64,000 nucleotides of DNA, from the NCBI GenBank assembly GCA_965205865.1, contig CBDBHR010000030.1, positions 1,216,001 to 1,280,000 of the forward strand. The letters run 5' to 3'. The notes beneath the pieces are model-generated. The model worked only from the letters and a program-made list of their open reading frames with translations. It had not been told where the DNA came from and ran no database searches. Position 1 is the first letter of the stretch; every line of letters starts with the position of its first letter. The stretch is from a bacterium. Its GTDB lineage: Bacteria > SAR324 > NAC60-12. The position numbers and the translations under genes are program-made. Below, piece after piece: positions 1 to 64,000 of the stretch.

Positions 1-1123
1 GTTTGTAAGGCATCTTGATAATTGCGTACCGGGTTTGCGGCAAAGAAAAAACCAAACATCCCTCCCATGTGATGGGCTTGAAAAGGGAGGCCTGCTTTTT
101 CGAACAGACTCGTCATTTCATTGACCAGCCACGAACATTTTTGGCTGAGATCCGCATAAACTCCTTCACATTTGAGCAATTGAAGGGTGGCAATGCCCGC
201 TGCTACCGCAATGGGATTGCCCGACAAGGTGCCTGCCTGATAAACCGGGCCGACAGGGGCAACTTGCAACATGATATCCTGACGGCCGCCATACGCGCCC
301 ACAGGTAAACCTCCTCCAATCACTTTGCCAAAAGTGGTGAGATCCGGCTGAACGTTTAAAAGAGCTTGCGCCCCTCCGTAATCCACGCGGAAACCGCTCA
401 TCACTTCATCAAAATAAGCACCATCCCTTCCCGATTACACAAATTCCGCAATCCCTGCAAGAATCCATGTTCCGGTAAAATCATTCCCATGTTTCCCGCC
501 ACCGGCTCGACGATCACTGCCGCTATTTCCTGAGGATGAAGATCCAGCAGTTCGATCACCGAATCGAGATCATTGTAACGCGCCAACAGAGTCAACTCCA
601 CAAATGCTTGTGGCACTCCGGCAGAATCAGGTTTGCCCAAAGTGGTGGCACCCGAACCGGCTTGTACGAGTAAGGGATCCACGCTGCCGTGATAACATCC
701 TTCGAACTTTATGATCTTGTCTTTTCCGGTATAGCCACGCGCAGTCCGGATTGCCCCCATAGTGGCTTCACCGCCGGAGTTGACGAGCCTCAGAATCTCG
801 ATGCCCGGCACGGCTTCTTTGACCATCTCCGCTAAAACGACCTCGTTTTCAGTAGGGGCGCCGAATGAGGTACCGGCATGCAGCGCTTTTTCCACTGCCT
901 CCATCACCGCTTGATGACAATGACCTAAAATGAGGGGTCCCCAAGAGCCCACATAGTCGATGAACTCGTTGCCATCAATATCATAAATTTTTGATCCTTT
1001 GCCTCGCTCAATGAAAAGGGGGTGTGTCTCCACGGATTTGAATGCGCGAACGGGACTGTTTACGCCTCCTGGAATCGATAGTTGCGCACGCTCGAAAAGT
1101 TGAAGAGATCGACTGAATTTCAT
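1..1123 (-). CDS. hemL: Glutamate-1-semialdehyde 2,1-aminomutase, with one frameshift at about 411-414; runs off the window start
   Basis: [32 protein letters not shown] and EPVAGNMG motifs. The ORF stops at LILMK*, but adding one T to the T-run restores [11 protein letters not shown]...[21 protein letters not shown]...[10 protein letters not shown], in frame to position 1. Confidence 0.93.
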
Positions 1124-1175
1124 GGCTATGTCCTTATCAAAGAGAGCCTGCAACGCGGGCTGCTGGTAATAACGC

Positions 1176-1220
1176 CACTCCCCCCTCCCCTAACCCCTCC
1201 CTCGTGGGGAGGGGGACTCC
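1176..1220. repeat. GC-rich REP-like palindrome (CCCCTCCCCTAACCCCTCCC...GGGGAGGGGG)
   Basis: Imperfect inverted repeat in the intergenic gap between the peptidase and hemL. A shorter similar motif lies at about 7245-7270. Confidence 0.5.
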
Positions 1221-1306
1221 TTCCGAGCCATAGAAAAGCAAGAAAAGACCCTCGAGCAATGGATCGACTGATTGGGAAAGATTTGTCACAAAATGATAGC
1301 AGCAGA

Positions 1307-4300
1307 CTATGGATTTTGTTGCGAATCTTTAAATTGGTCAAAGGATTGGACTATGATTCCCGACCCTGGAATATCCGTGTGTGATTGACCCACCATGCGA
1401 ATTGCCAAATAGGGATTTTCTTCAAGAGAGAGCGTGTTTTCCAAAATCTCCACCACTTCGTCCCGTGTCACTTCCTCAATGGCTTTGATATTTTCACTGA
1501 CGTAATCAAAGTCTGCGTCTTTTTCAAAAGCTTGATAAAACAGGAAATTCGCTTCTTCGGAAATCGTGGCGTATTTCTCCAGTTGGGAATTGATCACGGA
1601 TTGCCGGAAATTTTCAAATTCACCATCAGGCAACTGTTTAAACTCTTCAATGAATTTGGGAATATAGGCTTCTACTCGTTCTTGCAGCAGACCTGGAGGA
1701 TATTTACCGGATTGCACCATCAACATCCACCCCAGGGTTTTTTCCATCCATGATATATCGCCAAAAACGGTATATCCCAACTGTTGCTCGGTCCTCAATT
1801 CACTATATGCCCAGGAGCGCAAAGCGGTGGCAATGATCAGCATCGCTCCCCGCAGCCGGGGATTGCTTGCTCCTACCTGAACTTCAAAGAGCAAGGCGGA
1901 ATTGTCGATTTTCACTTTTTTGGAAAAAATGAAATCTTTGCTATTGTTGATCCGCACAATTGTATTCTCAAAAAGTTCCTCTCGGGGCAGAGGCTGTCCC
2001 TGCAAATTTCGCAACATTTCCTGAAGGGCTTGCCGGGCCTTTTCTTTTTCCAGATTTCCATAGACCACTCCCTGGACGTAGAAAGAGCGATAGAGTGTTT
2101 TTGTATAAGCTATCAAATCATCCAAGGTGATGTTTTTAATTACTTCCTGATATTGGTCTATTGAAAATTTCTTTTCTTCCATGAGCAATGAACGCGCATA
2201 AAACGCTTGCTGATAGGCTTGATTGAACTGGAAATTCTGGTAGATACGCAGACGCCGCTCCTTCAAGGATTGAAACGTTGCTTCATCAATGGTGATCTCC
2301 TGCAGTTTGGTCAACAGGATTTTAGAAAGAGTGAAAATGCGATCTGAATAGCCACTGACATTGACTGTGATTCCCTCTTTACCGGTTCTGATCCCAAATT
2401 CCAATCCGGCAATCCGCACCGCATAGCCAAATTCGTTCAATCCTTCATTGATGGCATTGGTATACAATTGGGAGAGCACCGCTGATTTCGGAGAACTGTA
2501 AACCTGAGGCGTATGAATCAGCAATGTCAGTTCCGCTTTCGGGGTGTGAAAGCGTAAATCCTGCTGAAACCAGACTTCCCCTTGCTCATTGTCCAGGATT
2601 TTTTGAGGACGGGCCATGGCGTGTTTGAAGATCAACTTGCGAAATGGTTGAATCTCTTCCGCACGGCCCGGGAATAACTGCTCTTGAAATTCTTGCCAGG
2701 ACGCCCAATATTTTCCCTGATGCGTCTCCAGCACATTGAGGATGGGCTGGGGAATTTGCTCTTGTTTCAATCCAACCAGGGACTGATAGGCGAGCATAAA
2801 CTGAGTGATTGAAGAAACCAGATTCAGATTTTCCGGGATAAAAATATTCTTTTCCGGCAAATCCATTTCTTCATGAGGCTGGACTTTCTGCAGCGTACGA
2901 ATGAAATCCGGATTGTCTTCGGTATAAGAATAATTGGCTCCGAAATAAGGCTCGGTCTTGTCTGTTTTCAAGCCCTTGGCCATCAAAGTGACCAGCATGT
3001 TGTCCGCAGTGAGGCGAAACAGAATGCTGTCGAAATGGTGAGGTTCGTAGCGATCATAAAGAAATGGCGCCGTTTCTACCAAGTCCATTGGAATGTAGTG
3101 GAGTAAGGAAGCAAAGCCGATGACCAGATCCGTGCCATCGGTTTTTTCCTCAAAACGATAATCGATCACCGCCATCTGCTCGAGTTCCTCAAAAAGCTCT
3201 TCTTGAAAGCCCGTGCGTCTTAAAAGTCGGATGTATTGAAAAATCCGTTTGACGACCGTTTCATATTGTTCCAATCCTTTCGGCGTCAGTTGCACTGTAA
3301 CAGTAAATCGCCCATAGGCTTTTCCGGAAGAACCTCCTGCGGAAAGACCTGTGGCCAGACCTTCCTTTTTGAGCAAGGAGAGGAGGCTTCCTTTTCCTTC
3401 GTGACCAATGAGGTGTCCTAAGGCATAGCTGGGTTTGGTTTCATAGAGCCTTTGGATACTGGGCAGCGGAAAGATGAGTTTAAGGGAACGGGTATCTTTG
3501 AGCGGTTCAATCCGGACCACCCGAAACTGATCGCTTTTCTTCAAATAAGTTTGAGGGATCCTGATTGGACTGACCGGCAGATTGCGAATCTGGCTGAAGT
3601 ACGTCTCCACCCATTCATGCAGAGTGTCCAGATCCTGCTTTCCCAAAACAGCCAGTGTCATCGAGTTCGCAGAATAGTATTTGTCGTAAAATTCCAGCAA
3701 ATCCTCTCTGGTGGTGTTTTGCAAGGTCGCCACGTTGCCAATACGAAAATTTTGTGCCGGGTGATTGGGGGTAAATAAGGAAGCCTCCACTTGCGACACG
3801 CGCCAATGATCGCTGGGTCGCTTTTGGGTATATTCTGACTCCACCACTTCCAATTCACGCTTGACATATTCCGGATTGAATAGAGGGGCGATAAAAAACT
3901 GGGCAAAGCGATCGAGCGCTTCTTCCAAATGCTCCCCGGCCACTTGAAAATAATAGTTAGTCGTCTCGTTCGTTGTGAATGCGTTGCTGAATCCGTCATG
4001 ACTGGTAAGAAAATCTTTGTCGTCGTCAACATCCGGGTATTTTTCAGTCCCTAAAAACAACATGTGTTCTAAAAAATGGGCTATTCCCTGATGCTCGGGG
4101 GGATCGCTCAAAGATCCGACTGCCACACTGAGCGACGCCGCTCCGTGATGCGCGGTGGGATCAGAAACTAAAATGACCTTCAAGGAATTGGGAAGGATAA
4201 ATCGACGATATTGCCGCTGCTCATAACGTGGGTCCGTTCTGTCTGTTGCCCAGGTGTTTAAATGTTGAGAAGGAAAAAGAAAGAAAAACACAAAAAATAT

Positions 4301-4324
4301 AAATAGATATCTCATGGTATTCAT
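1307..4324 (-). CDS. Exported M16A zinc metallopeptidase (insulysin/pitrilysin family)
   Basis: Inverted zinc motif HFLEH (GIAHFLEHMLFLGTEKYP), NAFT, GHEGKGSLLS and LRTEQQLGY; hydrophobic N-terminal signal; 1005 aa. Confidence 0.93.
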   Translation of the reverse strand: MNTMRYLFIFFVFFFLFPSQHLNTWATDRTDPRYEQRQYRRFILPNSLKVILVSDPTAHHGAASLSVAVGSLSDPPEHQGIAHFLEHMLFLGTEKYPDVDDDKDFLTSHDGFSNAFTTNETTNYYFQVAGEHLEEALDRFAQFFIAPLFNPEYVKRELEVVESEYTQKRPSDHWRVSQVEASLFTPNHPAQNFRIGNVATLQNTTREDLLEFYDKYYSANSMTLAVLGKQDLDTLHEWVETYFSQIRNLPVSPIRIPQTYLKKSDQFRVVRIEPLKDTRSLKLIFPLPSIQRLYETKPSYALGHLIGHEGKGSLLSLLKKEGLATGLSAGGSSGKAYGRFTVTVQLTPKGLEQYETVVKRIFQYIRLLRRTGFQEELFEELEQMAVIDYRFEEKTDGTDLVIGFASLLHYIPMDLVETAPFLYDRYEPHHFDSILFRLTADNMLVTLMAKGLKTDKTEPYFGANYSYTEDNPDFIRTLQKVQPHEEMDLPEKNIFIPENLNLVSSITQFMLAYQSLVGLKQEQIPQPILNVLETHQGKYWASWQEFQEQLFPGRAEEIQPFRKLIFKHAMARPQKILDNEQGEVWFQQDLRFHTPKAELTLLIHTPQVYSSPKSAVLSQLYTNAINEGLNEFGYAVRIAGLEFGIRTGKEGITVNVSGYSDRIFTLSKILLTKLQEITIDEATFQSLKERRLRIYQNFQFNQAYQQAFYARSLLMEEKKFSIDQYQEVIKNITLDDLIAYTKTLYRSFYVQGVVYGNLEKEKARQALQEMLRNLQGQPLPREELFENTIVRINNSKDFIFSKKVKIDNSALLFEVQVGASNPRLRGAMLIIATALRSWAYSELRTEQQLGYTVFGDISWMEKTLGWMLMVQSGKYPPGLLQERVEAYIPKFIEEFKQLPDGEFENFRQSVINSQLEKYATISEEANFLFYQAFEKDADFDYVSENIKAIEEVTRDEVVEILENTLSLEENPYLAIRMVGQSHTDIPGSGIIVQSFDQFKDSQQNP

Positions 4325-4611
4325 TAGTTCGAGTTAATGCATGTTTCTATGAAATGCTCATTAGAGAATTTGAGGGTTACACTTTGAATAGTTTATTTTA
4401 TTTATCTTTGTTTTTTTGTCAAGTTGCGTTCGAGGGAGTTTAATTGAAAAATAACTATTGCATTTCCCCTCATTCCTCTTATCTGAAAACCGTTGCTCCC
4501 TACCTTCCTGTTATTTCGCCGCTCAAAGGAATCTTTCAGACCTCTACCCTGAAAAACTTAAAAAACCAATAACCTTCTTCATTGAGTTTATGTTTTTTTA
4601 ATCTCTTAGGG

Positions 4612-4688
4612 TCTGATTCCCCGCAGTCTTGCTGCGATGAAAATGATTTACCAATAAATACGCCGCTGCTTGCCGCAGGGTAGTTCAT
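4612..4688. mobile_element. Small palindromic element resembling IS200/IS605-type hairpin ends, with no gene
   Basis: Two related hairpins, CCGCAGTCTTGCTGCG and CGCCGCTGCTTGCCGCAGGGTAGTTCAT, about 25 bp apart. The family assignment is from pattern recognition only. Confidence 0.4.
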
Positions 4689-4727
4689 TTTTTTCGCGAA
4701 TCCTGTTTTTTTAGGCTATACGTTGTA

Positions 4728-4980
4728 TAGTAGTGCTAAAATCATGACTTGTTGTTTCAGGGAAGAAGAGGGTTCCCGCTCGATCGATTGAACAATGCCG
4801 TGGTAGGGCGTGAAAACGATGGATCCTCCCCGGGAATCTTTTTTCAACATTTTTGTATTTTAGGCTTGATCCTGAGGATCCTAAGTAGTAGTAGTGTTAA
4901 AATCATTTCTTGTTGTTTTGGGAAAGAGAGGGCGTGAAAACGAGTCATCCCCCCCGGGAATCTTTTTTCAACTTTTTGCT
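4728..4980 (+). repeat. Degenerate tandem duplication (about 4728-4855 and 4887-4980), homologous to 43600-43765 on the opposite strand
   Basis: TAGTAGTG(C/T)TAAAATCAT...GGGCGTGAAAACGA...CCCCGGGAATCTTTTTTCAAC occurs twice. The reverse complement of 43600-43765 shares GATGGATCCTCC.CGGGAATCTTTTTTCA and GAGGGTTCCCGC. Confidence 0.7.
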
Positions 4981-5122
4981 ATTCTTATGAACTCGAGAGT
5001 GACGAATTCTTGTCAGTCAATGAAATTAAAATCACTGACTGATACACATTCTCATTTCCGCGAAAGCGCATTGGATCAACTTAAGAGTCCGTATATTATT
5101 TCAGTTACTTGGAGTCAAAAAT

Positions 5123-5222
5123 AGAATTCCACACCCCTGGAAAGATGGGCCAGGGGAGCGGGAATCCGTAGTGTTTTCATAGGCTAATGAAGACTGGATC
5201 CCGCATCAAGTGCGGGATGACA
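5123..5222. repeat. TGTCAT-type palindromic doublet with a degenerate left arm
   Basis: Right arm TGGATCCCGCATCAAGTGCGGGATGACA (5195-5222). The left arm ends GCGGGAATCC and has an extra CCCCTGG...CCAGGGG hairpin in its loop. Confidence 0.7.
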
Positions 5223-5466
5223 CGAGAATTCGTAACTCAAGAGCAATGAGAGTAGGCGCGATGAGACGTAGAATCAATAGCAGGCAGTTAACTTCTGACA
5301 AAAGAGGAATTATGAAAGATAAAATCAAAAAAAATATCAATCAACTTCTGAAAAAGGAGAAATTATGCGACATCCAATAAATCAAATCCAATTCACTTCT
5401 AATAAAGAAGAAGCAATGGAACATCCAAGGAATCTTAACCCAAATCAAAGTGAAAGAGGAGGAATC

Positions 5467-7224
5467 ATGGAAAAAAGTATAACCAGAAAAATCAATTCAT
5501 TGTTGTTGACCCTCATCCTGATGGTGACCGTCCTGTGGGTCGGGTCGGTCGTTGCTGCTGAGAAAGAGATGGTCACCGACCCCACCACCGGTAAAATGGT
5601 GAGCGCACCGGAGTATGGCGGGACATTCAGCTGGGGCGATGCGCTCGAGCCTCCGCACTGTGACCCCTACCTGCATGGCCATGGGCCAAGGGTCATCGAT
5701 GAAGTTGGAGAGAAGCTGGGCCTCGGGAACTGGGCAGTAGATCGGGCCGAACATAGCTTTTCAGACCCGTGGATCCCTTCCCATTTCATGACAGGGGCGC
5801 TGGCGGAAAGCTGGGAGATGGCTGACCCACTGACCTATGTCTTCCACATTCGCCAGGGCATTCGCTGGCACGACAAGGCGCCGATGAATGGTCGGAAGTT
5901 CATTGCCCAGGATGTCGTCTATAACTTTCACCGTTATACAGGTACGGGCAGCGGCTTCAGCGAACCGAGCGCCGGTGCCGGCAATCTCGCCTCAATACCA
6001 TTCGAATCGATAACGGCCAGAGACGATGCGACGGTTGTCTTCAAACTGACGAAGCCAAAGGTAGACCTGCCTGACGTTCTCCTGGTCGACTGGTATGCGT
6101 GGATATTACCCCCTGAGGTCATCGAGCAGCATGGCGACCTGACGGACTGCGACAACATGGTCGGCACCGGGCCCTATATGCTGACCGAATGGGTCAAGGG
6201 CAGCTCCCTGACCTATTCCAAGAATCCTGACTACTGGGACTTCGACGAAAAATACCCGCAGAACCGCTTACCCTACATCGACCAGATAAATCGGTTGATC
6301 ATGCCGGATAAGGCAACATCGCTGGCGGCGCTGCGCTCGGCCAAGCTCGATTACGTCGGTCAGCCTGGCATCAATCAGTTACAAGCGTCCCAGGTAGAGA
6401 GCCTCGAGCGCACCAACCCCGAAATCGTAGTATGGCCGTGGGCCTTTCGGTCGGAGACCTCCGCTGCATTCAACGTGCGCCACCCGTCGCCCTTTCAAGA
6501 CATCCGGGTGCGTAAGGCCATGCAGATGGCCATTGATATCGAAACCATTAACAAGACCTACTTTGGGGGCTTTGGAATGACGACGCCCCAAGGGATTATA
6601 GGGGATGGTCTGAAGGGGTACTTCGTCCCATTCGAAGAGTGGCCCGAAGAGACCAAGAACGTCTTTACTTATGACCCGGAAGGGGCGATGCGGCTTCTGG
6701 CTGAAGCGGGCTATCCCAATGGCTTCAAGGCCGTCCATAACCCTTTGCCCTCATGGGGGCTGGGCTATCAAGAGATAGTCGTTGAATACTGGGCTGCGAT
6801 TGGCGTTGACGTAGAGATCAAGACGCATGAAGGCACTCAGTTGACGGGATTAATAACTGACGGTTCGTATGAAGGCATGACCTTTATGGATCTCGGCAAT
6901 GACACCTCGCCTCCCTTGCTGCTAAACCGGCTTCAAATCGGGGCGGTGTGGGGCCGCACCGGACACCAGGACCCCGTGATGCAGTCCAAGGTTGAAGCCG
7001 CTATGGCCGCTCCCACCCTCGAGGAGCAGCAGCGGCTGACCGCGGAGGCAGATTTGTACATGATCGAGCAGCATTGGTACATATGGGGTCCCAAAGTTCC
7101 CCAATTCGACGCGATCCAGCCGTGGGTGATAGGTTTCAACGGTGAAATCTTTGTTGGCAACTCACATGCGCCGTTCTCCCGTCTGTGGATCGATAGTGCG
7201 CTGAAGAAAGAAATGGGGCATTAG
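5467..7224 (+). CDS. ABC transporter substrate-binding protein, family 5 (peptide/nickel/opine), cassette 1
   Basis: PEYGGT, LAESWE, GTGPY, NPDYW and DIRVRKAMQMAID motifs; signal peptide; GGAGG RBS before ATG 5467. Confidence 0.92.
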   Translation: MEKSITRKINSLLLTLILMVTVLWVGSVVAAEKEMVTDPTTGKMVSAPEYGGTFSWGDALEPPHCDPYLHGHGPRVIDEVGEKLGLGNWAVDRAEHSFSDPWIPSHFMTGALAESWEMADPLTYVFHIRQGIRWHDKAPMNGRKFIAQDVVYNFHRYTGTGSGFSEPSAGAGNLASIPFESITARDDATVVFKLTKPKVDLPDVLLVDWYAWILPPEVIEQHGDLTDCDNMVGTGPYMLTEWVKGSSLTYSKNPDYWDFDEKYPQNRLPYIDQINRLIMPDKATSLAALRSAKLDYVGQPGINQLQASQVESLERTNPEIVVWPWAFRSETSAAFNVRHPSPFQDIRVRKAMQMAIDIETINKTYFGGFGMTTPQGIIGDGLKGYFVPFEEWPEETKNVFTYDPEGAMRLLAEAGYPNGFKAVHNPLPSWGLGYQEIVVEYWAAIGVDVEIKTHEGTQLTGLITDGSYEGMTFMDLGNDTSPPLLLNRLQIGAVWGRTGHQDPVMQSKVEAAMAAPTLEEQQRLTAEADLYMIEQHWYIWGPKVPQFDAIQPWVIGFNGEIFVGNSHAPFSRLWIDSALKKEMGH

Positions 7225-7329
7225 GAGCTGTGTTAAAACCTTGTTCCCCCTCTCCTGGTGGGAGGCAGAGAAGCAGTTTGGCCACAGGCGTGGCCAGTAA
7301 AAACTACTGAACGCGGGAGGGGGCATCAT

Positions 7330-8286
7330 ATGAAAGCCTATCTCATCCGGCGGGTATTGCTGGTAATCCCCACCCTGTTTATCCTGAGCATCCTGGTCTT
7401 TCTCTCGGTGCGCTTCATCCCCGGCGACGTCGTAGATGCCATGTTGGGTCAGCTGCAGTCGACAATAGGGAGGATAGACCGTGCAGCCGTTGAGCGTCGG
7501 CTGGGACTGGACGTGCCGGTCTGGGAGCAGTATGGACGCTGGATCGGCCAGATTCTCCGGCATGGCAGCCTGGGCAAATCCCTGTGGGGCGAATGGACGG
7601 TAGAGGAGAGGATACTAGCTAGCCTGCCGATCACCCTTGAGCTTGGCGTCCTGGCCATCGTAATCGGGCTTGTGATCGCGCTGCCCGTGGGTATCTACTC
7701 GGCGATGCGCCAGGATACGGTCGGCGATTACGCGGGGCGTTCCCTGGCCATCATCGGCCTGGCCACGCCGAACTTCTGGCTGGCCATTATGGTGATACTC
7801 TACCCGGCCATCTGGTGGGGCTGGACGCCGCCGATGCAGTGGGTTCCTTTCACCAAAGACCCGCTGGGGAATCTCGGGATATTCCTCATTCCCAGCGCGA
7901 TTCTGGGGACAGCCATGGCCGCCGCCACCATGCGCATGACGCGCACTATGATGCTGGAGGTGCTCCGGCAGGACTATATCCGCACCGCTTGGTCCAAGGG
8001 CCTCAGGGAGCGGGTCGTGATTATCCGGCACACCATCAAAAATGCCCTCATCCCGGTGGTAACTCTGATCGGCCTGCAGTTGCCGATCCTGGTAGGGGGC
8101 GCGGTGATCATGGAGAATATCTTCAACCTGCCGGGACTCGGTCGTCTCATGCTGGATGCCCTGCAACACCGGGACTACCCGGTGGTCCAGGGAACCAACC
8201 TGTTTTTCGCGACCGGGGTGGTGCTGCTCAATCTTTTGATCGACCTGATATATCCCTATTTGGACCCCAGAGTCAGATATGAATAG
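7330..8286 (+). CDS. ABC transporter permease, DppB/OppB-like, cassette 1
   Basis: YLIRR, QDYIRTAWSKGL (EAA loop), PGLGRL and LDPRVRY motifs. Confidence 0.92.
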   Translation: MKAYLIRRVLLVIPTLFILSILVFLSVRFIPGDVVDAMLGQLQSTIGRIDRAAVERRLGLDVPVWEQYGRWIGQILRHGSLGKSLWGEWTVEERILASLPITLELGVLAIVIGLVIALPVGIYSAMRQDTVGDYAGRSLAIIGLATPNFWLAIMVILYPAIWWGWTPPMQWVPFTKDPLGNLGIFLIPSAILGTAMAAATMRMTRTMMLEVLRQDYIRTAWSKGLRERVVIIRHTIKNALIPVVTLIGLQLPILVGGAVIMENIFNLPGLGRLMLDALQHRDYPVVQGTNLFFATGVVLLNLLIDLIYPYLDPRVRYE

Positions 8287-8334
8287 TCGTTATGCTTCTG
8301 GTAAATATAGGTTTGAGATTCGTCTGTCAGAAGT

Positions 8335-8742
8335 AGTCCCTGAGGGACGAAAGGAAGTAGCCCAGCGATTCATCGCTGGGAACAAAAGATAGTCTCCTTC
8401 AAAGTCCCGGAGGGACGATACAACAATGAGGTTTCATGTCCCATTCCTACATCAGCAATCATCTTCATGGTGTCTTTTGCGCAAAAAACCGAGTTGAGAT
8501 GATGACTCCTGAAATCAAAAAGCGCCTTTTTCCTTATTTGACATCATGAGCGTTATATTTGGGAGTAACTCGCTGGATCGAAGAAGTGTCGTCCCTCCGG
8601 GACTAGCTGAGGAGGAGGGGGGTTCCTTTCCCAGCGATGAATCGCTGGGCTATTCCCTTTCGTCCCTCTGGGACTAGCTGAGGAGGGGGTTCCTTTCCCA
8701 GCGATGAATCGCTGGGCTATTCCCTTTCGTCCCTCCAGGACT
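8335..8742. mobile_element. Non-autonomous Y1-transposase (IS200/RAYT-like) element with inverted palindromic flanks
   Basis: The left flank GTCCCTGAGGGACGA...CCCAGCGATTCATCGCTGGG is the inverse of two tandem ~60-bp right units (TCGTCCCTCCGGGACTAGCTGAGG...CCCAGCGATGAATCGCTGGGCTA). The flanks enclose a transposase remnant. Confidence 0.75.
8436..8568 (+). pseudogene. tnpA: Internally deleted IS200/IS605-family (Y1 HUH) transposase
   Basis: ATG 8436 reads MSHSYISNHLHGVFCAKNRVEMMTPEIKKRLFPYL (typical H-x-V-F-x-x-K-N-R N-terminus). It is joined out of frame to HERYIWE* (typical C-terminus). The HUH core is missing. Confidence 0.72.
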
Positions 8743-8764
8743 GCATTATAGAAAAATCGAGAAC

Positions 8765-9733
8765 ATGAGCGACAGCATAGAGACGCCATCCCCGATCATT
8801 GAGTCCAAGCGACGGGGCCGGTTTGTGGATTTCTTCATCAGGCTGATCAGGGAAAAGCCCCTCGGGACGTTTGGCGGGATAGTCACCTTGATCTTTATTT
8901 TGTTGGCGATCTTTGCCGAGCTTCTGGCGCCTTATCCCTATCGGGAAATACACCTGGCCGACATACTAAAAGGCCCAGCCGCCCAGTATCTGCTGGGGAC
9001 CGACCATTTGGGGCGAGACCTGTTGAGCCGCCTTCTCTACGGGGCTCGTATTTCCTTGACCGTCGGTCTGGCCGCGACGGTGCTGAATGTGGTGGTCGCT
9101 GTCCTGATTGGCGGCACTTCCGGATTCCTGGGGGGGAAAGTGGACCTGGCGGTGCAGCGCTTTGTCGATGCCTGGATGGCCTTCCCGGGGCTGCTCTTGT
9201 TGTTAACCATCATGTCCATCGTGGGACAAGGCCTCCTCCAGATCATCGTGGTGTTGGGGATTACCGGAGGTGTCGGCGGCTCCCGAGTCATCCGAGGCGC
9301 CGTGGTGGGCATCAAAGAGAATGACTATTTCCTGGCAGCCAGGGCCGTAGGCACTCCCACGCGCCATATCCTGACCCGCCATGTGCTGCCCAATATTATG
9401 GCGCCCCTCATCATCATCTTCTCGATCAACATTGGCGGCGTAATCATCGCCGAGGCGTCGCTGAGCTTCCTGGGATTCGGGCTGCCCCTCAAGGTTCCCA
9501 GCTGGGGAGGAATGCTCAGCCGGGAAGGGCGGGAATTCATGGAGCGGGCGCCCCGGCTGGCGCTCTGGCCGGGGCTGTGCCTGACGATTGTCGTCTACTC
9601 TCTCAACATGTTCGGAGACGCCATGCGAGACCTGCTGGATCCCCGGCTGCGAGGCGGACAGGGAAGTTACGGCGCCACGGGGAAACGCAAACGAGGTCTC
9701 TTGGCCCGACTGATCAACCCTTTCAACTGGTAA
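8765..9733 (+). CDS. ABC transporter permease, DppC/OppC-like, cassette 1
   Basis: LLGTDHLGRD, AARAVG, HVLPN, PSWGGML and GDAMRDLLDPR motifs. Confidence 0.92.
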   Translation: MSDSIETPSPIIESKRRGRFVDFFIRLIREKPLGTFGGIVTLIFILLAIFAELLAPYPYREIHLADILKGPAAQYLLGTDHLGRDLLSRLLYGARISLTVGLAATVLNVVVAVLIGGTSGFLGGKVDLAVQRFVDAWMAFPGLLLLLTIMSIVGQGLLQIIVVLGITGGVGGSRVIRGAVVGIKENDYFLAARAVGTPTRHILTRHVLPNIMAPLIIIFSINIGGVIIAEASLSFLGFGLPLKVPSWGGMLSREGREFMERAPRLALWPGLCLTIVVYSLNMFGDAMRDLLDPRLRGGQGSYGATGKRKRGLLARLINPFNW

Positions 9734-9895
9734 GCGCGCAATATGAAATATACTCGCCTGAATCGAATGGTCTCTTAAGAGACCTCAATAGTAACCTTGA
9801 ATATTAAAATGCGATCCCATATCTTGGTTCCTGTTCTCAACTCGAATCGATATCCTGCTTTGCCGGTCCTTCTTACAGATGCCATAGAAAATAAA

Positions 9896-11251
9896 ATGAA
9901 CTCTAATAAAGTCAGAGATTCGGTGGTTGCCCTTTTTACCTGCAAAGATCGTGTATTTGTCATCCAAAGGCAGTCTTATTTGACGGTTTTCCCCGGTTAT
10001 CATTCATTTCCGGGAGGCAAAGTGGATCGGGAAGATTCGCATCAACCCTATGAGATTCGTTTTCTCCGTGACCACAAAGCCCAGATGATGCATGCCCTTT
10101 GTCGTGAAGTTGAAGAAGAATTGAATTTTGATTTGGCAGCCGCCATTTTAAGGGGTCAGGTCGAACATTTTTCAAAATTCGGATATGCCATCACTCCTGT
10201 TTTCAATCCTGTTCGTTTCAATGCCCGATTTTATAGAATAGAACTGACCTCCCGGGTGGAATTCAATGTGGACAGTAACGAAACGGCATGGGCGAGTTGG
10301 CTTTCTGCGCAGGATTTTATGAAGCAATACCAACAGGGACAGATTTTGGCTGCCGTTCCCACACTGCGCGTGATGGAGAGGTTGGCTGAAAATCCGAATG
10401 TCAATAATTTGGCAGAACTGCATTTGAGTTATGATCCGCAAAACGAAGTGCCTTGTATGCAGCCCGTCTATCAAGTAGTGCAGCTGCCGGTTCCATCGAA
10501 TACTCTTCCTCCTGCGGAAAGCACGAATGCCTTCATTCTGGGCGATGATCATTGCGAGCGTTATCTGGTAGATCCTTCGCCGGCATCTCCGGAGGTGTTG
10601 GCACGTTTGCATCATGTGGTCCGTTCCTTCCGAATAACGGGTGTTTTTTTAACGCACCATCACCCGGATCATCATCAATTCTGCAACAAACTGGCCCGTG
10701 ACTTTCAAGTTCCAATAAAAATGAGCCGGGATTCCTATGAACGGATTTGTAAGAAATTCGGCCATGAATATTTTGACAAGCTTGAAATCCAGTTTGCTCA
10801 GGAAGGGGACATTCTCACTCAATGGCTGGGTAAAGATATCCAAATTTTTGAGATTCCAGGGCATGATGAAGGGCAATTGGGGTTGGCGCCAACGACGATG
10901 GACTGGTTTCTGGTAGGAGATTTGATGCAGGGCGTCGGAACTGTCGTGATTGCAGCGCCGGAAGGAAATATGAAAAAATATTTTGCGTCCCTGGAGAAGG
11001 TCATCTCGTTGGACCCCAAGATCATCATTCCTTCTCATGGCATACCTCTGAGAACCACGTTGTACCTCAAAAGAGCCCTGGAACATCGGCAGATGAGAGA
11101 GCGACAGATTCTACAACTTTACAAGGAGGGAAAATCAAAAGAGGAAATGTTGTCGACACTCTATCAGGATATCGACCCTCGATTACTGCAGGCAGCCTTG
11201 CGCAATATCGAATCCCATCTGGCAAAGCTGCAAACAGACCATTTGATTTGA
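9896..11251 (+). CDS. NUDIX domain fused to a LACTB2-like metallo-beta-lactamase-fold hydrolase
   Basis: N-terminal FPGGKVD...ALCREVEEE (split Nudix box). C-terminal THHHPDHH, PGHD, GD, PSHG and HRQMRERQI...HLAKL winged-helix tail. Confidence 0.85.
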   Translation: MNSNKVRDSVVALFTCKDRVFVIQRQSYLTVFPGYHSFPGGKVDREDSHQPYEIRFLRDHKAQMMHALCREVEEELNFDLAAAILRGQVEHFSKFGYAITPVFNPVRFNARFYRIELTSRVEFNVDSNETAWASWLSAQDFMKQYQQGQILAAVPTLRVMERLAENPNVNNLAELHLSYDPQNEVPCMQPVYQVVQLPVPSNTLPPAESTNAFILGDDHCERYLVDPSPASPEVLARLHHVVRSFRITGVFLTHHHPDHHQFCNKLARDFQVPIKMSRDSYERICKKFGHEYFDKLEIQFAQEGDILTQWLGKDIQIFEIPGHDEGQLGLAPTTMDWFLVGDLMQGVGTVVIAAPEGNMKKYFASLEKVISLDPKIIIPSHGIPLRTTLYLKRALEHRQMRERQILQLYKEGKSKEEMLSTLYQDIDPRLLQAALRNIESHLAKLQTDHLI

Positions 11252-11356
11252 TATCTGAATCTTCAAGACCCTGATTTGATTATAGTGCCAGATGACACCA
11301 GATGAAAAATCAGAAACTTCCGGAGCATTGAATACGAAGGTTACGATAAGGACCGA

Positions 11357-11740
11357 TTATGCCCGGAGTTGTTTTGTTAGAATCGTATTTTCCCTTTTCA
11401 AAACTCTGAATTGTTCATCGAGTGCTGCAATGACGCTATTTTTCATGTGCAGCAATTCCAGGAGGGTTTCATCACACTCTCCGACGCGCACCAAGGACGT
11501 GCTCACCACCATCTCTTCTCTTCCAGTCTCATACCAAGTCGGATTGAGCCCATATTTAATCTGCATGAGCATGACGGTTTGTTGGGACGGGTTGCTTTCC
11601 CCCCGTTTGATCTTGTAGAGCGCCTGCACTGAAATACCGATATTGTCCGTAACCTTTGTGAGTGAATATCCTTTATCTGATTTTAAATAATCAAGAAATT
11701 CAGAAAAGCGCTTCCTTTGCGCATTGGATCGAACCGTCAT
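11357..11740 (-). CDS. XRE-family HTH transcriptional regulator (short paralogue)
   Basis: LTKVTDNIGISVQALYKIKRGESNPS HTH, then YGLNPTWYETG and a coiled coil. Confidence 0.8.
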   Translation of the reverse strand: MTVRSNAQRKRFSEFLDYLKSDKGYSLTKVTDNIGISVQALYKIKRGESNPSQQTVMLMQIKYGLNPTWYETGREEMVVSTSLVRVGECDETLLELLHMKNSVIAALDEQFRVLKRENTILTKQLRA

Positions 11741-11806
11741 TTTCTTATTTTTTAAAAGAGGTATGGATTTTATTCAAAAAGATGCTTGCAAAAATTTACC
11801 CTTGTT

Positions 11807-12484
11807 TCAGGAAGTTTTTCTATTTCGCGCGATCTTTTTTTCGAGTTCCTGCAGAAAATATTGGCGCAATCGCTCATCGACTTTTTTTGGAACCAGTTTT
11901 GTACCCCCGGCGATTATAGCGCTCAATGTTTTTTCCGGATTTTCTTCCGACACTATTTTTCCCTTGATCAGTAGCTTTTGGTCCATGGATAGTCCTGTTA
12001 ACAATTTTTTTAATGCCAGTCCCGTCAGTCTTTCTTGGAGCAATTGTTTGTATTCATTGTATTTGGCCCGATTCAACTGGTTCACATTAACCGGCGCCTT
12101 TTGCCCAATTTTCTTTTGCATGATCGCATTTTTCTTTTTCAAGGACTCGTTTTGATGAGTTAACTCTTCAATCACATGATTCTTCATGCGGATCAATTCC
12201 ATCAAAATCTCGTCCGAACGTTCAAGGAGACCCGAACCTTCCCTGACCTCCATCGTGCCTTGTCCGGTCTCGTACCAATTGGTATTCAATCCGTATTTGA
12301 TCTTGAGTAACATAACGGTTTGTTTGGAAGGATTGATTTCTCCTCGTTTGATTTTGTAGAGTCCCTGTACCGAAATTCCGATGTTCTCAGCAACTTTAGA
12401 ATAAGAAAATCCCTGATCTGATTTTAGATTCTCCAAAAATTCAGAGAACCTTCTTCTATGTAAGGCATCCCTATTAACACTCAT
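11807..12484 (-). CDS. XRE-family HTH transcriptional regulator (long paralogue)
   Basis: YSKVAENIGISVQGLYKIKRGEINPS HTH and YGLNTNWYETGQG; clearly paralogous to the neighbouring gene, with about 100 extra C-terminal residues. Confidence 0.8.
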   Translation of the reverse strand: MSVNRDALHRRRFSEFLENLKSDQGFSYSKVAENIGISVQGLYKIKRGEINPSKQTVMLLKIKYGLNTNWYETGQGTMEVREGSGLLERSDEILMELIRMKNHVIEELTHQNESLKKKNAIMQKKIGQKAPVNVNQLNRAKYNEYKQLLQERLTGLALKKLLTGLSMDQKLLIKGKIVSEENPEKTLSAIIAGGTKLVPKKVDERLRQYFLQELEKKIARNRKTS

Positions 12485-12616
12485 TGTTGAATTCTTTCAT
12501 TTGAGATTAGCATTCCGGATCCACCCCCGAAATCGCGAATTGGGGCACTGTCCTTGTCATTACAACAGACTTCCTTTGGAAAAGTTTTCTCCGGTTTTCA
12601 AGATATTATTAAAATA

Positions 12617-12848
12617 ACCTGAGTTCGACATAAATCTTCAATAATATGAGTATCCTAGCGTATATGTCATCCTCGCGAAACTTGTCCCCGCGAAAGCGGG
12701 GAGCGGGGATCCGGATTTCAGTCTGGCTGCATACCTCCGGATTCCTTCCCTGCGTACGCAGGGATCTCGCAGGAATGACAAGGTTTCTCTAAGATATGAA
12801 GATTCCATAACATATTGAATTTATTAAATTCTTATCTCGAACTCAGGT
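12617..12848 (-). mobile_element. MITE copy 1 (232 bp), IS982-like ends, internal TGTCAT palindromic doublet
   Basis: TIR ACCTGAGTTCGA(C/G)ATAA; flanked by the direct repeat TAAAATA; near-identical to 13601-13847 and 24249-24458, in the opposite orientation. Confidence 0.9.
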
Positions 12849-12955
12849 TAAAATAGTCACCATAAAGCGTCGAATCGAACACTCCGGGAGCAAGTGAGCT
12901 GATGAAATTCAAATCATCCCGATTTATTTGCAGATTCTCCGAGTGGGAATGAAGG

Positions 12956-13567
12956 TTAAAGAATATGCGAACTTTGTAGTAACGTAATACCGGCGGATTT
13001 CATTTCTTCCAGTGCGTTTTTCACGTCCCCTGAATTGAGATCGACTCCGCGCGTGCCGTCAGTGATGAGATGAGTTTGATACCCCAAAGCCTGGGCATCC
13101 AATGCGGTGAATTTGACACAATAATCTGTCGCCAATCCCACCACATAAACCTCTGTCACACCTTTCTCTTTCAAATTCGAGTCCAGCCCGGTGGCGCTTT
13201 GGTGATCGTTGTCGAAAAATCCACTGTAGCTGTCGACGGTTTTTTTCATGCCTTTTTGGCATACGCAGGCAATTTTTGCCGTATTCAAACCTGCGATAAA
13301 CGCTGCTCCTTCCGTGCCCTGCACACAATGCGCCGGCCACAGTATTTGTTCAATACCATGGAGCATGATGATTTCCCCGGGTTCTTTGCCATGATGAACC
13401 GCAAAACTTTCATGGTCGGCAGGGTGCCAGTCCTGCGTTGCCACAACCAAGTCGAATGCGTTTTGCAATTGGTTGATCAAGGGAATGATTTGATCCCCTT
13501 GCGGAACTGGCAAGGCGCCACTCGGGGTAAAATCGTTTTGCAAGTCAACCAGGATCAATGCCCGCAT
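12956..13567 (-). CDS. pncA: Nicotinamidase/pyrazinamidase
   Basis: VDLQNDF, TQDWHP, WPAHCVQG, DSYSGF and GLATDYCV motifs. Confidence 0.95.
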   Translation of the reverse strand: MRALILVDLQNDFTPSGALPVPQGDQIIPLINQLQNAFDLVVATQDWHPADHESFAVHHGKEPGEIIMLHGIEQILWPAHCVQGTEGAAFIAGLNTAKIACVCQKGMKKTVDSYSGFFDNDHQSATGLDSNLKEKGVTEVYVVGLATDYCVKFTALDAQALGYQTHLITDGTRGVDLNSGDVKNALEEMKSAGITLLQSSHIL

Positions 13568-13600
13568 AAGCCTTACCGTGCTGGAGGTTATTGGTAATAA

Positions 13601-13847
13601 ACCTGAGTTCGAGATAAAAATTTAATAAATTCAATATGTTATGGAATCTTCATATCTTAGAGAAACCTTTTCATTCCTGCGAGATCCCTGCGTACGCAGG
13701 GAAGGAATCCGGAGGTATGCAGCCAGACTGAAATCCGGATCCCAGCTCCCCGCTTTCGCGAGGACAAGTTTCGCGGGGACAAGTTTCGCGAGGATGACAT
13801 ATACACTAGGATACTCATATTATTGAAGATTTATGTCGAACTCAGGT
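13601..13847 (+). mobile_element. MITE copy 2 (247 bp) between pncB and pncA
   Basis: Same TIRs and body as copy 1; flanks TAATAA/TAACAA; the right end overlaps the pncB stop codon. Confidence 0.9.
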
Positions 13848-15313
13848 TAACAATAGTTTTCCCGGATCTGAAGAATCAGTTGAGTTTTCAAATCAAAAAG
13901 GGATTTTTCAATCCCCACCGGATATTGATGGGGATTGACGAATCGCGCGATACCGGGATGAAACTGGCACAATCCTTGCCGTACCTTCTTTCTGATTTGT
14001 TGAATGGAAGGCGTAGTATACACTTTTTTTCCTTTTTTGAAAATAGGAATCAACAAGTCTTCGGATTGCATACCTGCAGGAATTTTTCGCTGCCGGGTCA
14101 TGTCTAAGGGATCGACGATGGTGCATCCCTTGCTCAAGTCCGAATGGATGTCAAAAATCACATCTGCGCTATTTTCCTGCTCTGTGCGATAACGTCGAAC
14201 CTGTTGAACGCCGGGTGTCGTCACTTTCACGGCTTGTTCAGAGATTTTGACGCGATGTTCCCAGGACTGGCCGGGCTCTCGGGTTGCCGCAAGTTTATAG
14301 ACACCGTCTAATGCCGGCTGGTCATAGGCAGTAGCCAATTTTGTACCGACACCCCACATGTCGATTTTTGCATTTTGGTTTTTCAAACTGGCAATGATGA
14401 ATTCGTCCAATTCATTGCTGACGACAATTTTTGTATCGGAAAACCCATTTTCGTCCAGCATCTTTCGCGCTTCAATGCTCAGGTACGCCAAATCCCCCGA
14501 ATCCAGTCGGATTCCCAACAATGGATAGCCCTGAGCTTTCAGCCAACGTCCGGTTGCAATGGCATTTTTCACGCCTTGCAGAGAAGAATAGGTATCGACG
14601 ATGAGTACGCAGTTATTGGGTGAGGATTCAGCATAAGTCTGAAAGGCTTCCGCCTCTCCCGCAAAGCTCATCACCCAACTATGGGCGATGGTTCCGACAA
14701 CCGGAATGCCGAAATTTTTCCCTGCCAATACGTTTGAAGTCCCCGCGCACCCTCCGATAAAAGATGCCCGGCTGACCGTTAAACCACCGTCCACTCCTTG
14801 CGCGCGTCGAAGCCCGAATTCCAGAACAGGATCGCCTTTTGCGGCCAGACAGACGCGCGCGGCTTTGGTGGCAATCAAAGTCTGAAAGTTGATGATATTG
14901 AGTAAAATGGTTTCCAGTATCTGGCACTGCGCAAGGGGCCCCTGCACCCGTATCAGGGGTTCATAGGGAAAGACCACCGTTCCTTCGGGAATTGCATCGA
15001 CATCGCATTGGAAACGAAGGGTTTTCAGATAACGCAAAAAATCTCTATGAAAGAGGGCTTTCTCATCAATGCCTTGCAAAGAAGCCAGGTAGTCGAGTTC
15101 TTCCTGTTCAAAGCAGAAATTGTCCAGTAATTCGATGACGTTTTCTAAACCGCAGACGATGCCGAATCCTCCTTTAAAAGGAAGGGTTCTGAAAAATAAA
15201 TGAAATACGCTTTCTTTGGAAGCAATGCCGCTTTTCCAGTACCCGTAAGCCATGGTGAGTTGATAGAGATCTGTCAAAAGAATAGAATAACGTGAAATTC
15301 CTGGAGCTGTCAT
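13847..15313 (-). CDS. pncB: Nicotinate phosphoribosyltransferase
   Basis: LLTDLYQLTM, EFGLRRAQG, GTIAHSW, GIRLDSGDL and GVGTKL motifs. Confidence 0.95.
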   Translation of the reverse strand: MTAPGISRYSILLTDLYQLTMAYGYWKSGIASKESVFHLFFRTLPFKGGFGIVCGLENVIELLDNFCFEQEELDYLASLQGIDEKALFHRDFLRYLKTLRFQCDVDAIPEGTVVFPYEPLIRVQGPLAQCQILETILLNIINFQTLIATKAARVCLAAKGDPVLEFGLRRAQGVDGGLTVSRASFIGGCAGTSNVLAGKNFGIPVVGTIAHSWVMSFAGEAEAFQTYAESSPNNCVLIVDTYSSLQGVKNAIATGRWLKAQGYPLLGIRLDSGDLAYLSIEARKMLDENGFSDTKIVVSNELDEFIIASLKNQNAKIDMWGVGTKLATAYDQPALDGVYKLAATREPGQSWEHRVKISEQAVKVTTPGVQQVRRYRTEQENSADVIFDIHSDLSKGCTIVDPLDMTRQRKIPAGMQSEDLLIPIFKKGKKVYTTPSIQQIRKKVRQGLCQFHPGIARFVNPHQYPVGIEKSLFDLKTQLILQIRENYC

Positions 15314-15386
15314 TAGTATTTTTCCGAGTCGAATGGGTGCAGTGGGATCAAATCTATTCAGTCAAAAAAAGAGGCGAACATCTTGG

Positions 15387-16841
15387 CTATTCTTTCCAAA
15401 AAGAAGGATAAAACAGGACAATCACCGCAAACATTTCCAATCGCCCTGCCAGCATATTGAAAGAGAGGAACCATTTTCCAATGACGGAAAAATCATTAAA
15501 TTGATGGCCAGGTCCCACTTCTCCGAATCCCACGCCGACATTCATGATTGTGGCGATAACGGCACACATCGAACTGAAGTACTCCATCTCTTCCGTCAGT
15601 GCCAGCAAACCGCCTCCCAGCAAGATCCAAAGGATATTGACAATGAAAAAACTGAGGACCAATTCCACGGCTTTCACATCGAGCGAACGTCGGTCGATGC
15701 GGATGGGTCTCACTTCCAGGGGCTGCATCATTTTTCTAATCGTGGCATGCAAATATTTCAAGATAATAACGTAATGTATAATTTTGATCCCGCTGGTGGT
15801 CGATCCTGCCGACGCGCCAATGAACAATGTAATGAAAAGAAACATTTGAGCCGGGTGAGGCCATAATTCATAATCGACCGTCGTGAATCCGGTGGTTGTG
15901 AGCAGAGAGACGACTTGAAATGTTCCATGGCGGAGAGCGTCTGTCGGGGAATACGCATTTTCCCGCCATAATACCAGGGAAACGATGCTACAAATAAACA
16001 AGGTGATGCCAATGTACCAGCGAATTTCCGTGTTGATTTTCACAGATTCCCAGTTTCTTTTCAAGAGTTGATAGTGGAAAATAAAACTCATTCCTCCTAA
16101 AAACATAAAAAGGATCGTCACCCAGTCGACATAAGCATTGTTGTAATGCCCTATACTGGTGTTTTGGAGAGAGTAACCGGCAGTAGCCACCGTTCCGAAA
16201 GCATGGCAGAAAGCGTCAAACAAGGGTATACCTCCTCCCCGGAGCATGACACCATTCAAAAAAACAATTCCCAGATAGATCAGGCAAAGCCGAATTGCCA
16301 TTCCTTTCATCCGCAGAGGGAATTTTTTCGGAGTGACGACTTGCCCCGGATCTGCTTCTGATGAATAGAATGCCATCCCCCCTGATGACATGACAGGCAG
16401 GATAAAAATGGCGATCAGGAGAATAACCATCCCTCCCAGAAAATGGGTAAAGCTTCGCCAGAAAAGCAGCCCGTGCGGAAGGGATTCAATATCCGTTAAA
16501 ATGGTAGCCCCGGTTGTCGTGAAACCGGACATCATTTCAAAAAAGGCATCGGTAAACGAAGGGATCGCGCCATGAATCATAAAAGGCAACGTTGAAACGA
16601 AACAGATCAGGATCCATCCCACCGAAACAACGACGAAACCGTCCTTCACGCTCAATCTGGAATGCCTGCGAAAAAATTGCCAAAACAGCAATCCGACGAT
16701 GATGGCAATGGCTGCGGTGAGGAATAACGCGGAAGCGTCTCCGTCGCCATAAATAAGGGCCACCAGAAAAGGAAACACCATCATGCAACCCGTCACGACG
16801 GTCAAGATCCCCAAAACATACAAAATAGCAAAAAAATTCAT
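15387..16841 (-). CDS. trkH: Trk system potassium uptake membrane protein
   Basis: FEMMSGFTTTGAT, TAGYS, TTTGF, AGSTTSGIK and GRLE motifs; multi-TM protein. Confidence 0.92.
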   Translation of the reverse strand: MNFFAILYVLGILTVVTGCMMVFPFLVALIYGDGDASALFLTAAIAIIVGLLFWQFFRRHSRLSVKDGFVVVSVGWILICFVSTLPFMIHGAIPSFTDAFFEMMSGFTTTGATILTDIESLPHGLLFWRSFTHFLGGMVILLIAIFILPVMSSGGMAFYSSEADPGQVVTPKKFPLRMKGMAIRLCLIYLGIVFLNGVMLRGGGIPLFDAFCHAFGTVATAGYSLQNTSIGHYNNAYVDWVTILFMFLGGMSFIFHYQLLKRNWESVKINTEIRWYIGITLFICSIVSLVLWRENAYSPTDALRHGTFQVVSLLTTTGFTTVDYELWPHPAQMFLFITLFIGASAGSTTSGIKIIHYVIILKYLHATIRKMMQPLEVRPIRIDRRSLDVKAVELVLSFFIVNILWILLGGGLLALTEEMEYFSSMCAVIATIMNVGVGFGEVGPGHQFNDFSVIGKWFLSFNMLAGRLEMFAVIVLFYPSFWKE

Positions 16842-17119
16842 CCAACCCCTTCTCCAAAAACAATGAGGACAGGGTCCACTGACCTGAAAAATGCCACTTC
16901 TTGATCTCTCATAGCAGAAAAACCCGCATGAGGCACTTGAATTTTATTGGAATCACAATCATTCTTTTCCCATGATTTTTTTGTCATCCTTCAAAAAAGG
17001 GAGTAGCGCAGTTTGCGGGATTGCATCAGCATTTGTGTCAATTCGCGAGACGATATGTTACATTGAACACGTTCTTTTCAAATTGCTATCATACCTGTTA
17101 TTTTTTTGGGAAAGGCAGA

Positions 17120-17764
17120 ATGGGACAGGAAAAAACTGCATTGATTGTTTGCAATGGAGTACCTCCCACAAAAGAATTGATACGGCAATTGTGGCAAAAG
17201 GTTGATTTAAAAATCTGTGCTGATGGGGGAGCGAATCATGTGATTTCGCAGGGATTCCAGCCAGACGTCGTGGTGGGAGATATGGACTCGATTCTTCCTG
17301 AAATCCGGCAGCAGCTTGCTCCTGAACGACTGATTCAAATTGCGGATCAAATTACCAATGACGGAGATAAGGCCCTGCGTTATTGTTTGATGCGTCAAAT
17401 TCAAAAAGTGTACGTCTTAGGAGCAGCTGGAAGTCGCAGTGACCATTTTTTGGCCAATATCGAATTACTCTATAAATATGGTTCTCATCTGAAAATTATT
17501 TTATGGACCGGATGCGAACAAATCGAAGTGATTGATGGGGAATGGCAGGGAATTTTTCCTCCGGGCACGACATTGTCGTTGCATCCTTTGTTTGGTGCGG
17601 TTCATGGGATAACCACGAGCGGGTTGGCTTGGCCTTTGAAGAAGCAAACATTACAAATGGGAAAAGATCCCATGGGAGTTTCAAATAAAACTACAAAACC
17701 CACCGTCCATATTTCCATGGAGGAGGGGAAACTATTGTTGATCACCCAGAATTTCTGCTGTTGA
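17120..17764 (+). CDS. thiN: Thiamine diphosphokinase
   Basis: ICADGGAN, VGDMDS, D.DKAL, GSRSDH, GLAWPL and GVSN motifs. Confidence 0.9.
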   Translation: MGQEKTALIVCNGVPPTKELIRQLWQKVDLKICADGGANHVISQGFQPDVVVGDMDSILPEIRQQLAPERLIQIADQITNDGDKALRYCLMRQIQKVYVLGAAGSRSDHFLANIELLYKYGSHLKIILWTGCEQIEVIDGEWQGIFPPGTTLSLHPLFGAVHGITTSGLAWPLKKQTLQMGKDPMGVSNKTTKPTVHISMEEGKLLLITQNFCC

Positions 17765-17890
17765 TTACCCCTGCCATTTATGATGTTTCGTGATCCAAAT
17801 CTTTATACCAATATGACTCTTGGCGTGACTTCATTTCCTCTTTTTCAATAAATTTTTTCACTGACCTTGGTAGGAAAAAAGAAAATTTAC

Positions 17891-17918
17891 TTGACAGAAA
17901 TATTTCCAATACTATAAT
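17891..17918 (+). promoter_or_regulatory. Sigma70-type promoter of the hrcA operon
   Basis: Consensus TTGACA (17891-17896), 16-bp spacer, TATAAT (17913-17918). Confidence 0.85.
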
Positions 17919-17944
17919 TAGCACTCATAGCAAGCGAGTGCTAA
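17918..17944 (+). promoter_or_regulatory. CIRCE operator (HrcA binding site)
   Basis: Perfect TTAGCACTC-N9-GAGTGCTAA directly after the -10 box. Confidence 0.97.
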
Positions 17945-18009
17945 TACTAATCAGACACCAGATGAAGATTATCAGAAGTGGTCGTAAGGTTCATGTGGGA
18001 GACGGATCT

Positions 18010-19086
18010 ATGAAGAAAGAAGGACAGATTTTGGAGAAAAATTTGCCAGAAATTGATGATCGCACCCAAAGGGTATTAACAGGGATCATTGACAACTATA
18101 TACAGACCACCGAACCCGTGGGTTCACGCACGCTATCAAAGACGTTGGATGTTGAACTTTCACCGGCAACCATTCGTAACATCATGGTCGATTTATCGGA
18201 AATGGGTTATTTGAAGCAAACCCACACGTCTGCAGGAAGGATTCCAACGGACAAGGCATATCGCTTTTATGTGGATTCTCTTGCAGTGGCCAATGATTTA
18301 CCGAAGAGTATTCAGACGACGCTCAATGAAGTTTCTCATCTCAGTGGACCTCAAGTGGAGCAACTCTTGGTCAACACCACTCGAGTATTGGCAAATTTGA
18401 CGGAATTCATATGCGTGGTTTCCGCTCCAAAAGCGGAAGCAAGTCTTCTCCAGCGTATCGAATTCATCAAGGTCAACTCACGTGAAATTTTGGTGATCCT
18501 TATTACCAAATCGGGGTTGGTGCGTAACAAAATTATTGAATCAAGCGAAGGGTTGTCTCAAAATTTTCTCAATTCAGTGGCGCAATTCCTCAATGAACAA
18601 TTTCAAAACTCATCACTTCTGGAAATTCGTAATAAGATCCTGGAAAGTATGTTGGAAGATAAGGAACGCTACGACACCTTGCTGGCACAGGCGGTGCGTT
18701 TGGGGAAAAAGGCATTTGAACTCGACACGCCACCGGAATTGTACGTGGAGGGACAGATTGGTTTAATGTTGAGTACGAAATTCAAGAAGCAAGAGACCAT
18801 CAAGTCCTTGTTAGAAGCATTCGAGGAAAAGAGTACCATCATGGCAATTGTCGACAACACCCTGGCGGCGGACCGGATTCAAATTTTTATAGGGGTAGAA
18901 AACAAATACCAGGGATTGCAGGAATGTTCCATGATCACTGCGGCGTATGGTTTAAAAAACAATGTTCTTGGAATGGTGGGGGTGGTTGGACCGACTTGCA
19001 TGGATTATCAGCGCATCATACCTGTGGTCGATTATACCGCAAAAATCCTGACGGCATCCCTTTCGGAACACGCCCAAATTGAATAG
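18010..19086 (+). CDS. hrcA: Heat-inducible transcription repressor HrcA (start at 18010 or TTG 18031)
   Basis: EPVGSRTL, SPATIRNIM, HTSAGRIPTDKAYRFYVD and GVVGPT.MDY motifs. Confidence 0.95.
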   Translation: MKKEGQILEKNLPEIDDRTQRVLTGIIDNYIQTTEPVGSRTLSKTLDVELSPATIRNIMVDLSEMGYLKQTHTSAGRIPTDKAYRFYVDSLAVANDLPKSIQTTLNEVSHLSGPQVEQLLVNTTRVLANLTEFICVVSAPKAEASLLQRIEFIKVNSREILVILITKSGLVRNKIIESSEGLSQNFLNSVAQFLNEQFQNSSLLEIRNKILESMLEDKERYDTLLAQAVRLGKKAFELDTPPELYVEGQIGLMLSTKFKKQETIKSLLEAFEEKSTIMAIVDNTLAADRIQIFIGVENKYQGLQECSMITAAYGLKNNVLGMVGVVGPTCMDYQRIIPVVDYTAKILTASLSEHAQIE

Positions 19087-19130
19087 CAAGCAATTGGCAA
19101 AAAGAGGTCTTTCAACTTTGTATAAAAATC

Positions 19131-19865
19131 ATGAGAGTAAATAATCCTAAAGAGGTGAAAGAAGAAAACTATAATATGTCAGAAGAATCAGAAGATAAAA
19201 TTTCCTCGTCTGAAAATCCACATGAAAAGGAAATCGCAAACGAAACAAACAACGGACTTGAATCCCGGAAAAACCAAACACCGGATTTACAAGAAGATTC
19301 GGTTGCAAATGGAGTAACAGAAGGGCAGCCAGAGACTTCCGAAACAAGAGAGGTCGAATCAACAGAGAGTGAGGATACGCCTCCGGAAGTCAAGCCGGAG
19401 GAGCAACTGGAACAAGCGCAACAACAAGTCGAAGCATTACAAGATCGTTTGCTACGCATGAACGCCGAATTTGAGAATTACAAGAGACGCATAGCCAAGG
19501 AGAACGCAGAAAGATTCAAATTTTATCACATGGGTTTGGTGAAAGAATTGCTGCCTGCGTTGGACAGTTTGGAGAGGGCCATCGAGCATGGTCAAAAAGA
19601 AAATACGACAACTCAAGCAATGCTGGAAGGAATTCAGATGGTTTATAAGCTCAATCAAGAAGCACTCGAGAAATTTTCAGTGTCTAAAATTGAAGCAATT
19701 GGAGAGCCATTTGACCCTGCTGTTCATCAAGCGGTAGGGACGGTTGAATCAAACACGGTTCCGGAAAATCATGTGGTCGATCAATTCCAGATCGGTTATC
19801 TGCTACATAAGCGGGTGATTCGACCGGCTATGGTTCGTGTGTGTCAAAAAAACAACAATGAATGA
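19131..19865 (+). CDS. grpE: Nucleotide exchange factor GrpE
   Basis: AEFENYKRR, FDPAVHQAV and GY.LH.RVIRPAMV motifs; acidic N-terminus. Confidence 0.95.
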   Translation: MRVNNPKEVKEENYNMSEESEDKISSSENPHEKEIANETNNGLESRKNQTPDLQEDSVANGVTEGQPETSETREVESTESEDTPPEVKPEEQLEQAQQQVEALQDRLLRMNAEFENYKRRIAKENAERFKFYHMGLVKELLPALDSLERAIEHGQKENTTTQAMLEGIQMVYKLNQEALEKFSVSKIEAIGEPFDPAVHQAVGTVESNTVPENHVVDQFQIGYLLHKRVIRPAMVRVCQKNNNE

Positions 19866-19904
19866 GGCGTAGAACGCGACGCCGAATGAAACAAGGAGCG
19901 ATTT

Positions 19905-21830
19905 ATGGGAAAAGTTATTGGAATTGATTTAGGAACAACAAACTCTTGTGTGGCTGTTATGGAAGGGGGAGATCCCAAAGTCATTCAGAACGCGGAAGGG
20001 ACGCGGACTACGCCTTCCATGATTGCATTCAATGATGCGGGAGAGCGTCTCAGTGGTCAAATCGCAAAACGACAAGCAGTCACCAATCCCAGCCGCACTA
20101 TTTTTTCCATCAAGCGATTGATGGGACAAAAATTGGTGGCGGAAGAAGTGAAACGCCTGGAAGCTGTAGCCCCTTACAAAGTGATGGCAGGACCTTCCAA
20201 TCTCGCCTATGTGGAAATCGACGGGAAAAAATACTCTCCTCCTGAAATTTCCGGATTCGTTTTGCAAAAAATGAAACAGACGGCGGAAGATTATCTGGGT
20301 GAAGAAGTGACCGATGCCGTCATCACAGTGCCTGCTTATTTCAATGACAGTCAGCGACAAGCCACAAAAGATGCGGGTAAAATTGCGGGTTTGAATGTTT
20401 TACGGATCATCAATGAACCAACCGCCGCCTCGCTGGCTTATGGCCTGGATAAGAAAAGCGACGAGAAAATCGCCGTTTTTGATTTAGGAGGGGGAACTTT
20501 TGATATTTCCATTCTCGAGATTGGGGATGGTGTCTTTGAAGTGAAGGCAACCAATGGAGACACGTTTTTAGGGGGGGATGATTTTGACAATCGCTTGATC
20601 AATTTTCTGGCAGATGAATTCAAAAAAGAACAGGCGATCGATCTCAGACAAGACAAGATGGCACTTCAACGATTGAAAGAAGCGGCTGAAAAAGCCAAAC
20701 ATGAGCTCTCTTCGAGTATGCAAACCGATGTCAATCTCCCTTTCATTACAGCAGATGCTTCAGGCCCCAAGCATATGAATCTCAAAATTTCCCGTGCTAA
20801 ATTCGAACAGCTTGTCGAGGAGTTGACCCAACGCTGTTTAGAGCCTTGTAAACGGGCATTGCGGGATGCGAAATGCACGGCCAGCGACATCGATGAAGTG
20901 ATTCTGGTAGGAGGAATGATTCGCATGCCCCGTATACAGGCTCTGGTCAAAGACTTTTTTGGCAAGGAACCTCATAAAGGTGTCAATCCGGATGAGGTGG
21001 TTGCAATTGGCGCCGCAATTCAAGGGGGCGTGCTCAGAGGAGACGTAAAGGATGTCTTATTGCTGGACGTGACGCCGCTTTCCCTCGGAATCGAAACCCT
21101 GGGAGGGGTGATGACTAAATTGATTGAACGCAACACGACCATTCCTACCCGTAAGAGCCAGACCTTTTCCACTGCCGCCGACAATCAACCTGCAGTGAGC
21201 ATTCATGTCTTGCAGGGAGAGCGCGAAATGGTTGCTGGCAATAAAACCCTCGGACGATTTGAATTGGTTGGCATTCCTCCGGCACCTCGTGGAATTCCTC
21301 AGATCGAAGTCACCTTCGACATCGATGCGAACGGCATCGTGCATGTCAATGCCAAAGACTTGGGAACTGGCAAAGAACAAAAGATCAAAATCACGACCTC
21401 CAGCGGACTTTCAGAAGAAGAAGTGGAAAGAATGGTCCGCGAAGCGGAGCAATATGCGGAGGATGATAAAAAGCAACGTGAAAAAGTAGAAACAAAAAAC
21501 GAAGCGGAAACATTGATCTACAGTACGGAAAAATCCCTCGGTGAAGTGGGAGACAAATTGCCCGAAACCGACAAAACCAATATCCGGGCTGCCATCGAAC
21601 AATTGAAAAAAGATGTGGAAGGTGGGGATGTGGAAACCATAAAAGCCAGCATCGGCACCCTGACGGAAGCCTCTCATAAACTGGCGGAGTTCCTCTATGC
21701 CCAAGCAACTCGACAACAGGCGGCTGCAGGCGAGGAGACGACTTCGACTGAGAGTTCTACTGATTCTGAGAAGCCGGATGATGATGACAATGTGGTGGAT
21801 GCCGAATTCGAAGAAATCAAGAAAGATTAA
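19905..21830 (+). CDS. dnaK: Chaperone DnaK
   Basis: [25 protein letters not shown] and VVDAEFEE motifs. Confidence 0.99.
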
Positions 21831-21853
21831 ACGGAATTTAAGAGAGAAGTCTT

Positions 21854-22978
21854 TTGGCAAAACGCGATTATTACGAGGTTCTTGGTGTTTCCAAATCCGC
21901 ATCTGACGATGATCTAAAAAAAGCCTATCGTAAAGTTGCATTAAGATACCACCCCGACCGCAATCCTGGAGATAAGAAAGCGGAAGAAAAATTCAAGGAA
22001 GCGACTGAAGCATACGAAGTGCTCAGCAATGCTGAAAAGCGCACTCGTTATGATCGTTTCGGGCATGCCGGTGTGGGTCAAGGTTCCGAAGGGATGGGAG
22101 ATCCGTTTTCAAATTTTGGAAGCGGTGGGCTTGGAGACGTATTCGATGACATTTTCGGTCAATTTTTTGGCGGATCGTCTCGTAACAGCGGATCAAGGAG
22201 AGCTCAGCGAGGTGCGGACCTGCAATATAATCTGGAAGTTACTTTTGAGCAGGCCGCTTTTGGACATAGCGCTGAACTCGATATTCCCCGTTTGGAAACC
22301 TGCGGACAGTGTGGTGGTCTCGGAGCCCGTTCTTCGAAGGATATCGAAATATGCGGTGTCTGCCAGGGAACCGGACAGCAAAGTGTGCAGCAGGGTTTCT
22401 TCAGTGTTGCCACCGCCTGTAATCGTTGTCATGGAGAAGGAAAAATCATCCGCAGACCCTGCCCCGCCTGTCAAGGGAGCACTCGTATCACAAAGACTAA
22501 AACACTGCGTGTCAATATTCCTGCAGGGGTGGACAATGGATCCCGTATCAAAATAACCGGTGAGGGTGAACAAGGTCCGCATGGTGGACCTGCCGGTGAT
22601 CTCCATGTCGTGCTTCAAGTCAGGCAACATCCCATTTTTGAACGTGTGGAAAGTGATCTGTATTGCGAAGTGCCGATCAGTGTCAGCAAAGCGGCACTGG
22701 GAACGGAAATTGAAGTACCAACCTTGGAAGGAGCTGCACGACTCAAAATCCCCCCTGGTTCACAAACTCACAGAGTATTTCGCCTCCGCAACAAGGGCAT
22801 TGTCCATCTGAGAACTAACAGAAGGGGAGATTTGCATGTCAGAATCGTCGTTGAAACCCCCACAAACCTGACATCCAAGCAACAGGAATTATTGGAAGAT
22901 TTCGAAAAAATTTCCAATGAACGAAGCCATCCCTTACATACGAAATTCGTAGACAAAATCAAAGAACTGTTTTCCTGA
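21854..22978 (+). CDS. dnaJ: Chaperone DnaJ
   Basis: J-domain with HPD, G/F region and four CxxCxGxG-type repeats; TTG start. Confidence 0.98.
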
Positions 22979-23088
22979 TTCTTGCTATAAACCCGGTATT
23001 TCTCCACTTCGTAAGGACTAGGCATTCAGATTTCTTAGTTGCTCACAAGGTATTCAGCCGGCAAAGCAATTGCCATGAAAGTCCATTT

Positions 23089-24249
23089 ATGAATCATTCT
23101 GACAATGTCCATCGACTGCAACTGAAAGACAAGGAAGTGCTTCTCATTGGGACAGCCCACATTTCTCGAGAAAGTACCAACGAAGTGATGCAGGTGATTG
23201 AACACGAACAGCCCAAGACGGTTTGTGTCGAACTGTGCAAGTCTCGATATGAAGCTCTTTCCCGCAAAGACCACTGGAAAAGCATGGACATATTCAAAGT
23301 TATCCGGGAGAAAAAAACTTTTTTACTCCTGGCCAATATCATCCTGGCTTCTTTTCAAAAAAGGCTGGGGAACAAATTGGGCATTCAACCCGGCCGGGAA
23401 ATGATCGTAGCCATTGATTCGGCAAAAGCCATTCAGGCAAACATTGTGCTGGCAGATCGAGACGTACAAACCACCTTTCTGAAAACCTGGCGCATGCTTC
23501 CTTTTCGGGAAAAAGTGAAAGTGCTCATGCAGATGATGATGAGTGTTTTTGTCTCGGAGGAAATCAGCCGAGACGATATCGAAAAAATGAAGACCCAGGA
23601 TGTGTTGACAGAAACCATGGAGATCTTCTCCCGTCAATCACCAATGATGAAAAAGGTTCTCATTGACGAACGAGATCAATATCTTGCAGAAAAAATCAGG
23701 ACGGCGCCCGGGGAAAAAATCGTCGCGGTGGTGGGCGCAGGACATGTACCTGGAATAAAAAAAGAAATAAACCACTCGCACGACTTACCTGTCTTGGAAC
23801 AGGTACCATCTCCTGCGCGGTGGGGAAATTGGTTGAAATGGGGTATTCCTGCCTTGATCATCTCCTTGATTGCTTATGGTTTTTTTCTCGCCGATTGGAA
23901 TGTTGGCATTGAAATGGTAAAACGCTGGTTTTTGATCAATGGGATTTTGTCGGCTCTCGGAGTAGTACTGGCGGCAGGTCATCCTTTGACCATCCTTTCT
24001 GCTTTCATTGCCGCCCCTTTCACGTCTCTGAATCCTACCATCGCAGCAGGTTGGGTTGCCGGGTTGGTCGAAGCGTTTGTGCGTAAACCACAGGTTCGGG
24101 ATTTTGAAAACCTCATGGAGGACATCACCCATATCTCCGGATTCTGGAGAAACAAAGTCACCCGTATTCTTCTGATTGTTGTTTTTGCGAATGTCGGCAG
24201 TATGGTGGGGACATTCATTGGCGGTGGGGCCATCATCGAACTATTGTAA
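23089..24249 (+). CDS. TraB/PrgY/GumN family protein
   Basis: GTAHIS, VCVELC.SR, PGREM, LIDERD and VVGAGH motifs, with C-terminal TM helices. Confidence 0.9.
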   Translation: MNHSDNVHRLQLKDKEVLLIGTAHISRESTNEVMQVIEHEQPKTVCVELCKSRYEALSRKDHWKSMDIFKVIREKKTFLLLANIILASFQKRLGNKLGIQPGREMIVAIDSAKAIQANIVLADRDVQTTFLKTWRMLPFREKVKVLMQMMMSVFVSEEISRDDIEKMKTQDVLTETMEIFSRQSPMMKKVLIDERDQYLAEKIRTAPGEKIVAVVGAGHVPGIKKEINHSHDLPVLEQVPSPARWGNWLKWGIPALIISLIAYGFFLADWNVGIEMVKRWFLINGILSALGVVLAAGHPLTILSAFIAAPFTSLNPTIAAGWVAGLVEAFVRKPQVRDFENLMEDITHISGFWRNKVTRILLIVVFANVGSMVGTFIGGGAIIELL

Positions 24250-24458
24250 CCTGAGTTCGAGATAAGAATTTAATAAATTCAATATGTTATGGAATTTTCA
24301 TATCTTAGAGAAACCTTGTCATTCCTGCGAGATCCCTGCGTACGCAGGGAAGGAATCCAGAGGTATGCGGCCAGACTGAAATCTGGATCCCCGCTTTCGC
24401 GAGGATGACATATACACTAGGATACTCATATTATTGAAGATTTATGTCGAACTCAGGT
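24249..24458 (+). mobile_element. MITE copy 3 (210 bp, shortest form)
   Basis: Same TIRs; TATTGT duplicated on both sides; the left end completes the TAA stop of the traB-family gene. Confidence 0.9.
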
Positions 24459-24485
24459 TATTGTGAGAATCTCGGGAGAACACGG

Positions 24486-25103
24486 ATGTTGCGGTTTTTT
24501 TTCGATGTCGATGGAGTTTTACTCAATTTTGAAAAGAGTTATGTCCGTGTCTTGAAGGACTATTTTAAATTGGACGTTCCTGATGATTTCGAGATGGCAG
24601 ACTGGTTTTTCAAGGATGTGCTGGATGAGAATCAACTCAAAGAAAGCTGGGAATATTTTATCGGCAGCGACCATTTTAGCCGACTCTCTCCGCTAATCAA
24701 CCCGGAACGGTTCAATCGTGTCTTTGGGGCCTACCCAGTGCATTTCATCACAAATATCCCTCGACAGTATTTAGAAAAGCGAAAACAAAACCTGAAAGAT
24801 GCTGGATTTCGCTGGCATTCCCTGCATTGTGGCGGAATGGTATCCTTTGATTACAATCCTCCGGTGACCAAGGCAGAAATTATCCGTCAGCTGGCGCGGG
24901 ATGAGGAGATATTGGTATTCGTGGATGATCATCCGGACAATTGTATGAACGTTCATGAGCATTTTTCTCAAGCAAAAGTCTGGCTTATTTCTCGTCCTTT
25001 CAATCAACATTTCACTCATTCCGTGATTCGCCGCGCCGATCATTGGGATACCCTCATTGCCTTTTCAAAAGACTTGATCAACGCCGTAGTGAATCACCGC
25101 TGA
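24486..25103 (+). CDS. HAD-superfamily hydrolase (5'-nucleotidase-like)
   Basis: Motif I FDVDGVL, motif II FITN, a conserved K, and motif IV FVDDHPDN. Confidence 0.75.
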   Translation: MLRFFFDVDGVLLNFEKSYVRVLKDYFKLDVPDDFEMADWFFKDVLDENQLKESWEYFIGSDHFSRLSPLINPERFNRVFGAYPVHFITNIPRQYLEKRKQNLKDAGFRWHSLHCGGMVSFDYNPPVTKAEIIRQLARDEEILVFVDDHPDNCMNVHEHFSQAKVWLISRPFNQHFTHSVIRRADHWDTLIAFSKDLINAVVNHR

Positions 25104-25163
25104 GCCTCTCTGCACTGCCCTCTTGAAGCCAGAACCCAGGACCCACATGGCGTGGCCTGCGCC

Positions 25164-25191
25164 TGGATTCCCGCTCAAGCCAGGAATGACA
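25164..25191. repeat. Single degenerate TGTCAT-type hairpin arm
   Basis: TGGATTCCCGCTCAAGCCAGGAATGACA, in a convergent intergenic region. Confidence 0.65.
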
Positions 25192-25391
25192 AAAATTGAA
25201 AATCACAGACTGCTGTCTAAACTAATCCGGAGAATAAAGGGGAAGTCCCGGCACTTGTTCTTGGGGAGAGATGGCAACGTCAGCATGAAGTGATTTATTT
25301 GGAAGTCTGAATATCTGCGGGGAATTCAAGCATAGTCAGAACTGGACGCAAAGTGAAAAAAAATCTGCCGCTTTTTTTAAACCGGAAGGAC

Positions 25392-26933
25392 TCAAAAAGA
25401 ATAAAAAATCCGAGCCACTAGATGAGTGATGGGTTCATTCCTTTCCAGAGGGGTATGATTGTCATTGTAATTGAATGCTTCTCCTGCCATGAAAAAGTTG
25501 ATTTCCAGCTCCGTATGCAAGTGCTTGTCCCATTTCCAAAAAAGCGTGTTATCCCACTCCAGGCCGATATTACTCACTTGCTTTCCAATCGCATTCAGGG
25601 TTGGCTTGCTACGAGCGAGCTGGAACAATCCCCCTCGATACATGAAGGAATATTCCTCCAATGTCAATTGGTACCATCCTCCAAACATGTTGGTATTGCT
25701 GACCGAATGCCCCAAACCGGTTCCGCTTGTCAACCCCAATCCCCCACCATTGAAGTAAAAATTGGTTCCTTGATAAGTGCCTGGAACGATTTCATGGTAG
25801 CCATTCAAAGTTCGTAAGAAGTTGGCGCCGCTGTTATCAGGATCATTTATTTCCTCGTCACCAGACGCTATCAAACCTCGAAAACCAATTTGATGGTTAT
25901 CAAGCTGATAACTCAGTTCCAATTCGCTGGCCACACCCGCTATCGATTGTTTGCTCCGTTCTGAGCTATCTTTTAAATGGTAACGGCGTTTTCCCTGATT
26001 GCCGGTTAGATCGAATCTCAAATTAAGTGGATATAATTCCCAGTTCACCAAAATTCCAAAATATTCTTGCTCTCTTGCATCATAGTACCAACCCTTTTCC
26101 CCTGTTGTTGCTTGCATTGTTGTCGTCTCGCGAAAGACGGGACCGTTGCCTCTGCCCAGAGGAACATCACGCTCCGTATAAAGGATACGGAATATTTCTA
26201 TATCCAATAAGCGCGATGTGGCGCCATCCTCATTTTGTTCATGAAAGACGGGATAATTCAGGGAACCATAGTACAGCCATTCGGCTGAATGCCGGCCAAT
26301 TTTGGCTGCTCCTAACTGGTAACACCAAGTTCCTATTGTACAATCTTGAGAAATACCTGTGAGGATTCCCGAAAAAACTTTGCCTCGACGGTCTCCAATA
26401 TTGAATGCGTGTTTCCCTGCTCTCAGAATATTCCGTGGATTGGAGTTGTATTCCAAAAATGCCTGCCGTGCCTGAACCTGGGCCGATTGAGAATCCGGTA
26501 CCTTTCTCAAGGAATTTTCTTCTCTCAAATTTGCTTCCTGCCAAGGTCCTTGCCGGATTTCCAATTCGGCATTGATAGAAAGATTGCGATGGAAGATGGA
26601 ATGCAATCCGATTCTCAGTTCGTGTTCGAAAGACAAGTCCTTGGGGTTGATTTCGTTTTCTCCATAGGGAGGAAAGGTACTGCTGTCCATATGCCTGACA
26701 TGCAAGCGATAATCTGCCGAAATTTTCAAACCTGCAGAAAACATCAGGGTATCCTCCCTTTCTTCTACGTCTTCCGCACTCATAGGGGTAAAATTTGATT
26801 GAGCGAACGCATTGCCTGCAATCCATGCAATTGCGATCCAACTGACAAGGAAGATTTGCAAGAAAAAGTATACGGACCGCTCGTAGCTCAGGGGAACCAG
26901 CCGTCTACCAATTTTCGGAAAAAAATGTTTCAT
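25392..26933 (-). CDS. Probable outer-membrane beta-barrel protein
   Basis: Signal-like N-terminus, many amphipathic aromatic strands, and C-terminal ARIFYSF ending in Phe. Confidence 0.65.
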   Translation of the reverse strand: MKHFFPKIGRRLVPLSYERSVYFFLQIFLVSWIAIAWIAGNAFAQSNFTPMSAEDVEEREDTLMFSAGLKISADYRLHVRHMDSSTFPPYGENEINPKDLSFEHELRIGLHSIFHRNLSINAELEIRQGPWQEANLREENSLRKVPDSQSAQVQARQAFLEYNSNPRNILRAGKHAFNIGDRRGKVFSGILTGISQDCTIGTWCYQLGAAKIGRHSAEWLYYGSLNYPVFHEQNEDGATSRLLDIEIFRILYTERDVPLGRGNGPVFRETTTMQATTGEKGWYYDAREQEYFGILVNWELYPLNLRFDLTGNQGKRRYHLKDSSERSKQSIAGVASELELSYQLDNHQIGFRGLIASGDEEINDPDNSGANFLRTLNGYHEIVPGTYQGTNFYFNGGGLGLTSGTGLGHSVSNTNMFGGWYQLTLEEYSFMYRGGLFQLARSKPTLNAIGKQVSNIGLEWDNTLFWKWDKHLHTELEINFFMAGEAFNYNDNHTPLERNEPITHLVARIFYSF

Positions 26934-27173
26934 AAGGATTCGTCCGGAGTGGTTGCGCAAGAGGATAAATAGATTACTTTCGCTGTGATTTATAAAGAAA
27001 AAATTTTGCTTTCACAAGTGTTTTTTAGAACTCTCTGAAAAAAACTGGCTTTTCCAGGGTGCCTTGATTACAAATATTGATCCGGCACTTTATAAATAGC
27101 TCGGACCACAGCAAAAGAGCCCATCTTTGGTAGGCTGATTCGTCGCATTGGCGTACTTCATTGAGGAATTCTT

Positions 27174-28931
27174 ATGACAGCGACCCAACTTTCCAAACAG
27201 AAAATCTGGAGTTTTCTTCCCTCTCCGGAACCCGATCTCTTACGGAAAGTGAGTGGAGAATTCCGCTTGTCTAAATTGGTCAGCAGCATTTTAGTCAGGC
27301 GGGGTTATTCGACGTCGGAGTCCATATACGCTTTTTTGCATCCTCAGCTTTCAAACTTGCGCAATCCTTACTTGATGCGAGATATGCGAAAAGGCGTGGA
27401 TTTATTGAAATGGGCAATTTTTGCGCAAAAACGCATTGTTATTCTGGGCGACTATGATGTTGATGGGATCACGGCGACCGCCATGTTGATGTTGTTTCTG
27501 AAATCTTGTGGATGCCGGAACATCGACTATTTCATTCCCAATCGCTTTGATCATGGATATGGTTTGACCCAAGCCAGCGCAGATGTTTTGCTGGAAATGC
27601 AACCGGATCTTGTAGTCACCGTAGATAATGGCATCACTGCCCTCCGCGAAATTCAAACCCTGCAACAACGTGGTATCCGAACTTTGATAACCGATCATCA
27701 TCTTGCGGATTCCAGCGGAACGGCGCTCTTTAGCGGACATCCCCCTCAAATCCCCGATGGAGTGGTAATCAACCCCAACCGACCGGATTGTGACTATCCT
27801 TTCAAGGGAATTTCAGGTTGCGGGGTTGCCTTGAAGCTTTTGACGGCATTGAGAAAGGATTTGCGAGATGCCAACTTTTGGACTCTTGAAAAACCACAAC
27901 CCAATCTGAAAGCATACCTCGACTTGGCCGCTCTCGGCACCGTCGCCGACGTTGTTCCTTTAGTGGATGAAAATCGCATTTTGGCGCATTGTGGTATCCA
28001 GTGCATGAATGCGCAACCTCGCGTTGGCATTCAAGCGCTCTCTCGCTTGAAAAACATCAGGAGCGTCGATACTCAGACTCTCGCTTTCCAATTTGGTCCA
28101 CTTTTAAATGCGGCAGGACGAATGTACAATGCCGCCATCGGAGTGAAATTGCTCTTGAGTGATGATTTTAACGAAGCAGAGAAAATTGCAAGACAACTGG
28201 ATCAAGCCAATCAGGAACGCCGTGAAACCGAAGCCCGAATGTTGGAAATTGCCACGGAACAAGCACGAGTCCTCCAACATCAGCACGGTCTGGTGCTGCA
28301 ATCATCTCAATTTCACGAAGGCATCAGTGGCATTGTGGCAGCAAGGATGGTTGAACAATTTTATAAACCAACGATTGTCTGCGCAAAAAATGGAAATTAT
28401 TACAAATGCTCCGCGCGGTCCATTCCGGAACTCCATATCAAAAACGTTTTGAATCAGTGCGCTGAACAACTAGAGAAATTTGGAGGTCATGCCGGAGCGG
28501 CTGGTTGTACCGTTCATGAGGAACAGTTTGAAACCTTTATTGAGAAATACGAATCGACTTGCAAAAAATTCCTGACGGTCGACGGACAGATTCAGATTCC
28601 GCAGCCTCGGCTGATGCTCGAAGGAGAACTGACTCTTGATGCCATTGATTGGCATCTGATTGATCAATTGGAATTGCTGCAACCTTTTGGCGCCGCCAAT
28701 CCAACTCCTCTTTTTTCTATCCCAACCCCTCGGCAAGCGTTCCATACGTTGAAAGAAAAGCACCTCAAATGGGGCACGCGAGGAAAAGATATCATCGGGT
28801 GGAATTTAGCCGGACCTTTTTTAAACGCGCAGGCAATGAATCGAGTCCCTCAAAAACTTGCAGTCCTTCTTGGAGTCAATGTATTCCAAGGTCGGCGATC
28901 CATTCAACTGGTGATTCAAGATTATCAGTGA
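27174..28931 (+). CDS. recJ: Single-stranded-DNA-specific exonuclease RecJ
   Basis: GDYDVDG, TVDNG, TDHH, GTVADVVPL, NAAGR and GGHAGAAG motifs. Confidence 0.95.
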   Translation: MTATQLSKQKIWSFLPSPEPDLLRKVSGEFRLSKLVSSILVRRGYSTSESIYAFLHPQLSNLRNPYLMRDMRKGVDLLKWAIFAQKRIVILGDYDVDGITATAMLMLFLKSCGCRNIDYFIPNRFDHGYGLTQASADVLLEMQPDLVVTVDNGITALREIQTLQQRGIRTLITDHHLADSSGTALFSGHPPQIPDGVVINPNRPDCDYPFKGISGCGVALKLLTALRKDLRDANFWTLEKPQPNLKAYLDLAALGTVADVVPLVDENRILAHCGIQCMNAQPRVGIQALSRLKNIRSVDTQTLAFQFGPLLNAAGRMYNAAIGVKLLLSDDFNEAEKIARQLDQANQERRETEARMLEIATEQARVLQHQHGLVLQSSQFHEGISGIVAARMVEQFYKPTIVCAKNGNYYKCSARSIPELHIKNVLNQCAEQLEKFGGHAGAAGCTVHEEQFETFIEKYESTCKKFLTVDGQIQIPQPRLMLEGELTLDAIDWHLIDQLELLQPFGAANPTPLFSIPTPRQAFHTLKEKHLKWGTRGKDIIGWNLAGPFLNAQAMNRVPQKLAVLLGVNVFQGRRSIQLVIQDYQ

Positions 28932-28957
28932 AGAAGAAAAATGATTTTATTGCAGTC

Positions 28958-29998
28958 TCATTGTGACGAAGACTCCATGGTCCGCTGAGAGATTTTTGCC
29001 AGCACGAGCACAAGAACAATCCCCACAATCATCAAAATCACCGCCAAGAGTAATTGGATATCAAATTGTGCAGGCAAAATGTTTTGTTCTTCTAAAATAT
29101 GGATTTCTCCATGAATGACTTTGCTTTCCAATATTTCCTTCCAGGGCCAGATTTTCCGCATGGCTCCAACCATAACCCCTGTCAACAACGCCATGGTGGC
29201 ACTGCGATAATGACTCAAAAGGGATTTTAAAATTCGGGAAAACCCCACAATGCCAATCACACAACCCAAGGCGAAGAGGAAAATCACCAGCATGTTGTCG
29301 AGATTGAAGGGGTTTTTGACGGCTCCCGTAACAAATTCATACTTTCCCAGAATCAATAAAAGGAAGGATCCACTCAAACCAGGCAAGACCATTGCGCAAA
29401 TAACTATGATGCCACTGAAAACCAGAAACCACCAAGTTTCAGGAGTGGTGAGGGGAATCACGCCGACGATGAAATAGGCGCTCAGTCCTCCTCCCCCGGC
29501 AAAAAGAATGGTGGTACCTTGCCAGGAATCGATTTCCTTACCGACTATGAAAATGGATGCGAGGATCAATCCGAAGAACAAAGACCAGGTCAAAACCGCG
29601 TGGGTTGTGATCAAATAATGCATCAGCCTTGCAGTACTGACGATTGCGACACCAATTCCAAACAAAAGAGGCAGTAGGAAACGCAAATGAATTTCGGCCA
29701 AAGCGCTCTTCCATTCAAATCGAAGGAGACTCCTGACAAAGACCGGATTGATGGAAACAATTGCCCCTAACCATTGGGAATAAATTCCACTAATGAAAGC
29801 AATAGTGCCTCCGGAAACACCTGGAACGATATCCGCAGTTCCCATGCAAAATCCTTTCAGCATCAGTAGCTGAAAATCCTTCCGAGTACGGGGTCCCGGA
29901 CTGAAAAGCCATGCTGCTTTCCAGCTGCTCGGTTGGGAACCGCTGCTTATTGAAGTTTTATTCGCGTTTGGTAAATCAGATGGAGTGGGTACTTCCAT
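28958..29998 (-). CDS. DUF368 family membrane protein (undecaprenyl-phosphate translocase-like)
   Basis: Repeated GTADIVPGVSGGTIA and AMVLPGLSGS motifs; KIWPW. Confidence 0.85.
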   Translation of the reverse strand: MEVPTPSDLPNANKTSISSGSQPSSWKAAWLFSPGPRTRKDFQLLMLKGFCMGTADIVPGVSGGTIAFISGIYSQWLGAIVSINPVFVRSLLRFEWKSALAEIHLRFLLPLLFGIGVAIVSTARLMHYLITTHAVLTWSLFFGLILASIFIVGKEIDSWQGTTILFAGGGGLSAYFIVGVIPLTTPETWWFLVFSGIIVICAMVLPGLSGSFLLLILGKYEFVTGAVKNPFNLDNMLVIFLFALGCVIGIVGFSRILKSLLSHYRSATMALLTGVMVGAMRKIWPWKEILESKVIHGEIHILEEQNILPAQFDIQLLLAVILMIVGIVLVLVLAKISQRTMESSSQ

Positions 29999-30070
29999 AG
30001 CAAAATAGGAGAGGGCGCTTTTTCAGTCATCAAGGAGGAAAGTGATTTATATTGAATGCCAGGAAATAGA

Positions 30071-30514
30071 TCAAACTAAAAAGCTGTCGTCACTCTCCTT
30101 TACAAAAAAATGATCGACATAGGCTTCATATATTCTCTGATTAAAATTTTTATAAAATGTTTTATCATCAAACTGTTCCAGACATATCGTACAATATTGC
30201 CTCAATTTTAAAACCGACCCTGCCTCGTTCCTGACAAACTGATTGACAAATACTTGCACCTCCCACGAAAACGTTTGCAGCGACATTTCAAAAAGGAAGC
30301 AATCTTCGGCATGTTCAATCAACAATTCCGTCGCAACGTGATCAATCAGTGCGAAAAAATCCCTTCCCAGCACATTCAAAGATGTGATTTCTTGACGAGT
30401 GAGTTTTTCTGCTAAATTCTGATAGAATGTCCGGTAGTGGAAATCCTTGGTTTGTAGTTGTTGGACTAAAACGTCTTTTTGCATAATTCGTTGATTGAGT
30501 TGTCTTTTTTCCAC
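30071..30514 (-). CDS. Hypothetical protein
   Basis: 147-aa ORF filling the gap between genes; no motif recognised. Confidence 0.55.
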   Translation of the reverse strand: MEKRQLNQRIMQKDVLVQQLQTKDFHYRTFYQNLAEKLTRQEITSLNVLGRDFFALIDHVATELLIEHAEDCFLFEMSLQTFSWEVQVFVNQFVRNEAGSVLKLRQYCTICLEQFDDKTFYKNFNQRIYEAYVDHFFVKESDDSFLV

Positions 30515-30549
30515 ATTTCAATAAAATATCAGCAAAATATGCAAGAATC

Positions 30550-31977
30550 ATGACAAATGCGGAAGACAACATTCTGATGACAACCATTGCTGATGAGATA
30601 TTGAGAGAAGCGCTGCGTCGCAAAGGCATTGGACCGAAAGGAAGTAAAAAGCTACCCGCTTCGATGTTGCAACAAGTCCTCCCTATGCTTTCGGAAGCAG
30701 AAACCAACCGAACCACCGCGGCTGCTTTCTGGACAGCCTGTTTGTTGTTGGATAATTCTGATGAAGAAGAACAATACATCGCTCCCGTCAAACAACAACC
30801 AGGTCGATTTCTTTTACCGGAATTGCAGGCATTGACTACCCTAACAACGGATCGGAAATTTTCCGCCGAATTTTTAGCGATCATTCGTAAGTTGATTGAA
30901 AGGCGCGATCTGTCCGTTGCGGAAGCGCAAAATGCCATGGAATATTTTTGGAAAGATAGTGTTCCGGAATGGATGAAAGGGGCTTTCCTGCAAGCAGAGA
31001 GGATCAAACGGGAAAGTTTCGAGGAAAATATTGTATTTTTTGATTCCCTTTGGGTCCAAGGACAACGCATCGAAGTGGATCTGCCCACTTTAGTGGATTT
31101 ATGTGATAGTTATGATGGCACCAATCGCAGTTACCATTTGACCCCTTTTGTCGCGGCGCTGCTTGGCGCATCAGGGGTTCCCACCGTATTGCATGGCATT
31201 GAATCACTGGGTCCCAAATACGGCATCACTACGGCCCAAATTCTTCGCCAGGCCGGTAAATCCACAACGCACTCTTTGCGGCAAGCCAAAGAAAACCTGC
31301 TCAATCCGGATATTCATTGGTGTTACGTTGATCAATCCGTCTCCTTTCCGCAATTGTTTGCCATGCGCCGATTGCGTCATGATATGGTCAAACGTCCTTT
31401 TTTGGCGACTTTTGATAAATTGCTGCAACCCATTCACAATCGAAGGGGCAACATTGTCATTACCGGCTATGTCCATGCCCATTACCGAAGCGAGATCATC
31501 AAACTCCTGAGCCTGCGCAATCAGAACCACATGGCTTTCAACTTAAGGACCATTGAAGGGTCCACAAACTGCTGGGGGAAAAAACCCACTCCTTATATTG
31601 GTTTCCATCGAGGGGCCAACAATCTGAATTTGGGAGGAATGCAACTCCCCTGTTCAATGAATCCGGAACTTCCGGTTGCAGAGTTCCTCACTACAGAGGG
31701 GAATCATCTCGTAGAAGGAGAACTGTTGCCTGAAGATTTTGGCATTCACCGTGAGGATCATCGCTTGATCAAAGGGATTACGGCTTTGCAAACGGCTCGA
31801 GGCGGGCTCTCGGCTTTGCAAGGGGAACGCGGATTGATCCACGATTTACTGATCTATCAAGCCGCCGCATTTCTGTGGCTCAGTCGCGTGGCGCCCGGTA
31901 AAAGAGAGGCTGCTGAACAAGCTCGAGAGACTCTTCAATCAAAAAAAGCCTGGAGGCATTGGCAAAAACAAATCTGA
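30550..31977 (+). CDS. Anthranilate phosphoribosyltransferase-like (glycosyltransferase family 3, TrpD2/YbiB-like) protein
   Basis: GIGPKGSK, GAFLQAERIKRE, DSYDG.NR, LHG...GPKYG, KRPFLAT and GYVH motifs; lacks the canonical GTGGD of TrpD. Confidence 0.75.
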   Translation: MTNAEDNILMTTIADEILREALRRKGIGPKGSKKLPASMLQQVLPMLSEAETNRTTAAAFWTACLLLDNSDEEEQYIAPVKQQPGRFLLPELQALTTLTTDRKFSAEFLAIIRKLIERRDLSVAEAQNAMEYFWKDSVPEWMKGAFLQAERIKRESFEENIVFFDSLWVQGQRIEVDLPTLVDLCDSYDGTNRSYHLTPFVAALLGASGVPTVLHGIESLGPKYGITTAQILRQAGKSTTHSLRQAKENLLNPDIHWCYVDQSVSFPQLFAMRRLRHDMVKRPFLATFDKLLQPIHNRRGNIVITGYVHAHYRSEIIKLLSLRNQNHMAFNLRTIEGSTNCWGKKPTPYIGFHRGANNLNLGGMQLPCSMNPELPVAEFLTTEGNHLVEGELLPEDFGIHREDHRLIKGITALQTARGGLSALQGERGLIHDLLIYQAAAFLWLSRVAPGKREAAEQARETLQSKKAWRHWQKQI

Positions 31978-32053
31978 ATTTCACCTCTGTTTTATTTTTT
32001 TTACCACCTGACCGCTAGAAAATTCTCTGGTCTGAATAAAAGAAAAATATATT

Positions 32054-33301
32054 ATGTCTACTGCTCAAAAAGAATTATACGAACTCGGAGAAATGCCGGA
32101 ACCGGGAATGGTTCCACAGAAAATGCATGCCTTCCTGGTACGTCAGGATCGCTTTGGTGAACCTCGCAATGCCTGGAAAAGGGAAATCATCCCCACTCCC
32201 GAAATTGGCCCGAAAGACGTCCTGGTTTATGTGATGGCCAGCGGCATTAACTACAATAACGTTTGGGCTGCTTTGGGTTATCCGCTCGACGTGATTGCAG
32301 ATCGTCAGAAAAAAGGGGAGTCCGAAGATTTCCATGCTGGCGGCAGCGACTGTTCCGGGATTGTCTGGAAAGTAGGGAATGCGGTGAAAGACTGGAAAGT
32401 GGGGGATGAAGTGGTCGTTCACAGTGGTTGGTGGAAACCGGACGATCCCTGGGTGCTTTCAGGAAAAGATCCGATGCTTGCTTCCAGTACTCGAATTTGG
32501 GGTTATCAGACCAACTATGGCAGTTATTGTCAATTTGCCCGGGCGCAATCCCATCAATTGCAACCGAGGCCCCGGCATCTCACCTGGGAAGCCTCGGGTT
32601 GCTATATGTTGTGCGCATCCACGGCATACCGCATGCTGATGGGATGGGAATCTCATATCGTCGAGAAGGACGACGTGGTTCTGGTCTGGGGAGCTGCCGG
32701 AGGACTCGGCAGTTTGGCATTACAAATCACCGCTGCTCACGGAGGGAAACCGGTTGCAGTGATTTCTGATGAAGACAAACGACAATACTGTTTGAACCAT
32801 GGCGCTGTAGGAGTGATCAACCGCAAGGACTTTGACCATTGGGGTCCCATGCCTGACACGACGACAGCGGAATATAATCCTTGGATTAAAGCGGCGCGTT
32901 CTTTCGGCAAAGCAATTTGGCAAATCCTGGGAGAGCGTAAAAATCCCCGCATTGTCTTTGAGCATCCTGGAGAATCCACCTTACCCACTTCTGGCTTTGT
33001 ATGTGACACGGGTGGTATGATTGTGATTTGCGCAGGAACCAGCGGATACAACATCACTATGGATTTACGTTACCATTGGATGATGCAGAAACGCTTCCAG
33101 GGCAGTCACCTTTCCAATGATGAGCAGGCTGCCGCCGTAAACCGGCTTATTGCTGATAAAAAAGTGGATCCCTGCTTATCCGAGACCTTGACTTTCGACC
33201 AAATTGGCTATGCCCATCAGATGATGCATGAAAACAAACACCCCTATGGCAATATGGCCTGCCTGGTCAACGCCACGGAGAAAGGGCAGGGCGCTTCTTG
33301 A
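32054..33301 (+). CDS. ccr: Crotonyl-CoA carboxylase/reductase family enoyl-CoA reductase
   Basis: GINYNNVWA, GSDCSGIVW, VWGAAGGLGS, VFEHPG, CAGTSGY and WMMQKRFQGSH motifs. Confidence 0.9.
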   Translation: MSTAQKELYELGEMPEPGMVPQKMHAFLVRQDRFGEPRNAWKREIIPTPEIGPKDVLVYVMASGINYNNVWAALGYPLDVIADRQKKGESEDFHAGGSDCSGIVWKVGNAVKDWKVGDEVVVHSGWWKPDDPWVLSGKDPMLASSTRIWGYQTNYGSYCQFARAQSHQLQPRPRHLTWEASGCYMLCASTAYRMLMGWESHIVEKDDVVLVWGAAGGLGSLALQITAAHGGKPVAVISDEDKRQYCLNHGAVGVINRKDFDHWGPMPDTTTAEYNPWIKAARSFGKAIWQILGERKNPRIVFEHPGESTLPTSGFVCDTGGMIVICAGTSGYNITMDLRYHWMMQKRFQGSHLSNDEQAAAVNRLIADKKVDPCLSETLTFDQIGYAHQMMHENKHPYGNMACLVNATEKGQGAS

Positions 33302-33319
33302 TGATAAAAATCAATCACT

Positions 33320-33400
33320 GTAACGATTCGGGATTCTTCGGAGACTCCTTCGATTTGAGCACGCATTTTGCGTCATGAAATAGAGAAAGGATTTTATGTT
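33320..33400 (+). mobile_element. Isolated IS66-like element end
   Basis: GTAACGATTCGGG...CTTCGATTTGAGCACGCATTTTGCG...AAAGGATTTTATG aligns over about 80 bp with the reverse complement of 43917-43997. Confidence 0.6.
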
Positions 33401-33537
33401 TTGGGTGGTATTCAGGATACAGATCTTATGGAGGATGGGAGAACAGATGCTCTTTCTGTTTGACCTAGTCCAGTTGTTTCTCCAGGTAGTAACTGATGTT
33501 ACGTGCACGATTTTTGCAGTTATGCGTCTCATCGAGT

Positions 33538-33914
33538 TGTCATTCCTGGCGAAGACCAGGAATCCACTTTGCTAGCGATCCAGGGTGACTAAAACGTTTC
33601 ATATAAATCTATCCATTGAGGATTATTTTTCTCAATGAGTTCGATTTTCCAAGCTCGTTTCCATTTCTTACGTTGTTTTTCTCTCCGGAGAGCAGCTGTT
33701 ACCTCTGAAGTGGTCTCATGGTATATCAATTGATGTACTTGGTATTTACTGGTAAATCCTTCTATGAGATTGTTTTTATGTTCATAAACTCTTCTAAGAA
33801 GATCATTGGTCACTCCAATATATAAAGTGCCAATTCTTTTACTTGCTAAGATATAAACGTAGTAGGTTTTCATGATGGCGACTCCTGGATTCCTGGTCTT
33901 CGCCAGGAATGACA
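33538..33914 (-). mobile_element. 377-bp cassette: GIY-YIG gene between perfect 29-bp inverted hairpin repeats
   Basis: TGTCATTCCTGGCGAAGACCAGGAATCCA (33538-33566) and its exact reverse complement (33886-33914); AT-rich interior. Confidence 0.85.
33589..33873 (-). CDS. Stand-alone GIY-YIG nuclease family protein (94 aa)
   Basis: YYVYILAS...TLYIGVTNDLLRRVYEHK...FTSKY...ALRREKQRKKWKR.WK..LIE..NP.W.DL; conserved Y, R, H and E residues present; AGGAG RBS. Confidence 0.93.
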   Translation of the reverse strand: MKTYYVYILASKRIGTLYIGVTNDLLRRVYEHKNNLIEGFTSKYQVHQLIYHETTSEVTAALRREKQRKKWKRAWKIELIEKNNPQWIDLYETF

Positions 33915-33978
33915 CACTTGTGGGGAAGCGTATTCATGGAAACCGCTGAATGCAAAAAATATTCATGTAACATGACGT

Positions 33979-34442
33979 CTCGACTTTGAACATTTTATCC
34001 AACTTTTGGGTTTAATAAAATCAATGTCTTACGAATCTGTATTGGAATTAATACAGGTCGTATCATCAAAAATGGAAAACAGTAACCTGTATTAATTTTT
34101 TACAGAATTTCAACCAATTGATATTATTGAATAATGAAAATTAAAAGAATAAAGAATCCACCTTCTTAGAAGGTGGTTTTGATGGGCCCCTGGAAGGGGC
34201 GGCTCGTGATCGTACTCGTGAGCCGTGCTCGTGAACGAAACGGCATCCCAGAGAATCCAGGATTCCCTGCCGTCTCTTCTATTCGTAATCCCCATCTCAA
34301 GGGAATCGGGAACGTTTCTATCGAGCACGTGCACGAGCACGATTACGAACACGAGCACGTTTCTGGCAGAGCCGATTATCTCTGACCACGCCCAAAGGAC
34401 GTGGTTTCATCAGATAAAATAAATCGAATGTCCAAAGTCCAG
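33979..34442. mobile_element. Possible MITE enclosing inverted hexamer-repeat tracts
   Basis: Left end CTCGACTTTGAACATT versus right-end reverse complement CTGGACTTTGGACATT (14/16). Inside, (CTCGTG)n at 34203-34236 faces (CACGAG)n at 34321-34359. Confidence 0.45.
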
Positions 34443-34803
34443 GAGGGGGAATAAAGTTGTTGTTTTTTTCTGAGGGTTAAAGAATTTCTGCTGGTCTTTT
34501 GCTTTCTCTTGTGATAGTTCTCGAGAAATCGTCTTTGGCTGAAGGTTTTATTTCAATTTCGCTCATATTTATTTAGCCGAAAGTCATGTAAAACATCATA
34601 TCCTCACCAGAGGATTTTTAGAAACTGTCAACGGGGAATTGAAAAGTGCCAAAAATGTTGACTTCCGTATTTCTATATGAAAAAGTATTTTCGTTGATCA
34701 TAAGAATACACTCATGAATGAATGAGTCGCCATATTTAAAAAAATCTTGATACGTTTGCAGAGCGATTATAATATTTTATTCCAGGGACGGAAAAGCAAT
34801 AAT

Positions 34804-34844
34804 GAGATCCTTCGCTTTGCCGCTCGGCGTACCGTCAGGATGAC
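34804..34844. repeat. TGTCAT-type hairpin variant (GAGATCCTTCGCT...CAGGATGACA)
   Basis: Ends in GGATGACA like the other copies; loop expanded. Confidence 0.55.
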
Positions 34845-34920
34845 ATGAAAGTCTGAAATTAACCCGTTTCAAGTATAAAAAATCTTGATAATGAGGTGGA
34901 TATGAGAGTAAACTCAAAAA

Positions 34921-34988
34921 CCAGTTCCCAGTTCCCAGTTCCCAGTTCCCAGTTCCCAGTTCCCAGTTCCCAGTTCCCAGTTCCCAGT
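34921..34988. repeat. Perfect heptamer tandem repeat (CCAGTTC) x 9.7
   Basis: Read directly; followed by degenerate units to about 35025. Confidence 0.97.
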
Positions 34989-35227
34989 AATAAGTTCCGA
35001 GCACCAAGCTCCCAATCACAAGTTCTACCTCCTTATATTATCTCGACTTCAGGGAGAGATCCCTAAGATTCCTCGTTCCCAATTCCCCGTTCCGGGAACG
35101 GAACGGCAATGGGGAATTTGGAAAATCATCGACGCCTGAGTGCGTCGGTTTATGGTTCATTGCCCAATCCTGGAGCCAATGAATCGGTTTTTTGATCACT
35201 TGAAAATGAAGGAGACCCAATGTGTAG

Positions 35228-35392
35228 AGCAATCGTCGAGAACATGCTTTCTGGAACGAAAGCAGGTTTTAAAGCAACCCGCAATCTTGTTTTTAATCAA
35301 AAAGCAAAAAGGAGCACCATGAACCGTCAAAAAAGTAGAGAAATCGTCGAGAACGTGCTTTCGGGAATCAAAGCAGGTTTTAAATCAATCCT
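35228..35392 (+). repeat. Direct repeat of about 54 bp with a period of about 110 bp, in the SBP2 leader
   Basis: GAG(C/A)AATCGTCGAGAAC(A/G)TGCTTTC.GGAA..AAAGCAGGTTTTAAA.CAA.CC occurs twice. Confidence 0.85.
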
Positions 35393-35423
35393 TAATTATG
35401 AACATCCATTCGAAAGGAAAAAG

Positions 35424-37193
35424 ATGTTTAATCAAAGAAGCAGCTCAAAATTGAGCGCAACCCTGCTGGCTCTCATCCTGGGAGCAAGCGTCTTCATGGC
35501 TGGCCAGGTCTGGGCAGCCAAGTATGTGACGGACCCCACCAACGGCAAGATAGTGACCGCTCCGGAATACGGCGGGACATTCACCTATGCCATGAATAAC
35601 GAACCTACCGCAGTTGACGTCTGGTTCCACCACGGGGCGGTACCTGTCATCAGTGGTGTTTTAGAGAAGCTAGGCACCGTGAACTGGGGAATAGATAGGG
35701 CCGAATATAACTTCGTGGGTCTGGTCCAGCCTGAATTTGCCACGACAGGGCAGCTGGCGGAAAGCTGGGAGATGCCCGACGACAGAACCATTGTCGTCAA
35801 AGTCCGCCAAGGCGTTCACTGGCATAATAAGGCACCGATGATCGGTCGGGAGCTGACTGCCAAGGATATCGAATACAACTTTCACCGCTTGATGGGTCTG
35901 GGCAAGTTTGCCGAAGCCGGACCTACCAACATTACCCAGGTTCTCAGAACTGTGTCATTCGAATCGATAACGGCCACCGACAAATGGACGGTTGTTTTTA
36001 AGCTGAAGAAGCCACACCTCGGTGCGCTGATGGGTATCCTCGAGGACTGGATTGCTTATATGTACCCCCCCGAGGTATTCGAGCAATACGGCGACGCTCA
36101 GGATTGGAGGAACCTGGTCGGTACCGGGCCCTTTATGCTGACTGACTGGGTCGAGGGCAGCTCTATGACCTGGGACAAGAATCCTGACTACTGGGGCTAC
36201 GACGAAAAATACTCGCAGAACCGGCTGCCCTATGTTGACCAGATAAGGGCCCTGACTATGCCCGAAGTGGCAACACAACGGGCGGGACTGCGCTCGGGTA
36301 AGCTTGATGGCTTGTATGGCGGGACTGCGATAAAGTCTGTCGACGCGGCAGAGAGCCTTGAGCGGGCCAACCCCGAAATCAAGCTGTGGAAGAGGGTCAC
36401 TGCTTCGGTCTTTAGTACTGGTCTTAACATCAATAAGCCGCCCTTTAACGACATCAGGGTGCGCAAGGCAATGCAGATGGCACTGGACCTTGAGACAATT
36501 AACAGTGCCTTCTTTAAGGGTCATGGAGATACGACACCTCACGGGCAGGTAGGGGATGCTGTCCCCGGGTATTTCATCCCATTTGAAGAGTGGCCCGCCG
36601 AGCTCAAGAAAGTCTATGACTATAACCCGGAAGGGGCAGAAGCCTTGATTGATGCGGCTGGGTATCCGCGCGGCGCCGACGGCATTAGATTCAAGACCAA
36701 GTTGATGCACAACGTGCACAAGGATTTGAACTATTACCAATTACTCGCTGCATACTGGAATAAGATTGGCATTGACGTTGAGATTGATTTTCCGCCTATT
36801 GCTACCTGGGTGGCTAGAAGAACCTCTCGGGATTTCGAAATGATCGAACACGAAATGGCCTATGGGAGTCTGTCTGATCCTCTCAATCCTGTGAACCGCT
36901 TTACCAACGTTCCGTGGAACAGCGCCGCAGTGGAGGACCCGGTTTATGACGCCATGTTTGAAGCCGCCGGAGCCGCTACCACCATCGAGGAGCTGCAGAG
37001 GCTGGTTAAAGAGCTGGATATGTACGCGATAGAGAGGCACTGGACCGTATGGAGTCCTATGAATCCAAATTTTGACGCCTTCCAGCCGTGGATCAAAGGT
37101 TACGACGGTGAATTCACGTTGTCATACATTCATAGACATTTCGTCCTCGCCCGCCTCTGGATTGACCAGGAACTGAAGGACAGGACCCAGTAA
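35424..37193 (+). CDS. ABC transporter substrate-binding protein, family 5, cassette 2
   Basis: Paralogue of 5467-7224 (VTDPT.GK.V.APEYGGTF, LAESWEM, NLVGTGPF, ARLWIDQELK). Confidence 0.92.
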   Translation: MFNQRSSSKLSATLLALILGASVFMAGQVWAAKYVTDPTNGKIVTAPEYGGTFTYAMNNEPTAVDVWFHHGAVPVISGVLEKLGTVNWGIDRAEYNFVGLVQPEFATTGQLAESWEMPDDRTIVVKVRQGVHWHNKAPMIGRELTAKDIEYNFHRLMGLGKFAEAGPTNITQVLRTVSFESITATDKWTVVFKLKKPHLGALMGILEDWIAYMYPPEVFEQYGDAQDWRNLVGTGPFMLTDWVEGSSMTWDKNPDYWGYDEKYSQNRLPYVDQIRALTMPEVATQRAGLRSGKLDGLYGGTAIKSVDAAESLERANPEIKLWKRVTASVFSTGLNINKPPFNDIRVRKAMQMALDLETINSAFFKGHGDTTPHGQVGDAVPGYFIPFEEWPAELKKVYDYNPEGAEALIDAAGYPRGADGIRFKTKLMHNVHKDLNYYQLLAAYWNKIGIDVEIDFPPIATWVARRTSRDFEMIEHEMAYGSLSDPLNPVNRFTNVPWNSAAVEDPVYDAMFEAAGAATTIEELQRLVKELDMYAIERHWTVWSPMNPNFDAFQPWIKGYDGEFTLSYIHRHFVLARLWIDQELKDRTQ

Positions 37194-37214
37194 CAGGCCG
37201 ACTGGAAGTACTTA

Positions 37215-37240
37215 TGGACCGGGCAGTACTGCCCGGTCCA
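37215..37240. terminator. Perfect 26-bp palindrome after SBP2 (stem-loop; mRNA stabiliser or terminator)
   Basis: TGGACCGGGCAGTACTGCCCGGTCCA; no U-tract. Confidence 0.5.
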
Positions 37241-37242
37241 CT

Positions 37243-37413
37243 CTAGTACTGCTGTCAGAAAATGGTTTGACCTTCTGTTAAGGTAATAATGAGTCCTGTT
37301 TGTCATTCCGGGCGAAGACCCGGAATCCGGGGGACTTACCCTAGAACTCCCAGATCCCGGATCAAGTCCGGGATGACACAGAATGGGTCAATCACTTCGT
37401 AACGCCTGTACCA
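37243..37413. mobile_element. MITE with imperfect IS630-like ends enclosing a TGTCAT doublet (37301-37378)
   Basis: Left end CTAGTACTGCTGTCAGAAAATGGTTTGACC versus right-end reverse complement CTGGTACAGGCGTTACGAAGTGATTGACCC. The same right end recurs at 40258-40287. Confidence 0.6.
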
Positions 37414-37462
37414 GGATACACCGCGTTTCCCTGCCAATTTCAAAAATGATGAGGTCCGTCCC

Positions 37463-38470
37463 ATGAGAGCCTATATCATCAGGCGCTTATTGCTGATAAT
37501 CCCCACCTTGTTTATATTGACCATCCTGGTCTTTCTCTCGGTGCGCTTCATCCCGGGCGATGTCATAGACGTAATGATGAGTAGGATGGAAATGTACTTT
37601 AACTGGGACGAACGTGACCGTGAAGTTCTTGAGCATAAGCTGGGATTAAACGTGCCTGTGCACGTGCAGTATGGACGCTGGATAGGAGTGTTGCCGACCC
37701 CTGACTGGGTTACCGGTGAGTCCCGCTACAACGGTCTCCTCCAGGGCACCCTTGGCCAGTCACTGCTTCGCGGCCAGGAGGCGGTAGAGGAGAAGATAAT
37801 AGGTAGATTGCCAGTGACCATTGAGCTTGGAGTCATGGCAATCGTGATCGGGCTCGTGATAGCGCTGCCAGTCGGCATCTATTCGGCGATTCGGCAGGAT
37901 ACAGCCGCCGACTACGCGGGGCGCTCCATCGCCGTCATCGGCCTGGCAACGCCTAACTTCTGGCTGGGCATCATGGTCATGATCTTCCCGGCACTCTGGT
38001 GGGGCTGGTCGCCACCGATGGAGCTGGTTTCTTTCACGGAAGACCCGCTGGGGAATCTCGGGGTGTTCCTCATTCCCAGTCTGATTCTGGGGACGGCCAT
38101 GGCTGCAGCCACAATGCGGATGACGCGCACCATGATGCTGGAGGTGCTCAGGCAAGACTATATCAGGACCGCCTGGTCAAAGGGACTCAAGGAGAAGGTC
38201 GTGGTGATCAGACACGCCCTCAAGAATGCCCTCATCCCGGTCGTGACCCTGATCGGCTTGCAGTTGCCGATCCTGGTCGGCGGCGCCGTGATCATGGAGA
38301 ACATCTTCAACCTGCCGGGGCTCGGGCGTCTCTTGCTGAATGCCCTCAATGACAGAGACTACCCGATGGTTTCCGGAATAAACCTGGTTTTCGCCACTGG
38401 CGTGGTGGGGATCAATCTATTTATCGACCTGTTCTATGCCTTCTTGGACCCAAGGGTGCGGTATGAGTGA
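37463..38470 (+). CDS. ABC transporter permease, DppB/OppB-like, cassette 2
   Basis: Close paralogue of 7330-8286. Confidence 0.92.
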   Translation: MRAYIIRRLLLIIPTLFILTILVFLSVRFIPGDVIDVMMSRMEMYFNWDERDREVLEHKLGLNVPVHVQYGRWIGVLPTPDWVTGESRYNGLLQGTLGQSLLRGQEAVEEKIIGRLPVTIELGVMAIVIGLVIALPVGIYSAIRQDTAADYAGRSIAVIGLATPNFWLGIMVMIFPALWWGWSPPMELVSFTEDPLGNLGVFLIPSLILGTAMAAATMRMTRTMMLEVLRQDYIRTAWSKGLKEKVVVIRHALKNALIPVVTLIGLQLPILVGGAVIMENIFNLPGLGRLLLNALNDRDYPMVSGINLVFATGVVGINLFIDLFYAFLDPRVRYE

Positions 38471-39209
38471 ATCAAAGCGACGGGGCCGGCTGTCGGATTT
38501 CTTCATCAGGCTGCTCAAGGAGAAGCCGCTCGGTACTGTCGGTCTGGCCGCGACGGCGCTGAATGTGCTCATCGCAGTCCTGATCGGCGGCACTTCCGGA
38601 TTCATTGGCGGGAAATTCGACCTGGTGGTGCAGCGCTTTGTCGATGCCTGGATGTTTCCCGGGACTGCTGCTCTTGTTAACCATCATGTCCATCGTGGGG
38701 CGGGGTTTGCCACAGATCATCCTGGTCCTGGGGGTCACCGGAGGCATCGGCGGCTCCCGAGTCATCCGAGGTGCCGTAGTGGGCATTAAAGAGAATGACT
38801 ATTTTCTGGCAGCCCGGCCGTAGGCACTCCCACGCGCCATATCCTGATCCGGCATGTCCTGCCCAATATCATGGCGCCCCTGATCATCATCTTCTCGATC
38901 AACATTGGCGGCGTTATCATTACCGAGGCATCGCTGAGCTTCCTCGGATACGGGCCGCCCGTCGAGTTACCCAGCTGGGGTGGCATGCTCAGCCGGGAAG
39001 GACGCACCTACATGGAGATGGCGCCCTGGCTGGCGCTCTTTCCCGGTCTTGCCCTGACGATTGTCGTCTACTCCCTCAACATGTTCGGCGATGCCATGCG
39101 GGACCTGCTCGATCCCCGGCTTCGGGGTGGTGAGGGTCGTTACGGCACCGCAAAAGGGAGACGCAAAAGAGGTCTCCTGGCCCGATTGATCAACCCTTTC
39201 AACTGGTAA
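38463..39209 (+). pseudogene. DppC/OppC-like permease pseudogene, cassette 2
   Basis: Compared with 8765-9733: a 64-codon in-frame deletion (EKPLGT|VGLAAT) and frameshifts near 38655 and 38815; same C-terminus RGLLARLINPFNW. Confidence 0.88.
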
Positions 39210-39212
39210 GCG

Positions 39213-39446
39213 CAAAAAATTAGAGGTGGCTGCATTTAAGGAGAAGCCTTGGAATCTCTGTAAAAATCCCCCTAATTCTGTCAGCTCTCTCTTGTTACGA
39301 CATCCAACAATGAGTTCTAGTTCTGTAATCACACTAATTCCTATCGAACTCTGAGCCTCAATTCGTTTCAAGTAATCAATGGCTTCCTGTACGTCTCTTC
39401 CAACATCAATGAGAATATCGGTATCAATCAAAATGATTTCTGCCAT
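39213..39446 (-). pseudogene. vapC: VapC/PIN-domain toxin, 3'-truncated
   Basis: ILIDTDILID...ISVITELELIVGCRNKRE PIN N-terminus. After about 75 aa it reads into the antisense strand of the permease pseudogene. Confidence 0.8.
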
Positions 39447-39598
39447 TTCTGGCTCTCCACTCTTGTTTTCTTACCCTTTGAACCCATGAGGAACTATCTT
39501 CCATATCTTTTCTATCTCTCCACATCCCCACAAATGCATCTTTTCCCAAATCTGAATAGTCGCCTTTTGATTGGTTTTGATACCGTTGAGCTAAAGAA
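39424..39598 (-). pseudogene. Antitoxin (DUF2281-like) C-terminal fragment, 5'-truncated
   Basis: ...AFVGMWRDRKDMEDSSSWVQRVRKQEW overlaps the vapC start; no start codon of its own. Confidence 0.65.
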
Positions 39599-40046
39599 TT
39601 ATGGTTAACAAGAGCAGCAGCCCCGGGAAGGCCATCCAGGCATCGACAAAGCGCTGCACCGCCAGGTCCCATTTCCCTCCCAGAAACCCCGAAATGCCAC
39701 CGATGAGGAGCGCGACGATGACATTGAGCGCCGTGGCGGCCAGACCGACGGTTAAGGAAATGCGAGCCCCGACGATCAGGCGGCTCAACAAGTCACGCCC
39801 CGTATGGTCGGTCCCCAGCAGATACTGAGCGGAGGGACCAGTCAGCCGATCGGCCATGCGCATTTTCTTATAGGGATAAGGGGCCAACTCATCGGCAAAG
39901 ATCGCCACCAGAATCAAGAGCAAGACGATCATCCCGCAGGCCGTACCCAGGGGCTGCTCCTTGAGCAGCCTGATCAGGAAATCCGCCAGCCGGGAACGTC
40001 TCTTTGGCTTACGGGTGGGGGATGGTGTTTCTTGGGTGTTGTTCAT
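39591..40046 (-). pseudogene. DppC/OppC-like permease, 3' half missing, cassette 3
   Basis: Matches the first ~150 aa of 8765-9733 and breaks at PGLLLLLTI, where the AT-rich toxin-antitoxin fragment begins. Confidence 0.85.
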
Positions 40047-40342
40047 GATTTAGGTATTTATTTTAGGCTGAAGGCTGAAGACCGAAGATTAGGTATTTAG
40101 GCTGGTTGACCGACAAATCTCACACAATTCTCTTAAATTTAGAACTCAATTCTCGTTATTGTCATTCCTGGCTTGCCCAGGAATCCACCGGGCTGGCGTT
40201 CCAGGGGGCTTACCGACTTTTCCTAGATCCCGGATCAAGTCCGGGATGACACAAAAAGGGTTAATTACTTCGTAACACCTGTACTAGTAGGCTGAGGATT
40301 GAAGTTTAGACTGATGCCCTAACAGTCTTCAGCTAAACCCCT
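40047..40342. repeat. Composite intergenic insert: degenerate heptamer tracts, TGTCAT doublet (40160-40251) and MITE end (40258-40287)
   Basis: TTAGGTATT/AGGCTGA-type units at both sides; TGTCATTCCTGGCTTGCCCAGGAATCCA...AGATCCCGGATCAAGTCCGGGATGACA. Confidence 0.75.
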
Positions 40343-41350
40343 TTATTTATACCGAACCCTGGGGTCCAGGAAAGCATAAATCACGTCGATGAGGAGATTG
40401 ATCCCCAAAACCGTGGCAGCAAAAACCAGGTTTATTGCGGAGATTACCGGGTAGTTTCTGTTATTGAGGGCATCGACAAACATACGGCCTATCCCTGGCA
40501 GAACAAATATTTTTTCCATGATAACGGAGCCCCCGATCAGGAGGGGGAGTTGCAGGCCGACGAGCGTCACTACCGGGATGAATGCATTCTTGATGGCGTG
40601 TCCGATAATAATCACCCGTTCCTTGAGACCCTTCGACCAAGCCGTCCTGATATAGTCCTGCCTGAGCACCTCCAGCATCATGGTGCGCGTCATCCGCATG
40701 GTGGCGGCAGCCATGCCCGTCCCCAGAATCACGGCCGGAATGAGGAACATGCCGAAATTCCCCAGTGGGTTTTCCGTGAAGGTGATCAGCTCCACCGATG
40801 GCGACCAGCCCCACCAGATGGCCGGGTAGAGCATGACCATAACGGCCAGCCAAAAATTCGGCGCTGCCAGGCCGATGACGGCGACGGTGCGCCCTACGTA
40901 GTCGGTGGCGGTATCCTGGCGAACCGCCGAGTAGATACCGACAGGCAGGGCGATGACGAGCCCGATGACGATGGCCATGGTCCCAAGCTCGAGGGTGACC
41001 GGCAATCTACCGATGAGCTTCTCCCCTATCGACCAATAGCCACGCAGTGAGTGGCCAAGGCTGCCTTGGAGGAGACCTTTAAAGTGGGGCTCACCGGTAG
41101 GCCAGCCAGGAGTCGGCAACACTCCTATCCAGCGTCCGTACTGCACGTAGACAGGCACGTCCAGTCCCAGCATACGCTCAAGCGCTTCGCGGTCTATATC
41201 GGCACCCGCGGCATACCATACTTCCATCTCAGCCACCATGGCGTCTATTATATTGCCTGGGAAGAAGCGTACCGCGAGAAAGACTATGATGGTCAATAGA
41301 AACAAGGTGGGGATGATCAGCAATAACCGCCTGATGAGATAGGTTCTCAT
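40343..41350 (-). CDS. ABC transporter permease, DppB/OppB-like, cassette 3
   Basis: Paralogue of the other two permease B genes; QDYIRTAWSKGL. Confidence 0.92.
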   Translation of the reverse strand: MRTYLIRRLLLIIPTLFLLTIIVFLAVRFFPGNIIDAMVAEMEVWYAAGADIDREALERMLGLDVPVYVQYGRWIGVLPTPGWPTGEPHFKGLLQGSLGHSLRGYWSIGEKLIGRLPVTLELGTMAIVIGLVIALPVGIYSAVRQDTATDYVGRTVAVIGLAAPNFWLAVMVMLYPAIWWGWSPSVELITFTENPLGNFGMFLIPAVILGTGMAAATMRMTRTMMLEVLRQDYIRTAWSKGLKERVIIIGHAIKNAFIPVVTLVGLQLPLLIGGSVIMEKIFVLPGIGRMFVDALNNRNYPVISAINLVFAATVLGINLLIDVIYAFLDPRVRYK

Positions 41351-41423
41351 GTGTTGTTGCCCCAAGTATGGGAGCTGGGAAGCGCGCTCGCAAGCGATAG
41401 CCTCCAGGCTCTCTTTTTCCTCA

Positions 41424-43313
41424 CTACTTCCCCATGGCGTTCTTCAGCTCACTATCAATCCAGATGCGGGCCAGGTGGGTATTACGTTCACCCCATCCCA
41501 TACCCGCTTCACCGAAATAACCCTGGACCCACGGCTGGCTCACAGCAAAAGTAGGTGAGTTGGATTTGTTTAGGCCCCAGTGCTCCCTGACAGTGATCTC
41601 ATCGACCTGTCTCATAATACTCTTCAACTCCTCAATGTCGGTAGTTTTTTGGGCGGCATTATACAGGGCGTCCATTCGCGGGTCCTTCGCTTTGTTGTAG
41701 CTCCAGCTACCAATGTTTTGGTTTACCGACCCAATCCGCCAGATTAGGTTGCCGTAGCCTAAAACTAGCTCCATATATCCCCCACTCGGTAAGTGCCACT
41801 CGTGCGTGTCCGCTATTTGCAGCTCCAGACTCAGGTGTAGTCAGTATAACAAGCTCGCTTTCAACGCCAATGGCGTCGAAGTACCCCATGAGGATTTCCG
41901 GATAGGTCGGATCGTACCTGTCGTGCAGGGCTAGCTTGACCTTGAATCTATAGCCGTCGGCGCCGCGTGGATATCCAGACTCATCAAGTAACGCTTCTGC
42001 CCCTGCCGGGTCATACATATAGCCTTTCTTGACGTCTTCGGGCCAGTCTTCATATGGCCAGTAATACCCTACCTCGGATTGATATATTAACCCACTAGGT
42101 GTTGGATCTCCATAACCCTTAAAGTAGGTAGCGGCAATTGACTCGCGGTCCACTGACATCTGCAGTGCCTTGCGCACATTGACGTCGTCAACGGGCGGCA
42201 AAGCCCAGTTAAAATAGAAAACGCCCTGTGGCGTCTTATAACTGGGCCACACATCGATTTCAGGGTTGGTCTGCTGGAGGCTCTCTACATCGTCGATAGA
42301 GGATATAAAAGCGTCGCCGACGTTGCTCATCATATCAATCTTGCCCGTGCGCAGTGCTGTCAGACGTGTTGACATGTCCGGCATCAGTAGGGACCTGTAC
42401 TCGTCAATATAGGGTAGGCGGTTCTGCGGGTATTTTTCGTCGTAGCCCCAGTAGTTAGGATTCTTTTCCCAGGTTGCCGAGCTGCCCTCCACGAAATCAG
42501 TCAGTCTCAAAGGCCCGGTGCCGACCAGGTTCCTCCAATCCTTAGCGTCGCCGTATTGCTCGATTTGCTCGGGGGCGTGCGCTATCCAGTAGTTTTGGAG
42601 CATACCCCACGGCACCATGAGTTGAGGCTTCGTCAGCTTAATCTCAACCGTCCACTTGTCGGTGGCCGTTACCGATTCAATCTCTACACCCCAGGTGACA
42701 GCAAATACACACGTGGCGCAAGGTCCGTCTTCGCTGAAATCGCCCAGACCCAAATAGTGGTGATAGTTCCATTCGACGTCATAGGCATCGAACTCCCGAC
42801 CGTTCACCGGCGCCTTATCGTCCCAGTGAACGCCCTTGCGGATGTTCCAGATCCACGTTGTGGCGTCTTAATATTGGGCATTGACCAGCTTTCAGCCAGA
42901 TTCCCTCTAGTCATCTCTGGGCGCACAACCACGTATAAGTCAACGTGCTTTTCCCTGGATAGTCCCCAGTCGGCGAAGGATAGCCCCTCAGTAACGCCAC
43001 TGATGAGGTGGTGCGCCCAGCCACCAGCCCACCACACGTCGGTATTCTCAGGAAAGACCGTAGCAGCCCACGTGAGTGTCCCGCCATACTCTGGCGCGGT
43101 CCACGTCCTGCCGGTGGCGGGATCTTTTACCATCTCTTTGTCAGCAGCCACGGCTGCCGGGCTGACCCAGAGGGCGGCCACCATCAGGGTGAAGGTGAGC
43201 AACAAGGGTTGCATCCCCGCTTTTGCGAGGACAAGCTTTTGTACAGCAGACAAAGAGCCTGCCGGGTTCAGCCTCGCGATGGAGGCGACAAATTATTTCA
43301 TAATAGAAAACAT
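41424..43313 (-). pseudogene. Family 5 substrate-binding protein pseudogene, cassette 3
   Basis: Three ORF pieces (42804-43253, 41707-42807, 41424-41774) are colinear with SBP1 and SBP2. In-frame TAA at 43293-43295, a 5-nt insertion near 42870 and a frameshift near 41815. Confidence 0.88.
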
Positions 43314-43510
43314 AGGAACCTCTCTAAATTGAGGGTTTTGAGAACGATTCACCCGACATGGGGCGAATCGGATTTTTGCGGCAGACACGACGTTTGCCAC
43401 GGTCAGCCCAAGGAAGCGGGCCAGAAATTTCTTAAGATATATAGGAACCTCGCTTGCTAAAGATAATGCTCGTTTCATAACTACCTTCTTATATGATTTG
43501 TAAACGTGAA

Positions 43511-43997
43511 GTGTAACTATTCAGGTCTCTGAAAAACCTGTTTAGTTAAATGTCGTGTAACTATTCAGGTCTCTGAAAAACCCGTTTAGTTCAATATCGG
43601 TGAAAAAAGATTCCCGAGGAGGATCCATCACTTCACTTCCTCCCGCACCTATTTTGAATCGAACGGGCGGGAACCCTCCCAAGATTTTGTTCAATCAATC
43701 AAGTGGGAACCCTCCCACGATATTGTTCAATCGGGCGGGAACCCTCTCCTTCACTAAAACAACTTCTACTTCGAGTGCTTCAATACATTTGAGGAGTTCT
43801 AATCGCTCTTGCTTCCATTGGTCCCGTTCTATTTCAAAGAGTTGACATGCTTCTTGAAAAGCCTCAAGGTGGGGAGTCGATGAAAGGGGATCAATATATT
43901 TTTGAACTTTCGAGAGCATAAAATCCTTTCCGGATTTTATGCTACGAAAAATGCGCGCCAAAATCGAAGGGGTCTCTAAAGAAGCCTGAATAGTTAC
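43511..43997 (-). mobile_element. IS66-like non-autonomous element with one end tandemly duplicated
   Basis: Perfect 13-bp TIR GTAACTATTCAGG (43513 and again 43557, a 44-bp tandem duplication) paired with CCTGAATAGTTAC (43985-43997). Contains a short coiled-coil ORF (43695-43919) and three GGGAACCCTC repeats. No TSD seen. Confidence 0.6.
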
Positions 43998-44183
43998 CCC
44001 AATTTAAATGAAATTCGATTTTGACAAACCCATAGAGTGCCAAGGGATCGGGTCCTTCAGATGGAAATTCATGATGATTCGAACGCGTTGACTTCACCGG
44101 CCCACGCAATTTATTGGAAGAAGCGCTGTGACGGATCAAACGGGCAGTGGACCAATCATCAACGTGAATAGTAGAAAGAAAGC

Positions 44184-44723
44184 ATGGCAGAGATTTGGAT
44201 TTTTGGATATGGATCGTTGATCTGGAATCCGGGGTTCACCTTCAAAGAGCAACAGGTTGGCTATATCCGGGGATGGGCCCGCCGTTTCTTCCAAGGATCT
44301 ACCGATCATCGTGGCACTCCTGATACGCCGGGGCGGGTTGCCACTTTGGTGGCCGAACCCGGAGCCACCTGTTGGGGTATTGCCTATCAAATATCCGAAA
44401 ATGGCGTTGAGTCTGTGTTTAACTACCTCGATTATCGGGAAAAAGGAGGATTCGAGCGATATGTCGAGATTTTTCATGCGGTCCATCCAAAAAGGCAGTC
44501 CCTTGTTCATGAGGTGATCGTTTACGTGGCAAGACACGACAATCCCAATTACTTGGGACCGGCAGCGCTGACGGAGATGGCCCATCAAATTTTTCATTCC
44601 ACCGGACCCAGTGGTCCGAATGTCGAATATCTGGTAAAGCTGGCTGACAGTTTGCGTTCCTTGGGTGTCGTGGACGACCATGTTTTCGAATTGGAGCAAC
44701 ACGTCCATGCACTTGCCGGATAA
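44184..44723 (+). CDS. chaC: ChaC-like glutathione-specific gamma-glutamylcyclotransferase
   Basis: WIFGYGSLIW, DHRGTP..PGRVATL, LDYREK and GPSGPN.EY motifs. Confidence 0.92.
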   Translation: MAEIWIFGYGSLIWNPGFTFKEQQVGYIRGWARRFFQGSTDHRGTPDTPGRVATLVAEPGATCWGIAYQISENGVESVFNYLDYREKGGFERYVEIFHAVHPKRQSLVHEVIVYVARHDNPNYLGPAALTEMAHQIFHSTGPSGPNVEYLVKLADSLRSLGVVDDHVFELEQHVHALAG

Positions 44724-44746
44724 CAGACAGGCCAAAGGAGTTTCCA

Positions 44747-45583
44747 ATGCTCAGCGAAAGCCAACTGTTCACTTTCATAGGCGAGGATCGTAAATTTGCT
44801 CTCTATTTTTTGGAGGGTCAAAAATTGATCTACGATCTGCTCCTCACCCACCGGTTGAGACAAGCCGGTATTTCCTATTTTCGATCGGCGGTGCTCAGTA
44901 TCCAACTGATGCTCGGATTGTTGAAAAAGGGAGAACATTTTTGTTTTTATATTGATTCCGAAACCCCGTATTTCCGTCTCAAAATCGAAATGAATGCCGC
45001 AGGTCTGATGCGGGGAATGCTTTATCCAAATAAACTCCACGCCGTACCCGGTCCCATCCAAGGGCAGGTGCGGCTTGTCAAATTTTTTCCTTATTCGGAA
45101 CGACCGTATCAGTCCACCTTGGAAGTGCGGGACGTTGATGAAAACGAAATCATCAACCATGTGCTTGCGCAATCCTATCAAGTCAACAGCCGGATCAGCA
45201 TTTCCAGCCACAGTGACCAAAGTTTCATGCTGCATCAATTGCCGTTGACCGCCCAGGAAAATCCATCAGACCTGACAGAAGCCTTCAACCAGTGCCATCA
45301 CCCCTTGCGCAAAATTATGGCAAAGGGATTGTCTGATAATGAAACCCTCCAAGAAGAATTTGAAAAAATCGGATTTCATTATCTGGCAAAAAAAACCGTA
45401 CAATTTAAATGTGGATGCTCGCAAGAACAGATGATCGACAATGTTAAAAAATTTGCCACAAATGGGAACACCGAGCTATTCCCGTCCGGAGAAGATACTG
45501 TCGAGGTGGTGTGTGAGTATTGCAAAGTGGCCTATCACATCACTCAGCGGAATATTCAGGAACACTCCACTGATCCTAGTTGA
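44747..45583 (+). CDS. hslO: Hsp33 family redox-regulated chaperone
   Basis: C-terminal CxC...CxxC zinc motif (CGCS...CEYC); 278 aa. Confidence 0.8.
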   Translation: MLSESQLFTFIGEDRKFALYFLEGQKLIYDLLLTHRLRQAGISYFRSAVLSIQLMLGLLKKGEHFCFYIDSETPYFRLKIEMNAAGLMRGMLYPNKLHAVPGPIQGQVRLVKFFPYSERPYQSTLEVRDVDENEIINHVLAQSYQVNSRISISSHSDQSFMLHQLPLTAQENPSDLTEAFNQCHHPLRKIMAKGLSDNETLQEEFEKIGFHYLAKKTVQFKCGCSQEQMIDNVKKFATNGNTELFPSGEDTVEVVCEYCKVAYHITQRNIQEHSTDPS

Positions 45584-45727
45584 GGCCCTTGCTTGTACCG
45601 CTTACTCGGAGTTTCGTGGTATGGCGGCGACAAAACGAAAGTGACAGTGAGATTAAAAAAAGTTATCACATATTGGTGATACGTAATTTCTCTGAAAACG
45701 TCTTCAATTTTTATCGTCCACTCGATT

Positions 45728-46438
45728 ATGACAGCAAAAACGATATCAAATATACTGAGGGATCTTGGTAATCCTTCAATTGCGGAACATTCTCAACGTT
45801 TTTTTAAGACCGCTGAAGGCGAGTACGGCGCAGGCGATCGATTTCTCGGTATCCGGGTTCCCCTGCTCAGGGCGCAGGTCAAAAAACACAAAAAAACACC
45901 ACGCCACGAAATATTGCAACTACTCCACTCGCCCTTTCATGAAGAACGATTGTTTGCCCTATTGTTGTTTGTGGAGCAATTCAAACGGGGAGATTCTGAG
46001 GAAAAAACCGCCATCTATCAACTGTACCTGAAGCACACCCGATACATCAATAATTGGGATTTGGTGGACTGTTCCGCGCACCATATCGTGGGTCCCTATT
46101 TAGAAGGCAAAGACAGGCAGATCCTTTATGATTTGGCGCGGTCCGAAAATCTGTGGGAGCGAAGGATTGCAATCATGGCGACATTGTACCGGATCCGAAA
46201 GAACGAATTTGCGGATGCGCTCGAGATTGCCGACATGCTGCGGCAGGACAGAGAAGATTTGATTCACAAGTCGGTGGGCTGGATGCTCAGAGAAATTGGC
46301 AAGCGAAATCAAAAGGTTGAAGAAACCTTTCTAAAGAAGCACTACCAAACCATGCCTCGTACCATGTTACGTTACGCGGTCGAAAAATTTCCTGAACAAA
46401 AACGGCAACTGTATTTGAGAGGAATGCCATTGGATTGA
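45728..46438 (+). CDS. AlkD-like DNA alkylation repair protein
   Basis: FLGIRVP, INNWDLVD, LWERR, KSVGWMLREIGKR and MPRTMLRYA.EK motifs. Confidence 0.9.
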   Translation: MTAKTISNILRDLGNPSIAEHSQRFFKTAEGEYGAGDRFLGIRVPLLRAQVKKHKKTPRHEILQLLHSPFHEERLFALLLFVEQFKRGDSEEKTAIYQLYLKHTRYINNWDLVDCSAHHIVGPYLEGKDRQILYDLARSENLWERRIAIMATLYRIRKNEFADALEIADMLRQDREDLIHKSVGWMLREIGKRNQKVEETFLKKHYQTMPRTMLRYAVEKFPEQKRQLYLRGMPLD

Positions 46439-46472
46439 GACCTCGTGACAATTCCCACTTGTCCGTTGTTGT

Positions 46473-47552
46473 TTACTTTGCTTTCTTGAGTTTGGTGAAG
46501 CTATCGCTTGGCTTTTCCCGGGAAACGACTCCACGCAAAAGCCGTCCCAACAGATCAGCTCCTGTGATAATTCGTTTTTCCTCCCCCCAAAAGAGAATCA
46601 GATCTTTGTCAATCACATCATCTTCAGCATGTTCCGGATTGACTTTGAAGTTCTGAATCACCTGTCCCAGGGTTTTCTGGGAATCGTATACTACAAGCGG
46701 GTGATGACAGTAGCGGTAGGGATCCAATTCTTCTTTTATTTGATAGAGGACGTCTTTTAAAAAGGCACAGGCATTCAGTACTAACTTTGGCGCACCTTCG
46801 AGGTCCGTGAGGATGACCCATTTCTTATGGGAAGCATAGACACTTTGCAAGAAAGGATCGGCCGGATTCCGGGCGAACTCCGGAAAAAGGGGTAAATCGA
46901 TACCCAAGGGCAGGGCAATAATGCTTTGAGGATGAACGGGCTCGCCTTCTTGGGTCATTTTAAGATCATCCAAATATAAAAAATTCAGCGCACCCAAACC
47001 CTCGAGTCTGCCAATATCGGATTCTTCCGCATGGACGTGTTTTTTCAGAAACTGCTTGAAGCTGCTTTCCCGGATATACTGAATACCCTCTGGGCCCAAC
47101 CACCAGTCTAAAAACAGGGCGGAAGGTTTGGCAACCGGCCACAACAAATACTCATAAATCCGCACCAGCGGCGCAAAAAAAGCTCCCAGTCTGAGAGCAT
47201 TACGGGAAGAATAAGCTTGTGGCAGGATCTCACCAAATAAAGTGATTCCCACAGAAGAAAAAAGAAAGGCGCTGACCCCAGCCATCACCGAATCGGACAA
47301 CAACGTCAGCAATACATTAATGCTCACGTTTCCCCAAAGCAAAGTCGTGAGCAGCAGATTGAAATCCTTACGCATTTCCAAAACAACAGCAGCATGGGCA
47401 TTGCCTGCTTCCGCTTCGGACTCCAGCCTGAGACGATTGATACCGAGAATGCCCAAATTGAGACCGGAAAACATGGCCGACTGGGTCAGGCACAACGCAA
47501 TCCCGATCCAGGTCATCCAAGTGGTCGTTTTGATTTCAAAAATAAAATCCAT
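46473..47552 (-). CDS. CNNM/DUF21 domain membrane protein
   Basis: SAMFSGL.LG, LLTTLLWGN and FGEILPQA motifs. Confidence 0.85.
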   Translation of the reverse strand: MDFIFEIKTTTWMTWIGIALCLTQSAMFSGLNLGILGINRLRLESEAEAGNAHAAVVLEMRKDFNLLLTTLLWGNVSINVLLTLLSDSVMAGVSAFLFSSVGITLFGEILPQAYSSRNALRLGAFFAPLVRIYEYLLWPVAKPSALFLDWWLGPEGIQYIRESSFKQFLKKHVHAEESDIGRLEGLGALNFLYLDDLKMTQEGEPVHPQSIIALPLGIDLPLFPEFARNPADPFLQSVYASHKKWVILTDLEGAPKLVLNACAFLKDVLYQIKEELDPYRYCHHPLVVYDSQKTLGQVIQNFKVNPEHAEDDVIDKDLILFWGEEKRIITGADLLGRLLRGVVSREKPSDSFTKLKKAK

Positions 47553-47671
47553 GGCCTTATGCAATCCTCGTATACACAATTACTAGCATGACATTTTCAT
47601 TTGATCAATACAATCTCAATCTTGAGATAGTGGCTTTCCACTGCTTGAATGGCATTTCACCAATTTTTTCC

Positions 47672-48265
47672 TCAGGGAAGTCCAAAGGGTGGGTCGGTGC
47701 AGGGAGACGCTTTCCACTGGGGATTGCGCAAGCTGGTCATAAAGTGGCATTCCCATCTTCCGTTGATCCTGAGATAATTTTCTTCCTGCCCGTTTATTTG
47801 AAATCCCAAACGTTTCAAGAGCCGGGCGCTCCTGTTGTTGCGGGGAATGTAGCTGGCTTCGATACGATGAAAATTCAACTGCTTGAAGATGAAATGAATC
47901 GCTGTTTCCAAGGATTCGACCATCATCCCTTTGCCTTCATAATTTTGATCGATTTTGTATCCCAAGCGGCACGATTGGAAAGCGCCACGCTCAAAATTAG
48001 TGAAATTGATCATCCCAATCATTTTTTTTGAGGACGATTCGTAAATATTCAAGCGCATTGATTTATCTTCCAGAAATTCTTGACGAACCTGCAGGATCGT
48101 ATTTCTCCAAAAGCGGATCGTATAGTATTCCTCATGTTTGAGCGGTTCCCAAGGTGCTAAATGGGTTTCGTTTTTTCTGCAAAATGTCATCATGTCGGCA
48201 GCCTCCCTGACTTCAGGAAAGCGCAGGGTGAGACGTTTTGTTTTAAGAATAGGGAAAGGCGTCAT
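47672..48265 (-). CDS. RimJ/RimL-type GNAT acetyltransferase
   Basis: HLAPWEP, GAFQSCRLGY, HRIEASYIPRN.RS..LL..LGF and YLRINGRW..H motifs. Confidence 0.88.
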   Translation of the reverse strand: MTPFPILKTKRLTLRFPEVREAADMMTFCRKNETHLAPWEPLKHEEYYTIRFWRNTILQVRQEFLEDKSMRLNIYESSSKKMIGMINFTNFERGAFQSCRLGYKIDQNYEGKGMMVESLETAIHFIFKQLNFHRIEASYIPRNNRSARLLKRLGFQINGQEENYLRINGRWECHFMTSLRNPQWKASPCTDPPFGLP

Positions 48266-48664
48266 CTTTTCTCAGTCCGGTAAAATATGACAAATGACGG
48301 ACTCAGCGTCCTCCTTTTAAACGTCATACGGTCGATATGCCTTGGTGGGCGTCTTCCGGTCATTGCGTTTCTTGAACAAATTCCTCTGGCTTCTCCAATT
48401 CAATACCGGTATGATTTTTCAATTGACATGCGAGCACTCATCACGGTCGAGTCACGCAAAACTCAAGAATGAGCAGTCCGGGATATGAATAAAAACGTCC
48501 GCTGACGTATCCGCATTATGCGGGAAAAAAAACAGAAAATGCAATACTCGATATCCCGTCCCGTGTCTTCGACATGCAATGGGATTGTACCTGCAACAAA
48601 CTGATTTTGGGCAACAATTTTAACCGGGTTAACTATCACAGCGCATCAACGCGGAATTTGAGCA

Positions 48665-49312
48665 ATGAAAGAAATGAATGATAGAGGACCCACCCGCTTT
48701 ATTTTTGTGCGTCATGGACAAACTGAATGGAATGCGCGGGAAATCTGGCAGGGGCATCAAGACAGTCCACTGACGCAAAGAGGGCATCAGCAAGTTGCCG
48801 CTTTAGGGACGCGCATGAAAACGATGGAGTTTGACTGTCTTTACAGCAGTGACTTGGGCAGGGCCTGGCAAACCGCACAATCGATTGCAAAAGCGACGGG
48901 ACATTCGATTGCCGGAGAATTCTTCCTGCGGGAAAAAAATCTGGGCATATTTGAAGGACACGACACCGAACGACTCTTGGAACTCTACCCGGCAGAATAT
49001 GAGCAATTTCATACCTTTGATCCCGACTATGTCATTCCTCATGGAGAGAGCATCCGCCAATTTTTTAACCGCTCCGTAGCCGGATTTGAAACCTTGGCTG
49101 AGCGCCATCCTCAGCAAACCGTGGTTGTGGTTTCCCATGGTGGCGTCCTGGCAAATTTATTCCGCCATATTTTTGAACTCCCTTTGAAAATGCGCCAGCG
49201 TATCGATATTAAAAATACCAGTTTGAACGCCGTTTCCCACCTGGAAGGAAATTGGAGGCTTCATTTCTGGGGCGATATTGCGCATTTGGAAGGTCTGTCT
49301 TTCCTCTCCTGA
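48665..49312 (+). CDS. Histidine phosphatase (phosphoglycerate mutase family)
   Basis: RHGQT, YSSDL.RA.QT, LRE...G.FEG and VSHGG motifs. Confidence 0.92.
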   Translation: MKEMNDRGPTRFIFVRHGQTEWNAREIWQGHQDSPLTQRGHQQVAALGTRMKTMEFDCLYSSDLGRAWQTAQSIAKATGHSIAGEFFLREKNLGIFEGHDTERLLELYPAEYEQFHTFDPDYVIPHGESIRQFFNRSVAGFETLAERHPQQTVVVVSHGGVLANLFRHIFELPLKMRQRIDIKNTSLNAVSHLEGNWRLHFWGDIAHLEGLSFLS

Positions 49313-49317
49313 AACAG

Positions 49318-51348
49318 ATGGAAAATACACTCTCTTTTTCAATCTCTCCCCGTTGCAAAAAACGGCTGAGGTCCCGCATTTTTTTCTGTGGCGCTTTACT
49401 TTGTATTTTCTCCTTACAAGCGCAGGCAGCGTCTTTGTTCATGGAGAGCGTGGTCGGTTTGAACGGAACCTTCAAACAGAATAGTTGGACCCCGCTTTCC
49501 GTACGGATAGAAAACCGCGGAAAGACGACAAAGGGCGCCCTCGATGTGATTATCCGCTCCGGGAACGAGTATCAAAACAACATCGAGGAAACGGTCTACC
49601 GGAGAACCATCGAGTTACCCCCCAATTCAACAAAAAAATATGATTTCTTTCTATTTATTCAAACAATCGCGCATCCGGTGCGCATCCAACTTTCCAACGA
49701 CGGTGAAATTCTCGAGGAGGAATCGCTGTCGCTTAGAAATCGATTCACTGAAAAAAAAATCGTTCTGGTTTTAGGAGATCGGGGGAACTCAAAATACTTC
49801 AATGAAACGGCGCCGGTACGGGAAAGCGAGGCAATCGAACCCTTGTTTCTGCGGCCTGGCGCCCTTCCTCGCAGTTGGTTTGGCTACGATGGCGTAGAAT
49901 CCGTGATGTTACAGGGAGGGGTGCTCAAACATTTGAGCAAAACCCAACTACATGCCTTGTCACAATGGGTGCAAAGCGGCGGTTTTTTGCTGCTCACAGG
50001 CGACATTGATTATAGTTTTTTTGCGGATGAGGCAATGAAAAATCTCATTGACATAAAAGTGGTTGGATTACAGCGCGTCACTCAACTCAATGCTCTGGAG
50101 GAATTTTCCGGAGCACCGTTTGTCGCAAAGGATCCTTTTTTGATTTTGAATACAAGGGTGCCACGTAGCCTGGTCCTTTTAGAAGAAGGGCAAATTCCGC
50201 TGGTGGTTGAAAAATCGCTGGGAAGCGGGAAAATATTATTCCTGGCTTTCGATTTCCAATCCTCCATGTTTCAGGATTGGCAAGGCAATTTAAATTTCTG
50301 GCAGTGGCTCAATCGCTTTCGTCCACCTGCGGAACCCTCAATGCTAGGTCTGCCTGAAAAAGAAATTCTGGTCGCGCTGATTGCATCCCTTTCCACACGC
50401 TCTCCCGAGTTTTACTTGATCGTGGCGTTTCTGGTAATTTATGCAATTGGAAGCAGAGTCTTTTATATCCGCATACATAGCGCTGAAGACTGGCAGAAAT
50501 GGATATTCCCTTTTGTCTTGTTCTTACTGTTCTTTATTGTTGGCAGCGGTAGCTATTACCATTTCAGACAAGCATCCAATGCGCAACTCAGCAGCTTCAC
50601 CCTGCTGACCAAAAAAGCGCACTCTGCATTTGCATACGTTCAACAATGGATCACCGTTTATTCATTCCACCGGCATCGCTATCAATTGGAGACTCCTTCC
50701 ACTATGCAACCCATTCGTTTTCTTGAATCGAGCTTTGTCAAAATCCCTGAAAAAGAAAGATTCCTGTTGGAACGGAAAATCGACCGGCAGATCATTGGAA
50801 TCCCCCTGCGACGTTGGTCCCATCAGGTCTTGACAAGCAAACAACCGCTGGAATTTCCTTTGCAGGGAAGGTTTTGGAAAGAACAGGAAAACTGGACCTT
50901 CGTGCTCGAAAATAAAACTGAATTTGATTTTAAGAATTGCCGGATCTATGTTTTGGATCGTCTCATTCCAATAGAGGACTTGCCTTCCCAAAAAAGAAAA
51001 ACGCTGCGCCTCAGTCAAACTCAAATATTGAAATATGAGGTGCTTCAACAAAAAACAACAGGCAAGACCGCAAAAATCTTATCCTCGGATATCAACCTGT
51101 TTCAGCACACTGCTTCTTTTTTGGAAGATTTCCGGCAAAATTTCGAGGCGCCCCTGCTCAATTCACTTGCTTCCAATTATCGTTCGCAACCGGATCGCAT
51201 ACTATTGATAGGGTGGCTGGATGAAGATTTGGGGGGAATGGCTGCCGATCTTTCACGGCAGAGCAAAAAACACGTTACTCTACTGGAGTGGGAAATACCA
51301 CGGCGTGACACCCTTGCCGATGCTCCGTCTCGCCGAAACACCCTGTAA
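49318..51348 (+). CDS. Large exported/membrane hypothetical protein (first gene of the MoxR locus)
   Basis: Signal peptide, WTPLSVRIEN, a glutamine-amidotransferase-like middle (WVQSGGFLLLTG) and 2 TM helices. Confidence 0.7.
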   Translation: MENTLSFSISPRCKKRLRSRIFFCGALLCIFSLQAQAASLFMESVVGLNGTFKQNSWTPLSVRIENRGKTTKGALDVIIRSGNEYQNNIEETVYRRTIELPPNSTKKYDFFLFIQTIAHPVRIQLSNDGEILEEESLSLRNRFTEKKIVLVLGDRGNSKYFNETAPVRESEAIEPLFLRPGALPRSWFGYDGVESVMLQGGVLKHLSKTQLHALSQWVQSGGFLLLTGDIDYSFFADEAMKNLIDIKVVGLQRVTQLNALEEFSGAPFVAKDPFLILNTRVPRSLVLLEEGQIPLVVEKSLGSGKILFLAFDFQSSMFQDWQGNLNFWQWLNRFRPPAEPSMLGLPEKEILVALIASLSTRSPEFYLIVAFLVIYAIGSRVFYIRIHSAEDWQKWIFPFVLFLLFFIVGSGSYYHFRQASNAQLSSFTLLTKKAHSAFAYVQQWITVYSFHRHRYQLETPSTMQPIRFLESSFVKIPEKERFLLERKIDRQIIGIPLRRWSHQVLTSKQPLEFPLQGRFWKEQENWTFVLENKTEFDFKNCRIYVLDRLIPIEDLPSQKRKTLRLSQTQILKYEVLQQKTTGKTAKILSSDINLFQHTASFLEDFRQNFEAPLLNSLASNYRSQPDRILLIGWLDEDLGGMAADLSRQSKKHVTLLEWEIPRRDTLADAPSRRNTL

Positions 51349-51373
51349 ATTCTCGATTGAAATTCGACTCACC

Positions 51374-52183
51374 ATGAAAATCACGCTTCTTCAAAAAATG
51401 AAACTGGTTCTGCAACATCCTGCCATGCAGACTGTTTACAATGATTTTCTGCTGGGGAAAAATCCTCAACGGTCCTTGAATTACGTCCTTAATCCTCCCT
51501 TGGTGGCGCTGCTTTCTTATGGAATTTGGTCGCTCGGAATCCTCCTCCTGATTTTTTGGCCTCAAAAAGAAATTCCCGAATATTTTCTGAACAATGAAAT
51601 TCCCATCAATTTTTTAGTGATTGCCGAAGTGCTATTGCTGGGAAGCGCCTACATCAATCTGATTTGCGGTCGAGGAGAATTCATGCGGGGATATTTGAAC
51701 CCCTATTTGTCACCTCCCTTGGTAACTTGGGAAGAGTCACGCGATTTTCTCAAATATGGGTTGGTTAAATTGACCATCCAGACCCTTCTCACGCTGCTGC
51801 CTTTCCTGCCTTTTCTTTTCATTGCGGCATCTCTCTCTCAAGTTTCCTGGAACGGGTTTTTCAAAGGAGTGAGCATCATTTTGAGTTTTTCCCTGCTTTG
51901 CCGTTTGTTTGGTTTTTTGACCCACCTGTATTGGGGAATCAACCTCAAAGCTCATTACTCGAGTCGCTTCTTCTTGTTGGCTTTTCTTGGCATTACCTAT
52001 TTCTTTGTTGCCTGGATCAGTCCATTGGCCTTACTCTATGATTTACATCGACATGCAAACGAAATCGTGACAAACCCCTTGAATTCTTATACTGTGTATT
52101 TAACTTTCACTGCCCTGATGATTGGCTTGTTGATTCTCACCATTCACATCCTGCTGCGACATCGACCATCCTGGGAGGAATGA
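51374..52183 (+). CDS. Multi-pass membrane protein (ABC-2 permease-like topology)
   Basis: About 6 hydrophobic segments; its stop overlaps the next start (ATGA). Confidence 0.65.
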   Translation: MKITLLQKMKLVLQHPAMQTVYNDFLLGKNPQRSLNYVLNPPLVALLSYGIWSLGILLLIFWPQKEIPEYFLNNEIPINFLVIAEVLLLGSAYINLICGRGEFMRGYLNPYLSPPLVTWEESRDFLKYGLVKLTIQTLLTLLPFLPFLFIAASLSQVSWNGFFKGVSIILSFSLLCRLFGFLTHLYWGINLKAHYSSRFFLLAFLGITYFFVAWISPLALLYDLHRHANEIVTNPLNSYTVYLTFTALMIGLLILTIHILLRHRPSWEE

Positions 52184-53670
52184 ACATGGAATCTCAATCT
52201 GCGCTTCGGCGTTCCGCATTTACAAGGCATCTCAGCCTCTTGCAAAAAGCGATTTATCAGCAATGGCTTTTACAAACGGCAATGTGGGTTGTGGTCTCTG
52301 CGCTCACAATATCGCTCATCGGATTTTTCCTGCAAAAAATTTTGCGGGTTTCTGTTGATCCTTTGCTCCTTTATCCTGCCCTGGTTGCCGTTGCCATGGC
52401 ATTGACCTTGTTTTATAAATTCAAGTTCAAAAAACAACTGGAAGAAGAACTCACTTTACTCGATCAGCGTTTTCATTTGAAAGCGCTACTGCGAACTGCC
52501 TATGAGGTTCACCGCGCAGGTAAACATTCCTTCATTGCGGGAAAGCTCATTCAATCGGCAACTACATCCTTCCAGTACATTCCTCTCAAGCAACTCTACC
52601 CACATCAATACCACCGCCCTTTGCTGGTCATAACGGTTTGTCTCCTTGCTTTTTTTCTCCTCTACAAACTTCCAGCCTTGGTTCCGAATTCGATAGAGTC
52701 GGCGTTTGCCAGGCCAACAGGAAATAATCCTCTCGAAAAGGAATCTGAAAATTTGAAGCCCTTCTCCAAGTTGGAAAATCTCTCCAGCCCTTCCGAAATT
52801 CAGAAGCCAAAACAGGAGATGACCCAAAATGATCTGGAAGAGAGAGTGACGGAATTGACGGAAAAAACCAAGAAATCCGATACCCTCGACCCGCAGACTA
52901 CCCAGGAATTGATACTGCTGCAAAATGAACTCCACTCGGCTCAAAATCGGCTTACCAGAAATTTGCTTTCTCAAATCAGTCCGGACCTGGCAGGCAAACT
53001 CCCTTCCCTTGATGATATTCTGAATAGTGGTATAAATCCGCAGCAGATCGAGCAAATCGAGCAGGAACTGGTGAACTCGTTTCCGGAAGCAATTCCTCCT
53101 TCATTGGCTGAAGGCCTTGCTGCCCTCAAGAGAAACCAGCAGTTGGACCAAATGCTGGAAGACAGTCTGGCGCAAGGGGAAGAGGGCTTGAACCGGGAAA
53201 GCCGGGACGCTGCAGAGCAAGAGGGACGTCAAGAAGGAGCAAACTCGAACAAAGGAGGGGCAAATCCGGATTCCGGACCTTCGAATTCCATGGGAGAGGG
53301 GGGATTGCAAGAGCAAACCGCCCAAGGTGGCAACGATTTGCAACGATTTCCAGGAGACGGCATGGGAGGATTTTCGGAGGAAGGAATGGGCAGTCGTGCG
53401 GGGGACCAACCGTCAAATGGGACTCGCCAGTCTCCTTCCCCAGTCCAGCGCGCCCGCAATGACATTTCGAAGATAAAAGGGCTTTCCGGTGAAGGAGATC
53501 ATACCAAAGTGCAGGTACAAACTTTGACCACCATCGGAACAGCAGAGTTGTCGAGTGTCACCATCAAACGCGCTTATGAGCAAGACTTGGAAACGGTTTT
53601 TCAAAAAGAGGAAATTCCTCCGTACCATCATCAATTGATCAAAAACTATTTTTTAGCCATAGATGATTGA
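52180..53670 (+). CDS. Membrane-anchored coiled-coil protein with G/Q/E-rich tail
   Basis: 3 TM helices, a helical middle, a low-complexity linker and C-terminal EEIPPY....IKNYF, as commonly found beside MoxR ATPases. Confidence 0.7.
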   Translation: MNMESQSALRRSAFTRHLSLLQKAIYQQWLLQTAMWVVVSALTISLIGFFLQKILRVSVDPLLLYPALVAVAMALTLFYKFKFKKQLEEELTLLDQRFHLKALLRTAYEVHRAGKHSFIAGKLIQSATTSFQYIPLKQLYPHQYHRPLLVITVCLLAFFLLYKLPALVPNSIESAFARPTGNNPLEKESENLKPFSKLENLSSPSEIQKPKQEMTQNDLEERVTELTEKTKKSDTLDPQTTQELILLQNELHSAQNRLTRNLLSQISPDLAGKLPSLDDILNSGINPQQIEQIEQELVNSFPEAIPPSLAEGLAALKRNQQLDQMLEDSLAQGEEGLNRESRDAAEQEGRQEGANSNKGGANPDSGPSNSMGEGGLQEQTAQGGNDLQRFPGDGMGGFSEEGMGSRAGDQPSNGTRQSPSPVQRARNDISKIKGLSGEGDHTKVQVQTLTTIGTAELSSVTIKRAYEQDLETVFQKEEIPPYHHQLIKNYFLAIDD

Positions 53671-54671
53671 AAACAATGACACCAGCGCCACAAGGAGATC
53701 AAACAGAAGAACTACAACGCAAATTTGATTTGCTCGACCAGGAGCTTTCCAAGATCATTGTCGGACAGAAATCGATCATCAAGTCCCTGTTTTCCTGTAT
53801 CCTCTGCGGAGGCAATGCTTTGATTGAAGGAGTGCCGGGTCTGGGTAAAACGTTGTTGGTAAAATCTTTCGGTCAAGTACTCGATCTGGAGTATTCCCGC
53901 ATTCAATTCACACCGGATTTGATGCCGATTGATATTTTGGGTACCAATCTGGTAAACGAGGACGAACGAGGCAACCGCAGCTTTAAATTTTATAAAGGTC
54001 CCATATTCGGCCAAATCATATTGGCCGATGAAATCAACCGGGCTACGCCCAAAACCCAATCCGCCCTCTTGGAAGCGATGCAGGAAAACAAAATCACTAT
54101 TTTGGGCAATGAATATCAACTGCAGCAACCTTTTGTGGTGTTGGCCACTCAAAATCCGATCGAGATGGAGGGCACTTATCCGCTTCCGGAAGCTCAGATT
54201 GATCGTTTTTTTTTCAAGTTGACCATTCAATTTCCCAAGAAGGAAGAGTTGGGATTGATTCTGGAAAAAACCACGGGAGAGATTGAAGCGGAATTGCAAA
54301 CTATCTTGGATGGCCCTGCCATTCTGGCATTGCGTCCTCTGGTCAGACAAGTTCCGATTGCTACGCATGTCCGAGATTATGCCATCCGGCTGCTGATGGC
54401 GACCCATCCCACCCCGGATTGTCCGGTGGAGATGACAAAAAATTATGTCCGCTATGGTTCGAGCCCGCGGGGATTGCAGACACTGGTTTTAGCAGCCAAA
54501 CTGAATGCCTTGCTTGATGGGAGGTACAACGTCGCTTTCGAGGATATCCAAACAGTGGCTAAACCTTCCCTGCGGCACCGCATCATTCTCAGCCTGAAAG
54601 GCGTCGCCGAATCCGTGGAAGTGGACGATCTTATTGATCATATCCTCCAATCCCTCCCGGAAGGTCGTTGA
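53667..54671 (+). CDS. moxR: MoxR family AAA+ ATPase
   Basis: EGVPGLGKT, RIQFTPDLMP, LADEINRA.PKTQSALLEAM and EGTYPLPEAQ.DRF motifs. Confidence 0.95.
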   Translation: MKTMTPAPQGDQTEELQRKFDLLDQELSKIIVGQKSIIKSLFSCILCGGNALIEGVPGLGKTLLVKSFGQVLDLEYSRIQFTPDLMPIDILGTNLVNEDERGNRSFKFYKGPIFGQIILADEINRATPKTQSALLEAMQENKITILGNEYQLQQPFVVLATQNPIEMEGTYPLPEAQIDRFFFKLTIQFPKKEELGLILEKTTGEIEAELQTILDGPAILALRPLVRQVPIATHVRDYAIRLLMATHPTPDCPVEMTKNYVRYGSSPRGLQTLVLAAKLNALLDGRYNVAFEDIQTVAKPSLRHRIILSLKGVAESVEVDDLIDHILQSLPEGR

Positions 54672-54769
54672 ATTTCAATTGATTACGAGGCCCGTTTCAA
54701 TGAGATTCAACTCCTCCATGGAAGGGATTGATTCGTTACCTCTCAAACTACCTTCATCCAAAGCAAGCG

Positions 54770-55666
54770 ATGGCGGAAACAGTGCGCAATGATCCTTTTC
54801 TGGAGGATGATTTTTTAGAGAAACTGGAGCGCCTGACGCTGCTGGCCAAAAAGAAAGCGCGGGGAGCGCACATGGGAGAACACAATTCCATACGCACCGG
54901 AGGCAGTCAGGAGTTTCTGGATTACAGAACTTATCAACCCGGTGATGATTTACGATATGTCGACTGGAACGTCTACGGGCGATTGGGGCGGCTTTTTATT
55001 AAATTATTCAAAGCAGAAAAAGAACAATCCATTTATATCCTGTTGGACACGAGCCTCTCCATGGAGAGTGGTGATCCACTGAAAACCTTGTACGCGAAAA
55101 AAATCGCGGCGGCGTTGAGCTACATCAGCCTGGCAAACATGGACCGGGTCATGGTCAGTTCGTTCAACGATCGTATGATTTTCGCGAAAACGCCGGAAAG
55201 GGGTCGGCAGGTTTATTTTTTGATCCTCGAGTTTTTAAGAAATCTGGAAACCGGTGGGCAAACCAACCTCAATGCCGCTATGGTCGAATTCGCGTCTTCG
55301 GTGCCTCCCAATGGTACCGTCATTGTTTTGAGCGATCTTCTGGATGAAGGGGGATTTGAAAAAGGCGTAAAAGCCCTCCACTATCAAAATCTGGATATCA
55401 ACCTGATCCAAATTCTTGACCATCAAGAAATCGATCCGATGTTAGACGGTTATTTGAAGCTCAAGGATATTGAATTGGGCGTCAAACGGGAAATGACCCT
55501 GGATTTACCCATGCGGGGACAGTATCGAAAAACGCTTGAAAACTATATCACACGCATCCGGGAATTTTGTCATGCCATTGGGGCCGATTTTTTTCTGGTC
55601 GATACCCGGACACCCTTTGACGCTTTCCTGATCCATTACCTGATTGAAGGGAATTTAATAAAGTAG
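54770..55666 (+). CDS. DUF58 domain protein
   Basis: EF.DYR.YQPGDDLRYVDWN, LLDTSLSM and LSD motifs. Confidence 0.92.
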   Translation: MAETVRNDPFLEDDFLEKLERLTLLAKKKARGAHMGEHNSIRTGGSQEFLDYRTYQPGDDLRYVDWNVYGRLGRLFIKLFKAEKEQSIYILLDTSLSMESGDPLKTLYAKKIAAALSYISLANMDRVMVSSFNDRMIFAKTPERGRQVYFLILEFLRNLETGGQTNLNAAMVEFASSVPPNGTVIVLSDLLDEGGFEKGVKALHYQNLDINLIQILDHQEIDPMLDGYLKLKDIELGVKREMTLDLPMRGQYRKTLENYITRIREFCHAIGADFFLVDTRTPFDAFLIHYLIEGNLIK

Positions 55667-57529
55667 ATGCAACTCTTGAATCCGTTGGGATTGCTCCTTT
55701 TGGGGCTTATTCCAATTCTTTTATTGATACATAGTCTCAAACCCAGAGCCAGAGAAGTTCCGGTGACCACGCTCTTTCTCTGGAAAGAAGTCCTGCAGGA
55801 ACAGCCTGCCGGATGGCGCTTACATAAACTGTTAAAAAACCTCCCATTGATATTCCAGATCCTCATCATCCTCTTCGCCACACTGGCCTTAATCCAGCCC
55901 GTGTGGCTCCGGAATACGGAACAATATGGCAACATGATTCTGGTGCTGGATAACAGTGCCAGTATGCAAACTCGTATTGACAAGCAAACCCGCTTTGATC
56001 ACGCTCGGGAAAAAGCATTGCGTTTGATCGAAGAACTCCCTTTGCTCAGTAAGGCGCTCATCATCGAATCCGGCAAGACGCCGAAGGTGAAAATCCATTT
56101 TTCCAATGACAAGCAAAAACTATCTGCGGCGATCGAAGAAATTCACCCCATCGACGTCGCAGGAAACCTGAAGAAAGCCGTTTTTTTAGCGCTTTCTTTT
56201 TTCGATGCGGAACGAGATGACCAAATCTTTGTCATCACTGACGGGGCAGGAGGGGAATACGACAATATCTCGGCAATTCATAAAAATGTGAAACCACTCC
56301 TCATCCGGGGAGGCCATCAAAACGCAGGCATCACCAAATTCGAATTCCGCAAAGAATTTGTTGGTGTGGACCGTTACCAAGTGCTGCTGGAAATAAAAAA
56401 TTTCAATGCCACCCCTCAACGGATTCCCCTGCTCTTGAGAGTCAACAACACCGTCCTGGCCAATCCGACGGTCGATCTCGATCCGGAGGAGAAGAAACTT
56501 TTATTTTTCCCTTACTCCGCAAGTCAACCCGGCGTTGCGGAAGCTCGCCTGGACCTGGAGGATGATTTTTCCATCGACAACCAAGTCCATGCAGTCCTGG
56601 TTCCGCCCAGACCTGTCAAGGTGTTGCTTGTCACTCGAGGCAATTATTACTTGGAACAATTGTTGGCAGCCCATCCCAACATCACCCTGGAGCAAAGCAA
56701 AATTGCCACTCCAATCTCATGGGAGATTCAAGTCGAGCAACAAGACATCATTGTTTTGGACCGCGTGCCGCCACCTTCCACCAAATCCGGAAATTTCCTC
56801 TTGATCGACTCTTATTCTCCCGACATTCCTCTTTTCCCGGGAAACACGATCGAGACTCCGGGTATATTGGACTGGGACCGCAATCACCCCATAATGCAAA
56901 ATCTGGATTGGGCAGGGATTCATTTCGAAGTCGCTACCCAAGTCCGGGTGGTCACCGTGGACGCCGGAGCCGCGTTACGCCCACTCGTGGAGTCTCGTCA
57001 ATCAACGCTGCTCTACACCTATGAAAAAGAAGATTTGCGCGCCGTGCAATTTGCTTTTGATCTGACTCGCTCCACACTGCCTTTGAAAGTCGCCTTTCCA
57101 GTGCTGATAAACAATATCTTTCGTTGGCTCTACCCCTACAAATTCGAATTTGCCTCATTGCAATCCCAAGCAGGCGATTCTTTTCCACTCCAGCTGAGAA
57201 ACAGATTTCAGGAAGTGACCATTCAACTGCCTTCAGGAGAAAAAGAAAGCTATCTGCCCCAATCCACTCCTTTTCATTTTTCAAATACGCTGGAAACAGG
57301 CATTTACCTGGCTCAGCAAGGACGTAGCAATCAATTTTTCGCCGTCAATCTGCTCGATGAGCGCGAATCCGATATCCGAGTGCCGGATTCCTCGAATGCG
57401 GGCACGCCAACCGCGCTGCGTCTAATCGTCAACTCGGCAATCGCCCAATATGCGCTATGGGGATTTTTCTTTTTAATGGCCGCCTTGTTTCTCGTACTGG
57501 AATGGTATTTTTGGGTAAAACGTTTATAG
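55667..57529 (+). CDS. BatA-N + VWA domain membrane protein
   Basis: N-terminal NPLGLL...LW, MIDAS DNSAS, ITDG and a C-terminal TM ending LEW. Confidence 0.88.
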   Translation: MQLLNPLGLLLLGLIPILLLIHSLKPRAREVPVTTLFLWKEVLQEQPAGWRLHKLLKNLPLIFQILIILFATLALIQPVWLRNTEQYGNMILVLDNSASMQTRIDKQTRFDHAREKALRLIEELPLLSKALIIESGKTPKVKIHFSNDKQKLSAAIEEIHPIDVAGNLKKAVFLALSFFDAERDDQIFVITDGAGGEYDNISAIHKNVKPLLIRGGHQNAGITKFEFRKEFVGVDRYQVLLEIKNFNATPQRIPLLLRVNNTVLANPTVDLDPEEKKLLFFPYSASQPGVAEARLDLEDDFSIDNQVHAVLVPPRPVKVLLVTRGNYYLEQLLAAHPNITLEQSKIATPISWEIQVEQQDIIVLDRVPPPSTKSGNFLLIDSYSPDIPLFPGNTIETPGILDWDRNHPIMQNLDWAGIHFEVATQVRVVTVDAGAALRPLVESRQSTLLYTYEKEDLRAVQFAFDLTRSTLPLKVAFPVLINNIFRWLYPYKFEFASLQSQAGDSFPLQLRNRFQEVTIQLPSGEKESYLPQSTPFHFSNTLETGIYLAQQGRSNQFFAVNLLDERESDIRVPDSSNAGTPTALRLIVNSAIAQYALWGFFFLMAALFLVLEWYFWVKRL

Positions 57530-57536
57530 GAGAGCC

Positions 57537-60182
57537 ATGTCCGTCACGCTCGCAAACCCCTATTATTTGCTTATTTGGCTGGCAATTCCTTTCGTTTGGT
57601 ACCTGGTCTACCAGCCTTTTGCCCGGCAGCAAAGCCCCGGTCGTAAGCTGACCACGGCGACGATGCGGTCCATTGTCATATTGCTGGTCGGTCTGACACT
57701 TGCTCAGCCACGCTTGTTGCAAGGCGCGGATGGGGTCAATTTGTTCTTTGTCGTGGATGCCTCCGACAGTGTGCTTCGGGGAGGTGAGAATGTTGCCCGT
57801 TCGTTTATCGAAAATGCCCTTCACGGGATGAATGAAAATGACCAGGCGGGACTTATCAGGTTCGGCAAAGAACCGTCCCTCGAGGTTCCGCTGACCCGTG
57901 ATTTTTCTACGGAGTTTCACCGTTCTCAAATCAACTCGAAGTTTACCAACATCTACGACAGCCTCCAGTTGGCCATTGGCAAATTACCGGATCATGGCAC
58001 CAACCGCATCCTCTTGATATCCGACGGGAACCAAAATCTAAATCAAGCGGAGGAAATAGCATTTTTAGCAAATTCACTCAATATCCAAATCTTCCCCCTC
58101 TCGCTGGAATCCTGGCAGGACAAAAACGAAGTGCGCGTCGAAGGGTTGGAAACTCCCTCCCGCGTGGCGTTGGAGTCACCTTTTGAAGTCCGCATCCTGG
58201 CAGTCAGCGGAAAAGAAAGTGAGGGTGACCTCATTCTTCTACGAAATGGTAAATTGATCGCCAACCACAGGGTATCACTAGAGACCGGCAAAAATATTTT
58301 CCGCTTGATCGATGTGGTGCGCACTCCTGGAATCTACAACTACAAAGCCGTAATCAATCCCAAGGAGGATGTCATCTATCAAAATAATGAAGGCCTCTCC
58401 TTTACCTCTGCTTTTCGCAAATCCGGTATCTTGTATCTCAGTGAGAGCGGCGCTTCCTCGGTTCCCCTGGTGATTGCCTTGCAGGAGCAGGGATTCGATC
58501 TGGAGGTGTTGAGAATCCAGGATCTCCCCACTTCCATGAACGATATCATGGACTATAAAGCCGTCATTCTCGACAACGTGCCGAGTTCCGGATTTTCGGA
58601 ACAGGATATGGAGAATCTGGAAAAATATGTCAAAGATGTCGGTGGAGGGTTGTTGATGATCGGGGGTCATCAGAGCTTCGGCGCGGGTGAATACCGCAAA
58701 ACACCGATTGAAAAAGCATTGCCGGTTTTGATGGACCCACCCACCGATCTCATCAATAGCAGCTTGAGCATCATATTTGTCATCGACAAATCGACCAGCA
58801 TGATCAAGAACCAGGGGAGCCAGAAGAAACTGGAAGCCGCCAAAATTGCCGTATTTTCCGCAGTGGAACTTTTGAACCCCAAGGACTTGGTGGCAGTGAT
58901 TGCTTTCGACGCAAACTATCAATGGACCGTTCCTTTCACTTCTGCCAGTAACCGCAAGACGATTGCCGAAAATCTACTCTCCTTGAAAGCGGAAGGGGGT
59001 ACCAAGTTGTTTCAAGGGCTGCAAGAAGCCATCGGAACCATCCAAGCCCTGTCCTCCATTAAAAAGCACGTCATTATTTTGTCGGACGGAGAGATCTTCG
59101 ACGCCGACACTGAAGAAGAACAACTCAATACCTTGCTCGATACTGCCGTGGAGAAAAAAATTTCGATCTCCACCGTCGCAGTGGGAGAAAACGCCAATAT
59201 TTCATTCATGAAGACCATGGCCAACCGAGGAAAGGGAAGGAGCTATCAAACCAATGATGCCGGCAACATCCCCCGGATTTTTGTTGACGAAATCAAAATT
59301 GTTTCCCGTAAAGTGATCCTCGAAAAAGAACTGCAACCCGAAATGGAACACTACTCCGAGTTGGTCGAAGGTTACTCAAACAGCGATTTTCCTCCTATCC
59401 TCGGCATGGATATCACTTACCCCAAACCCGAAGCTACCATTCAATTGAAAACCGCTGAAGGGCCCCTGCTGGTGACGAAACAATACGGACTCGGAAAAAG
59501 CCTGGCTTTCACTTCAGATTTGTCGGGACGCTGGGGGAAGCATTGGCTCCAATGGAACGAATTTGGCCCATTTGCAGGGCGGATGGTCAAATGGGTGGAA
59601 AAGAAAGAGACAGAGGGGCAATATACTGTCGACGTCGAAAAAGTAGACGATCAAGGTCATTTTTTAGTGGATGTGACCGACAAAGAAAACCGTTTCATCA
59701 ATGGCCTGGACTTGAAAATGAATGTGCTCACTCCCAATCAATCACAAGCAAATGAGAAGATCTCTTTGCAACAAATCGCTCCGGGGAAATACAAGGGTAT
59801 CTTTCCGGTGGAAGAAATCGGGGCGTATTATCTTAATTTGTATGAACAGGACGCGGAGACTGTGGCCAACTCACAGACCTTTGGATATGGAATCCCTTAT
59901 ACCAACGAATTTCAAAATCTTAAAACCAACGCCCGCCTGCTGAACCATCTTGCGCAAATTACCGGTGGACGGATTCTCCATGCGGAGGATGACTTCAGTT
60001 CACTTTTCACCAATCAGCGCAGCAACCCGGATCATGGAATACCACTCTGGCCCTATTTTTTACTGGCATCGGCTTTCATGCTGATTGCCGACGTAGCCCT
60101 CAGGAAAATCTTTGAGATCGACCGCTTCCTCCCCTTTTCGCAAGTACGCAAAATGGGTTTCCGCGGATTCGGGAAAAAATGA
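57537..60182 (+). CDS. Double-VWA protein with glutamine-amidotransferase-like domain and C-terminal TM
   Basis: DASDS and DKSTS MIDAS motifs; SDG twice; GGGLLMIGG.QSFG.GEY..TPIE..LPV. Confidence 0.88.
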   Translation: MSVTLANPYYLLIWLAIPFVWYLVYQPFARQQSPGRKLTTATMRSIVILLVGLTLAQPRLLQGADGVNLFFVVDASDSVLRGGENVARSFIENALHGMNENDQAGLIRFGKEPSLEVPLTRDFSTEFHRSQINSKFTNIYDSLQLAIGKLPDHGTNRILLISDGNQNLNQAEEIAFLANSLNIQIFPLSLESWQDKNEVRVEGLETPSRVALESPFEVRILAVSGKESEGDLILLRNGKLIANHRVSLETGKNIFRLIDVVRTPGIYNYKAVINPKEDVIYQNNEGLSFTSAFRKSGILYLSESGASSVPLVIALQEQGFDLEVLRIQDLPTSMNDIMDYKAVILDNVPSSGFSEQDMENLEKYVKDVGGGLLMIGGHQSFGAGEYRKTPIEKALPVLMDPPTDLINSSLSIIFVIDKSTSMIKNQGSQKKLEAAKIAVFSAVELLNPKDLVAVIAFDANYQWTVPFTSASNRKTIAENLLSLKAEGGTKLFQGLQEAIGTIQALSSIKKHVIILSDGEIFDADTEEEQLNTLLDTAVEKKISISTVAVGENANISFMKTMANRGKGRSYQTNDAGNIPRIFVDEIKIVSRKVILEKELQPEMEHYSELVEGYSNSDFPPILGMDITYPKPEATIQLKTAEGPLLVTKQYGLGKSLAFTSDLSGRWGKHWLQWNEFGPFAGRMVKWVEKKETEGQYTVDVEKVDDQGHFLVDVTDKENRFINGLDLKMNVLTPNQSQANEKISLQQIAPGKYKGIFPVEEIGAYYLNLYEQDAETVANSQTFGYGIPYTNEFQNLKTNARLLNHLAQITGGRILHAEDDFSSLFTNQRSNPDHGIPLWPYFLLASAFMLIADVALRKIFEIDRFLPFSQVRKMGFRGFGKK

Positions 60183-60362
60183 CCCGCCTAGCCTGTCGTC
60201 TGTTGCAGCCCGGGGTACATTGTGATCAAACGGCTCGAGCAGCCTTTGTTGCTTGTGAAACAGCAGGGATTTTTCAAATAGGGGATAGCGTTTTCATGCC
60301 GAGTGGGTTAGTTTATGGATGGCATCCAATCATATATTTCCAAACAATCAAACAACCCTCAC

Positions 60363-61679
60363 ATGACAAGCCAACATCTCGAAACACCGCCTCCTTTTCA
60401 AGACCAAATTGTTTTGCAACCCTTTCGCAGGATATCAGGTAAGGTTGTCCTGCCAGGCTCCAAAAGCCTCTGCAATCGAATTTTAGTGCTCAGCATGCTG
60501 GCCAGGGGAACGACCCGCGTGCAAAACCTGTTGGACAGTGAAGATGTCCGCCACATGGTGGAGGCATTGCGCAGCCTGCATATTCCAATCCGGGAAAACC
60601 GGGAGGAGCATGAGATCGGCATCACCGGATGTGGAGGAAAAATCCCCGTGGAAGGGGCAAAATTGTTTTTGGGCAACTCCGGAACCACCATGCGTTCTTT
60701 GACGGCGGCAATGTCTATCGGACGAGGTCGATTTGTCTTGGATGGTATTGCCCGTATGCGAGAACGACCAATCATCGATCTGGTGGAGGGCTTGCGGCAA
60801 CTGGGAGTTCGGGTCCGCTGCCTCGAGGGAACAGATTGTCCTCCGGTGGAGATCAACGCATCGGGGATGCCGGGAGGAACCGCGCATGTGAGTGGAGCGA
60901 TCAGCAGTCAATATCTTTCTGCTCTTCTCATGGTAGCCCCTTATGCCCACAACGAGGTGCGGATTGTCATCAAAGACCACTTGGTCTCCCAACCTTACGC
61001 GCAAATGACTTTGAAACTAATGGCTCACTTTGGCGTCGAAGTCGAACATGACCATTTTCAGGAATTCCATATCAAGGGAAAACAATCCTACCAATCTCCC
61101 GGTACCATAAACGTGGAAGGCGATGCTTCCTCTGCTTCTTATTTTTTAGGGGGAGCAGCCGTCACGGGGGGGCGGGTAACCGTTGAAGGATGCGGTTCCG
61201 ACAGCATTCAGGGGGATGTCCATTTTGCCGGGATTCTGGAACGGATGGGAGCCAAGGCCAACTGGGAAGCTCATGCCATTACCCTGCAAGGCGACCGATT
61301 GCGCGGTATCGACGTGGATATGAACGCCATGCCGGACGTTGCCATGACTTTGGCCGTTGTAGCGCTCTTCGCGGAAGGCCCGACGGCGATCCGCAATATT
61401 TACAATTGGCGCGTCAAAGAAACCGAAAGGATCAAAGCGGTGAGTACCGAATTGCGAAAATTGGGAGCGCTGGTGGAAGAAGGCGAAGACTACATCGTCA
61501 TCACTCCTCCACCGCAGATTCAGTCGGCAGTGATTGATACCTATGGGGACCATCGCATGGCCATGGCATTTTCCCTCGCCGCCTGCGGTCCGGTTCCGGT
61601 CATCATCAACAACCCTCGATGCGTCGCTAAAACCTTTCCTCGTTATTTTGAGCTTCTCTTTACCCTGGTCGACCAATAA
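60363..61679 (+). CDS. aroA: 3-phosphoshikimate 1-carboxyvinyltransferase (EPSP synthase)
   Basis: [37 protein letters not shown] and DHRMAM motifs. Confidence 0.97.
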
Positions 61680-61787
61680 TGGGAAGCGAGCGCCAATCCC
61701 CGAGAGAGACCGTCCCGCACCCTACGGTGGCATAGGACGATCATATTGATTCCGCCCTGGCCGATTGGCTGGACATATAAATAAAAA

Positions 61788-61992
61788 AGGAATAAGGTGC
61801 GTTGCAATCTTGGGTGTTCTTTTCTGTTTCTATTTGGAAATAGGGGAATGAAAAGGGAATCCCGTGCGATTCGGGAACTGTCCTCGCAACTGTGATCGGG
61901 TAATGCCAAAGCGAAACCACTGGAAGTTGGCGCAATGTAAACCTCTGGGAAGACGCTTTGGAAGAGTCCTGAAAGTCAGGAGACCTGCCTGA
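61788..61992 (+). ncRNA. Cobalamin riboswitch
   Basis: AAGGTG...AAAAGGGAATCCCGTGCGATTCGGGAACTGTCCTCGCAACTGT...CCACTG...GGGAAG...AGTCAGGAGACCTGCC (B12 box), upstream of an ABC importer. Confidence 0.93.
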
Positions 61993-62200
61993 GAGGAATC
62001 CAATGTCCGGCTATTCGAGGCAAATAGTGGTTGGAGTTCTATACCGCCGTCCAAGTACGTTCTGGCCGTTATAGCGACTCACCTGATCTTGCTCTCCTCC
62101 TGATAGTCCTGTTGGGTAGTTTTGTTTTCAAGAATTCGCATCGATCCTGGTGACAGGCGATGCGACTGATTTAAAGTAATTCCACGTCCAATGGTAGGTT

Positions 62201-63178
62201 TTGAAAACCATCAGTTCATGGAGACGGCGGCTTTTTCCAATAATAGCCTCCATCGTTTTGCAATGGGGCTATTCTGCTCTTGCATCAGCCTCTGATTTTC
62301 CCGTATCGGTTAGTAGTTGCGGTGAAACAACCACTTACGCGCAGGCGCCAAAACGGGCGGTTTCCAATGACATCAATATGGCTGAAATCATGCTCCGTTT
62401 GGGATTGGAAGACCGCATGGCGGGCATCAGTGGAGTGGCGGCACGCCATCCAATTCTGCCTTCGTTGGAAGCCGCTTATCAAAAAGTGCCTCAGATCTCG
62501 ACGCATTATCCTTCCATGGAAAACCTCTTGGGCGCCGATCCGGATTTCGTGTTCGCAGGCTGGAATTACGGATTCAATGAAGGGGGGATCACCCCGGCAA
62601 AACTGAAGAAGATGGGTATTGATAGCTACGTGTTGAGCGAGTCCTGTATTCGAATTATGAAACTGAAATCGGTCACTATGGAAGACACCTATCGAGACAT
62701 TATCAATATTGGGAAAATCTTTGGAATCGAAGAAAAGGCGCAAAAACTGGTGGCGCAATTCCGTAACCGGGTAAAAGCCGTAGGGCGAGTCACGAAGCTG
62801 AAAAAAAAGGTGAGAGTCTTTGTCTATGATAGCGGGCAAGATACCCCTTATACAGCCGGCAGCTTTGGTATTCCTAATACCCTGATTCGACTCGCCGGTG
62901 GAGATCATATTTTCAAGGATCTGGATCAAAATTGGACCACGGTGAGTTGGGAGCAAATCGTCAGCCGCAATCCACAAGTGATCGTTATTGTCGACTATGG
63001 AACACCGGATGCGGAAGCTAAGAAAATTTTTTTACTGAATCATAATGCGTTGCAGGAAGTGGAGGCGATTCAAAATAAGCGATTCGTGGTTCTTCCTTAT
63101 GCGGCGGCAACTCCTGGAATTCGCAATGCCAAGGCCATTGTCATGCTTGCCAAAAACTTTTATCCGGAGCTGTTTTGA
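62201..63178 (+). CDS. Periplasmic binding protein, BtuF/FepB class (probably cobalamin or related)
   Basis: Signal peptide; E.LL...PDFV and VSWEQI...NPQVIVI motifs; riboswitch context. Confidence 0.85.
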   Translation: MKTISSWRRRLFPIIASIVLQWGYSALASASDFPVSVSSCGETTTYAQAPKRAVSNDINMAEIMLRLGLEDRMAGISGVAARHPILPSLEAAYQKVPQISTHYPSMENLLGADPDFVFAGWNYGFNEGGITPAKLKKMGIDSYVLSESCIRIMKLKSVTMEDTYRDIINIGKIFGIEEKAQKLVAQFRNRVKAVGRVTKLKKKVRVFVYDSGQDTPYTAGSFGIPNTLIRLAGGDHIFKDLDQNWTTVSWEQIVSRNPQVIVIVDYGTPDAEAKKIFLLNHNALQEVEAIQNKRFVVLPYAAATPGIRNAKAIVMLAKNFYPELF

Positions 63179-63245
63179 TCTCTTCGGAGGGGCTGACCAG
63201 CATCAGAAAAGAAATTGCCCCTCACGAATTTCAATGAAGGTCGAT

Positions 63246-64000
63246 ATGAAAGCCAAATACTCCGCACTTCCGCACCGCCCCCTGAAAAGCTCGGCAACAC
63301 CGGCATTTCTCAAAGCTTTGACGGAGGAAAAACGTCACTTGAAAATCTGGCTTTTGCTGTTAACGAGCGGACTATTGCTCTCCGTTATATTGGCAATCGC
63401 CATTGGCTCGGTTGCCATTCCCGTTTTGCGTGTTTGGGAAATCGTGGCGCACCCGCTTTTTCCGGATTGGATCGAAAAAGACTGGCCGGGGTTTCAAAAT
63501 GGCATTGTTTGGAATATCCGCTTGCCCCGCGTATTTTTAGGAGCGATTGTCGGGGCCGGTTTGACGCTGGTCGGAATCACCATGCAGACCCTGGTGCGTA
63601 ACCCCCTGGCCGATCCGTACTTGTTGGGAATTTCCTCTGGCGCCTCCGTGGGCGCTGTCTGCGTCATCCTCTTTGGCCCTTTGATTCTGGGGCAATATGC
63701 GCTGCCTGTGGCGGCCTTTATGGGCGCATTATTGGCATTGGTGGCAGTATTCCTCATTGCCCGGCAATCCGGACAACTCTCACCGATTCGATTGATTCTG
63801 GCAGGGATTGCCACTGCTTTTGTGTTTTCATCGATCACCAATTTTTTGATTTTTCAAGCAAAAGACCACAGTGCCGCCCGTCAAGTTCTATTTTGGATGC
63901 TGGGGGGACTGGGTAATGCCCAATGGGAACAATTGGCGGTACCGTTCCTGGCATTGGCGCTGGTCGCTTTTTTTCTGATGAGCCAATCCAAGGCGATGAA
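63246..64000 (+). CDS. FecCD/BtuC family ABC permease, partial (runs off the window end)
   Basis: Manual translation from ATG 63246 gives IVWNIRLPRV...MQTLVRNPLADPYLLGISSGAS...FWMLGGL. Confidence 0.9.
   Translation, partial: MKAKYSALPHRPLKSSATPAFLKALTEEKRHLKIWLLLLTSGLLLSVILAIAIGSVAIPVLRVWEIVAHPLFPDWIEKDWPGFQNGIVWNIRLPRVFLGAIVGAGLTLVGITMQTLVRNPLADPYLLGISSGASVGAVCVILFGPLILGQYALPVAAFMGALLALVAVFLIARQSGQLSPIRLILAGIATAFVFSSITNFLIFQAKDHSAARQVLFWMLGGLGNAQWEQLAVPFLALALVAFFLMSQSKAM

Follow-up and report, generated by a model that had tools for sequence, protein, structure and literature searches.

A GIY-YIG nuclease gene between inverted SRM hairpins, probably carried as a passenger on a short TIR element in an SAR324 bacterium

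The window analysed here is a stretch of 64,000 nucleotides of an SAR324 genome in which a small GIY-YIG gene stands between two inverted hairpins. We consider that the locus is probably one copy of a non-autonomous, 484-bp TIR cassette, which carries a gene of the Ssn family between its cognate hairpins (Ssn-related motifs, SRMs) as a passenger and not as the driver of its own spread. Judged by sequence, the locus matches the Ssn/SRM system, which has already been published, and would not represent a new kind of system. What is new here is that an ssn-SRM cassette rides an element with TIRs and target-site duplications and has recently multiplied; neither the main text of the paper describing the system (PMC11893778) nor our literature searches yielded a mention of such an arrangement, and no later paper on Ssn mobility was found in the literature search.

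The gene, its hairpins and the published Ssn/SRM system

The protein of 94 residues matches the Pfam GIY-YIG model over residues 4-77 (E 1.1e-13). A longer, GTG-started frame given by the ORF finder is a mere translation of the hairpin, and homologues begin at the ATG (Table 1). Alignment with 12 homologues leaves Y7, Y18, R28, H32, E65 and N84 invariant. The spacing of Y7, Y18 and E65 (11 + 47 residues) is equal to that of Y6, Y17 and E64, the catalytic residues mutated in SsnA of Neisseria meningitidis (PMC11893778), with which they are equated by spacing. The AlphaFold2 model (pLDDT 78) is a compact GIY-YIG fold, for which the best folds retrieved by Foldseek are UPF0213 BH0048 (1zg2), Slx1 and UvrC-N, each of them GIY-YIG in fold, at weak E-values (best 2.9e-3). 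A PDB sequence search returned no match at E<=0.01 and an NCBIfam search nothing above the cut-off. The protein shares 62% identity with a homologue from a Rickettsia endosymbiont. No site was found upstream of the gene in a sigma-70 promoter scan. Contigs from the RNA library X16 lie on the arms and are absent from 33656-33817, which is uninformative on transcription either way.

The arms bracketing the gene (33538-33566 and 33886-33914) form an inverted repeat of 29 nt with 100% complementarity. Each arm is a hairpin, ATTCCTGG-CGAAGA-CCAGGAAT with a TGTC tag, which folds as DNA at -6.6 kcal/mol. GC content between the arms is 0.36, as against about 0.5 in the flanking genes, and TGTCATTCC is found eight times in the window where 0.92 occurrences are expected. 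The descriptive part of the earlier note, made from the window alone, is borne out by these data: perfect 29-bp repeats that are TGTC-tagged hairpins, an intact 94-aa GIY-YIG gene between them, an AGGAG RBS that meets the upstream arm, an AT-rich stretch, and TGTCAT-type hairpins recurring in the window. Hairpins at the locus also act as landing pads for other elements, with an IS lying within hairpin loops and a group II intron beside a hairpin.

Table 1. Features of the locus (window coordinates) and related copies in the same genome (contig coordinates)
Feature	Position	Strand	Remarks
Whole repeated (transposable) unit, 484 bp	33493..33976	-	Outer TIR-spacer-SRM-ssn-SRM-spacer-outer TIR
Outer TIR, gene-distal (3') end, CTGATGTTACGTGCACGATTTTTGCA	33493..33518	+	Conserved in all copies
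Predicted Ssn cut, downstream hairpin	~33530-33537	+	Would lie a few nt 5' of the hairpin
SRM hairpin, 3' of gene	33538..33567	+	TGTC-ATTCCTGG-CGAAGA-CCAGGAAT-CCAC; fits published degenerate SRM pattern; arm of 29-bp inverted repeat
ssn-like gene, 94-aa single-domain GIY-YIG nuclease	33589..33873 (stop included)	-	ATG at 33873; Pfam GIY-YIG
RBS AGGAG	33882..33886	-	8 nt before ATG; read from sequence
SRM hairpin, 5' of gene, coding strand	33885..33914	-	CCAG tail overlaps RBS; fits published SRM pattern
Predicted Ssn cut, upstream hairpin	~33915-33922	-	Would lie a few nt 5' of the hairpin
Outer TIR, gene-proximal (5') end	33951..33976	-	Inverted-repeat pairing, copy alignment, termini analysis
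Neighbouring unrelated repeat, end abuts unit	33978..34442	.	96% copy at G000:C29:793732-794202; ~170-bp relatives in G008
Open 94-codon copies	C30:1249k (window), C27:136k, C23:188k, C23:86k, C28:277k, C30:468k
Copies with stops	C3:28k, C24:117k, C24:21k, C30:970k
Gene-less derivatives, two	G000:C28:49279-49459, C30:37548-37738
Divergent intact paralogue, 57% identity	G000:C30:870856-871131		Orthologue in G001 (C1:3293836), syntenic; Pfam-checked

The ssnA gene was described by Chenal et al. (Nat Commun 2025; PMC11893778) as a 94-aa single-domain GIY-YIG gene (CDD cd10448), and is the gene that such repeats flank most often across bacteria: one or more SRMs lie near 71% of its homologues, and 42% are flanked on both sides. 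Membership was defined there by tblastn with CAX49033.1 (E<1e-10 over >75% of the length) or by rpsblast (score >100 to cd10448), and SRMs by the pattern HGTCWYN(0-2)YYVSBRHN(0-5)WNVSBRGN(0-2)RNCYNB (PMC11893778). Both arms match this pattern, which has six matches in the window and 140 in the genome, against 21 in a reversed-sequence control. The Neisseria target, NTS (CGTCATTCCCGCGMAVGCGGGAATCYRG), extends the dRS3 palindrome and gives it an orientation; four Ssn homologues bind the (C/T)GTC-tagged hairpin in single-stranded DNA alone and cleave a few nucleotides to its 5' side, for which the three bases that precede the stem and the C that follows it are critical, and SsnA is active on split or extended stems (PMC11893778). 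In N. meningitidis, Ssn provides an ssDNA restriction that modulates how incoming or exposed ssDNA recombines at hairpin-marked loci (PMC11893778). The NTS-ssnA-NTS arrangement is likened in the Discussion of that paper both to an insertion sequence and to REP/RAYT, while spread of ssn genes and hairpins is offered there as a hypothesis only (PMC11893778). The earlier note's remark that it knew of no demonstrated mechanism, though it allowed for an earlier bioinformatic mention, has thus been overtaken, as the activity, the association of gene and hairpin and the REP/RAYT and IS analogies were all published in 2025 (PMC11893778).

The window locus resembles this system, as described in that source, in its 94-aa single-domain GIY-YIG protein, the (C/T)GTC 5' tag, the AT-initial stem, the C after the stem, the inverted hairpins on both sides of the gene and the more than 100 dispersed hairpin copies. 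It differs from the Neisseria NTS in having the stem ATTCCTGG with a 6-nt loop in place of ATTCCCGCG, and from the published system in that the cassette is multicopy (10 two-ended units) and nested within outer TIRs and 7-bp duplications; the terms 'paralog', 'multiple copies' and 'pseudogene' are absent from the main text of PMC11893778. By analogy with the homologues assayed there, the window protein would be expected to cleave ssDNA in a hairpin-dependent manner.

The link between nuclease and hairpin extends well beyond this genome. At E<=1e-5, 7,984 of 8,000 scored candidates are relatives, of 51-165 aa. Using a 13-sequence alignment, we fetched 80 homologue loci at 56-73% identity from many phyla, with taxa that include Patescibacteria, Omnitrophota, Ignavibacteria, Dehalococcoidia, Proteobacteria, a Rickettsia endosymbiont and a Legionella. 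At 65 of the 80 loci, a perfect hairpin with a GTC tag is present no further than 150 bp from the gene (upstream at 53, downstream at 59, on both sides at 47), as compared with 3/75 and 1/71 in control windows 550-700 bp away. The layout is mostly that of the window, with the upstream hairpin on the coding strand and the downstream one inverted. The enrichment of tagged hairpins that the earlier note had predicted for homologue flanks is therefore found, and its pairing of the nuclease with TGTC-tagged hairpins agrees both with these loci and with the binding and cutting reported for homologues (PMC11893778).

The same repeats had been classed by Di Nocera et al. (BMC Genomics 2013; PMC3733652) as 'CGTC-tagged REPs', a class that includes dRS3 and Rickettsia RPE-4/-6. 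As reported there, they have a TGTC variant, an 8-9-bp AT-initial stem, a CCA tail and loops of 4-5 nt, occur in head-to-head dimers and clusters, and in 2013 had no dedicated enzyme or transposase found for them (PMC3733652). The window hairpin shares the TGTC tag, its ATTCCTGG stem and the CCA tail, but differs in its loop of 6 nt (CGAAGA). Loops of 4-5 nt do occur in other hairpin subtypes of this genome, and 164 of the genome's 455 GTC-tagged perfect hairpins end in CCA.

Borders, copies and insertion sites of the repeated unit

In an alignment of ten copies with 300-bp flanks, conservation does not end at the hairpins; it extends 45-62 bp beyond them on each side, to imperfect TIRs that pair 33496-33518 with 33951-33973 (23 nt, 78% complementary). 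The termini read [G/C]T[C/G]ATGTTAC...GTAACATCA[G] over a span of 484 and are shared by 13 two-ended members. Other copies align with the window over 33490-33971 at 97% identity, and public contigs derived from them part from the window sequence exactly at 33490 and 33976. Three public runs, each from a different study, have contigs that cross the window's own 33490 junction, with 0-6 differences. The hairpins are thus internal, and the 377-bp unit proposed in the earlier note, which ended at them, has to be replaced by one of 484 bp. The unrelated repeat that abuts this unit begins with 23-24 nt that are found again at three further sites.

At the protein level, 22 matches are found in the window's own assembly (G000; 92% complete, with 4.74 Mb in 30 contigs). 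Among these we recognize 10 two-ended gene-bearing units, six with open frames and four with stops, alongside the two gene-less derivatives, the divergent paralogue and at least nine truncated copies, seven of which retain the 3' end. Flanks differ in every copy of the ten-copy alignment, and the copies are 93-97% identical. The same-genus genome G001 has one decayed copy in addition to the paralogue, and five other genomes examined have 1, 3, 8, 3 and 3 matches, mostly divergent paralogues. One of the gene-less derivatives (that on C28) misses exactly the stretch from the end of GGAGTC to the stop codon, which lies between short AGTC repeats. Hairpins are themselves amplified in SRM tandem arrays at C30:58-65 kb, with units of 16, 51, 66, 74 and 98 bp that start or end at the TGTCATT tag. 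The breakpoints of these arrays and the truncations that keep the 3' end hint that hairpin-linked processes also reshape the elements, to which Ssn may contribute.

Pairwise dN/dS for seven copies ranges from 0.55 to 3.4; the 18 pairs with dS>0 average 1.27, and another three pairs show 8-9 non-synonymous changes and 0 synonymous ones. Private changes affect residues that are invariant in the family, for example K69E and K76T in the C27 copy, A10S in C28 and L25P in C30:468k. The window copy keeps all the invariant residues and departs from the copy consensus at N14I, V50I, Y52H and L68R. Read from the sequences, the ratios and the private changes are those of a burst followed by neutral decay, and not of a maintained master gene. 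The 'autonomous master copy' that the earlier note saw in the window is one of at least ten copies, with dN/dS near 1.

To characterize the insertion sites, the 7 bases outside each end were compared for 13 two-ended members of the family. Perfect direct repeats of 7-8 bp are present at the ends of eight (TGAATAA twice, TTAAATAA of 8 bp, ATAATAA, TTATTTA, TTATTCA, TTATGAA and TTTCTAA), and two further members have a 6/7 match. In the non-cognate control, 2 of 156 pairs are perfect, both arising from the two insertions that share TGAATAA. The TIR family would thus insert at AT-rich sites, duplicating 7 bp of the target. No duplication is seen in three of the 13, namely the window copy (3/7 match), copy 7 and copy 10; in the case of the window copy, the abutting repeat at 33978-34442 may be the reason. 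The earlier report of no target-site duplication is correct for the window copy, although it was judged at the hairpin borders and not at the true ones.

A search for empty sites in G001 gave partial correspondence. For the window copy, synteny stops at the upstream gene, and for the C27 and C28 copies one flank only was matched. Both genes flanking the C23:86k copy are syntenic in G001, with about 416 bp less between them, where the intergenic DNA has diverged too far for an alignment and gives no clean empty site. This shows that the unit is absent from G001 at the sites compared. None of the contigs from public runs joins across 33490-33976 and no empty allele was seen among them, an absence that is uninformative as it concerns contigs only.

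The outer ends also occur apart from ssn. Outside G000, a search of 45 genomes from the taxonomic family located the terminal motif ATGTTACG[T/C]G-N4-7-TTTTGCA in three (seven sites in G016, three in G008 and two in G001), where gene-less MITEs carry it, and a backwards control of the motif gave 0 sites. At four of seven loci examined (L132, L133, L136 and L138), two inverted ends bound an element of 169-480 bp with neither ssn nor SRM, one of them with TTATTTA at both sides. With the query used here, no ssn was found in G016 or G008, both of which are draft genomes. As the outer TIR bounds ssn-less elements elsewhere, it defines a MITE family of its own, one lineage of which carries the ssn-SRM cassette here. 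In other phyla, we examined 69 homologue loci for which 400 bp of flank was available on either side; where inverted repeats were found between the flanks, they mostly formed one pair of 26-36 bp at SRM distances, with further-out pairs being occasional (for example at L041), and the outer TIR therefore seems to be lineage-specific.

There is no transposase ORF inside the 484-bp unit. Exact 9-mers of the terminus yielded no candidate for an autonomous partner in the genome, and inspecting the ends of 24 repeat intervals, out of 404 in this 92% complete assembly, gave none either; the 24 were chosen by eye, with the most abundant families included and some families repeated. Two 49-bp look-alikes considered as the partner turned out to be ordinary genes.

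How the cassette may have spread

Mobile insertion cassettes and cargo MITEs have TIRs and a passenger gene but no transposase. The family to which the window unit belongs resembles these in its TIRs, in the putative target duplications of most of its members, in lacking a transposase gene, and in having gene-less relatives and several copies in one genome; it differs in that the passenger is a nuclease with target hairpins of its own. Our working model is that the cargo would be the 94-aa Ssn nuclease bracketed by two inverted SRM hairpins (of the 'CGTC-REP' or dRS3-NTS type), which presumably recognizes the SRM in single-stranded form alone and cleaves a few nucleotides to its 5' side. This ssn-SRM cassette would have become nested in a MITE-like element with the ends [G/C]T[C/G]ATGTTAC, which then spread to at least 10 gene-bearing copies at AT-rich sites with 7-bp duplications, with gene-less and truncated derivatives probably arising besides. 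Mobility would most likely be provided in trans, by a transposase recognizing the outer TIRs, and not by cleavage at the hairpins through Ssn. Once inserted, the gene copies would drift neutrally, and any host-level function of Ssn may be served by the divergent syntenic paralogue. Because the TIRs and target duplications that mark the ends of the amplified unit lie beyond the hairpins, a step catalysed by a trans-acting transposase is the best supported route of spread, and one that we would hold to be moderately probable.

The earlier note had proposed instead that the GIY-YIG nuclease is itself the transposase-like driver, spreading its own gene and solo hairpins as RAYTs do REPs and REPINs. 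The likeness is real: here, too, one small gene lies between inverted hairpins found genome-wide, and hairpin recognition would likewise occur on ssDNA. RAYTs are single-copy and vertically kept, whereas the ssn-like gene here is multicopy and decaying. RAYTs are moreover HUH Y1 enzymes of the IS200/IS605 type; the only ORF of the window unit is GIY-YIG and the tag is GTC, not GTAG, which rules out membership of REP-RAYT or IS200/IS605. In favour of a driver role, the gene-between-inverted-hairpins layout is kept across phyla, the genome has about 168 tagged hairpins with compensatory stem changes among them, 34 hairpins of the window's exact subtype lie at or beside ssn units and fragments, and the tandem arrays have their borders at the tag; the same analogy is drawn in PMC11893778. 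Nevertheless, mobility bounded by the hairpins finds no support in the position of the outer TIRs and 7-bp duplications, 45-62 bp outside them, and the TIR elements that lack ssn also speak against it. The two hairpins are also on opposite strands, so that cuts of the Ssn type cannot free one strand of the unit. Furthermore, hydrolysis of DNA by GIY-YIG enzymes involves no covalent intermediate, and rejoining of strands would therefore need other factors. Among 31 relatives, the count of a narrow motif (GTCATTCC-N8-16-GGAATC) tracks the presence of the nuclease only loosely: the window's own genome has 163 matches and many ssn copies, and G001 has 294 matches with its decayed copy and paralogue. 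However, G006 (234 matches) and G018 (84) have no ssn match with the query used here, while G025 and G029 have an intact ssn homologue and 0 matches, mismatches that weaken a strict dependence on the nuclease but do not refute it, since the genomes are drafts and the motif is narrow. Taken together, we regard the driver role as quite improbable.

A subtler role for the nuclease would be a homing-like one, in which Ssn cuts ssDNA beside the SRMs of a gene-less MITE and repair then introduces the gene, with a gene-bearing copy as template; the empty MITE would be the counterpart of an intron-less allele. Two gene-less members are available as possible recipients, the one on C28 misses precisely the gene stretch between the AGTC repeats, and SsnA works on split or extended stems (PMC11893778). 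On the other hand, gene-less members are two against ten gene-bearing ones, deletion between the 4-nt repeats explains the same junction equally well, dN/dS of about 1 speaks against selection for an active homing enzyme, and the gene-less MITEs of other genera have no SRM; we hold this account to be very unlikely. The protein does resemble GIY-YIG homing endonucleases (I-TevI, Seg proteins) in its domain and its selfish-looking context, but has neither a DNA-binding domain nor an intron or phage context, and its size of 94 aa and its score against the group I intron endonuclease model TIGR01453 (18.3 bits, with a cut-off of 56.05) exclude it from that group. Some role for hairpin-linked processes is nonetheless kept in view by the TGTCATT borders of the arrays, the 3' bias of truncations and the AGTC-bounded gene loss. 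A broader proposal, that Ssn cutting beside SRMs on exposed single strands drives repair-copying into gene-less TIR copies or else makes the 3'-anchored truncations and SRM arrays, strikes us as unlikely but worth stating: if true, a homing-type drive riding a MITE would be the first mechanism for the multiplication of Ssn genes and CGTC hairpins. Least probable of the explanations weighed here is that the copies only serve the host, as ordinary paralogues of an ssDNA restriction enzyme with the repeats as regulatory or target sites. Such a function has been demonstrated in Neisseria (PMC11893778), and the intact divergent paralogue is kept in both genomes of the genus. Yet the ten copies are nearly identical, stand in different flanks, show target duplications and stops, and have a dN/dS of about 1, which is the character of a selfish burst and not of paralogues under maintenance; nothing like it is seen in the five other genomes.

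Meaning for the Ssn family

The connection of small GIY-YIG nucleases with (C/T)GTC hairpins was open in 2013 and was answered in 2025. That an ssn-hairpin cassette has multiplied as a passenger of an element with TIRs and target duplications argues against a simple equation of the hairpins with transposon ends. On the reading that we favour, of a passenger cassette, the TIRs, the 7-bp duplications and the burst of copies would constitute the first direct evidence of a cassette of the NTS-ssnA-NTS type transposing. At 93-97% identity, the copies are young enough for their ends, targets and decay to be read, and with its closely related enzyme variants and one cognate hairpin, this genome is a natural test bed for the Ssn field.

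Insertions in SRM hairpins and ssn units

Five of the seven full copies of a 1,735-bp IS in the window's own assembly (G000) are inserted within the loop of an SRM hairpin, the TGTC-tagged hairpin that flanks the GIY-YIG nuclease gene ssn, as at the junction TGTCATTCCCGCGAAGC[IS]GGAAGGCGAGAATCC. The IS carries a putative, transposase-like ORF of 525 aa, and its placement recalls that of IS elements targeting REP loops.

The outer terminal inverted repeat (TIR) of the ssn unit is also occupied. Thirteen of 15 blast hits to a 94-bp repeat in G000 lie inside the unit's terminus at GTTAC, with GTTAC flanking either side, and both copies of an IS110-family element of ~1.65 kb hold the same position. 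Because this site and both ends are common to the two, the 94-bp repeat looks like a miniature derivative of the IS110 element, aimed at the TIR.

In one ssn unit, a 915-bp insertion splits the upstream hairpin exactly between TG and TCATTCC. Its end matches group II intron domain V/VI (Rfam RF00029, 54.3 bits), and no intact reverse-transcriptase ORF was found in the insertion. The insertion looks like an ORF-less group II intron whose landing site is directly after the hairpin. Some bacterial group II introns target hairpins, inserting directly behind them, and the 915-bp insertion is like these in where it landed.

Locations of the elements and repeats described (G001, same-genus genome; G008, relative genome; C, contig; L, extracted locus of G000)
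Feature	Location	Evidence or relatives
1,735-bp IS in SRM loops	G000:C23:32440-34174; C23:10998-12733; C28:594300-596034; C29:670019-671753; C30:96559-98293	
94-bp repeat	G000:C3:28217-28310 and 14 other places	blast
IS110-family element, ~1.65 kb, 2 copies	G000:C28:49439-51090; C23:185635-187289	transposase by Pfam PF01548 and PF02371
915-bp insertion in one ssn unit	G000:C23:187328-188242 (L119:2829-3743)	Rfam match at its end
Tandem arrays, several kb, from pieces of ssn-unit arms	G000:C30:58200-65000 (L121)	
465-bp element beside ssn unit	window 33978-34442	96% copy at G000:C29:793732-794202; ~170-bp relatives in G008
~920-bp repeat family	window 34477-35400	several copies in G000 and G001
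Divergent intact ssn paralogue	G000:C30:870856-871131; G001:C1:3293836-3294111	57% identity; Pfam GIY-YIG, E 6.7e-17

Repeat load

Other repeats are piled up in the intergenic region adjoining the window's ssn unit; the ~920-bp one among them extends as far as the ABC substrate-binding gene downstream, into its annotated start. The assembly as a whole is unusually rich in repeats: 404 merged intervals of at least 700 bp recur at 90% identity or more, and the families include some whose 1.2-1.9-kb members number about 37, 31, 20 and 15.

Divergent paralogue, arrays and solo hairpins

Both genomes of the genus have kept a divergent, intact ssn paralogue, and the hairpin downstream of it is of another subtype, GTCATTGCGG...CCGCAATCCA, in which the loop is long and nested.

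The tandem arrays have periods of 16, 51, 66, 74, 98 and 125 bp, with repeat borders at the TGTCATT tag or within the hairpin, and they adjoin fragments of the ssn gene; similar clusters are present in G001 at 2.50-2.61 Mb and 4.22 Mb. Within the window, the TGTCATTCC sites at 12772(-) and 24317(+) share near-identical flanks of at least 100 bp on both sides, which indicates that some ‘solo’ hairpins are parts of larger repeats.
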